Assembly: GCA_964016885.1 (NCBI GenBank)
Contig: OZ024757.1
Coordinates: 40,052,001-40,116,000 of the forward strand
Direction: 5' to 3'
Length of the DNA: 64,000 bases
Source of the DNA: Eledone cirrhosa
Taxonomy: Eukaryota
Made by a program: the position numbers and the translations under genes. Below the pieces are notes generated by a model, which was not told the DNA's origin, did no database searches, and worked only from the letters and a program-made list of their open reading frames with translations. This document shows, in pieces, positions 1-64,000 of the stretch; within the stretch, counting starts at the first letter, position 1; the number at the start of each line of letters is the position of its first letter.

Positions 1-497
1 ACACACACATATACATACACACATATATACATACATACATACATATACATATATACATTGAACAAAAAATACATCCATCTCTCTCTGTCTCTCTCTCTCT
101 ATATATATACTTACACTTATGTGTATACATACACATACAAAGCTAGATATGTTTATGCACACATAGAAACAAACACACACACACATACATGTATGTAGAT
201 ATACATGAACATACATTTATCTCTCTCTCTATAAGTATATATACACACACAGTCTCTCTAAGTATATATATATATATATATATATACAATATCCAGGGTA
301 GTAATTCGTCTGCTTATTTGTCCTCCCTTCCTACCAAGGACCACACACAGACCTTCCTTTGTTTATAACTTCATCTCACTAACGTTTATATTCATTATTT
401 TTATTGACCAACCCACGACCACCACCTCTGACACGTCTTGCCATTTGTACTGCCTGAACCTTTCAGGGTGGCGATGTGGAATGGAATATACATATAT

Positions 498-538
<41 letters not shown>

Positions 539-861
539 GTGTGTATGACATACATATACATACATTATATATATACGACATGTATATACATATATATATA
601 AATATATGTATGTAACTGTGTGTGTGTGTGTGTGTCAAATACATGTACAAATATATATGTCGTATATATATATATATATTGTGACAGATACACATACATA
701 TATGTACGACATTATATATATATATAGACATCCATACACACATAAACGGACATATACATACATACTTTACCTTTGTTGTAAGATAAAAAACTGAAAATAA
801 ACCTACGCAGACACCATACTCTCATTTCATTGACTTTAAAGTCATATGCACTCAAATACAT

Positions 862-914
<53 letters not shown>

Positions 915-1266
915 AATAAATCAGAAGATCCCGTTAAGGGTGAAAGCAGCGATTCTTTGCTTAAACTTTAATCTGTTATTTTAATAAATATATATATATA
1001 CATATATATATAATTTAATATAAAATAATATATATATACAATATACATACATAGATATTTTATATACATATTGTGTACATATATATGTAAATAAATATTT
1101 ATATATACATAATATATAATATACACAGAACTTATATATTATGTGATGGGATGCTGGATTTTGAAAATCATTTACGCCATAATTCTCCTTTTAATTTTTA
1201 TGTATCACAGGTAGTTTGTACTTTTAAATATAACAGACACGTGTAGTGGTTCTCTCTCACTCTCTC

Positions 1267-1299
<33 letters not shown>

Positions 1300-1416
1300 A
1301 AATGTGTGTAATCCTTGGTACAGTTAGGTATATTAAGACAGGGGGGAAGAAAAAATGGCTTTACTTGTGCTTTCAACAAATTTATTTTCTTTCACAAAAT
1401 CCCAAAAGAATTTTTC

Positions 1417-1722
1417 TTAAAAAAAATTATTTGACAAATTAAGCTGTTGGTCTTTTTCTAGGTTCAGTTCATTCCATTCGTTGAATGCATTATTGGTGAT
1501 GGAGTTCTGTTCATGTGTAGCTATTTCAGGAGAAAAGATTTGTTCTTGTTTTTGCCGGTCTGTAATTAGTGAATCAAGTTTTTCCCTATAGCTGCGTGTT
1601 TGTTGTTCCATTTCTTGTACGGCATTCGTAAGGGAATCATATTTATCTATTATTATGGTGAGTTTTTCTGATATTTCCTGTAGTAGTGTATCCGATTTGA
1701 GGGATTCAGTAGAGGATTTTGA
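1417..1722 (-). other. Orphan 101-codon open frame (coiled-coil-like) filling an island between two (TA)n tracts
   Basis: The frame of the listed 1417..1611 ORF stays stop-free up to 1722 at the TA tract edge: SKSSTESLKSDTLLQEISEKLTIIIDKYDSLTNAVQEMEQQTRSYREKLDSLITDRQKQEQIF...NNFF*. AATAAA lies on the minus strand at 1381-1386. No homology recognised. Confidence 0.3.
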
Positions 1723-1723
1723 T

Positions 1724-1755
<32 letters not shown>

Positions 1756-1806
1756 AAATAAAATAAAATAAATAAGTCAAATATTTACAATTTGGCTTCG
1801 TTTATT

Positions 1807-1861
1807 ACTGCTATATATATTTCGTTGACAGCCATCTTTGGCTGTGACCTCTTCAGGCAGT
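1807..1861 (-). ncRNA. Minimal type I hammerhead ribozyme, intact core
   Basis: Minus strand reads actgc-CTGAAGA-ggtcacagcca aaga tggctgtcaac-GAAA-tatata-TA-gcagt: 5-bp stem I, stem II, palindromic stem III, AUA cleavage triplet. Confidence 0.85.
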
Positions 1862-2089
1862 CCGAATTAGTGTGGTATAGACGAGTACACATGTTGTTGA
1901 GGTGTTTAACTCTGTCAATACTGCGATATGTCCAGTTCCTGGTTAGGTTGTTATTATCCGAGGAAGGAACTGGTATCATATCCAGTTGCTCAGAGGAATA
2001 ACAACCTAACCAGGAAATGGACATATCGCATATTGACAGAGTTAAGCACCTCAACAACAGGTGTACTCGTCTATACCACACTAATTCGG

Positions 2090-2146
2090 ACTGCCTGAAG
2101 AGGTCACAGCCAAAGGTGGCTGTCACCTAAATATATATATAGCAGT
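2090..2146 (+). ncRNA. Hammerhead copy with GAAA>TAAA core mutation (likely inactive)
   Basis: actgc-CTGAAGA-ggtcacagcca aagg tggctgtcacc-TAAA-tatatata-TA-gcagt; mirror copy of 1807-1861. Confidence 0.65.
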
Positions 2147-3199
2147 AATAAACGAAGCCAAATTGTAAATATTTGACTTATTTATTTTATTTTACATTAC
2201 TCCGGAGTAACGAAACAAACCTGCGCACTTCGTCGAGTGCTCCAAGCTGCATACTCGGGTGTCGGTAAACAACCAATATATACTAAATATATATATATAT
2301 ATATATATGGATTGAAGGAGACGAGGCTGATGACCAGTGTTAGAAAGTAAGGCGACACAAAGAACAGTTAGAGAGTTTCCCTTCTTCAGTTGTCTACTAC
2401 GGGTCACGGACTTTTCAGCGCATTATAAACAATATATATATAGACACACACATACACCCATATATATATATACATATTTATATATATATATATATATATA
2501 TACATAGACACGCACGCGAATATATGTACTCACACATGTATTTATCAATATATACATACATATGTGTGTGTGGTGTGTGAATGTATCAACAAAGACGGTA
2601 CAGAACTTTACAAATCTCGGTTTCTGTGTATATAAAAAAAGTCAATACAACAATAACTAAAGATGAAACAAACAAAAAGTAATAACAACAATAACAAAGT
2701 GTTCTTTAACATTTCATCGCTTCCATTGTTAAACAAACTTGCACAATTATTTACCAAATAAATTTTAACGAAGGCTCTCGAATACATGAATTATATTTCT
2801 AATTTATAAATATACAATTTCTAAATTTATTAAAAATTACATTTATGGCAGAATCCTATACAGCTAATAACTAAATTGTATTTATAATAGCAATACTAGG
2901 TTCTTCAACTTTGGTTTCTATCAATACTCGTTTCTTCTAACGGAAACAACAAGAATTATATAACTGAAGCTATTGTCTTACCTTGGTAAGATGTTAGCGA
3001 AGAATATTCGATATTTTAAATAACGTCTACAATTTATAAATACCGAATATCATTGAATATATATTGACTACTTCAATCACAAACATTCTATTATATTTAA
3101 ATTTTATTTATTGCCATAATTGATGACAATGTATTAAGGGAACTCAAACAAAATACTCAACAATACTTAACAGCAACAACAAGAACGATAATAATTGTT

Positions 3200-3428
3200 T
3201 TAATAATTGTTTCTACTTTTGATAATTTGCTTTAGACTCAAAGCCAGTAATTTAGAGTGGAGGAGAAACCCGATTACATCAACCACAATGCGTTAGTGGT
3301 ACTTTATTTATCGACTCTGTGAGGATAAAAGAAAAAGATAACCTCGATTTAACCAATATTTGAACTCAGGACATAAAGGGCGGTAACCATACCACAAAAT
3401 ATGTGACCGTCGCTCTAGGGATACCGCT
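3200..3428 (-). mobile_element. tRNA-derived SINE, family 1 (Meta-domain-like core), diverged
   Basis: Matches the reverse complement of the window consensus gagttcaaatcccgccgaggttaactttgcctttcatccttacggggtcgataaaataaagtaccag. Confidence 0.7.
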
Positions 3429-5019
3429 AAGAGGTTCTTTCTCTGTGGGAGAATTTATTAGTTTCCTATTTAAGACATATTGAAATTGCTAGCGTTTGTA
3501 AGTTTTCCGAAGTATATTAAGGCAACAGTTTAATTGAATTCGTTGCAAGCAGATCATTTTCATGTTTTCTGTTGTACTCTATCATCTACTTTTCAATCAG
3601 TTTTCGAGGTTTTAGAATATATTGGTTTAATATTGATTAAGCAGAAATTATCTCTATGTGAGAGTTGAGAAAATGTGTTTGCGAATCTATAGCTGTTTAC
3701 TTTCGTGTTCAAACGTCTAGAAAGAAATAGCTGACATCTTATTTAGGATTGTTGCTTGTGTGGAGTAAGTTCCACGCCCGACAGACTAGATTCACTCCCC
3801 GATCTCACTCAGGTGTACTCTCACTGGCTATTTCTTTTTTCTTTCTGTTCTCTCACTCTTCTATGCGTGCGTGTGCGTGCGTGCGTGTATGTGCGTGTGC
3901 GTATGTGCGTGTGCGTGTGCGTGTGTGTGTGTGTGTATTTCTCACTTTTGTCTTTCTCGAACGTTCAGTATTTATTCTTTCCCGCATTACACAAAAACGA
4001 ACTCCTATACATCCCTGTCAGACATTCTCTAGGTCTCTTCACTCCCCGCCTCTATATATATTACATTCTTCTCGTATCTTTCTCTCACTCTCTCCCTATC
4101 TCTATTTGGCTGTCTGTCTGTGTGTGTGTCTCTCTCTGTTTCTCTTCCCTCACACATTACACAAGAACTAATTCTTATACACCTCTCTTAGCCACTCTCA
4201 TGGTCTCCATCACTACCTGTCTCCCCTCTCTCTATATATATGACATTCTCCTGGCACCTCCCTCACTCACTCACTCTCTCTCTACCTCTCTGTCTATCTA
4301 TGTGTCTATCCGTTTCTATCCCCTCACACATTACACAAGAACAAACTCTTATTCGTCAAATTAGTTGCTTTGTTACGAAACCCCAGAGATAAAAGTTAGA
4401 ATAAAGCGACACAACACACGTTGTGTATTGATGGTAAAGGAATTTATGCAAATCCAACAATAAATATTTATGATATAATAAATATGATTATGTGTAACAA
4501 TCATAAAGAAGGCTGGGTCAATAACATCATCATCGTAACAATAACTACCACAATAATAATACCAATAATAATATAAGAAAATGAAAAATAACAATAATAG
4601 TAATAATAATTTTGATGATCATAATGATGACAATCTTATTAACAATAATAATATTAATAAAATAATAATATTAAATTATAATAATGATATTGGCAGTAAT
4701 AAGATTATGCGATGGGGGACAATGAATAATAATAATAATAATAATGATAATATGAGGCCCTTCATGTTTATTCGTAGTTTTGCTTGGAAGCTTTTGTTGT
4801 TATTTATTGAAGAAGGATCCTTCAATAATGAGAAACAATTGAATGTCATAATGAAAAGAAATACGCCATGTAATCTTATGTCTCTGTATTAATACAAAGA
4901 ATTTATTCCGTTGCCATAACAATAATTGAAGAAGACCAATGACTTCTGACTTTGGTGTGAATTCTTGAGAGAAAGCATTTGTAAAAATAAATTTATAAAA
5001 AAAAAAAAAATAGTTATAA

Positions 5020-5200
5020 TAATGGATTCTGCTTTAGAAACAAGTCCAATAATTTTGTGGGGAGAGGAAAGTCGAATAAATCAACACCAATGTGTTACTG
5101 GTACTTTATTTTATTGACACTGTAAGGTTGGAAGCCATAGCAAACCAAGGCAGAATTTGAACTCAGAACGTAAAGGGACGTCATTCTATGCCACTGAGCT
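5020..5200 (-). mobile_element. SINE family 1 copy
   Basis: ttactggtactttattttattgac...gaatttgaactcagaacgtaaagg. Confidence 0.75.
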
Positions 5201-5315
5201 TATTATATAAGTGTTGGGACCCTGAATCTGTAATACAGTACACATACTGTACTATCCCAAGTGTAGAGTACTCTGTTGAGGAATGGTCTAACTATTTTAA
5301 AATTGGTTCTGTCCT

Positions 5316-5359
<44 letters not shown>

Positions 5360-5360
<1 letters not shown>

Positions 5361-5442
5361 CAAAGGAATTGTGGTAAGGAACCAGATGGACCATAACGCA
5401 CCAGAGTACTCAATACTTAGGGTAGTAGAGGTCATAATTTTT

Positions 5443-5443
<1 letters not shown>
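5360..5443 (+). mobile_element. Internally deleted copy of the TA-flanked element at 57165-57360
   Basis: Shares gtggtaagga(a/t)ccagatggaccataacgcaccagagtactcaatacttagggtagtagag and ends ...tttttcc(TA)n, but lacks the hairpin. Confidence 0.75.
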
Positions 5444-5497
<54 letters not shown>

Positions 5498-5519
5498 ACA
5501 TAGATTTTCTGTCATTACA

Positions 5520-5660
5520 GCATCAGAGTTACGGGGAGCTTTTGATTCCAGTATCGGGCCATATCGATTCAGATCGAACCTTGAGCTGATTAATTGTGAA
5601 ACGCGCGTCACCAATTAATAAACGTAATGAAGGCTTAACGATTCTTCCTTGTACTATTAT
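5520..5660 (+). mobile_element. Dispersed repeat (family C) with decayed long-stem-II hammerhead
   Basis: gcttttgattcc...cagatcgaaccttgagctgat...GAAA-cgcgcg-TC-acc...AATAAA; homologous to 27945-28085 and 55590-55682. Confidence 0.7.
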
Positions 5661-5770
5661 TACATACGTACGTACGTACGTAGATACTGATGTGTAAACT
5701 CCAATGTCTTGTGTCTATGTTAGAAACCGACTCTCTCTATTCGCAAAATGTTGTGAAATTATAAAACCTG

Positions 5771-5814
<44 letters not shown>

Positions 5815-6257
5815 GTTTACTCCTATCAGCTCTTTGGAAAGTATAGTGGACTGAGGTTCCGCATTTGGAACCGTCTCTTTTCCTTATAATAGTGAGAGAG
5901 AGGGAGGGGAGAGAGGGGGAGGAGGGAAGAGAGAGGGAGGAGGGAAGAGGAGGGGAGAGAGAAAGGAGCGGAGAGATAAAGAATGGGAGAGAAGGGGAGA
6001 GAGAGGGAGGGAGGAGGGGAGAGAGGAGCGACAATATCGTTTGAGAAACATCTTTCTGTACATATATCATGGTTTATACTTTAAGATGGAAAAGCCATTA
6101 TGAAAAATAATGGCTTTTCCACCATAAAGTTTGTACTTCTTCCTCTATTTGCTTTATATATATGTACAAAATACTGTCTTTCTCAACCGATATATGGTTC
6201 TTTCCCCCTCCGTCACTCTGTGTGTATTAGACAGAGAGCCTTAGAGAACCAGACACC

Positions 6258-6288
<31 letters not shown>

Positions 6289-6398
6289 GTGTGTATATAT
6301 TAATTTGAATTATTGATGCTCTGGGCCAACGTCCACTGAGCTTTTCTGTTGAGAAACAATCATCATACATAATATATATGTTATGATACGTTAACATC

Positions 6399-6431
<33 letters not shown>

Positions 6432-6544
6432 ATGTTGAGGGTGAGTTTTATTGTAGCACAATAAAGCAAGGCAAATATCGGATAAGTAGCACTCAACAGT
6501 TTATAAATAATATAAAATCAAAAGATGATTAAAAGAGTTTCATG

Positions 6545-6615
6545 TATTTTATTATGCGCATTTCAAAAACAAATATCATCATGGGATGATATTTGCGTTC
6601 TCATCAGATAAAACA
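6545..6615 (-). ncRNA. Minimal type I hammerhead ribozyme
   Basis: Minus strand: tgttttat-CTGATGA-gaacgcaaatatcat ccc atgatgatatttgttttt-GAAA-tgcgca-TA-ataaaata. Confidence 0.88.
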
Positions 6616-6704
6616 GGGAGACATGATATGAAGCTTAAAAAACATATGTTGATTTAATACTTCACTACTTGCAAGTGTTTTGTAAGCTTCATATCATGTC
6701 TCCC

Positions 6705-6775
6705 TGTTTTATCTGATGAGAACGCAAATATCATCCCATGGTGATATTTGTTTTTGAAATGCGCATAATAAAATA
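6705..6775 (+). ncRNA. Minimal type I hammerhead ribozyme
   Basis: tgttttat-CTGATGA(6713-6719)-long stem II-GAAA(6756-6759)-tgcgca-TA-ataaaata; 8-bp stem I, predicted cleavage after 6767. Confidence 0.9.
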
Positions 6776-6946
6776 CATGGAACTCTTTTAACCATCTTTT
6801 GATTTTATATATTATATATATTATATATATTATATATATATATATATAAAATTCTGCCCTTTCCTTTCGGTGTACTACATAGTTTCCTTGTACACAATTT
6901 GTTTATCTTATATATGTGTATGTATGTGTGTCGGTGTGAGAGAGGA

Positions 6947-7065
6947 TGGTTGGTTGGTTGGTTGGTTGGTTGGTTGGTGTGTGTGATTGTGTGTGTGATT
7001 GTGTGTGTGATTGTGTGTGTGATTGTGTGTGTGATTGTGTGTGTGATTGTGTGTGTGATTGTGTG
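6947..7065. repeat. (GGTT)n followed by a 12-bp tandem repeat (GTGTGTGTGATT)n
   Basis: Directly visible. Confidence 0.9.
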
Positions 7066-8329
7066 CCTGTGTTCTGAAAGCTTCCATTCTCATGCTAAGT
7101 TGCAATACAAATATTCTGTACTTATTGTTTACGAAAAGCCGATAACTGAGGAGCCGTACAGATTCGGGTTAGTCTTAGCGTTTCAGAGATTTAAATACTT
7201 TAGAAACTAGAATGTCGATATAATTATAACTCATTTTTAATTAGGTAATTTTTCAATAATTAAACTGTATTATACATATTTCTTTTGTTTTGTACTTTAA
7301 GAAGAAAAATAATTCTGTGGAACTGGTAATTGGATGTCTTGTTTCTCAATCTCACCTACTTTGAATTCGACCCATTAAAACAAAAATAGGTTTGACTTTA
7401 GTGGTGATTGAAATAATGTTCCTTTCTTTTTTCATTTAATATTGACTGCGATTGTCCTAATTAATTTGTTTTTAATTGGCCTGACCTTGTTTTATTATCA
7501 TTGAGTATTTTAAAGATGAACGAAATAAAATCTTGAAAGAAAAGTGTATCACTTCTGGCTAGAAAAATTTTGGGTTTAAAAATGGAGATTTAGTGTTTCC
7601 AGTTTTCTAATTTTTGTTCACGTAACTGAAATATCATGATATATACTACGTAAAATATTAAAAACACAAACAAGCAATATAAAAGATCAAGCAAAGAAAG
7701 AAAGTGAGGGAGAGTGCGAGAGATCAACAGACACAACATCCTACACTAAGCGCCGCTTCAGACGCACCCAGTGGACAATATGACAAAGATGTTACTGCAG
7801 AGAATGGCCAAAGACACTCGCTCCAACAGCCATTCCACCTCACAGGGTTACCTCCCTTTTCAGTTATGTTTTCACTGTTTAAAATAACATTTTATTTAAA
7901 TACTATAGAAATAATGCATCTTTTTCTTTTACTCATGGGACATGCTTTCCTGGATTTATTTCAAAATATATGAAAATGATCATTACGAATTGAAATCTGA
8001 TACATTTTAGGTAATTGAAAAAATATGTAAAAGAATTCCTAAGCCTCATGAGGTGAAAATTATTTCAGTTTTAACTGATAAATATCTAAGAAGTAATGGA
8101 GTTTGGGTTGGGTGCAACTTAAGTAAATCATTTCTAGACAATATCTATTGGAGTGACAACATAAACGTTTTATATTTGATTTATCTTGTAATATATATAT
8201 GTGTGTGTAATATAGCTACTGTACTACTGAGGGCAATGGGAATTCTTGTGATTTGTATCATGCTATAAGAATGTGAGTGTACACTCGCACACAGACTTAT
8301 ACACAAGGATAGAGTTTCTTGATTGGATT

Positions 8330-8920
8330 GAAATCAAAGACTGGACTGAGTTTGTGTGTTGTGTTCTTGAGCAGAACACTTCAAGTGGCTCCAGTGGTAA
8401 AAGATGTTGGGCTTACGATCATAATGTAGTGGGTTTGATTCCTGCACTGGGTTGTTTGAATGTTGTGTTTTCGGTCAAAACATTTCACCTCACGATGCCC
8501 CAATAGTAAGCGTGTTGGACATACGTTTATAATATCGAGGGTTCGATTCCTGAACTGGGTTGTGTGTTGTGTTCTTCAGTAAAACACTTCTTTTCATGTT
8601 ACTCCGGTATACTCAGATGAATATGAGCATCCCCAGCAGTAGCTGGGGATTTAATCCTGCGATGGACTGGTGTCCTGTTCCAGGGGAGAGTCTAGCGTGG
8701 TCTAGGGTGTAGACTGGACTGGATTTACGGGATATATTCTTGAACAAAACACTTCATTTCACGTCATTCGAGTACCAGCAGCTACAGCTGGTAGTTTAAC
8801 CCTGCGACGAACTGGCACCCTGCCCCGGGACAGGGGGAGAATCTTGATACCTGTCACTTGATGCTACGGAAACCATGATAAACACCAGCTTGATGAATAT
8901 CCGAGCTCGAGACAGATTTT
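8330..8920 (+). mobile_element. Cluster of partial tRNA-derived SINEs, family 2 (CORE/V-SINE-like)
   Basis: B-box ggttcgattcc, then tgtgttgtgttcttgagcaaaacacttcatttcacg repeated about 4 times, and cctgcgatggactggtgtcctgttccagggg. Confidence 0.7.
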
Positions 8921-9459
8921 AGACTTTTCAACAGGCTACAATTAAAACATTCACAACCACTCTTATCACAATATATACATTGACATCGGCATACTGACTC
9001 ATTTATTTATATATTTATTTATTTATGTTCGATTATAATTGACTTTGTTTTCTTGGGAGGGGGGGGGGGTTATTTTATTTAAACATTTTTTTTTCATCAA
9101 ACATTTCTTAATCTACTCAAATACTCTAAATTAATTTTACATCGTTTTTGCAAAGTCTTTAGTCTTAAAAAATAAAATTGAAAAAACATTTACAGAAAAA
9201 TATAAAATTATGATTGACATCAATTTCCTTTTTAGACTACACGCAAAAAGAGCACTATTATTACGACTCCCACCACCACTACTACTACTACTACTCCCAC
9301 TACTACTACTACTACTACTACTAATAATAGTATTTTTCCTATCATTTTACTGCACTGAATTCCTAAAAGATTGATATTCAAAGTTATATAAGTGGAGATC
9401 TAATTTATAATTCCGTAATTAGGCGTGAAATGAAATTAAGAGACACTAACAGAGCATTG

Positions 9460-9582
9460 ATGTAGGTGTGTAGCTTAGGGGATAATGAGTTGGATCTACA
9501 ATCGTGAGGTTGTAGGTTCGATTCCCAGACCGGGAGATGCATTAGGTCCTTGAAAACATGTTTTAATTTCACGTTGCTCTCT
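9460..9582 (+). mobile_element. SINE family 2 5' part
   Basis: ggtgtgtagcttag...aatcgtgaggttgtaggttcgattcccagaccgg...atttcacgttgctc. Confidence 0.6.
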
Positions 9583-11519
9583 CTAACAGGTGTTGCGATC
9601 GACAGATAACAATAGTATCAGGTACTTGAAAGACAAATGGAATAGAGGTCGATAAGAAAAGTAGCAGTTTAGTACTGGGGTCAATTCTTCCATTCTGTCA
9701 ATCTTTCTATCATTCACTGGAAGAAATCTTCTCTGTTCAGACATGGAGAATATGGGCTCTGCCTGGTTTTGAATTGCCCAAGGAACGCCACATATCAACC
9801 CTGCCCACCAAATACTATCTCAAGTTTTATGCGTACATGCATAGATTTAGAAAGTGTTGGGGGATGGGAAGCTTTCTCTATCACCTTCTGCTGATTAACA
9901 AATATCATTATATTAAGCAAACGTGTAGAACTAAACCAGCACATGAATCAATATTGGTGATTTCTTTATTGATTATATGATTTCATAGATGAATAAGCAT
10001 ATTTAAAGCCAACATCATCCATGCCAAATGTATTCTGGCGAAAGTGCGAAGTTCTTGCTTGAATGCCAGTTCTGTTTAAGAGAGGATACTAAACTGAAAG
10101 TGAATTTTAAACCATCTACAAATCTTCTAAAGCATCTCCTAACCTACACAAGGGGAATTAAGCCTTGCAGGCTAAATTAAATTAATCTAGAATTGTAAAT
10201 GTATTCGTGAGCATGTTTGCTTATGTATGTTTGTCTATGGATGTATGTGGATGTATGTGGAGTAAGATGAAATCTTATAAAACGGAGCAAGCAATTAATT
10301 ATATTTTATCTGGAAATAAGCCATATATTTCAGCATACATAGGGCAACATTTTTATTTCTTTCATTCAAAACTTCGAGAAAATGTAAGTGCATTTAGGCA
10401 AGATTAACTTCTTTGGCTATCAAAATATATATAATTGAATTACCAAAGGAAATGCATGTATACAAACTGGCGTGCATCAGTAGTTTTCCAAAGCACCATG
10501 CGTTTGCATATATGTGTATGTGCACGGGTTTACGTGTGTGTATGTTCAACTGCTTACACGTATATGTGTGTGAGTGTAACTGCTCACGTATGACTGTGTG
10601 TGTGTGTGCGCGTGTGTGTGTGCGCAAATAATTTATATATTTATTTATTATATATTTGTATCCGTTTTTTTATATAAATAGACAAAAACGAAGTTGCTAG
10701 TGAATTTCGATAAAGATACAATTCCTTTTTCTATAAGCTGATACAAAATACAGCTGGAATTATCCCTATTGTCTACATTTCCCAAGCTGATTTCCACAGG
10801 ATTTGAACACAAAACATAGAAAAATCACTATTATGTATTATAAAGCATTATCTCCTCGTGTTACTCGTCACGATAGGACAACGATTTAAGAGACAAAGAG
10901 AGAATGAGAACGAAACGAACTGAAACTAAACGAAACGAAACTCAAGTATACTTCACAATTATTGCTTCTCCATTCCCCAGATATTTTTCCTTCCATTAGA
11001 AAACAAAGCATTTCCTTTCATTTTAGATGGAAATTATAGATACTAGTAGTTTCTAAATTTTACTCTACATCAGAAGAGAATTTCGGCATTCTTTGTGGAT
11101 TCTTACAAAATAGTGTACTTAAGAAAATACATTGTGTTAAAGATATTACTGAAATAATATTTATTAAACGGCAGGTCTATTTTGATAAGAAAATACATAT
11201 AATTTGTCGTTTCATGCTTTCTTGTTAAGAAATGACATTTTGGGTCTCGAGAGGCTGATGTAGTAGGTAGTAAGTAAAAGAGAAAGAGATGAGTGGAGTT
11301 AGAGGCAAAGAAAACATTAACAGTTCTTAAAGAATCTCTTAGTATGTTGTTATTGCAACGTACGTAAAGACTGAGGATTCTTTAGGAAATAGAATATTCG
11401 GCTGACGCAACACAATCATATCAGACGTTGGGTGTGAATTTCAAAGTAAAGGATCTTATAATTGTCAAGCCTTAATAAAGCAAATGCAACAACGAAATTA
11501 GACTAATTGTAATTATGGT

Positions 11520-11970
11520 AAAGTGTGGTGGAATGGTAGTATCGGTAGAGCGTCGGATACCATGCTTTATGGCATAGAGTTGCGTCCATTTAAGTTCTGA
11601 TTTAGCTTTTCCTTTCATCCTTACAGGGTCAATAAAATAAAGTACCAGTAATGGTCAATAAAATAAAGTACCAGTAATGGTAATCGACTTTCTCCATCCC
11701 TTCATATTGCTGGCCTTGTCCTTATAGTAGAAACCATTATTCTTATTATTATTGTGGATTGGAACAATCGGGAGAGCGCCAGACAATATGCTTTGCAGCA
11801 TAGAGTTATAGCGCTTTATGTTCTGAGTTCAAATCCCGTTATTTTAGCATTGCCTTTCATCATAACGAGGTTGATAATATAAAATACCAGTAATGCACTG
11901 GGGTCGATTTAATCGTCATTCCTCTTTCCCCAAACTGCAGGCCTTGTGACCAAAGTAGAAATCATGAAAA
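11520..11970 (+). mobile_element. Two tandem SINE family 1 copies
   Basis: Each has the head (tcggtagagcgtcgga), the core cctttcatcc...ggtc(a/g)ataaaataaagtaccag and the tail gctggccttgtg...agtagaaa. Confidence 0.8.
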
Positions 11971-12624
11971 TTATGATAAATGGGAAGTAAATTTCTGACA
12001 AATGTGTTGAAATATGTGTACTAAACATGCGTAGAATCACAAAATGAATAATGGATATAAAGTATTGACCCGTTCTCTACCCCTTCCTCCTTTATATATA
12101 TATGTGTATGTGTATGTATGTATGTGTGTGTGTGTGTGTGTGTGTGCGCGTGTGTGCGTGTGTGTGTATGTGTGTCAGAGAGAGAGAGAGAGAGTGTGAG
12201 AGTGTGTGAGTGTGTGATCGTGTGTGTGTGTGTGTGTGTGTGTGTGAGTGTACATGTACGAATGCATGTGTATATATATATATACACACACACAATATAT
12301 ATATATATATATATATATAAACACGCACAGATATTCTACTTATATACATATATACAGTAAGTTGTAGAAAGGAGAAAAGAAGAGAAGGTAGCTCGTTAGT
12401 ATAAGACAGGTTTAACGTTTTATTAACGAGACTACAGTGTAACATAGGGTACAGCAGCTTCCTAACTAATTTCTCACTTTGCGACACAACTGAAGGATAT
12501 TTCCAGAATATTAACAGAACAACAATGGCTGACTAGTGAATTGACGTGTAAATATCTACTTCGAGGAGACAATTAGATGATGCCGTTGGTGTTAATACTT
12601 CTTCTTCGTCGCCTACGTATTCCT

Positions 12625-12945
12625 AAAAAAGTCGTAGGAGCAGGGTTCTCAAACACTCCTTCCAGCAGGTCCTGTCAGAAGCACAAGTCACCAATTGAAT
12701 TGATCCAGCTCGATCCCAAATTGTGAGCAGTCAAGCTCAAAGATGCTTACATATGTATATTTTTACATTTTTATTCTTTTTCGCCCTCTTATTCCTAAAA
12801 CCGTCGTGGGAGGCTAGAGTCCTCAATCACACTTTCCGGTAGGTTCTGCCAGAAGCAACCATCTCCAACCGACCCAAAGGCTGGATCCCTCAAGCGAGAC
12901 CAGCTAAGCTCATTGATGTTATCCTTCAATTGCAGACAGTTGCCT
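12625..12945 (-). mobile_element. Two short decayed RTE-clade LINE 3' ends
   Basis: Minus translation of 12800-12935 includes LKDNINELSWSRL...LEMVASGR, similar to the RTE ORF2 C-terminus and to the copies at 24895 and 49240. Confidence 0.6.
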
Positions 12946-13009
12946 TGTTACATGACACGCTGGGAGGAATATTTGTGGACTGTCTCCACAACCCTCTTAG
13001 GAATAATTG

Positions 13010-13325
13010 CATGAAGAAAAAGACACAGGAGACGAAGTAGGAGAAGAAGAAAACGAAGGAGAAGCAGAAGACGATGACGGAGATGAAGAAGAAAAAGTCG
13101 AAGAAGCAGAAGAAAGAGGAGACGAAAAGAGAAGAAGAAAAAGAAGACGAAAAGAAGAAGAAGAAAAAGAAGAAAAAGAAGAAGAAGAAGAAGAAGAAGA
13201 AGAAAAAGAAGACGAAGAAGACGAAAAAGAAAAAGAAGACAAAGAAGACAAAGAAGACGAAGAAGACGAAGAAGACGAAAAAGACGGAGAAAAGGAAGAA
13301 GGCGAAGACGAAAGCGAAGAAGATC
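13010..13325. repeat. Degenerate (GAA/GAC)n trinucleotide tract
   Basis: Directly visible; source of the poly-E/K/S ORFs. Confidence 0.9.
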
Positions 13326-13834
13326 TATAACATTTTGTTAATTTTGGGGTGATGGTCATTTTGTAAATGTTGCCAATAAAAAGATAAACTAAAAAATAAA
13401 AAAACACACACACTTAAGCTGACCACCCCAAAATATAACAATATCTGTTTCAACACGCGATTTCACATGAAGGATCTTACAAAACAATTATATGAACGTA
13501 ATCTATTAAGATTTGTTTTAACATAAATTAGTGTCAGTTTTTCCGTTTCTTTTATTTTAGCCATTACGGTCTAGTTTAAAGTTTAGTACAGACTTCAAGA
13601 GAGAAAACTGACAATAGAAAAGACGGGAAATACAAATAAACAGATTTATGTTCTTGTGTAAAAACACAAGGAAATAATGCAAATAAGCGATGGCTGTATT
13701 ATTCATATATATATGTACATTAGAGTATTTGATTATGAATGATATATCAATTGTAGTGACAGGTCTTCCTTCGTTGGTTGGTTCAACAGTGACATTACTG
13801 GCTGAACATTGCCAAAATATATTTCATGATATAG

Positions 13835-14530
13835 AAGCAATAACAGCAACAACAACAGCAACAACAACAACAGCGATATCAACACCACCAACACCACCAC
13901 CAACAGCAACAGCAACAGCAGATACAACACCAACACCACCTGCAACAACAACAGATACAACACCAATACCACCACCACCAGCAATAACAACAACAACAAC
14001 AGATACAGATACAGCAACAACAACAACCGCAACAACACCACCACCAAAAAGAACAACAGATACAACACCAACACCACCAACATCAGATACAACACCACCA
14101 CCACCAACAACATATACAACAACACCAATACCACCACCAACAACAACAGATACAACAACAATACCACCAACAACAACACCAACAACAACATATACAACAA
14201 CACCAATACCACCACCACCAACAACAGATACATCAACAATACCACCATCACCAACAACAACAGATACAACAACACCAACAACAGATACAACACCAATACC
14301 ACCACCGCCACCACCAACAACAACAGATACAACAACACCAATACCACCACCAACAACACCAACACCACCACCACCACCACCACCACCAGATACAACACCA
14401 ATACCACCACCAACAACAACAACATATACAACACCACCACCAACAACAACCACAACAACATATACAACACCACCACCAACAACAACCACAACAACATATA
14501 CAACACCACCACCAACAACAACACCAACAC
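13835..14530. repeat. Cryptic (ACA/CCA)n trinucleotide array with recurring GATACA/ATACCA/TATACA units
   Basis: Directly visible; open in several frames on both strands. Confidence 0.85.
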
Positions 14531-14779
14531 CGATGTTCTGCTTTAGTTGCCGACGTAATAAATTTTAAATTGATGACGTTATTTTATCTAAAACTCCATT
14601 GTTATAAAACTTTAGAAATAGAAAACTTTTTTACCTCCCGACAATATATATATATATCATAATACTTAATATTTTATTGTATTATATTATATTTATTACA
14701 TTTATTATATATATTTTTCAATTCGTAATGATTATTCAAATCTATATTTTCCCAGCTTTCAGTTATAGTAATCAGGTTT

Positions 14780-15410
<631 letters not shown>

Positions 15411-16658
15411 ATGTATCTGTTTGTAATTGTGTCTGTGTGTGTCTGTGTGTCTTCGTATTTAAAAGAGTTTTTCTGACATTTATTTCAACAAGTTGTGAAC
15501 ATTTCTGACAACTATTTCAAATATTTGAAATAAATTACATACACACACGGGTGTATGTGTGTGTGCTTTGTAAATATGTGTATGTAATGTGTGGATATGT
15601 GTATGTTGTATTTGAACAGGTAAATTGTGAAAGTGTGTGCGTGTTGTGCATGAGTATGTGTGACATGTGCGTATATGTGGTTGTGCATGAGGATGTGTGT
15701 GTGAGTATGTGTGTGGTGTATATGTATGGTGTATATGGCATATGATTATGTGTGTGTATTATGTATGTATGTGAATAGGTGTATGTGTGTGTGTGTGTGG
15801 TATATGTGTGCGTGGACATGTGAACAGGTTTATGTGTGTGTGAACATGTGTGTGTGGTGTGTGTGTGTCTGAACATGTTTGAGTGAACATATGTGTGTGA
15901 ACATGTGAATATGTGTGTGAACATGTGAATATGTGTGTGAACATGTGAACATTTGTGTGTACATGTGTGTGAACATGTGTGAGTGTGAACATGTGTGTAT
16001 AGTCATGTTGGTGGCTATGTGTGTAAATCTGTATATGACGAATTATTCGACAGTATGAACTAACCATTTCATACATAAACACCTACCACTATAAATAAAA
16101 GCCACGATATGAATTAATAGCTTTAAAACTAAGAAAAAACAAATGGCGTACTTATTTAAAATGAAGGACGTGTAAGAAATGTCATTAGTTTAGTCATATA
16201 AACAAACATTTTTATAAAATATATTCATAGAATATATTTTAAAAGACCAGATCTTTTTTCAAATAGCTTATGGCGATTTGTTAATTGAAAGTAAGAGAGA
16301 CAACTCGTACATGCTTAGATATATGTATGCATAGTGTCGTAACTGATTTCAAACAAAATATTTCTACCGTTATAAATATTTTCTTTCTCCGCTTCAATAT
16401 AGGTGGGGTTTGGTATTTCAACTGGTTGTATATATGCCTGTGTGTAAAGTGAGAGGGATGTGTGTTGTATACATCTGACCATTACTACACTAGGGCTTGA
16501 TGAACACAACCACAAGGATATGGTCCAAACGTGTAAGAGCCATTGTAGAGACACCGTGTTTCTAGGGCATTTTAAAAGCCTGGTTTAGCTGACTCAATCC
16601 CTCAAACCCCTTACCAAGTATGAATACAGCAGATTTCTTCCAGAGAAGGATAGACATT

Positions 16659-16693
<35 letters not shown>

Positions 16694-17531
16694 GAGAAAG
16701 TGAGGGAAGATATAGAGGAAGACTCGATCCCAGTACTAGACTGGTATTGTTTTACGACCTGGTATGGAAGAAAGGCAAAGTTAATATCTGAGGGATTTCT
16801 TGTAAAGTCATTTTTTTTGTTCTGTATATTGACAAATAAAATGTATTGTCTCAGGAATGCTACCACATAAAATACAATTTCTCTAGAGAGAGAGTAGCAA
16901 AATTTAATAAGCAGGGCGAAGGGGTTGAAATAAGAACAGGGTTAGGGTGAGAAAAAAAATCAGAAAAATTAATAAGCACTTGTGGGCGCGTGTGTTGTGG
17001 GAACGATTATTCGAGACCAGACAGGAATATATGTATATGGTAGTATATATTTAATGAACAAACTTTTGGTATGATAACTTATAGAACATTTCCAGGAGAT
17101 TTGCGTGGTAAGATAAAGATTTCAATAGATAAATATATAAATGAGATTTAAAGCAATGATGGAAACTTTAGATTGATGGTGTAGAGAGAGATGATGTATG
17201 TATCGGAAATATTACTGATAAAATGGCATATGGATTAATAGAGAAATCCGATCATGACTTCTGGATTAAAATGGCAGCCGGCCTCAATTGCATGTTTGAA
17301 TGAAATGTTAAAGACTCTATAAGATAGAATTAAGTACGTATATATATATATATGTATATATAATATATAATGTATATATAATATATATATATAATATATA
17401 TATATATATATGTCGGTAAAACTAACGACTTTTTTAAAGAAACTAAGACGTTTATATGTCTCAATTGTAAGAGTTCAGAACTAAAGATTAGCTTCAAGAG
17501 GAATAAAGGCAAATTCTGTTCTTGACTCTCT

Positions 17532-17619
<88 letters not shown>

Positions 17620-17694
17620 AAGTAAACGGAAACTGCAAACCTATCAACACGGGACAACGAAAAATTATATTTTAACACTTGATACAATAAGAAA

Positions 17695-17736
17695 AGATAA
17701 TTTATGTTTCGGACGCTATTCCTTCGTCAGAAGATA
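17695..17736 (-). ncRNA. Degenerate hammerhead motif
   Basis: Minus strand: CTGACGA-a-gga atagcg tcc-GAAA-ca-TA; core and stem II present, stems I and III poor. Confidence 0.35.
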
Positions 17737-19044
17737 GAATGAGAAATATATTGTATTGCTGTAAACACAGCATATCACCCGGTCCAGCAATAGAATTTGT
17801 AACCACACGATTGCGAAGCAAAATCTCTAACCACTAAGACATGCACCTTTAGGTTTGAGTTAGTTGTTTATTTTTTTCATCTCCAGTTTCTTATTGACAG
17901 ACCAAATAACAATGGAAGTTACTAACCACCGAAACTGGCTGTAATATCCCCATAGGTTAACATGAATATATGTATTCGAGAACAAACAGCTTTGTTTTTC
18001 AAGCTAACCTACACATCCTGTTTTGACATATTCCATTGAAAATTCTATTTTAAGAAGAATATACACGATATTATTACCACCACCACCACCACTACTACTA
18101 TTACTACTATTACTACTATTACCATCATTATTATTGTTATTATTATTACTATTATTTTTTATTCTATTATTCATTTGACTTGTTATATTTTATCTACTAT
18201 TCTGTTTTCCAGATTTTTGAAATAGAAATTGTAGATTGAATGACATGCCTTTTGTTAGCCACGTGATTATCATTGGTACTATTGTAGTAGTAGTAGTTAT
18301 GATAGTAGTAGTGTTGGTAGTAGTAGTAATAGTAGTAGTAGTTAATAGTTTCCCACGATTTTTGTTGTTGCATTCACGGAGCATGATATTTAAGCTAATA
18401 TATGTTTTAATATGCAGCATGTGTAGAAAGAGGCCTTTAGCAATATCTTCTCCACACGCAACAGGAGTCAAGATATAAAATTTCCTATTCCTGTCATTAG
18501 TGGCTTCAGCACAAAGAAATGGAACGAACAATAAAGAATACTTGTGAAATAACAGTTATCGTATTGCTGATGAGAAGAAAATCTCTGAATCTGCTGCCAA
18601 ATTTTGATGTTTGGCAGTAATTCCAGTTATTCCAAAAATCTGGTTTCCGTCATCTGTGGCCAGATCAGGCAGTAAATTGGTTTAGACTCGATATATCTTA
18701 CAGATGTAATAAAGAATTCCTTCCTCCGTTCACAACCATACATCAGTGTAAAAATATTCACTAGGGAAATGTTGCTTCCTTCCCAACACCGCTCAACTAT
18801 ATCTGGTTAGTGACCCATCAAAATAACTATCATATCTAACAAACTGTACTACAGAAGACAGAAGAAGCCTGCTTGTAAATAAGTCAATACGTGGTTAGCT
18901 TGCTAGAAACAAGAGCGAAACAACACTCAAAAATCAAACCTAGGTGTATCAGAAGATAAAGTGAAAGGATGATCAGTGTAGTTCAGAAACAGACACAATG
19001 TAAAGAAGGGATGTTTTCCTCTCGGTGAGTTATAAGCCTCATTA

Positions 19045-19222
19045 TTAGGGCAGAATCGGTAGAGGGTGGGACGCCATGCTTTGCAGCATAGAGTTACGCC
19101 CCCTTACGGACTGAGTTCAAATCCCGCCGAGATTAACTTTGCCTTTCATCCTTACGGGGTCGATAAAATAAAGTACCAGTAATGCACTGGGGTAATTGCT
19201 GGCCTTGTAGAAACAATTATTA
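19045..19222 (+). mobile_element. SINE family 1 copy, well conserved
   Basis: gagttcaaatcccgccgagattaactttgcctttcatccttacggggtcgataaaataaagtaccagtaatgcactgggg. Confidence 0.85.
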
Positions 19223-20279
19223 GACTACATCTTTCTGTTTCTATTTCAATTCTAAACATCACACCGGCCGCATTCTAAACATACTTCTATATATATATAT
19301 ATAAGCATATACATGTGTGCATGTATTATTTGACCAGATTAAAACTTTCCGAGGTTGCATTTCTTATCTATTCATATAATAAATATTGGTTTTACACTTG
19401 CATTATCATGTCCTCTCTGGATTTTGGTCTTTTGAAAAGAGTGTATGTGTATATATATGGAACTATGGAAAGTATTGAATGATTGCTAGTGTTAGTGTAG
19501 ATGCTGGAGTGAGTTGTGAAATAACTAGTTATATTGGCAGTATAATATTATGTCTTTGTTATAGTGCCTGTCAAAGACACATTGTTACATGTATCCCAGT
19601 TGAAAGTAGTAAGTTTTAACTGTGAATAGTTATTAATGTGTTAGGAAATGTTATATGAGATATGTTGCTCTCGTAATCCATTGGGAAATAGAGCTTTTGT
19701 GTAACATCGGAACAGAAATTTGTTTATTACTTGCGAAAGGTTTCTGACGTAAAATAATTTTTCCATTGTATTTAGACGGTATGTCTAAATTAGTTTCATT
19801 TAAATAAAAAATAAACGCGATCTTTCCTTTCAATTTTATCTTTGTCAACTAACAAAATAAGCAACAGACTTACATGAAGCTATAAAATACAAGTGTAAAG
19901 AAGGTTAAATTCAAACAAAGAAGCGTTTCACCAATAAACTATAGATAACAGTGGAGAAAATGTTAGAACATTAATTCTTTTTGTAAAAAAAAAAGGTAAT
20001 AAAATTACTAGTTGTAAAGAGAGTGCATTCCATGTGAGTCAAGAGAAATAAATATCAATATTTCGGGTTGTCCCCTTCTGCAAGATAGTAGACAGACAAT
20101 TCAAAAGATACAAAATGAAGTTTTGTATTTTAGACGCCATAGTGAAAACTCTAGAAAGATACATGACTTATTAGAAAGAAGTCGCGTAAGGTTTGTAGTT
20201 CGATTGATAAGTTGTGTGCAAACAATTTGGCTTATATAACAATTTTCTCCAACTATTGGCTAAATGACACTAACTTTAT

Positions 20280-21077
20280 TCCCCACTGTAATCAGCAACT
20301 ACAGCGATTAGATTGACACCAGTGCATTACTGGTACTTTATTGTATCGACCCCAAAACCATGAAAGGCAAAGCTAAGCTCGGCTGGATTTAAACTCAGAA
20401 CGTAAGTTTGTAGTTAAATAACAGAAATATCGTCCCCCACGAGCATCAACAACTGTTCTACCCCAGTGTATTACTGGTACTTAATGTTAACGACCCCAAA
20501 ACGATGAAAGGCAAAGCTAAGCTCGAAAGGTTTCGAACTCAGAATGTTTGGAGATGTAACTAAGCCATGAAGCTTAACTAACTCATCTCCCACTACCATC
20601 AAAATCTTCATGAATTAGTTCTACCTCAGTGCATTACTGGTACTTTATTTTACAGGCCCGGTAAACATGAGAGGCAAATCAAACCTCGGCTGGATTATGG
20701 GTAAATAATGATTTCTAGTATAGGCATACGGCCAGTAATTTGGGTGGGAGGGGAAAGTCGATTAAATCGACTCCAGTACGTTACTGGTGCTTTATTTTAT
20801 CGACCCCGTAAGGATGAAAGGCAAAGTTAACCTCGGCGGGATTTGAACTCAGACCGTAAAGGACCGTAACTCCATGCTGAAAAGCATGGTGTCCGACTCT
20901 CTACCGATACTGACATCTCCCACTACCATCAAAATCTTCAATTAGTTCTATAGCAGTACATTACTGGTACTTTATTTTATCGACCTCATAAGGATGAAAA
21001 GCAAAGTTAATCCCGGCTGGATTGTGGTTTAATAATAACAATAACTTCCTCCTCTACTACCATCAAAATCTTCATCA
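20280..21077 (-). mobile_element. Head-to-tail array of five full or partial SINE family 1 copies
   Basis: The core ttactggt(a/g)ctt recurs at ~20327, 20471, 20634, 20781 and 20961; the linker ctcccactaccatcaaaatcttca recurs three times. Confidence 0.85.
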
Positions 21078-21984
21078 ATTAAACAAGCCAGCTTTTATTA
21101 ATTAAAAAAAAATAAACAGTAGCCAAGAAATTAATTACTGGACTTCAGCAAATTCTAAAATAAATGTATTGACTGTAATGGTGATTTGTATGAAAACCGT
21201 TAATAAAATTAATAGTTGTTTAAAATTACGAATGTAATTCAAAAGTCGTGTTATGTTACAATTCAATGTTAGTTTCAGAACAGAAGTCCACACATTAACT
21301 ATTTATCTCATTTCGTTGTTAATGGACAATCTGGATGTCATGAATTTCACATTAATAATAATGATGATGATGATAGTAATTATAACCATTAGAATAATAA
21401 TAAGGATAGCAAAAATATAATAATATTGATGATGATCAGGAGGATAATAATAATTGTAATAACAGCAACAACTACGATAACTACAACAACAACAACAACA
21501 GTAACTTCAACAGCAACCATAATAACAACAACGTCATCAACAACAACAATAACAACAACAGCTATAACAAAAATAACAAAAATAATAACAACGTCAACAA
21601 CAACAACACAACAACTATAACAACAATAACAACAACACTATAACAAAAATAACAAAAACAACAATGACAACGACACCTATACCAACTATATATTGGACAA
21701 AGACAATAACAACGACGACAATACAATTAATAACAACAACAATAACAATTCACATTAACAACAATAATAATAATAATAATAATAATAATGGTGGTAAAAT
21801 AATTGAATATAATGAGAATAATCATAAAAAGATTAAAGAATGTTCGTAAATAACTAATCAGAGATTTTAATTAAAACATTTGTAGAAATCAGGAAGACTA
21901 ACGAAGAAGAATATAAATATATCCAAACTATTTCGTCGTTTATTCTGATTAAACGACGAACACTTTCAATATTCTCTGTCTTCG

Positions 21985-22300
21985 TTTTAGGCTTTATTGA
22001 AAACTAGGTGTATACCCGGTGTTGCACAGGCTGAAAAGTACTTCTATAGGGAAAGGTTCCTCGCGCTAATGATGTAATTGCTTTTAGGCTTTATTGAAAT
22101 CTAGGTGTATACTCGGTGTTGTTCCGGCTGAAATTTTCCACAGGATGAAAAGTAGATCTATATGGACAGGATATTCAAGCTAATGAAGCCCTTGCTTTAA
22201 GGCTTTATTGAAAACTTAGTGTATACCTGGTGTTGCTCAGGCTGAAAAGTACATTTATATGGATAAAATTCTCGCGTTAGTGATGCCCTTGCGTTTAGGC
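21985..22300 (-). repeat. Three tandem ~97-115-bp units, each with a Helitron-like 3' terminus
   Basis: Unit ttttaggctttattgaaaaCTAGgtgtatacccggtgttgcacaggctgaaaagta...; on the minus strand a GC-rich imperfect hairpin lies ~7 nt before CTAG|T. Confidence 0.6.
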
Positions 22301-22439
22301 GTTAACTGTACTCGTTGAACATTGTAACCGCTAACAATCAAAACATTTGTATCCGTTCCATTTTTTACCCCCACCAGTCAACATACATCTATCCGTTTCA
22401 CTTCTAGTCTTCACGACGTCACTAGCCAAATTATACAAC

Positions 22440-22740
22440 TATGCCACCTCACGGCAATATTGGAAAACAGGGACGGACTGCTATCGACCCGATTTTCCGA
22501 AAGAGGTCAGCTGTCCGGGGTTTGAGGACGCCGCAAGTCTCGACGGTGACTGGATAAAGAGGAAGTGGCTGGACGAGTTCTGGTATTCGCTTAACATCCT
22601 CTCCCCTGCATTGTGAGCCACAGTACCACGATTTGTGGCCGAGAAGACTAAGTTGGTAGTGGAGTACGTGTCAGAGCACGTCGCATACAAGATGAAAGAT
22701 TTACCTCCTTTGAAAGGGGAAACTTGTCTGGTGTTTTAAT
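22440..22740 (+). pseudogene. GC-richer decayed coding-like fragment of unknown (probably transposon) origin
   Basis: One frame runs ~100 codons with a single internal TGA (22614-22616): ...DGDWIKRKWLDEFWYSLNILSPAL*ATVPRFVAEKTKLVVEYVSEHVAYKMKDLPPLKGETCLVF*. Confidence 0.3.
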
Positions 22741-23649
22741 CAGGTTGAGCGACGATATGGTCCTCCATTGTTAGATATGGAAAACAATGTTAATATACTG
22801 CAGTAAATATATACGCGTTCCGCTTACTGAAAGTAATTCCTCAAGTGATATGTCATCTCTACAGAATATATTCCCTCACTTTATAATTATCTTCGTCTTT
22901 CACTAACTTTTACTTGTCTATATTTCGTTTTGTTGTCGTTCTTATTGTTGCTTTTTCTTAATAATTTCTATGAATGGGATATCTATCAACATCAATAAAT
23001 GGTAATGGACGAAATCCGAAGCAAAAGAAAGCGTAAAGAATATAAGATATGACAATACAAAACGTGCTTATGTAGTTACTAGAGATACACTTCTAAAGTT
23101 TCCGCTCTGCAGAAACTAGATTATTTTCCGTATAAACTCTGGGTTTTTTTCTCTTTCTTTGTAATCTCTCGAGTCCAGTGTTCACCTAGGAACGAATCCA
23201 AATTGTCTTTATGTACTGACAGAAATCTTACTACGACCATTATGCATCATTTATGCTCGGCATCAAATCAACAATTACATTTATCCTTTATTCAAAATTT
23301 ACGAAATGAAAGGCACATAAACTGAGATTTATTATTTCAGCAACATCAATGCCGTTTAATAATTGATACGTCTAAGGTTAACAGGTCAATCGGAATATGT
23401 TATTCATTTAAAACACCACTGAAAAAGTTGGTTGATCTAACTATTGTTGAAAGTCTTTCTCGGGGGCTATAGATGTATTATATTCTCGCCAATCATATAT
23501 TCTGAGTTCACTCTCATTCCATTAAAACTGTACGTTATGCATTTTGTTATAAGACTTCAACTTTATTCCTGTCCTACTTATTTGGCAGGCACATTGTTAC
23601 TACACGCATGCGCAATATTCTGAGCATATGTGTATGTGTGCTTGTGCAG

Positions 23650-23970
23650 GCCGGCGAATTGGCAGAGTGGTTAGAAAGTCTGATAGAATTCTTTGTGGTA
23701 TTTGTTTCGGTTTTCCTCTCTCTGGGTTCAAGTGCCACCGAGGTCAACATTGTCTTTCATACAGTTGACGTTGATAAATAGAGTACCAGTCTAATACTGG
23801 GGTTGATACTTCCTTCGAGGTCACCTTTGCCTTTCATTCATTCGGGACTGATAAAAAAGTACACATTTAATACTGGGGTCGATATTTCCTCCTAGGTCAC
23901 CTTTATATTTCATCAATTCGGAGTCGATAAAAAAAGTACCAGTGTAGTACTGGGTTGATTCTTCCTCTAC
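23650..23970 (+). mobile_element. SINE family 1 related copy with triplicated core
   Basis: Head ggcgaattggcagagtggttaga; the block aggtca(a/c)c...tttcat...gataaa...agtac...tactggg occurs three times. Confidence 0.7.
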
Positions 23971-24603
23971 TTTAAACCTCTCTCTCTCACTTTCTACCCT
24001 TCTCCGGAAGAAATCTTCTCTAGTCAGGTCTGGAGTGGGCAAGGTTTCTACCAGGTTTCAAAGATGCCATAAAAACGTCTTATGTCAATACAACTCTCCT
24101 ACAACTCTCTCGAGATTTAGCGGGGGACCATACACCCATACATGTGTGTGTATGTGTACGGCCTTTTACAAATGCCGCTCAGTATTGTTTCTCATACACG
24201 TTAATGTTATTAGTACTTAGCATATTTTTATAACATATAGCTACATATTTCTGAAATAAATACTCCATTTCACATATATTTAGAAAATAGATAAATATTA
24301 GATATTTGCAGTTATTAATTAGAAAGAAATGAAAAACATAAATCTAATGACACATCTACAATTACTAGTCTAGCACTGACTGATATTAACAATGACACAA
24401 GCTATCAATAATTTTTGGAAAAAATTGTTTCAAATTTCCTCCCCTTCCCCCCTCGTTAGTGAATTATAGAAAAGATGTCAAATCTATATTTATTGCATAT
24501 AGCCAATGAGTTATGTTAGTATTTTCAACTTATTTCAAAATTAATAATTAACTTCAGAATTAGTATTTATCTTAAAAGAAATTTGTTTAATCCCCATGAA
24601 GTA

Positions 24604-24838
24604 CAGGGTGGGCCAGAATTCATCACTCGCTTGTTAGTTATATTTCTGAACATATTTTTTTTCCTAAATTTGATTGACCATGGCACATCTTTTACTAAGC
24701 TTGGAAAAACGTGTTCAATAAGTGAGATTATTTGCTGAAACAAACATCACTGAAGCCTGCAGAGTAATGGAAGCAAATTATGGACCACCAGCACCTACGA
24801 GAAAGACTGAAGTGAGTCATGAATTCTGGCCCACCCTG
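24604..24838. mobile_element. Tc1/mariner-type MITE, 235 bp
   Basis: Perfect 20-bp TIRs cagggtgggccagaattcat / atgaattctggcccaccctg with TA target-site duplication at 24602-24603 and 24839-24840. Confidence 0.9.
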
Positions 24839-24894
24839 TATATTAGATGCTCTCTTTATTCCTTTTCTTATTTTCCTTTTTCGACTAATTATTC

Positions 24895-25100
24895 CCGAGA
24901 GGGTCGTGGTGGGGGTACAGTCTACAAATACACCTTCCAGTGGGTCCGGGTTGTGTCAGAAACAACCATCTCCAACTATTTCAAGCGAGACAAACCAATC
25001 TCATGGATGTTATCCAACCATCTCCCTCGCGGTCTAAACCTAGATCTCTTGCCGCTTGGTTTTACCCGTAAAATTCGTCCAACAAACAATCGCTGGAAAG
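24895..25100 (-). mobile_element. RTE-clade LINE 3' end, decayed
   Basis: Minus translation ILRVKPSGKRSRFRPRGRWLDNIHEIGLSRLK*LEMVVSD resembles the RTE C-terminal motif GKRxRGRPRxRWxD. Confidence 0.75.
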
Positions 25101-25438
25101 GTTTTAATTTATTATCCACAGAGACAAATATACATCGTCATTGTTAAATATCCAGTGGTAGGGTTCACTATTTAACCATTTCATTTCTGTATTTATGAAG
25201 AATTGCATTGCTTATGATTTTCAATAAATGTTGATATGAATCAAGAATTGTGAGATATTTTTAAAGATCTTTCACGTTGAAATGTGTACAAGTTAAAGCA
25301 AAGGGGTTTCTATCGCAGAATCACAGCTTCTTTCAAGCAGTGCGATAGCAAAAGAGATAAATTCAATATGATTTCGTATTTGATATCCGTCTATTCATAG
25401 AATACTTAAAACTATGAGTAAGATAAATTTAGCTACAC

Positions 25439-25488
<50 letters not shown>

Positions 25489-25489
25489 T

Positions 25490-25548
25490 CAAATCCGCAT
25501 GTGAAACATTTGTTCTCGGTATGGTGAACTAACTGTTCTGGAAATACT
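25490..25548 (+). mobile_element. Fragment of hammerhead family D (3' half)
   Basis: gtGAAAcatttgTTctcggtatggtgaactaactg matches the arms of the 60845-60987 fold-back; sits between microsatellites. Confidence 0.7.
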
Positions 25549-25568
25549 TCTCTCTCTCTCTCTTTCTT

Positions 25569-25621
<53 letters not shown>

Positions 25622-26145
25622 GTTTGTATATATATATATATATATATGTTTGTATATATATATAAATGTTTGTATATATATATATATATAAATGTTTGTA
25701 TATATATATATATATATATATGTTTGTATATATATATAAATGTTTGTATATATATATATATATACACAAACATATGTATTTGTATATACAAACATGTATG
25801 TGTGTGTGTGTTTGTATGAACATACTAAGACCGTCATGGTACAAGTTAGAGTTAACTTTACAGATTAAAAAAAAAAAACTGAACGTATACGCACTGACAA
25901 CAACTTACACGTTCAGAGGTAAGTTTAGAGCTATTTCTATATTTATTTTTCCCACTGTCTCTATAAATAGAAGCTTTACATGTAAAAACTAGAAAATGTT
26001 ATCACGAATAACGTTAAGATTAACTAGATTAGAAGTTGACATTCGTTTTTCCTTTGTACTCCTAGATATAAATATATAATACATATAGATAATATATATA
26101 GACACACAGCCACACACAGACAACTCACATACACCTTTGTGTGCA

Positions 26146-26185
<40 letters not shown>

Positions 26186-26342
26186 TATATGCACACACAC
26201 ACACACACGGAATATACATATACACAGACACACACATATATATCCCAATAGATATATACATACCCTGGCATAATCACGTATGTAAACATGTTCCTATACA
26301 TGGACATATTAAATTATATGACACTTCAAATACGTACGAAGA

Positions 26343-26383
<41 letters not shown>

Positions 26384-26433
26384 GCACACGCATATATATA
26401 TATCAATATATATATTCATATACATATATATCA

Positions 26434-26465
<32 letters not shown>

Positions 26466-26544
26466 TTACATACATATATACATTTAAATTTGTATATATA
26501 TGTGTGTATGCGCGCGCATGCGTGTGCGTGTGTATGCCTCTCTC

Positions 26545-26588
<44 letters not shown>

Positions 26589-26970
26589 GTATATATGTAT
26601 ATATGCTTGAGGTCTTATTAGTGTGTCTGTGAATGTGATATGAATGTGTTTCTATACACAAAATATTGGAAATAAATAATCTATCTATAAATAATCAAAC
26701 TTGAATGAATCAAAGGGGTGGGGTGGGGGGTCACACATATCTCGAAGCTGGAATGTAGTTAAAGTTTTAGATGTTTTTGACCCTGCCACATCTAATCCAA
26801 TCTTCTCCACACCATCCGCCGCCCTAGCGTTCTTGGCGTGTATGTGAATAGTAGTCATGTTTATTTCATATATATAGAGCTACGTATATACATACATACA
26901 TAATACATACATATATATATGTATATTGAGAGAGCTACGTATGTATATATACATATATATAGAGAGCTAC

Positions 26971-27022
<52 letters not shown>

Positions 27023-27221
27023 TGAGAGAGCTACGTATGTATATATACATACATACAAAGAGGGTGAGTGTGAAAAAGAGAGAGGGGTAGAGAAAGTCAG
27101 TAGTCAGTATGCGAGAAAGTAAAGGAGGGAGAGAAGGTGGACAAGAGAAAAGAAAAAGAGTTGGAACCAGAGAGACGAACAAGTTTAATTAATAATTATT
27201 AAATCATAATTCATCCACAAG

Positions 27222-27265
<44 letters not shown>

Positions 27266-27868
27266 GGACGCACTTATATATATATATATATAAATATATA
27301 CACACACACATATTTGCACATATGCACACATACACACATATGCACACATACCTGCATACATATATATATATGTATTTTTTCAATTCGTGAGAAGATTCGT
27401 TGCCCAGATGTTATCAGCTGAAATTCTTACCTAGTAACTTTACTGCATTTTTCAAAATGAAAGACTAATTCGTACCTACTCCATTGTCAGTTTGCTGTAT
27501 TTAAGAACATCTTTCATTAAACAATTCTTCTCTCAACTAAATTTCCACCAGAATCTTAAGTCTTTCTTAGAATATGAATGAAATTCTGGCATTGAGAATG
27601 CTGTAAGTCTTAGCTGAAACTTTCAGTTTTGTAGACAACTTTTTCACAGCAAAGAATGAGTTGAGTATTAATTCACAAACAGTGGTGATAGGTATATTTA
27701 AAATGTCTATAAAATGGCTACCTAGGAGTCACTATCAACTAAGTAATGAAGCCACGTTGTTTGGGGGTTAGAGGAATAGGTTTGCAATGTTGAGTTTGAA
27801 ATTTCGATTCAGGTACCGGGACATTCGCTATGTCCTTGAGCAAAACACTTTATTTCACGTTGCGCTTT

Positions 27869-27931
<63 letters not shown>

Positions 27932-27944
27932 CATATATACACCC

Positions 27945-28085
27945 AGCAAAAGTCCGACGAGCTTTTGATTCCAAAGTCAGGCGAGATCGATACAGATCGA
28001 ACCGTGAGCTGAGCAATAGCGAAGCGTGCGTCACTAACCAATGAGCGTAATGAAAGCTTAACAAATCGTCATTGTATTATTATTA
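27945..28085 (+). mobile_element. Family C repeat with decayed long-stem-II hammerhead
   Basis: agt-CCGACGA-gcttttgatt...gagcaatagc-GAAG-cgtgcg-TC-act: two core substitutions, stems still recognisable; follows a (TA)n tract. Confidence 0.65.
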
Positions 28086-28762
28086 TATATCTCGCCGAGG
28101 TTAACTTTGCCTTTCATCCTTACGGGGTCAATAACATAAAGTTCCAGTAATACACTGGGTTAATTCCTGGCCCTGTGCCAAAAGTAGAATCAATTATATA
28201 TATATATGTGTGTGTATATATATTAATTATATAGAGCCAGGCTATTAGATATGTGTGTGTGTGTGACTGAGCGTGTGTGCGAGTGCGTGACTGTGTCAAT
28301 ATATTTAAAGAAACCTCGGCGTTGGCTCTTGGAGAGACGAACAATGTATGATATGTGCCACGATCATACTAGAATGCTAAAGAAAATTAAAAAAATATTA
28401 TATTGATTTTTTTATAGGATTTACAAGTAAAACAATTGTTGAACAATGAACGCAAATGCTATACTGTATCAGCTCAATCGAAACACATCGAAACAGTAAG
28501 ATTTACCTCGTTCACACAACCACCATCTTTCTTATACTCAATGACACGTAAGCTCAGACACACGTAACGTCACACTGTTCTTCTAAGATAATACACTTAT
28601 GTCGTCTGCTTCAGTCAATTGTATAACATTATCTATTTTCTTCGCGACATGTTCGTCATCTACTGAATGTCTTTCGAATAAATAAATAGATAGATAAATA
28701 AATAAGAGTCGTAATAACAGGCGGGTACATGTGATAGGTGTGAATACCTATGTGTTTGACAG

Positions 28763-28817
<55 letters not shown>

Positions 28818-29597
28818 CGCACACACATATATATATATCCCGTCTGTCTTCATGTTTGACACACACATACATATGTATAATATATATATGTGTGTGTGTA
28901 AACATAAAGTGACAGGGTTGAGTATATTCATGGGTGTGTGTGAAACTCTTTCTCTCTCTCTTTGAGAGAGAGATAGAGAAAGAGAGATATGATTATATAA
29001 AGCGAAAGTATGCGTTACGCATTCATGTCAAAATTTATTTTTGTCTAGGCACCTGGAGAAACAAAAATGTTTGGTTGAAAAAAGAAGCTAAGAAGAGAAA
29101 TATGCAAGGTTGAAAAATACAAATTAAAATAAAGAATACCAACCACACCCCCAAAAGCAACACACCTCCAAAAGCAACACACACACACACACACACACAA
29201 ATAAATTGGGAGACTAGACAACAATATACCAGGTAAATATATGGTGTCTAGAATGAAAACCGTAACAATACAGATAAAGTGGAAGATATGGAAATTTATT
29301 GTTGATCTCGGAGTAAATATATTGATATGATTACACATGGAGCCCCAGTATGGACTTAGTTTAAGGAACGTAAACAAGAAAATAATAAAATAAACCTTTA
29401 CCCTAACCCAGAAACAGTCAGCCGTTCTGGTTATATGCCAACACAAGAGCAAAAATGACGAGGTTATTCTACTCACATGGCATAAGAGGATGTTTGCATA
29501 ATTGCAAAGGAATAGAATATTATTATTATTATTCGAAACACTCAGATTAAGCCGTACTTTTCTAAATATAAAAAAAAATGCTTCCCTTCCTCTTCTC

Positions 29598-29640
29598 ATA
29601 TTTCCTGATGAAAGACAATGGTCAGAAACGTAATAAATCT
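29598..29640 (+). ncRNA. Hammerhead-like motif, weak stem I
   Basis: CTGATGA-aa gac aatg gtc a-GAAA-cg-TA, overlapping AATAAA. Confidence 0.45.
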
Positions 29641-29765
29641 TTTCCTACTGTATCAAGCTTTAAACCAACATATATGTTGTTTGTTTTTGTTTTCGTTTAA
29701 ATTATGCCTATATATAAATATATATATACATATACAACAAAGCACAAAAATACACGCAAGCGTAA

Positions 29766-29800
<35 letters not shown>

Positions 29801-30071
29801 ACAAAGTATAAATACACACAGGCGTGTATATATATATATATATATATATATATTTCCAAAGGTCTATACACAATACACAGTTCATCATTTAAATATATCA
29901 GGTGGCAGTAAGCCATTCAAATCTACGCTAGTGTATATGGAATCTTTTCAAAATCCGTGTTTCATTCATAATATATTCGATAATATTAAGATTTTCTCTG
30001 GAGAAAAACTGAGAATAGATTTCTACATCAATGTATCTATCAATCTATCTATCTATCTATCTATCAATCTA

Positions 30072-30103
<32 letters not shown>

Positions 30104-30506
30104 TGTATGTGTGTGTATGTGTGTGTTTTATTCATTTTCTTTTCGTTTATCCCTTAAGTTGATGTCTCTCAATTGTGTGATTAGTATTGCTATTAATTTT
30201 AATATCATTATAACTATTTTTGTTAGTTTTCTTCTTATCTTAACTCTTAAAATCATCATTATTACTATTATCAATGCTGGTTATATTTTTATGAATAATT
30301 TTATTATTAATGTTATTATTATTAATACCATTTATATTATATTATATTATTATTATTATTATTACTATATATATTGATCAAATAGAAAATTAAATATATT
30401 TTATTATGGAAAGCCATCTTCCATTAGATATTGTTTCTAGTATCTCCTACACGCACAGACATATGTACAAACGCACACACAACCAAGCAGAGATGCACAC
30501 ACTTAT

Positions 30507-30539
<33 letters not shown>

Positions 30540-31010
30540 CACACACATATATATATATGTGTATGTGCATATATAAAACCAATTTCTAAACGTATCTCAG
30601 GAATATTTCTAACTTGTCACCTTGAGAATATGTGCAATGCAGGCTGTAAACAATTTCTATGCACATGCATCACGTATGCACTTAACGAATTATATATATG
30701 CATGAACATAAATAAATAATATATATATATACACACCATTATATATATATACACACAAACCATTATATATATATATATACACACACCATTATATATATAT
30801 ACACACACAAACCATTATATATATATTATATACACACACACCATTATATATATATTATATACACACACCATTATATATATAATATATATACACACCATTA
30901 TATATATATAATATACACACCATTATATATATAAACAAATATTTATATACATATATAAACAAACATATATATATATATATATGTTTGTTTATATATATAT
31001 ATATATATTT

Positions 31011-31047
<37 letters not shown>

Positions 31048-31070
31048 GGCAAACATACATATATATAATC

Positions 31071-31104
<34 letters not shown>

Positions 31105-31395
31105 AATACTAATGTGTAGAGTGAGAGAGGATATATATGCAATACGTATGTATGTATGAATCACTCTAATTCTATGTGTATGTCAATGGCGGCGAGTGTA
31201 CGTGTGTGCATGTGTGTGTGTGTGGTTATATGTTTATGTATGTGTGTGTTTCACAATGCAATTTAGCTGACAACATTCTCCCCCACCCCTCCACCAAGTG
31301 TTATGCAATGTTCATAACATCAGAACCGTACTTTCATGTCAATTCAATTTAAATAATCTCTCTTTGTGTAAAGCCACACTCAAATATATATACAT

Positions 31396-31426
<31 letters not shown>

Positions 31427-31458
31427 TATATATACATTATATATATATATATACATTA

Positions 31459-31489
<31 letters not shown>

Positions 31490-31553
31490 TATATATACAT
31501 TATATATATATATATACATTATATATATATATATATATACATTATATATATAT

Positions 31554-31703
<150 letters not shown>

Positions 31704-32306
31704 AATAGGCATATTTTAAAAACAATATTAAAATTGTTTCATTTTATACACGAATACATTATATATATCAACATATAATCAACTCACTCTCCACCCAACC
31801 ACCACACTGTGTGTGTGTGTGTGTGTGTGTATACCTATATAAATATATATATATATACATATGTGTGTGTACGTGAGTGTGTGTGTGAGTGTGTGTGTGA
31901 GTGTGTGAGTGTGTGTGTGTGTGTGGTGAGAGGAGATATGTTTCTAAATCTAATCTTTTATTGTCATTAATGTGCTTTATCATACTTAAATCTCTAATTT
32001 ATCCACATTCATTTCGCCTATTTAAATCTCTCTCTATCTCTCTGTATGTATGTGTGTATGTATGGATGTGTGTGTGTGTATGTATGTATGCATGCATGTG
32101 TGTAACATGTGTACAGGAATATATATATGCATGCATACACACGCAATAAACACACAACCAGTGAATTTACGAAGAAACTGGGCAAAGCTTTCGAAAATGT
32201 GAAATTTAACAGCCGTTCAACACATATTTCCAACTCTCTAATCCTGAAAGGGCAGTAACTAATGGACAAAGGAGAAGACGCTAGACTTATACATATATAT
32301 ATATAT

Positions 32307-32363
32307 GGGAAAAGGTTCAGGACCCCGTCCGCAGAGCTCGAGCCGCTTCGACGGCTATTTCTG
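32307..32363 (-). mobile_element. Family B terminus abutting (TA)n
   Basis: gggaaaaggttcaggaccccgtccgcagagctcgagccgcttcgacggctatttctg is similar to the left arm at 57242-57300. Confidence 0.75.
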
Positions 32364-32464
32364 TACACAGATGGAATCGTAAGTAAAAGCTTATAGCACT
32401 ATTTCATACTCTCCAGGTATGAAATAGCGCTATAAGGTTTTACTTATGATTCCATCTGCGTACA
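32362..32464. mobile_element. Fold-back (48-bp arms, 7-nt loop) containing a hammerhead 3' half
   Basis: 32362-32409 pairs with 32417-32464; the right arm has GAAA-tagcgcta-TA (palindromic stem III), and the CUGANGA half is missing. Confidence 0.8.
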
Positions 32465-33036
32465 TATTCTTCTATTGAATATGCTTTTGTTATATATACC
32501 AATCAGAGACACAATATTCAGCTTAATCCAACACTATCATCATCATCATCACCACTACTTTCAGTCCAACCCATCACTAGCGCCATTTTTAACTGTAAGC
32601 AAATATTATGACCACCACCACCAACGACACCACTGCCAATCATAGACACCATATTTTGCCCTGTCCAACAGTATCTTCATATTCAACACCACCACCTTTT
32701 CGTCTCAGCTCATCCCAACTGCATAGTCTTCACCACCATACCATTGTCAACGTCATCAGGCCTACTCCCCTCCCAACAACAATTGCTCACAGACCATATA
32801 AACAGAAACATCAACATTCCCGAATAGCCTTCTCTTTCTGCCACTACTCTGACACACAAACTCCCTACATATAAGTCATGTATGTATATATATATATACA
32901 CATATATATAATCATATATATATATATATATATATATGATTATATATATATATAATTATATATATATATATGATTATATATATATATATATATAATTATA
33001 TATATATATATATATAATTATATATATATATATATA

Positions 33037-33094
<58 letters not shown>

Positions 33095-33324
33095 TATATA
33101 TATATATATATATATATAATTATATATATATATATATAATTATATATATATATATATATATATATAATTATATATATATATATAATGATATATATATATA
33201 TAATTATATATATATGTATATATATATATATATCATCGTCCTTTGAAGTTGACATAGCTGACACCTTAAATGGGAAATCAATTAGAGAGAATAACGTATT
33301 CTAACGTAAACATTGATATATCTA

Positions 33325-33361
<37 letters not shown>

Positions 33362-33419
33362 GCACTTATATACAGAGAGAGAGGGAGGGAGAGAGAGATT
33401 GTTAGAGACAAAGAAAAAA

Positions 33420-33457
<38 letters not shown>

Positions 33458-33639
33458 ATACCGAGAGAGAGAGAAAGAAAGAGACAGAAACAGAAAGAAT
33501 GCGGTAGAGTTATTGAGAAACAAACAGAGAGTGAGAGAGAGTATGTGAGAGAGAAACAAAGCCAGAGAGAGAGAGAGACTATGTGAGAGAGAAACAAAGC
33601 CAGAGAGAGAGATAGACTATGTGAGAGAGAAACAAAGCC

Positions 33640-33679
<40 letters not shown>

Positions 33680-34460
33680 CAGGATGATATATGGAAGGCC
33701 AAACATTGTATCATTAAGAGAGAGCACGAGAGGCAGACTAGGCGGCAACATTTGTATAACTAAAAACCAATCTAATTTACGATGTTTTGACTTCATCTTC
33801 AAAGGCAAAGAGCGTCTCATCTACATATCATTTATCAGTAGTATGGCTCAATAATTTTACATTTCATTCGTGTATTTAGTGTAATTTTCAGTGGGGCCTT
33901 TCAATTCAAATTTCCCCATCAACGAGTTGTCATTTATCCTACAAATATCGTTGGAACAAATGAGGGTGAATTATTAATGTAGGGTCGTGACTGTTTGGTA
34001 TTTAAGCAAGATCCCTCACAATATTTATAAAGCTAGGTCCTTTACTTTCGGAGTTCAAATCCCTCCGTTGTTAGCTTTAACTTTCATCGTTAAGGAGTCG
34101 ATAGAATAAAGTAGCAGTAAGTACCTCTGTAGACTGTGTACGTTTATGTATTGTGTGTGTGTATTGTGTGTGTGTATGTGTGTGTATGTGTGAATGATGC
34201 TGCTATTCTTGGCTCTAAGGATCACCACCCTAGTCACAACCATATCAATACTGAGAGATGGGGTGAGCGAGAGATACGAGGGCAGTGACAATACCAGCAT
34301 TGCTGAAGAAACTAATCCTTTATAGGTCGTCTGACCCCTAAATTTGATGCTGATGTTTACTTCAACATGTAAATTGAATTTCTATGATGGTCACATGTAA
34401 ATTATCTGTGAGAGATGGGCAGAGCGAGAGTGACGGAGATGGTGTCTATACCAGCATTCT

Positions 34461-34514
<54 letters not shown>

Positions 34515-34549
34515 TAAAGAGAGAGAGAGAGGAAATGAGAGAGATATAG

Positions 34550-34700
34550 AGGAAGTATCGACCCCAGTACTAGACCGGTATGTTTTTTATCGACCTCGAA
34601 AGAATGAAAAGCTAAGTTGACCTCGGCGGGATTTGAACTGAGAGCAGTGAGCTGGCAAGATTAACAAATCACTATCCAACGTTCTAACGACAGTCAATTC
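34550..34700 (-). mobile_element. SINE family 1 related copy
   Basis: tcgaccccagtactagaccggta...tatcgacctcgaaagaatgaaaagctaagttgacctcggcgggatttgaact. Confidence 0.75.
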
Positions 34701-35339
34701 ACAGTCTGTGTGCTCAATATAATTGACCTAGATATAGGAATTGTAACTAAACACCATAATTCCACGTGATATATGTATATAAAATGTGCGTAATTTCAGC
34801 ATTGGAGAATTGCCACGAAATTTGCGGGATAAGGGGTGCTTTACATAATATCAATCTATGTAATAAACAACCATCCTGACATGAATTTCTTTAATCGAAC
34901 CTGGAATAATAAGTGGCAAATTCCACAACGTCCAATTTACATTCTAAAACGAATCGGAAAAAGCTTTGTAACTATAGACCAGAGAAATCAAGTACAAGAC
35001 TTTCTCTCAAGATTTTATATTCCTCCATCAACGATCAAGAAATTTATGTTGATTATATATATTATCAGAGATTCCAGCAAGCATGACATGTTATAAAGGT
35101 GATAAAAGATACCTGTGTATCATGTTGCATAATACCTAATTGCTGGCAAAATGTCAATCAGAGGTGATGTGTATGTAACAACAGAATTGAAATAAGATGG
35201 TTAAATTCTACCGTGGGTTGGGCGAGCAGGGACAATGTTGATGGTTTCTGCCATGTCAAAATTAAGAAGAGCTCTCTCCCCGCAACCAAATACCGGATGA
35301 TTGCGTTGCGTAGGAAGGTCGGTCCCACCTCTCTCTCTC

Positions 35340-35386
<47 letters not shown>

Positions 35387-35476
35387 CATACACACACACA
35401 CATTTATATAGATAGAGAAAGCGGATAAGAGTGTCTGCGAAAATCACATGGCGCCGTGTTCGGAATTTTACATCCT

Positions 35477-35508
<32 letters not shown>

Positions 35509-35749
35509 GAGTTAAATATTTAATGGAAATTCATGGAACCAATCGTAAAAAAATGTATTGAATGCCTGCAAACTCTCTGATTTTCCTTTCAACATTATAT
35601 ACGTATATACACACATATACATATTTATATATATGTACATACATTTATATATACACACAGACACACATATATATGCATATAAACAAATATATACAAACAC
35701 ACAAACACCAGCATCAGAGAGGGAGAGAGAGAGATATACTGCTATCTCC

Positions 35750-35799
<50 letters not shown>

Positions 35800-36134
35800 C
35801 GTATGTCTGAATATAACACACATGTATATACGTAATATATCACGTTGATATAAGTCAGGCTTATGTTTTATCAATTCCCATGCTCTTGGTAATTATACAG
35901 AGTTTATAAAACACCAACGTTATCTCAATATTTTGATACGTGACCTAATACAGAGACGTTCAGTTAAATAGACTAGAAGATTAAAACAGATTATATAATT
36001 CTCGGAAAGGCGGTACATTCTGTTGCTTGAAATTATACAACTGGTTAGACAAGAGATAACTGCATGATAGATATTACATTAATATCACAACATAATTATT
36101 AGTTCCAAATCCTAACAGATACCTCAGAACTTTC

Positions 36135-36660
36135 ATTAGTATCGTTAGGGGGTCGGACGCCATGCTTTGACGCATAGTGTTACGGCCCTTGCCATTCTGA
36201 GTTCAAATCCCGCCGAGGTTAACTTTGCCTTTCATCCTTACGGCGTCGATAACAAAGTACCAGTAACACACTGGGGTAGATATAATTGATGCAGTTGTTG
36301 ATTGTAGTGGGAGATGAAGATAGTGTTATTTAACCACAAATTTACGTACTGAGTTCAAAAACCCACCGAGGCTAACTTTGCCTTTCACCGATGAAAAAAA
36401 ATCACCAGTAATACACTGGGATACTTGCTGGCCTTGTTTCAATCATTATTATTAAATAAACAAATAAATAAAGAAGCAAAGGTATAATAATGATAATGAT
36501 ATCTGATTTAAGCACAAGGCCAATATTTTAGAGGAGGGAAAATTCGATTAAATCGACCCTAGAGCATTACTTGTACTTTATTTTATCGACCCCGTAAGGA
36601 TGAAAGGCAAAGTTAACCTCGGTGAGATTTGAACTCAGAACGTAAAGGGCCGTAACTGTT
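36135..36660. mobile_element. SINE family 1 dimer (+, 36135-36450) followed by an inverted copy (-, 36500-36660)
   Basis: Core gccgaggttaactttgcctttcatccttacgg on the plus strand and its reverse complement at ~36590-36625. Confidence 0.85.
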
Positions 36661-36759
36661 TGTCAGCTCGCGACTGCATGGGCACCTAAATCACATACAG
36701 AAGGCGTGGTATACATAGTACAAAACTATCGTATATTCCATTGACACTGTCTAGAATCT

Positions 36760-37100
36760 GTCTCGAGCCCTGTAGACCCAGCAGAAGTGGGCTTATCCCG
36801 GTTTTCGTGACATTAAGCCACTGAGAGTACAACACACCCCCACCGGAAAGGACGCCAATCCATTGTACTCTTAAAGTCTGTCTCGAGCCCGGAGCTTTAT
36901 AAGGCTGATGATTATTCACGCTTCAGTGATATTAAGCGTCTGAGAATACAATGCTTCTCCTAGCACAAGACGCTAGTCCACTGCAGGGTTAAACTCCCCA
37001 GGTATTTCTGATGGTACTAATTTTCAGCTAAATAAACTGAAGCAACGAGAAATGAATTTTTTTTCCTCGAGAACGCGATACATAACGGAGCTCAGTACAT
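36760..37100 (-). mobile_element. SINE family 2 copies (partial tandem)
   Basis: tctgtctcgagccc...gtga(c/t)attaagc...ctgaga occurs twice, followed by ctgaagcaacgagaaatgaa; similar blocks at ~47810-47950 and ~58050-58250. Confidence 0.6.
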
Positions 37101-37390
37101 GAATCGATCCAAAGACGTTATCATAGTAAATTCAACAAATTTACTGATAGGCCTCTTACGTTTACAATTGCGACAGACAGCTGTAGAAATAGCAAATATA
37201 TATATATATAGCAATTGCTATATATAATGTATTGTTGAGTGAGTTTTTCTTCTTCTGAAAGCGGTATTGCTCTGAGCTATGTGCAGTACATTAATTTTTA
37301 ATGGAATTTTTCTCAAGTTTGAAAATCCTTATCTATATATTGAGAGGGGAATTTTAATATTGTGTGAAACACACACACACACACACACAC

Positions 37391-37450
<60 letters not shown>

Positions 37451-38207
37451 CACCTACTTACAGTTGCTTTTCTGTACTGACTTATTAGTCACTTTACACA
37501 TACTCACATTCGATAGATATACAAAAATACATATATACATATACACACACATATATATATATATACATATATACACACATATATACACATATATATATAC
37601 ATATATACACACATATATACACACATATATATATACATATATACACACATATATACACACATATATATATACATATATACACACATATATATATACATAT
37701 ATACACACATATATACACACATATATATATACATATATACACACATATATATATACATATATACACACATATATACACACACATATATATACATTTATAC
37801 ACATATACATATACACACACACACATATATACATATACACACATATATACATATATATATATTCATATATATATATATATACACATACACGCATATACAC
37901 ACATACAGATATACATATATGTATATTCACATGTATGAATATATATCAATATACACATACACACGCATATATATATAGGTACATGTGTGTATGTATGTGT
38001 GTGTGTTTTGTGTAATTTTCTTATGTACATATATGAACTTTTGTTCAGGTTACATTCATATGACATAAACTATATCATGTTCAATCTTAATAAAAAAAAG
38101 TATAATTTCCGGTATTCTGTAATTGGTTTTCAAACAGAAACTCCAGGTTTATTGTAAAGATATTTTAGATAAAGCGACATCTTTTTGAAGGAGTATGATA
38201 TATTATA

Positions 38208-39260
38208 CCGAGTCATAGTTTGTGGTGGTTCTATATACGAGTAGTTGTCTGTAGCTATGTTACTGAATCATAGTTTGTGGTGGTTCTATATACGAGTAGT
38301 TGTCTGTAGCTATGTTACTGAATCATAGTTTGTGGTGGTTCTATATACGAGTAGTTGTCTGTAGCTATGTTACTGAATCATAGTTTGTGGTGGTTCTATA
38401 TACGAGTAGTTGTCTGTAGCTATGTTACTGAATTATAGTTTGTGGTGGTTCTATATACGAGTAGTTGTCTGTAGCTATGTTACTGAATCATAGTTTGTGG
38501 TGGTTCTATATACGAGTAGTTGTCTGTAGCTATGTTACTGAATCATAGTTTGTGGTGGTTCTATATACGAGTAGTTGTCTGTAGCTATGTTACTGAATCA
38601 TAGTTTGTGGTGGTTCTATATACGAGTAGTTGTCTGTAGCTATGTTACTGAATCATAGTTTGTGGTGGTTCTATATACGAGTAGTTGTCTGTAGCTATGT
38701 TACTGAATTATGAAGCAATTTGTGTTGGAGCTATACACGAGTAGTTCTGTGTAGCTATGTTACTGAATCATAGTTTGTGGCGGAGCTATATATCAGTAGT
38801 TCTATGTAGCCATGTTACTGAATCATAGTTTGTGGTGGTTCTATATACGAGTTGTCTGTAGCTATGATATTAAGCCGTAGTTTGGGGTGATTCTTTTTAC
38901 GAGCAGTTGTGTGTAGCTATGAAGGTGAATCATAGTTTGTGGTGGTTCTTTATACGAGTACTTGCGTTGTAGCTATTAAACTGAGCAATAGTTTGTGTTG
39001 ATTCTATACACAAGTAGTTGTGTGTATGTATGTTACCGAGTCACAGTGGTTGGTGTTTTTATATACGAGAACTTGTGAATAGTGAGTTTACCAAATTATA
39101 GATTGTGGTGGTTCTATAAACGATGATTTGTGTGTAGCAATATTACTAAAATATAGTTTGTGGTGGTCCTATATACGAATACTTAGGTATATGTATATTA
39201 CTGAGTCACAGTTTGATGGTGTATAAATGACTAAAATGGATTTATATACAAGAGTGGTAG
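38208..39260. repeat. 55-bp minisatellite, ~18-19 units
   Basis: Unit gaatcatagtttgtggtggttctatatacgagtagttgtctgtagctatgttact; the first ~9 units are near-identical and later ones progressively diverged. Confidence 0.95.
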
Positions 39261-40509
39261 TTCTTGAATATGTGAGAGTGCATAAATCTGTGGAGGTGTG
39301 CCTGTATACGGGATATGTGTGCGCGTGTGAAAATGCGAATGGGTGTTTATGTGTGTGCGTATGTGTACTTGAATCGTTAAGTTATGTGTGTGTACGCTTT
39401 ACAGTATAAATGAATGCATGTGTGTGCGTGTGTGTGTGTGTGTGTCCATGCATGAGTGAATGCGTGTGTGCGTTGAAGTATGTGCCTTTGCGCTAAGGCA
39501 CATGTGTACATGCGTTAGGTTGTGTGCGTATATTAGTTAAAGTATGTCCATGCATTTATACTTGAGTGTATGAGTGAATGAATGTGTGTGTGTATGTATG
39601 CATGAAGGTGTGTATGCGTTTTTGTGTGCATGAGTGCGAACTATTTAGTGTATGAGAAGAAGGTTCAGGAGAGAAATAGCTAAAGGAATTTAATGATTAT
39701 AAAAACCCTCTGTATTTTAAACTCGGATTTATATAAATATATATTTATTTCATGTTTCAAGGTGGAAACGAACTCTCGCCTTTCATACTGTTTGATATTC
39801 TTACACAAGGTTAATAAAGACTCCATCTTCATATACATCTTCATCAACTCTTTCTGTTCCACTGAAATGAAACTAGCGTTGCTTATTCAATACTTAAGGA
39901 AATATTATCCTGCTCTCCGACACAAGTCACATAAATAAGATCCTAACTTCATAAGGAAAATTAATGAACCGCTCCACATAACATATTGTATTTAAAGATT
40001 CGCCTACTTACTATTCCTGCTTTAAACTCTGATAACTTTTCGCTATGTTGGATCATACATAGAGTTACTGGTGCCACTGGTTTATGTATCTGTATATGTG
40101 TGTGTGTAATATATATATATGTAATATATACATGTAATATATATATATATGTATATAATACATATATATAATATATATGTATGTATTATATATATAATAT
40201 ATATGTATGTATTATATATATATGTGTATATAATACATATATATATATATGTATATAATACATATATATAATATATATGTATGTATTATATATATATATA
40301 AATAAATACATAATATATATATATATATAATACATATATATATAATATGTATTATATATATATATAAATACATAATATATATAATACATATATATATAAT
40401 ATGTATTATATATATATATATATATAAATACATATATATGTATTATATATATAAATATATAGTGTATAATACATATATTGGTAACACACAATACACACAC
40501 ATATATATT

Positions 40510-40547
<38 letters not shown>

Positions 40548-41619
40548 GTATGTATATATATATATATATATGTATAGTTGTAGCTGCTTCTTTGGACCTT
40601 GGGATAAAAATATATCATTCATCATTCTCTAAATTAGTGGATGATGTGTTGTAGCGGTTAACTTTGCTTTGATGTAAGTTATTGACCCGTGTTCGATTCC
40701 CAGTTGAAATTACATTCATTTATCTTCGCTGAGTCACTTCAAACTTGTGATTCTTCGTCTATTAACATGATTTCTATTTAATACATTAACGGTTAGCTGT
40801 TCCCCTTCATTAATTTAATATCAAACCATAATTATCTTCTAGCTTTACATATTCCGTTCGTTTCTCTTCACGTAAAAGATGAGCCGATCTGAGAAGCTAG
40901 AATTTCTACATGGTTGTTGAATATGTTAGAAATACCAGTCATATCTCTTATATCATATACATCATACATACGATCTCCCTACATATGAAAATGAAGGGTA
41001 GTGTTAATAATGTTATGGCATATATTCTTCTGACCTTTGTCACCCCTGACTCCTAGCCCAGAACTCCTCGTGTAAGAGAGGTGTAGAGGTGCTGTAATGA
41101 AATGCCTTATCTTGAAGGGATATTGTGTTGATTTTTTAATAACCTGGCGTAGCTCTTCTCTCCTCTTCAGGTCCATAAACAGCTGATTCCTGAGAGACAG
41201 AGGAAGGAAGAGTAGGACCGAAAGACTATGTGTGAACGAGAACGAAAAGAGAAAGAGAGAGATATGCGAAAGAGAATGAAGGAGAAGGAGTGAGAGGGTG
41301 AGAGAAAGAATTTGTGTGAAAGAAAAAAACACAGATGGTGAGCGAAAGAGATTATGTGTAAAAGAAAGAGACAGAGAGAGTGAACGAAAGAGATTGTGTG
41401 TAAAAGAGAGAGGGAGACAGTGAAAATGAAAGAGATTATATGTGAAAGAATATATATATAAACTATAGTAATCTTCTTAAAAGGCACCATGAACAAGGTG
41501 GATAAAAGGTTCCCCAAAAAGTAACACAAAGATTTTAATTACATTGAGTGAAATTGTTCACCAGATTTTAGGATTTTCAGTTGCACTTCTTTTTTAATTC
41601 ACCTCCCAACAACACACAC

Positions 41620-41712
<93 letters not shown>

Positions 41713-41751
41713 GAGCGAGCAAGAGAAAGAGAGAGAGAGAAAGAAAGAGAG

Positions 41752-41786
<35 letters not shown>

Positions 41787-41795
41787 AAGAAAGAG

Positions 41796-41850
<55 letters not shown>

Positions 41851-41900
41851 GAGAGAAAGAGAGAAAGAGAGAGAGAGAGAGAAAGAAAGAGAAAGAAAGA

Positions 41901-41940
<40 letters not shown>
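41620..41940. repeat. Compound (TA)n(GA)n(GAAA)n microsatellite
   Basis: Directly visible. Confidence 0.9.
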
Positions 41941-41942
<2 letters not shown>

Positions 41943-42164
41943 CACGCAGCTATGCTATGTCACCAACAGTAATATCTCGATCGATAATATATTAAGTGAA
42001 AATACGGAATGTGTAAATATAAGAAAAACCTCGAACTCTTTAAATGTCTATTAGAATAAAAGCTTAAGTTTCTAAGACAAACAAATACACCCTTATATCT
42101 GAGAGAGAGAGAGAGAGAGAGAGAGTGAGAGAGAGAGATAGAGAGAGTGAGAGAGAGAGATAGA

Positions 42165-42196
<32 letters not shown>

Positions 42197-43777
42197 ACCA
42201 CATACACATATCTCTTTATATATATATATGTATGTGTGTGTATATGATTATATTTATATACATACTTTTTGGGGTGAATATTTCTTGGAGTTTTCGTTAA
42301 GGTCGCTGTTCAAATCAGTAAAAAGGTTTAAAAGGTTCACATTATAGTACATAGCATATGCAAAAAAAAATCCCACCCCTCCTATTTATTTCCTTACGTT
42401 CCCCAAATATTTAGAGTACCATATTTTAATCAATTTAAAATCTTTATGTAGTATGCTGCGCTGAATAATATTTTTATACAAATAAATGTCCTATTTTAAA
42501 TCCCTAAATTCAGACTTTAAAATTTCTTTATTTTTCAATATTTTTGTTTTAAGTAGGTACATTTAAATAGTTAAGTTTACTCTCAGTTCTATCTCAGAAA
42601 TTCTTTAGCTACGAAGAGCTCAACTTGTAGAGAAACGCTGCATTCCCTACCAATACAAGTGGTGCCCAGGTTTCTCGAGGTCCTTGTGGTGGATCTTGGA
42701 GCCTCATCATAGATTTCTGATTTCTATGAGGTGAACAACAGCAATCAGAGATAACGACAGTTTCATACACAAGAAGAAGTAGAATAAGACGAAAAAGAAG
42801 ACGAAGACGACGGAGACGTAGAAAAAATGAAAACAAAGGTGAAGAAGATGAAGAAGCTAAAGGCAAGGATGAAGAAGCTAAAGGCAAGGATGAAGAAGCC
42901 GTTGTCGAAGAAGTTCTTCCACCATTGCCAATCCATCGCTATGATAACATTCATAAACGATAATATATATTAATGTTTAGCCTTGCTCGCCTTTGCCTCA
43001 TTGATAATATATAATGAAGTTCAGGTTTTTTATTTCTTATTTTTATATTCCGTTGTTCCATGTCTTATACATAAATATCAGGATGACAATAAGTTTATAA
43101 GAATATATACATAAGTCACCTTTATAATGTAATAATATTAAAAACTGTAATGTAATAATATTAAAAACTGATCGCACCCGAGATGGAAAAAAACCGCAAC
43201 AGCAACAACATCAAATATACGTAACGAAAAAAAAAAAAAAAAAAGGCATTATTTATGAATCAATTCTATTTCGCGCAGTATGTTACAATGAAATACTAAT
43301 TGAATTAAAATTTATTAGCTGAAACTTGTGTTAACATCAACTATAAGGAAGATGACAGACTTCGACTTAATATGTTATGTTTCGCAAATCAAGCTCAGAT
43401 AAGTATTTCGTCCGACAATGCCCTGTGTACAAAAACAGTGCTTAAAATTCTAAACATGTATGACTGCCATCATCGAAGACAAATTTTCTTCTACATCATG
43501 TTATTCAACGTTCACTGAAAAGATGGGCTTTGTCTTATTTTATTTTTTGTGTTTTTTTAAATATCTTTCTTATTATTTTTATTTATATTTTTATTTTTAT
43601 TTTATTGTGGTTTCTTTGCTTGTTTTTTTGTGTGTTTCTTTGTGTTTTTTTTTGTGTGAATAGAATATTAAATTTGGACAGAAATTCGATAAGGTTTGTG
43701 TAGAATCGTAATTATAGTTGAACACTGAAGAACTGTTAAGCAACTACTGTCAACAATATTTTACAATATATTTACAT

Positions 43778-43827
<50 letters not shown>

Positions 43828-43844
43828 CATGCGTGTAAAGGTGG

Positions 43845-43879
<35 letters not shown>

Positions 43880-43996
43880 GAGTATGCGTGTAGGTATGTA
43901 TATCATATATATATGCGTGTAATGTGGAAAATAAATATATATATATGTGTGTGTGTAAATGTCGAAGAATATATACATGAGTGTATGTATATCTAA

Positions 43997-44038
<42 letters not shown>

Positions 44039-44087
44039 GTGTGAATATGCGAGGAAGTTTATATATTGGTGAAAGTATATATTCATA

Positions 44088-44118
<31 letters not shown>

Positions 44119-46692
44119 TATATATATATATGCGTGTGAATATGTGTGGAAATATATATATGTATGTGAATGTGTGTTGATGTGTGTGTGTATATATATA
44201 TACTTGTTGCCTCATATTTTCTTTACATTCAATGGAACAATAAAATAAAATGAAACTAAAGCTAAAACTAAGCTATTGCTGCTGCTTAACCGATTAAGTT
44301 TTGTTATACAAGGAAGATATTTTCATGGAAATGTTTTCATTTTTTTTATTATTATTATTATCATTATTAATATTATTTCATTTTTTTGTTCGGAGAAGGG
44401 TGTTAAATTTTGTCTATTTTCACAGAAATATATATTTTTCACTGAAATATATATATATAACACACACATTATATCTATCTATATATATATATATATTATA
44501 CATATATATATATTATATATATGCACACAAACACACACACATTATATATATATATATATATATATATACATACATATATATTATATATATGCACACAAAC
44601 ACACACACATTATATATATATATATATATATACATATATATATACATACATACATACATACGAAAAATGAAAATATGAAATTTGTTCAGTGAAATACATA
44701 AAATCTACACATTGCCTAAAGGTAAAGTTTTAATGGGATGTGACATCCCCGCTGGCTTGCTAAAGAAATGCTTTCAGCAACAATATTGCAATCATTTATA
44801 TGAACGAAATATTTCGATCAAGTTGTTAAGTTGATATTTCAAGTACCTCTCATTTCCATAGTCAAATCAGAGTCATATCCGTATTAATTTTATATAAAAT
44901 ATAATGCCTATGTCATAGAATACACAATGAATTCAATAAAAAAAATATCACAAAATGAAACAAAATATAATGTATTAAGTTATAGTTCTTTCTTTCACTT
45001 TTCTAAAAGAGTAAATCATTTTTTTCGTATCAGTTTTGGTACTCTATGTCTACTATAGCTTGTACTGTTAAAATAAATATTCAATATTTTAACAACAGCT
45101 GATTGTTGGAGAAATATTGTAAGAGTATCCTCACAAAATACTTTGCGATATTTAGTGCCGTCCTTTATATAGTTCTAAGTTAATACTCCAATATCCTGCA
45201 TTTAGGCAGTTTAAAATATGGCTGAGTCACTCTCCTCTCGGTTTGTTCAGAACACAGACGATTCCTCCCGGAACAGGAGAGAGAGTGATAGAGATGAATT
45301 TAGAAAGGGATATAAAGGAATAATGACCTGACCCCCAATAATGGACAGATATCTTTTGTTTATTAACATTACAATGAAAAAGGACAAAGTTGGCCTCGGT
45401 GAATATAAAACTCAGAGTGTGAGAGACTGAACGAATGCCGCCAAGACGCTGCATACAGATTATAGATAGATATATAAATATTTGCTAGCAACAACCTCCA
45501 GAGGAAATTCCACTGTGGGATAGTTGACTGATAGACTTGATTTATCTTCTGGTTTAATATATCTATATGGACATAGGGAACCTCAAAGGAGCCGCAATTA
45601 TTGAGAATAATTTGGGTGTGTCTCCTATCTAGGGATACCTTCTAGTGTTTAAAACCCGGAAAGTGTTAAAACCACTGACCTTCCTAATCTGGTTATAAAA
45701 ATCAAATGCGTGTTTCATGTTAAACATTTATAGCTTAAAAATCATTGACTCTGATATAACTAACTTTCCATGCTATCTTGACGGAGTATGAACATTGTAG
45801 TGCTTTTAAAATACAATCGTCTGTCTATATCTACTTGAAATCAGTGATATGAGCCACTTAACTTCATAATATACTTTGTAATATGTGTCTGTATGAAACA
45901 CAATACAAATCATTCATATATTTAACAGCATTCTATAAGTATTTAATTGTTTTCAATCTCTAATTGTCTGTACATCCCTAGGAAATGAACTTCCACAATT
46001 TTCACAGAATAGAATCTTCGCAGTTTTACCAAAGTTGAATAAATCAAGAAACATTGAATTATATAAGAAGTTTTCATGGTATCATTCTCGCCATTGTAGT
46101 ATACAATATTTTACTTAGAAGTATTTTAAAAGAAATATAAGCTCAATGAGGTTCATTTTTCAATTTTTAAAAGTAGAATACATTCTAGGCACAAATTGTA
46201 ATTACAGTTCTGCGTAGTAGCAATAGTTTAATGTTGTAATCAAATTCTTACTAAAACTTTTCAATATGTTATTATTGAATTCTCTACTGATCAATGGATG
46301 CATAATTACAACTGCATTTTCTTACTCTAGGCAGACGGTCTCAGAATACTAGAGAATATTATGGACGTTTCAAATTGTTACTTAATGTTTGTATACCATT
46401 TCGTTCGTTCTTTGCGCAGACAAGTATAAGAATAATGATAATAACAAGATATCGTTCGACAAAAGCAAGAAGAAAATTGTAAATTGATTGCTGAAAGGAA
46501 TGACATACTTAAGAATAATGATCCTTGAAGAGAATAGAATGTAGAACTGAAATGAGAACAGCAGTTTCTATTAAAATGGCTCTAACTACACAAGTATTAT
46601 ATATATATATAATTCTTATATATTTGTATATGCATATATATATACATACATATATTATATAATTGTATATATATCTACAATGCTTATATATT

Positions 46693-46739
<47 letters not shown>

Positions 46740-46814
46740 TATATAATGTGTGTGTGTATATATATACACACATTATATAATGTATATAATGTATATATAT
46801 ATATATATATATAT

Positions 46815-46980
46815 TTGTTACTACTTTTGGCACAAGGCCAGCAATTACTACAGTGCATTACTGGTACTTTATTTTATCGACCCCGTAAGGATGAAAGGCA
46901 AAGTTAACCTCGGTTAAAGGGCCATAACTATGCTGCAGAGTATGGTATCTGACACTCTACTGATACTGTCAATTCACCAT
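46815..46980 (-). mobile_element. SINE family 1 copy
   Basis: ctacttttggcacaaggccagcaatta...ctggtactttattttatcgaccccgtaaggatgaaaggcaaagttaacctcgg. Confidence 0.85.
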
Positions 46981-47015
46981 ATATAATGCTTATATATGTG
47001 TGTATATATATAATG

Positions 47016-47054
<39 letters not shown>

Positions 47055-47243
47055 CTATATGTATGTCTATATCTGTCTAAATTCCAAACGAAACGAATCT
47101 ACACAGAATTGTAAGAGAAACGTCTAACTCAACAATTAGATCGAATATTGAACTAAAATATTCCAAGATACTCGAGACCGATCGTTCAATTGTTATTCAA
47201 ACATCAGTTCAATATATAGATCACTTCGATAATGACAGCCAAT

Positions 47244-47769
47244 ACTGGCACTCCCCCGGTTTCGACGACGAGTTATCCAGTTGAAACGCTCAACGGAAAT
47301 CCTGTTGGTGAAATTAACATGCAAGTAGATAATCATTCCACAGACACGTGTACCCATAATGTAGTTCTCAGAGAGATCCAGCTCAGTGAATACATGTCCG
47401 CCTCCTTTCAACACATCAAGATGGCGTTCTATATACAGAGTAGAATAAAACTACAGTAAAACATACTCTATCTTCCGTCTCAAATTATTGGGACGTCAAG
47501 TATGCAATTTGTAGAGATTTGTAGAAAAACAACAACCTTCTACAAATGTCAAGTATGACGACCCAATATTTTGAGAATTCCGTAACTATCTATCTATCTA
47601 AACACAAACATACGTCCTATATATATTATTAACTGGCACTACGTCGGTGACGACGAAGAGGGTTCCAGTTGATACGGTCAACGAAAATCTTGGTCATGAA
47701 AATAACATGGAAGTGGCTAGGGATTCCACAGACACGGGTATCCTTAACGTAATTCTCAGAGAGATTCAG
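47244..47769. repeat. Diverged direct duplication of a 138-bp unique segment (47244-47381 and 47632-47769)
   Basis: Gap-free alignment with 29 differences in 138 nt by hand count (~79% identity). Confidence 0.85.
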
Positions 47770-48050
47770 CGTGACACAGAACGTGAAAAAGATGGCCCTT
47801 TTGAATTACAGGTACAACTAAATTTTGCCAGCTGCTTGGACTGAAGCAACGTGAAATAAATTGTCTTGTTCAAAGACAACGCCTCACTGGGAATTGAACT
47901 CACGACCTTACGATTGTGAACCTACTACCGTAACCACACACCTACGCAATTATATACATAGTTACATTGCTATTTCTGTTTGCCTTTTGCATACATACAT
48001 ATAAATATATACACACATATGGACATATATACACATATATAGATATTTAG

Positions 48051-48106
48051 TTCTGATCCAGCTGTCGAAACGGCCGGAGCTCAGCCGTCGGCGTCCTGAC
48101 GCTTTT

Positions 48107-48108
<2 letters not shown>
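48051..48108 (+). mobile_element. Family B terminus with hammerhead 3' half
   Basis: gtc-GAAA-cggc cggagctca gccg-TC-ggcgtcctgacgcttttcc, then (TA)n. Confidence 0.75.
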
Positions 48109-48139
<31 letters not shown>

Positions 48140-48299
48140 GTATAAGAATTCACTCAAAATATGGATTCCATTATAAGCACTGCTAATATAACCGATCTTA
48201 TTTGATTGGATTTGTAGGATATGATATCAATATCCTTGATTGAATATGTGAGGTCAGCTTCTTATTGGAAATAGAGTAGAACTCCTAATGTCTGTATGT

Positions 48300-48330
<31 letters not shown>

Positions 48331-48914
48331 CGCACACCATATACATACATATATATACACGAACACCGACTCCGTCACACACAGATTCATACATACATAC
48401 GTACATATATATACATATATATATATATATTTCCGTGTTTCCATTCCCAGCTGAATTAACATCAATATATACCCGTCTCTAATACGCATGCGCGAATTAT
48501 GACGAAAAAAAATTCCCATATTCTTCTACTCGAAAATCTGCTCGATACACATTTGTGATGTCTGGTCTCATAATCTAAAATTCGATATAGACTTTAGGAA
48601 ATATGTTAGCTGGGTAGATGTGAATCCAATATAGCCTTTATGAATATTTCTCCAACATATCTAACCATGATTGAAATATTTTACATTGCAAAGATGTTAG
48701 ATGTTTTAATCTCTCTGCTTGGTATCGTAAATAATTCCTACAATGGCTGCAGGTCGACATTAGCCGCGGCAGTGAAATTTCTTAGAGAACTAAATATCTG
48801 TATGCGAGCATAGTCAGTCTCTCGAATATATATATATATATATAATATGCATATATATAGTATGCATATATATTATATATACTATAAAAATATATTATAT
48901 AGATAGCTAAACAT

Positions 48915-48953
<39 letters not shown>

Positions 48954-49239
48954 CATATATATTGTATATATGCTAAAGATATATATATTATATAGATAGC
49001 TAAACATATATGTGTGTGTGTATATATATATAGAATGTCCAGACTGGAACTAGCTGTTAAATCCTTTATTCCTGAGGGGGTTGTGCGCTGAGGGTATTAC
49101 GTGGCCGTGAGGGGGCGGTGACCCAAAAGGTTTGAGAACCTTTGCACTATAGTTTGGTATAACTCAATGTCTCCGTTCTGTAAGTTCTGGCGTATGTTTA
49201 TGCCGCCTCTCTTCTGTTGCTATTTCATAATCAGTTCTC

Positions 49240-49740
49240 CTTTAAGCAGAAGATCAGTACGCGGAAAGACGAAGGCACGTGGCCCACACATTCCAGCAGG
49301 GCCTCCTGTCACAAGTATCCGTCTCCAAGTAATCCGGTTATGTCTCCAAGAGAGACTAGCTAAGTTCATGGCTGTTATCCAAACATCTTTCTCGGGGTCT
49401 ACTCATGTGTCTTTTGTCGGTTGCTTTTGTCCCTAAAATATCTGCAGTGATTCTTTTCTCAGACACTCTAACCACATGTTCGTAATGTTGGAGATGTGAT
49501 ATGGCAATTCGGAGAAATCGTATCTCTACCTGGAGCGACCCACTGATCTCCGAGCTATGTACTTTATCTAGTACCTTTGGTGGAACCCTATTTCTGTCAT
49601 CGATATTCTGATCACATGTCTAATATCAGAGCTGTGATCACTCAATTAGGAGAATTACTGGAACTACTCACTCTACCGGAGGAAACATATTTCAGCCACT
49701 GACATGCGCGATCGTATTCCTTCGGTCATTCGACATAATT
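49240..49740 (-). mobile_element. RTE-clade LINE ORF2 C-terminal remnant
   Basis: Minus translation MTEGIRSRMSVAEICFLR...VLDKVHSSEISGSLQVEIRFLRIAISHLQHYEHVVRVSEKRITADIL...KRHMSRPRERCLDNSHELS follows the RTE pattern (AEMxFLR, QLRWxGHVxRM, RGRPRxRW). Confidence 0.85.
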
Positions 49741-50787
49741 AACATATGAAAAAAATATTTGTTTGCATTTACAATCTACGGTTCATTTTATACATTTTTT
49801 TCTTAAAATAGATCTTACTTGAAATTCGTTGATATATATTCTCCAGGTATATAATTCCACAATATTTTCAAATAATGAAAGGTACTTACCTAAAAATAGA
49901 AAAAAAAAAAGAAGAAAATTTAGATAAATAATTCATATGCATTACGACTTAAAAATAAAATTACCGAAACACGAAATATATATTTGAAGAAACGCAAGAT
50001 TTTTTTAAATACATATATTATATTATATTATATAATGTCTAATTAAAATTTCCACAGCCAACTCAGAATAATATATTATATAAGAGTATATTTTAGTGAA
50101 AGAAACCAAATATGTTAATAATAAAATGTTTATATTAAAAATTATTGAATTATCTACGAAGGTAGCAGAAATGTACATAGGTTGACCAAGATACTATCCT
50201 AGAATGACCAAATGAACGTTATATATATATATATTTTTTTGGGGTGGGTGGGGGGGGGGGGGGGGCGGGGTTTAAAGAAATCATGATTAACTTATCCTCT
50301 TGTATTTTCTTTTATTCAAAGCCAGGAACTTGTCAGCACCCCTTCGTAAGTTTAAATTACATCTAGATTTAAACACTGACACACATACCTACGTACATTT
50401 AAGTGAATCTATATGTAGACAATTAAAGCATTTTTATCGATTTCGTTGTTTAATTACAATTTAGTCAATTAAGCAGCGACCGGTCTTATATTTTTTTTTT
50501 CTAAATATCACTCTTATCACTAATTTAAGAATGAAACTAATTACGTTCTAATTATACATTCGTAGTTAATTAGGCTATCGTTTCAAACAACTGGGACACT
50601 GCAACTGTTAGGATAACACAGGATTTCCCGTCAAAATTCGGTGGATCGTATCAAATGACAGGTTCTATAGATAGACAGAAATGAATTAATTCAGCAAGAG
50701 ACCAGGATAATTTGTCGTAAATATGAAATGAGGATAATTTAAGTTTACTATGATAAGCAACCGAAGACCTGCCGGCCCAAAGAAAGC

Positions 50788-50834
<47 letters not shown>

Positions 50835-50854
50835 TGCGAGTGTGTATATACGTG

Positions 50855-50920
50855 ATATATAGAAGCCTTTTTATATCTGAATGTTATATATATATATAGA
50901 AGCCTTTTTATATCTGTATG

Positions 50921-50956
<36 letters not shown>

Positions 50957-51052
50957 GCCTTTTTATATCTGTATGTTATATATATGTATATATATATATA
51001 AAAGCCTTTTTATATCTGTATGTTATATATATGTATAGCAGCCTTTTTATGT
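50855..51052. repeat. Five copies of agaagcctttttatatctgtatgt separated by variable (TA)n
   Basis: Directly visible. Confidence 0.9.
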
Positions 51053-51059
51053 CTGTTAT

Positions 51060-51240
51060 TGGTAGTATCGGTATAGAGTCGGACGCCATGCTTTGACGCA
51101 TAGAGTTATGGCCCTTGCCATTCTGAGTTCAAATCCCGCCGAGGTTAACTTTACCTTTCATCCTTATGGGGTCGATAAAATAAAGTACTAGTAATACACT
51201 GAGTATTTGCTGGCCTTCTGCCAAAAGTAGAAACAATGAT
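51060..51240 (+). mobile_element. SINE family 1 copy
   Basis: Near full-length match to the window consensus. Confidence 0.85.
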
Positions 51241-51679
51241 ATATATATATATATTGTCTATAAACGTGCCAGTACGTGCATCTTATATTCTTGTTAAATT
51301 ACTGTCTCTAACCCCCCCCCCCCACACACACACACACACGTATCAAGGAATAGACATTACGTTTGTTTCCCATTCGTAACATTTTTATACTAATAAAAAA
51401 AAAAAAATTATTTTCTTTTTGGTAAAAAAGAAATTAATGATAATATAAATAATATTAATAATACGAAGTTCTTCTGTTTTATTTTTTTTTTCTCCCCAGA
51501 AATAATTATTCTTCAGAATAGATCTGACATTTATTGGCGTTTGGGTATACAAATGTATAGAAAAAATATATCTTTTCACGAATATACTTCTAAGACATAT
51601 ATGAAATGTTATTATCTTCCTATACCCTCCCCCCTACTCATTTTCTTATTCCTCCTCTACTACTACTAATAATAATAAT

Positions 51680-51890
51680 TGTTTCAACATTAGGTACACG
51701 GTTAGCAATTTTTTTTTTGGCGGGGGTTTCGAATCAACCCAGTTCGCCACTGGTACTTTATTTTATCGACCTCGTAAGGATGAAAGGCAAATTTAACCTC
51801 GACGGGATTTGACATCAGAAGGTTTAAATTCGTAACTAAATACCGCAAATCATATTCTTTGACACTCTAGCGACACAGTCAACCCACCAA
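51680..51890 (-). mobile_element. SINE family 1 copy
   Basis: ctggtactttattttatcgacctcgtaaggatgaaaggcaaatttaacctcgacgggatttga. Confidence 0.8.
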
Positions 51891-52742
51891 CTTCAATAAT
51901 AGTAATAATAATAACAACAAAAACAATATAATTGTGTGGTCCCATAACACATCATACCCTCTAGAACCGTCTCCAGTTTACATAAAGTAAAATAGAAACA
52001 AGGCACACAGTCCCATCTATTGAGAAACAGCCTAAGGGACGAAATACCACCACACGAGATATCTGCTAAGGCTCAATCCAGTTACTTTGCAGGAATTTCA
52101 TATTTATATATAGATATGGGATTTCTTGTCACACTTTTACGTCTATAAAGCCTAGGACTTGGTGGGAAATTAAATTTATGGTCCCTATTGAATTGATTCA
52201 GGTTTCCTATTCATGTAATGGTGTATATATTTAGTATTTACGAACAAGATATTCCTCTGAGGAAAAACTAAAACTATTTAATACAGTAAAATAAAACTAT
52301 CCCCAGCAACACGATAAAGAGGCGGTATGTTGTGTGATAGTAGTGTTATGTGGTATATTGTAGCTCTCCAACACGTTCGAGGCGGTTCTCATGTTGAAAA
52401 CATAAAAATATAATACAAAGTTTCTTTTAGATGCGAAGTTAGGGGGAAAAAAAAATTAAAAATCCCGAAGCTACGCAAAGACATATCTGCTCCCGGCAAA
52501 ATTGAATAGTAATAATAACATTAGTAATAATAACATTAATAATAATAACAACATATCTATTCCTTTAGATACTCTGACAGTGATAAAAGGGAAAAGAAAT
52601 ACTTTATTTCCTTTTCGTATTTATGTCTTTGTTGAAATTTCTTCGGCCTTATCATTCGTTGAAAGGAATTAGATAAATGAAAATGATTCCTCATTTTTCT
52701 TAAGACAGAAGCTCTTTGAAGTTTTCCATCAATAAAACATAT

Positions 52743-52782
<40 letters not shown>

Positions 52783-53229
52783 ATCAATCACTCTTTCTCT
52801 CTCTATATATATATGTGTGTGTGTGTGTATTTATATATATATGCGTTCACATGTGCGTGTGTTATATACGCATATATGCGTGTATACACGCATATATAAA
52901 AAGTGTCAGTGTGTGTATATGTGTGCGTCTGTAAACATATATATCTTTAAACGCTTCAAGAAGCCTAAATATACATACATTTGCATATTCGTTTAAGAAC
53001 GTAGCTATTTCTGTTGTTTTTAAAGTTTTTCTTGTCTTTAGTAAGAGAATAAGAATACACACATTTTTCATCTCTTGTGATTCCGAATCAAAGAGGAAAA
53101 CTGTGTTTTAGACCATTCAATTCGCTAACATTTATTTCAAACTTATGTTTTCTCATACAACGACTGAAGTGTATCCATAAATTAGAACTTATGAATATCT
53201 GTAAATGATTTATAGATATATATGTATGC

Positions 53230-53420
53230 CTAGGCAGTATTGGTAGAGGGTCGGACGCCATGATTTGACGCATAGAGTTACGGCCCTTGCCATTCTGAGT
53301 TCAAATCCCGCCGAGGTTAACTTTGCCTTTCATCCTTACGGGGTCGCGTCGATAAAATAAAGTACTAGTAATACAGTGGGATAATTGCTGGCCTTGTGCC
53401 AAAAGTAGAAACAATAATTA
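53230..53420 (+). mobile_element. SINE family 1 copy
   Basis: Near full-length match to the window consensus. Confidence 0.85.
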
Positions 53421-53719
53421 CTATTTTTGTTAATAATATCTCTACAAAGTTGCTTCTTACCTAAGGTTTCAATGCCTGCTGCAGCATAACTCATGGATAA
53501 ACAATTCATGATTGTCATTGATTTTCTTTCAGGCAAGAAATAAGATCATATAGAAGCACATTGGGAATTCGTGTCAGTTTTGCAACAAATCTTGTTAGCT
53601 TGCTGCTGTTACATTCAGAACTATCCACAGTTTTTATGCGTGTCACATCAGTTAAAAAGATATGTAGGAGTGAGGCAGATTAGCAGAGTCATTCAAGATC
53701 TAATGACCGATCAGCTCAG

Positions 53720-53915
53720 CATAGGAGAGATGATTTGTTTGTGGAAGACCAGCAGTTGTCCATACATAGTAATCTCCCTTCCCTATACCACAAATGCTGT
53801 CCAAGAGAAAAACAATGGCCGATAGAGCTTGGCACTAGTGCCGTCGAAACTCATTTCTACAGCTGAGCAAACTGGAGGAACGTTAAATAAAATATCTTGC
53901 TCAAGGACATGCGCC
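53720..53915 (-). mobile_element. SINE sharing the family 2 CORE-like segment, with a different tail
   Basis: ctcatttctacagctgagcaaactggaggaacgttaaataaaatatcttgctcaaggaca. Confidence 0.6.
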
Positions 53916-55115
53916 TTTAATATAAGTTAATATAAAATAGTTAAATAAAATTAAAGGTATATTATCAAGACTAGAAGGCTTTTTACCATATAACTACTAA
54001 GTCGTGACAGATCGAGGGGTAAAAAAAAACAACGTTTTTTAGATAGGATAACAACCTTAGAAATCCTCTATTCTCTACAGTTGAATTCGTGACAGCCATT
54101 AATATACAAACAATTTAAAAATTAAAACTCATACGAATCAAACAAACTTCATGACAACCAGAAATATGAAAGCATACTAAGCAAAAATAATATTTAAACT
54201 ATCTTTACTATCAATATTTTTAACAGTAATATTGTTACTATAATATATTAGTACTACTACTATCATTTTTATCATGTCATTTTTAATATTATATTACTAT
54301 TTTATTAATGAAATTTTCATTATTATTATTATTATTATTAATATACATTTATTAATACTATTTTATAAAACATTATTATTATCATTATTATTATTCTTAT
54401 TATGATGATCATTATTATGTGAATAAATAAATAAACATATTTTATGTATAAATTGTTCAAACGATTATTTCGTTTGAAGAGAAATGGCGACGACTGAATT
54501 CTGTTGATATGTTTATAAAATGGAAGTAGGCTGAGATAGTTATCATAGCTATTTTATCCATTACATTCAGTCATTCATTTATATACATACATATAAAATA
54601 TCAGCATCAAATTTAAAAAAAATATATAATTAGTAAAGGTTTTCGCTTGTAAACAACTAAAAATCTATCAATACCCCTTTATAGACAGAAAAATATTTCT
54701 GCTACATATGCACAAATATACATACGGCTATGTCTGCTTCACTTGTATACATCTATAACGATACATACATATGGATGGATGTACACATAAGCACACATAC
54801 ACGGACATGCATACACAGACACAAATATATATATATATACATCTAAGTCTCATTCAGATGTACACGTCTATAAGCATACGTACAAACCAACAATTAAATA
54901 TATGTGCATATATATGTATATATATACACACACATACACACTTAAATATATTCAGACAAATACACACATATATATATTGTGCGTGTGTGTGTGTGTGTGT
55001 GTGTGTGAGCGAGTCCAAGGTTCAATCGTGGGTAACCACAGTAAGTAAGGTACTCAATACATTAGTAGAGTGTAAACATCATGCTTAATGTGGGAACGGC
55101 TTCTACAGGCCAGTT

Positions 55116-55157
55116 GGCTTTCCTGATGAATTATTTTGAATGAAAGAGTTCTAGTCG
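55116..55157 (+). ncRNA. Hammerhead-like motif lacking a good stem I
   Basis: CTGATGA-att attttg aat-GAAA-gagttc-TA; island between (TG)n and (TA)n. Confidence 0.45.
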
Positions 55158-55182
55158 TATAGAACCCACTTCCATATTAAAC

Positions 55183-55257
<75 letters not shown>

Positions 55258-55427
55258 ATATATGTATGTGTATATGTATGTGTATATATATATGTAAAGG
55301 TTATATTTAATTTGTTGGGATTCAAGAAGCTTAAAAAAGTTTATAACCGATATAAACCACTCAACAGATAAGTGGAGTAAATACAAAATATATTAATAAA
55401 TGGAAACTATATTTATAAAACCATATT

Positions 55428-55493
55428 TATTTTATTATACATATTTCAAAGGCAACCAAGGCAAATTATGGTGCGCTTTCATCAGATAAAATA
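55428..55493 (-). ncRNA. Minimal type I hammerhead ribozyme, intact core
   Basis: Minus strand: tattttat-CTGATGA-aagcgcacca...tggttgccttt-GAAA-tatgta-TA-ataaaata; perfect 8-bp stem I, nearly the same as in the 6705 ribozyme. Confidence 0.85.
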
Positions 55494-55589
55494 CAGATGT
55501 GTTTTATAAATAAATATTGACATACCCGGAAAAAAATATATATCCAGGGAGTGTATATGGTGTTCTGGGTAAGCGCTCGATTAAAGAAG

Positions 55590-55682
55590 GAGCTACAGAT
55601 CGAACCTTGAGCTGATCAATAGCGAAACGCGCGTCACCAGTCAATAAACATAATCAATACACAACAAATCGCCCTTGTATTA
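55590..55682 (+). mobile_element. Family C repeat, 5'-truncated, hammerhead 3' half
   Basis: cagatcgaaccttgagctgatcaatagc-GAAA-cgcgcg-TC-accagtcAATAAA, ending at (TA)n. Confidence 0.75.
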
Positions 55683-55684
55683 TC

Positions 55685-55721
<37 letters not shown>

Positions 55722-56228
55722 TACATGTGTATACATGTGTATATGTAGTGTGATTGAGAGATGTAGAAAGAGATAGTAACTTTATCATTTCATAATACTG
55801 CATCATATAGGCAAATTATTTCCATTGATGTTTCCGTAGTTTCCCCCTCCTCTCTTTCATCTCTATTTAATGCCTCTTAAGAACGAGTATTTCGACTGGG
55901 ACAAGCAACAGTTGTATCGCTGTGTTTTCAATAATTTTCTGTTAAAATTTAGATATATAGAAATATAAGTCAAAACAACACAAAACAAACAACCACAAGC
56001 TGAAACAAAAACAATAACAACAACAACTCTATAACAATTTATAATGAATAATGAAGACGAGAGAAGAGAGGGGTGGACACATACATATACACACACACAT
56101 ATGTATGTATGTACACACACATATATATGTATGTACACACACATATGTATGTATGTACACACACATATGTATGTATGTACACACACATATGTATGTATGT
56201 ACACACACATATGTATGTATGTACACAC

Positions 56229-56230
<2 letters not shown>

Positions 56231-56259
<29 letters not shown>

Positions 56260-56509
56260 TGTATGTATGTATGTATGTATGTATGTATGTATGTATGTAT
56301 GTATGTATGTATGTATGTATGTATGTATGTATGTATGTATGTATGTATGTATGTATGTATGTATGTATGTATGTATGTATGTATGTATGTATGTATGTAT
56401 GTATGTATGTATGTATGTATGTATGTATGTATGTATGTATGTATGTATGTATGTATGTATGTATGTATGTATGTATGTATGTATGTATGTATGTATGTAT
56501 GTATGTATG
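56231..56509. repeat. Perfect (ATGT)n, ~70 units
   Basis: Directly visible. Confidence 0.95.

Positions 56510-64000: not shown

What the first reader, a model, noticed from the sequence alone, without database searches (positions are those of the whole stretch)
6507..6814. Young fold-back with intact hammerheads in both polarities
Both arms retain the full core, an 8-bp stem I, a long stem II and a TGCGCA palindromic stem III, so transcription in either direction yields a ribozyme preceded by its own antisense copy. The hairpin should compete with ribozyme folding, which could act as a built-in off switch. The palindromic stem III is the form known to favour dimeric cleavage. This is the best experimental candidate in the window.
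Basis: partly seen in the sequence, partly recalled or inferred. Interest (0 to 1): 0.75.

Follow-up and report, generated by a model that had tools for sequence, protein, structure and literature searches.

The report
Penelope-type head-to-head hammerhead insertion scar
This hairpin is real and carries a complete hammerhead-ribozyme motif on each strand, but it is one of many head-to-head junctions of a high-copy repeat, likely left when a Penelope-like jumping gene inserted, and the hairpin is predicted to lock the ribozyme off rather than switch it, so it is an ordinary feature.

Summary
Observation confirmed: arms 6510-6644 and 6676-6810 are 97% identical, and each carries a type I hammerhead motif (predicted cuts 6767/6768 on +, 6553/6552 on -). 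The insert is larger than reported. Sequencing runs show a high-copy repeat; the left 'flank' 6432-6509 is its 3' tail, the spacer is element sequence, and both ends abut (TA)n. In 14 of 15 listed joints, other copies are also joined head-to-head, at varied points. This is the published insertion shape of Penelope-like elements (inverted 5'-truncated copy, one-sided tail, hammerheads on opposite strands). No reverse transcriptase could be linked, so membership is inferred. The hairpin out-competes the ribozyme fold by about 95 kcal/mol: a predicted lock, not a switch. The palindromic stem III favours a dimer, but the partner lies on the other strand. Published animal Penelope hammerheads cut weakly, and this one has a G·U closing pair and an AUA site. 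Cleavage, expression and polymorphism remain untested. Earlier notes of this scan report the same pattern in three windows of other genomes. Small extras: a tail of about 80-90 nt and a recurrent sense start at 6644.

The parts
6410..6431 (.). (TA)n run at the left end; likely insertion target
   Evidence: sequence; the distant relative at 55260-55490 ends in (TA)n at the same distance from its hammerhead
6432..6509 (-). 3' tail of the element, present on the left arm only (78 nt here, about 91 nt in the family)
   Evidence: high depth over 6432-6497 in 4 of 4 runs (table 2); collinear with the solo relative, alignment score 92 against shuffle mean 30, maximum 50
6501..6502 (-). 13-nt deletion in this copy relative to other family copies
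   Evidence: 1127 of 1566 reads of X21 carry 13 more letters here (5 starts, mostly one read stack); matching loose ends in X1, X4 and X5 (tables 4 and 7)
6510..6644 (-). left arm: 5'-truncated element copy, sense on the minus strand; private changes at 6528 and 6540
   Evidence: family majority letters, table 3
6545..6615 (-). type I hammerhead motif of the left arm; core 6607-6601, predicted cut between 6553 and 6552
6641..6650 (.). pivot: 10-bp palindrome across the junction; the two copies overlap by about 2 nt (6643-6644)
   Evidence: family sequence diverges from the window before 6643 in 4 of 4 runs (table 7)
6644..6675 (+). spacer: the extra 5' part of the right copy, in sense on +; includes a second 10-bp palindrome 6667-6676
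   Evidence: contigs and reads run from 6641-6644 through the spacer into the right arm (tables 2, 3, 8)
6676..6810 (+). right arm: element copy without the tail; private changes at 6682 and 6741
6705..6775 (+). type I hammerhead motif of the right arm: stem I 6705-6712/6768-6775, core 6713-6719, stem II 6720-6755, GAAA 6756-6759, palindrome 6759-6766, predicted cut 6767/6768
   Evidence: 8 of 8 listed family variants in stems keep pairing, none of the listed rows falls in the core
6811..6848 (.). imperfect (TA)n run at the right end; likely insertion target; a target-site duplication cannot be read
   Evidence: sequence; 234 reads of X21 show other copies ending in a TA run at the mirror position (table 7)

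Best explanation
The feature is a head-to-head pair of short 3'-end copies of a high-copy hammerhead-bearing repeat, likely a Penelope-like retroelement, likely written into a (TA)n site in one insertion event, and its ribozyme is predicted to be locked off in any read-through RNA. Shown: repeat family, head-to-head geometry, one-sided tail, (TA)n ends, intact motifs, same geometry at other loci. The hammerhead is cargo of the element's terminal repeat, selected in the mobile RNA, where it would cut weakly as a dimer or with the element's protein. At this locus it has no predicted job; if transcribed through, the product would be a 135-bp double-stranded RNA. Probability that it is a Penelope-type insertion by-product by either priming route: about 0.82; by this two-ended route: about 0.6.
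For: High copy: 2739 contigs of X1, 112 of X4, 257 of X5 and 5131 reads of X21 lie on 646 bases, and only 13 of the 5131 reads are 99% or more alike. Geometry recurs: 14 of 15 listed joints go from the antisense arm to the sense part at varied points (12 of 13 without two that may reflect the stem II hairpin; 3 joints not shown); none listed is tail-to-tail or tandem. Two 3' ends exist in the family: a TA run at the mirror of the right end (234 reads) and continuation into the tail. Neither arm contains the other: the left has 78 extra 3' nt, the right 33 extra 5' nt. In 6 of the 14 joints the antisense arm is tail only (ends at 6463-6504), as expected if a distally primed copy often stops near the proximal start. 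Both arms share minority letters (6706, 6720, 6686) and each has 2 private changes: one source, then decay. Family variants keep stems paired, 8 of 8 (p 0.014 if only transitions are allowed). Literature: inverted 5'-truncated copy plus one-sided tail (PMC8557442); head-to-head with palindromes at the junction (PMC3846280); dual hammerheads 100-700 bp apart on opposite strands (PMC4209133); enzyme extends both strands, two start sites define the tail, AT-rich target, hammerhead not needed for insertion (PMC11167929). Lock.
Against: No reverse transcriptase or GIY-YIG match among 218 of 218 filtered reading-frame fragments of the window, no genome is held, and motif scans found no family member with a coding neighbour, so the link to an autonomous element is not shown. 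The tail (78-91 nt) is longer than the published 30-40 bp. No target-site duplication or empty site was seen; the right unique flank had no depth in any run. The joints rest on single contigs or one read stack with 23-34 letters on the short side. No listed contig bridges this copy's own pivot. A snap-back route fits the pivot equally well.
Confidence: 0.6

Rival explanations
1. Same element, different route: one cDNA reached 6644, folded back on itself through a short overlap and copied itself into the second arm (self-priming); the endonuclease then trimmed the tail from one end during integration.
For: Palindrome 6641-6650 and 2-nt overlap at the pivot; both arms share minority letters, as expected from one RNA; 7 of 15 joints restart the sense copy at 6644 with a variable antisense arm; self-priming was proposed for Penelope junction palindromes (PMC3846280) and endonuclease resolution for the tail (PMC8557442).
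Against: The arm that would be the copy (left) holds 78 nt that its supposed template (right) lacks, so an extra trimming step is needed; the purified lizard enzyme extends both target strands and starts at two sites (PMC11167929).
Confidence: 0.22
2. The family is a non-autonomous hammerhead repeat (non-LTR retrozyme or SINE-like) rather than the terminal repeat of a coding Penelope element, mobilised in trans.
For: No coding part anywhere in the window; all copies seen are short; a recurrent 5' start at 6644 would fit a short transcript; a 2026 preprint derives animal retrozymes from Penelope terminal repeats (10.64898/2026.07.22.740005).
Against: No head-to-tail tandem here and no go-back joint within the element among 15 listed; stem II is 15 bp, not the 4 bp of canonical retrozyme hammerheads (PMC4209133); many copies continue upstream of 6643 with related sequence in 4 of 4 runs. 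The insertion mechanism would be the same.
Confidence: 0.08
3. One reading: a functional antisense-controlled ribozyme switch, with the hairpin as the off state.
For: Both cores intact; a start inside the pivot frees the motif; the two centre-started RNAs are predicted to form a double hammerhead, -44.9 against -34.0 kcal/mol apart.
Against: The energy gap of 94-96 kcal/mol leaves no switchable state; intact cores are expected at 3% divergence; 4 changes are spread 2 and 2 like neutral decay; the equally young fold-back at 1773-2180 lost GAAA in one arm; no RNA evidence for this locus; the geometry is common in the family.
Confidence: 0.04
4. A fold-back DNA transposon (MITE) with long terminal inverted repeats and a TA target.
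For: 135-bp inverted arms, TA-rich ends, no coding part.
Against: Ends are asymmetric (tail on one side); junctions differ from locus to locus instead of one amplified junction; copies continue upstream without a hairpin; a solo relative exists at 55260-55490.
Confidence: 0.03
5. An assembly or library fold-back artefact.
For: No listed contig bridges this pivot, and the unique right flank had no depth in the four runs.
Against: The arms differ at 4 sites, each arm agreeing with the family majority where the other differs; the ends are asymmetric; like junctions occur in three independent runs.
Confidence: 0.03

Closest known systems
Insertion unit of endonuclease-bearing Penelope-like elements (pseudo-LTR with adjacent inverted 5'-truncated copy and one-sided tail; Craig et al. 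2021 PMC8557442; Arkhipova et al. 2013 PMC3846280)
   Same: Head-to-head inverted copies, short overlap and palindrome at the junction, tail on one side, (TA)n target that hides any target-site duplication, hammerhead near the 3' end.
   Different: No reading frame between or beside the copies; tail about 80-90 nt instead of 30-40 bp; clade unknown. A canonical hammerhead argues against Naiad; hammerhead plus (TA)n bias would fit Neptune-like elements, untested.
Type I hammerheads of animal Penelope elements with a small palindromic helix III (Cervera and De la Pena 2014, PMC4209133)
   Same: Type I topology, full core, long helix II, palindromic positions 15.2-16.2 and loop 3, dimer-type fold; pairs on opposite strands 100-700 bp apart were already reported in Schistosoma.
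   Different: Helix I is longer (8 bp against 4-5), helix II longer (15 against 7-8), closing pair G·U (A-U in most family reads) instead of the conserved G10.1-C11.1, no extra unpaired base after A9; activity not measured.
Poseidon element of Anolis carolinensis, PAc (Frangieh et al. 2024, PMC11167929)
   Same: Model for the mechanism: both target strands cut and extended, AT-rich target, two start sites that define the tail.
   Different: In PAc the reading frame starts in stem II; here the frames from the stem II ATG codons close within 20 codons (read from the sequence). PAc's hammerhead cut only with protein and was dispensable for insertion.
Non-LTR retrozymes of animals (Cervera and De la Pena 2020, PMC7229834)
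   Same: Non-coding, AT-rich, high-copy repeat with a type I hammerhead; weak helix III as in axolotl HHR_Amex1, which cut 6% as a monomer and better as a dimer.
   Different: Retrozymes are head-to-tail tandems of 150-450 bp that give circular RNAs; this is a head-to-head pair with no tandem.

Membership tests
Type I hammerhead ribozyme | Conserved core CUGANGA, GAAA and UH | tested here: met
   6713-6719, 6756-6759, 6766-6767 and mirror; no core change among the 40 variant rows shown, 92 rows not shown
Type I hammerhead ribozyme | Stems I and II form around the core | tested here: met
   isolated motif folds so, z -2.4 and -2.1; 8 of 8 listed stem variants keep pairing
Type I hammerhead ribozyme | Stem III, as monomer or through a dimer | tested here: met
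   monomer unfavourable by 3.5 kcal/mol; 8-bp intermolecular helix in the predicted dimer
Type I hammerhead ribozyme | Score at an Rfam hammerhead model | tested here: not met
   0 matches at gathering score in the window; no hammerhead family among 17 matches up to E 5 in 6400-6900. Rfam score is a convenience, not the definition; filed as a motif, not as a proven ribozyme
Type I hammerhead ribozyme | Loop 1 - loop 2 tertiary contact | not tested
   stem I is open-ended and stem II 15 bp long; no contact was looked for by computation
Type I hammerhead ribozyme | Site-specific self-cleavage | not testable with these tools
   no raw RNA reads were offered
Penelope-like elements (endonuclease-bearing) | Reading frame with reverse transcriptase and GIY-YIG endonuclease | tested here: inconclusive
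Penelope-like elements (endonuclease-bearing) | Hammerhead in the terminal repeat near the 3' end | tested here: met
   cut site about 45 nt from the proximal end and 120-135 nt from the distal end
Penelope-like elements (endonuclease-bearing) | Adjacent inverted 5'-truncated copy, head-to-head | tested here: met
   this locus and 14 of 15 listed joints
Penelope-like elements (endonuclease-bearing) | Tail on one end only (30-40 bp in print) | tested here: met
   one-sided tail present, but 78-91 nt long
Penelope-like elements (endonuclease-bearing) | AT-rich or (TA)n target; variable target-site duplication | tested here: inconclusive
   TA runs at both ends; duplication unreadable, no empty site
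Non-LTR retrozymes | Head-to-tail tandem of 150-450 bp units | tested here: not met
   no direct repeat of the unit; no go-back joint in the element among 15 listed
Non-LTR retrozymes | Expressed as linear and circular RNA | not testable with these tools
   only contigs and DNA reads available
MITE / fold-back DNA transposon | Symmetric terminal inverted repeats and one junction amplified to many copies | tested here: not met
   asymmetric ends, varied junctions

The most novel reading that the evidence does not exclude
The recurrent sense start at 6644 marks a true RNA 5' end or promoter, so a head-to-head insert is transcribed outward from its pivot; the two arm RNAs then pair through the 8-nt palindrome and cut each other as a double hammerhead, while read-through RNA from outside is locked in the hairpin. 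Head-to-head insertion would thus supply the dimer partner and make cleavage depend on where transcription starts.
Probability: 0.04. Interest if true: 0.6.

Novelty: new member of a known kind. Interest (0 to 1): 0.15.

Why it matters
As it stands it matters little: it is a clean example of a published insertion shape. Two small points could be of use to people who study Penelope-like elements: the tail here is about twice the published length, and the sense copy restarts at one position (6644) in 7 of 15 listed junctions, with the tail-less arm reaching further 5'. A genome-wide count of such junctions would help decide between two-ended priming and self-priming, which is still open. If outward transcription from the pivot and mutual cleavage were shown, it would give a function to both the head-to-head shape and the dimer-type hammerhead.

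Tried and rejected
Whole genome: none held. Rfam: nothing at gathering score; at E up to 5 only generic hairpin (microRNA) models and weak matches, dismissed as shape matches far below their thresholds. Coding partner: 218 of 218 complexity-filtered fragments of 45 aa or more scanned in Pfam, two weak sub-threshold hits, neither RT nor GIY-YIG; low-complexity frames were left out. Motif scans: 12 metagenome stretches, all chance matches (no nucleotide similarity beyond one 34-nt AT-rich hit; those with long frames lie in coding DNA); 0 viral. Presence/absence polymorphism: attempted with runs X1, X4, X5, X21 (4 of 23 listed); no empty-site joint and no depth on 6850-6893, which proves nothing. 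RNA-editing origin of the arm differences: rejected, only 1 of 4 private changes is A to G in the element's sense, and change types in X21 are balanced (A>G 19, T>C 15, C>T 21, G>A 21). Dating: 4 changes give 0.8-7.6 million years at an assumed 5e-9 per site per year and 4-38 million at 1e-9; the rate is not known for this host. Earlier findings by place and by sequence: none. Paper searches that added nothing.

Full report
Observation. The fold-back is real. An inverted repeat spans 6502-6644 and 6676-6818 with a 31-nt spacer. In exact mirror register the arms are 6510-6644 and 6676-6810, with substitutions at 6528/6792, 6540/6780, 6579/6741 and 6638/6682: 4 in 135 bp. As RNA it folds at -212.6 kcal/mol, z -32. 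Each arm has a type I hammerhead motif. On +, stem I is 6705-6712 with 6768-6775 (8 bp, one G·U), the core is 6713-6719, stem II is 15 pairs with one mismatch, GAAA is 6756-6759, and UA 6766-6767 puts the cut at 6767/6768. The minus-strand copy is its mirror. The window has 3 exact-core motifs with stem I of 7 bp or more; 60 dinucleotide shuffles have none. Rfam does not recognise the motif.

Host. The window is AT-rich animal-type DNA, about 20% short tandem repeat, with no Pfam match above threshold among 218 filtered frame fragments. From recall only, its SINE-like repeats and microsatellites look like those of octopus genomes; no call shows this, and no genome is held.

What the reads show. 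I laid 4 of the 23 listed runs on 6300-6945 at 80% likeness. The sequence is a high-copy family in two coded organisms: 2739, 112 and 257 contigs and 5131 reads were laid, and only 13 of those reads are 99% or more alike. Three things change the anatomy. First, 6432-6501 is not flank: it is deeply covered in 4 of 4 runs, and other copies carry 13 more letters at 6501, so this copy has a deletion there. The left copy therefore runs from 6644 down to the (TA)n run at 6410-6431. A distant relative at 55260-55490 aligns from its hammerhead to its own (TA)n end over the same distance (score 92, shuffles 30 on average, 50 at most). Second, the spacer is element sequence in sense on +; before 6643 the family continues with other, mutually similar sequence in 4 of 4 runs. 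The right copy thus starts at about 6644 and the two copies overlap by about 2 nt, inside a 10-bp palindrome. Third, other copies also stop in a TA run at the position where the right arm stops (234 reads), so the family has two 3' ends about 80-90 nt apart.

The geometry recurs. Of 15 listed joints (3 more not shown), 14 go from the antisense arm to the sense part, at varied points; 2 of these may only reflect the stem II hairpin. Seven restart the sense copy at 6644, and in three of them the letters in between are known and short (1, 2 and 10), so the shared start is not only an effect of where the reference begins. In 6 of the 14 the antisense arm is tail only. Each joint rests on one contig or one read stack with 23-34 letters on the short side, so the counts are indicative. 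The window itself has five more fold-backs. The one at 1773-2180 is 96.7% identical between arms, has a hammerhead in the same outward orientation, ends 18 and 107 nt from TA runs, and has lost GAAA in one arm; the one at 57245-57357 ends 81 and 1 nt from TA runs. Random intervals show that end pattern in 2.3% of draws.

Age and selection. Where the arms differ, the family majority agrees with the right arm at 6528 and 6540 and with the left arm at 6682 and 6741 (for example 1771 of 1793 and 719 of 727 reads of X21), so each arm has two private changes. Both arms share minority letters at 6706, 6720 and 6686. This fits one source followed by neutral decay. Divergence is 3.0% (0.8-7.6%), which means young within the family but probably of the order of millions of years (assumed rates). 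Among the 40 variant rows shown (92 not shown), 8 distinct changes fall in stems I and II and all keep pairing (p 0.014 under a transitions-only null; 2e-4 under a mixed null); none falls in the core. RAD reads weight loci unevenly and copies are related, so this is support, not proof, that the structure was selected in the mobile family.

Lock, not switch. For a transcript through both arms the ribozyme fold costs 94-96 kcal/mol against the hairpin on either strand. Because the antisense arm is made first, the ribozyme bases pair with it with probability 0.99 or more at every length tested. The motif is free only for starts at or after 6615 on + or at or before 6705 on -. Stem III is one pair over a four-base loop and is unfavourable as a monomer, while the predicted best fold of two isolated motifs is the double hammerhead with an 8-bp helix (-47.3 against -36.4 kcal/mol). 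The motif also has a G·U pair closing stem II where G10.1-C11.1 is conserved (PMC4209133), and an AUA site, the slowest of four tested in a viroid hammerhead (PMC1636495, abstract).

Mechanism. Shown: family, geometry, tail, ends, motifs. Inferred: a Penelope-type enzyme cut a TA-rich site on both strands and primed from both ends, at the distal start for the left arm and the proximal start for the right; the copies met at the pivot. This follows the lizard element, whose purified protein cut and extended both strands of an AT-rich target, started at two sites that bound the tail, and did not need its hammerhead, which cut only with protein (PMC11167929). Self-priming of one cDNA with later trimming is the main rival (PMC3846280). 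I put 0.6 and 0.22 on them.

Comparison with what is known. Inverted 5'-truncated copies and a one-sided 30-40 bp tail are described as typical of these elements (PMC8557442). Head-to-head order with palindromes at the junction is the commonest form in a rotifer (PMC3846280). Pairs of hammerheads 100-700 bp apart on opposite strands, palindromic helix III and low activity in vitro are in PMC4209133. The feature works like such an insertion. Membership is inferred, because no RT/GIY-YIG frame could be linked. It is not a tandem retrozyme (PMC7229834) and not a MITE. Differences from print: a longer tail, longer stems I and II, a non-G-C closing pair, and the recurrent start at 6644. A search for octopus, Penelope and hammerhead together gave 5 papers, 4 listed, none on this family by title and abstract start; that is a weak test, as the host is a guess.

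What I saw of each paper. PMC11167929 and PMC4209133: parts 1-2 of 4 of the text. Preprint 10.64898/2026.07.22.740005: part 1 of 5. PMC8557442, PMC3846280, PMC7229834, PMC3088659: passages. PMC1636495: abstract. No supplements were read; the hammerhead alignments in the supplements of PMC4209133 and the element lists of PMC8557442 may already include this family.

Earlier notes of this scan. Three follow-ups on other genomes reached the same reading for like fold-backs. I saw them after recording my own reading; they are unchecked notes and add no evidence.

Verdict. Observation confirmed, interpretation partly supported, new member of a known kind, interest 0.15. Cleavage, expression and polymorphism are untested.

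Noticed in passing
window 1773-2180: Second head-to-head fold-back of another hammerhead family, arms 96.7% identical; minus-strand motif has a core variant (CUGAAGA) and GAAA, plus-strand motif has lost GAAA; TA runs 18 and 107 nt from the arm ends, suggesting a one-sided tail on the right.
   Followed up: partly
window 55260-55500, minus strand: Solo hammerhead with full core, 8-bp stem I and a near-palindromic stem III region; distant relative of the focal family, collinear to its (TA)n end. Being free of an antisense arm, it is arguably the easier cleavage candidate.
   Followed up: partly
window 57151-57375 and 32300-32470; related piece 5360-5445: Fold-backs of a third repeat family between TA runs; the pivot at 57300 lies in what may be a hammerhead stem II hairpin; 81-nt one-sided extension on the left.
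   Followed up: partly
window 60844-60988: Fold-back, arms 87.5% identical, with a degenerate minimal hammerhead-like motif at 60932 on +, TA run at the left end.
   Followed up: no
window 6078-6130: Short fold-back (24-bp arms) 300 nt left of the focal insert, no hammerhead found.
   Followed up: no
window 5536-5662, 27959-28085, 55570-55683: Dispersed repeat with a hammerhead-core-like motif and palindromic GC-rich loop but altered core letters; one copy abuts the solo hammerhead element head-to-head.
   Followed up: no
window 6644 (table 5): Sense copies restart at this position in 7 of 15 listed junctions; possible defined RNA 5' end or template stop.
   Followed up: partly
window 1420-1722, minus strand: 101-aa open frame of coiled-coil character between TA runs beside the 1773 fold-back; only a weak sub-threshold Pfam hit (Sec10_N, E 0.0026); possibly a retroelement fragment.
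   Followed up: no
window 19042-19222 and about 15 other places (e.g. 20721-20912, 36137-36289, 51056-51237, 57630-57787): Abundant SINE-like repeat of 150-200 bp.
   Followed up: no
window 38198-39222: Tandem array with a unit of about 55 bp.
   Followed up: no
window 6300-6390: The sequence left of the (TA)n target is itself a lower-copy repeat (covered in X1, X5, X21).
   Followed up: no
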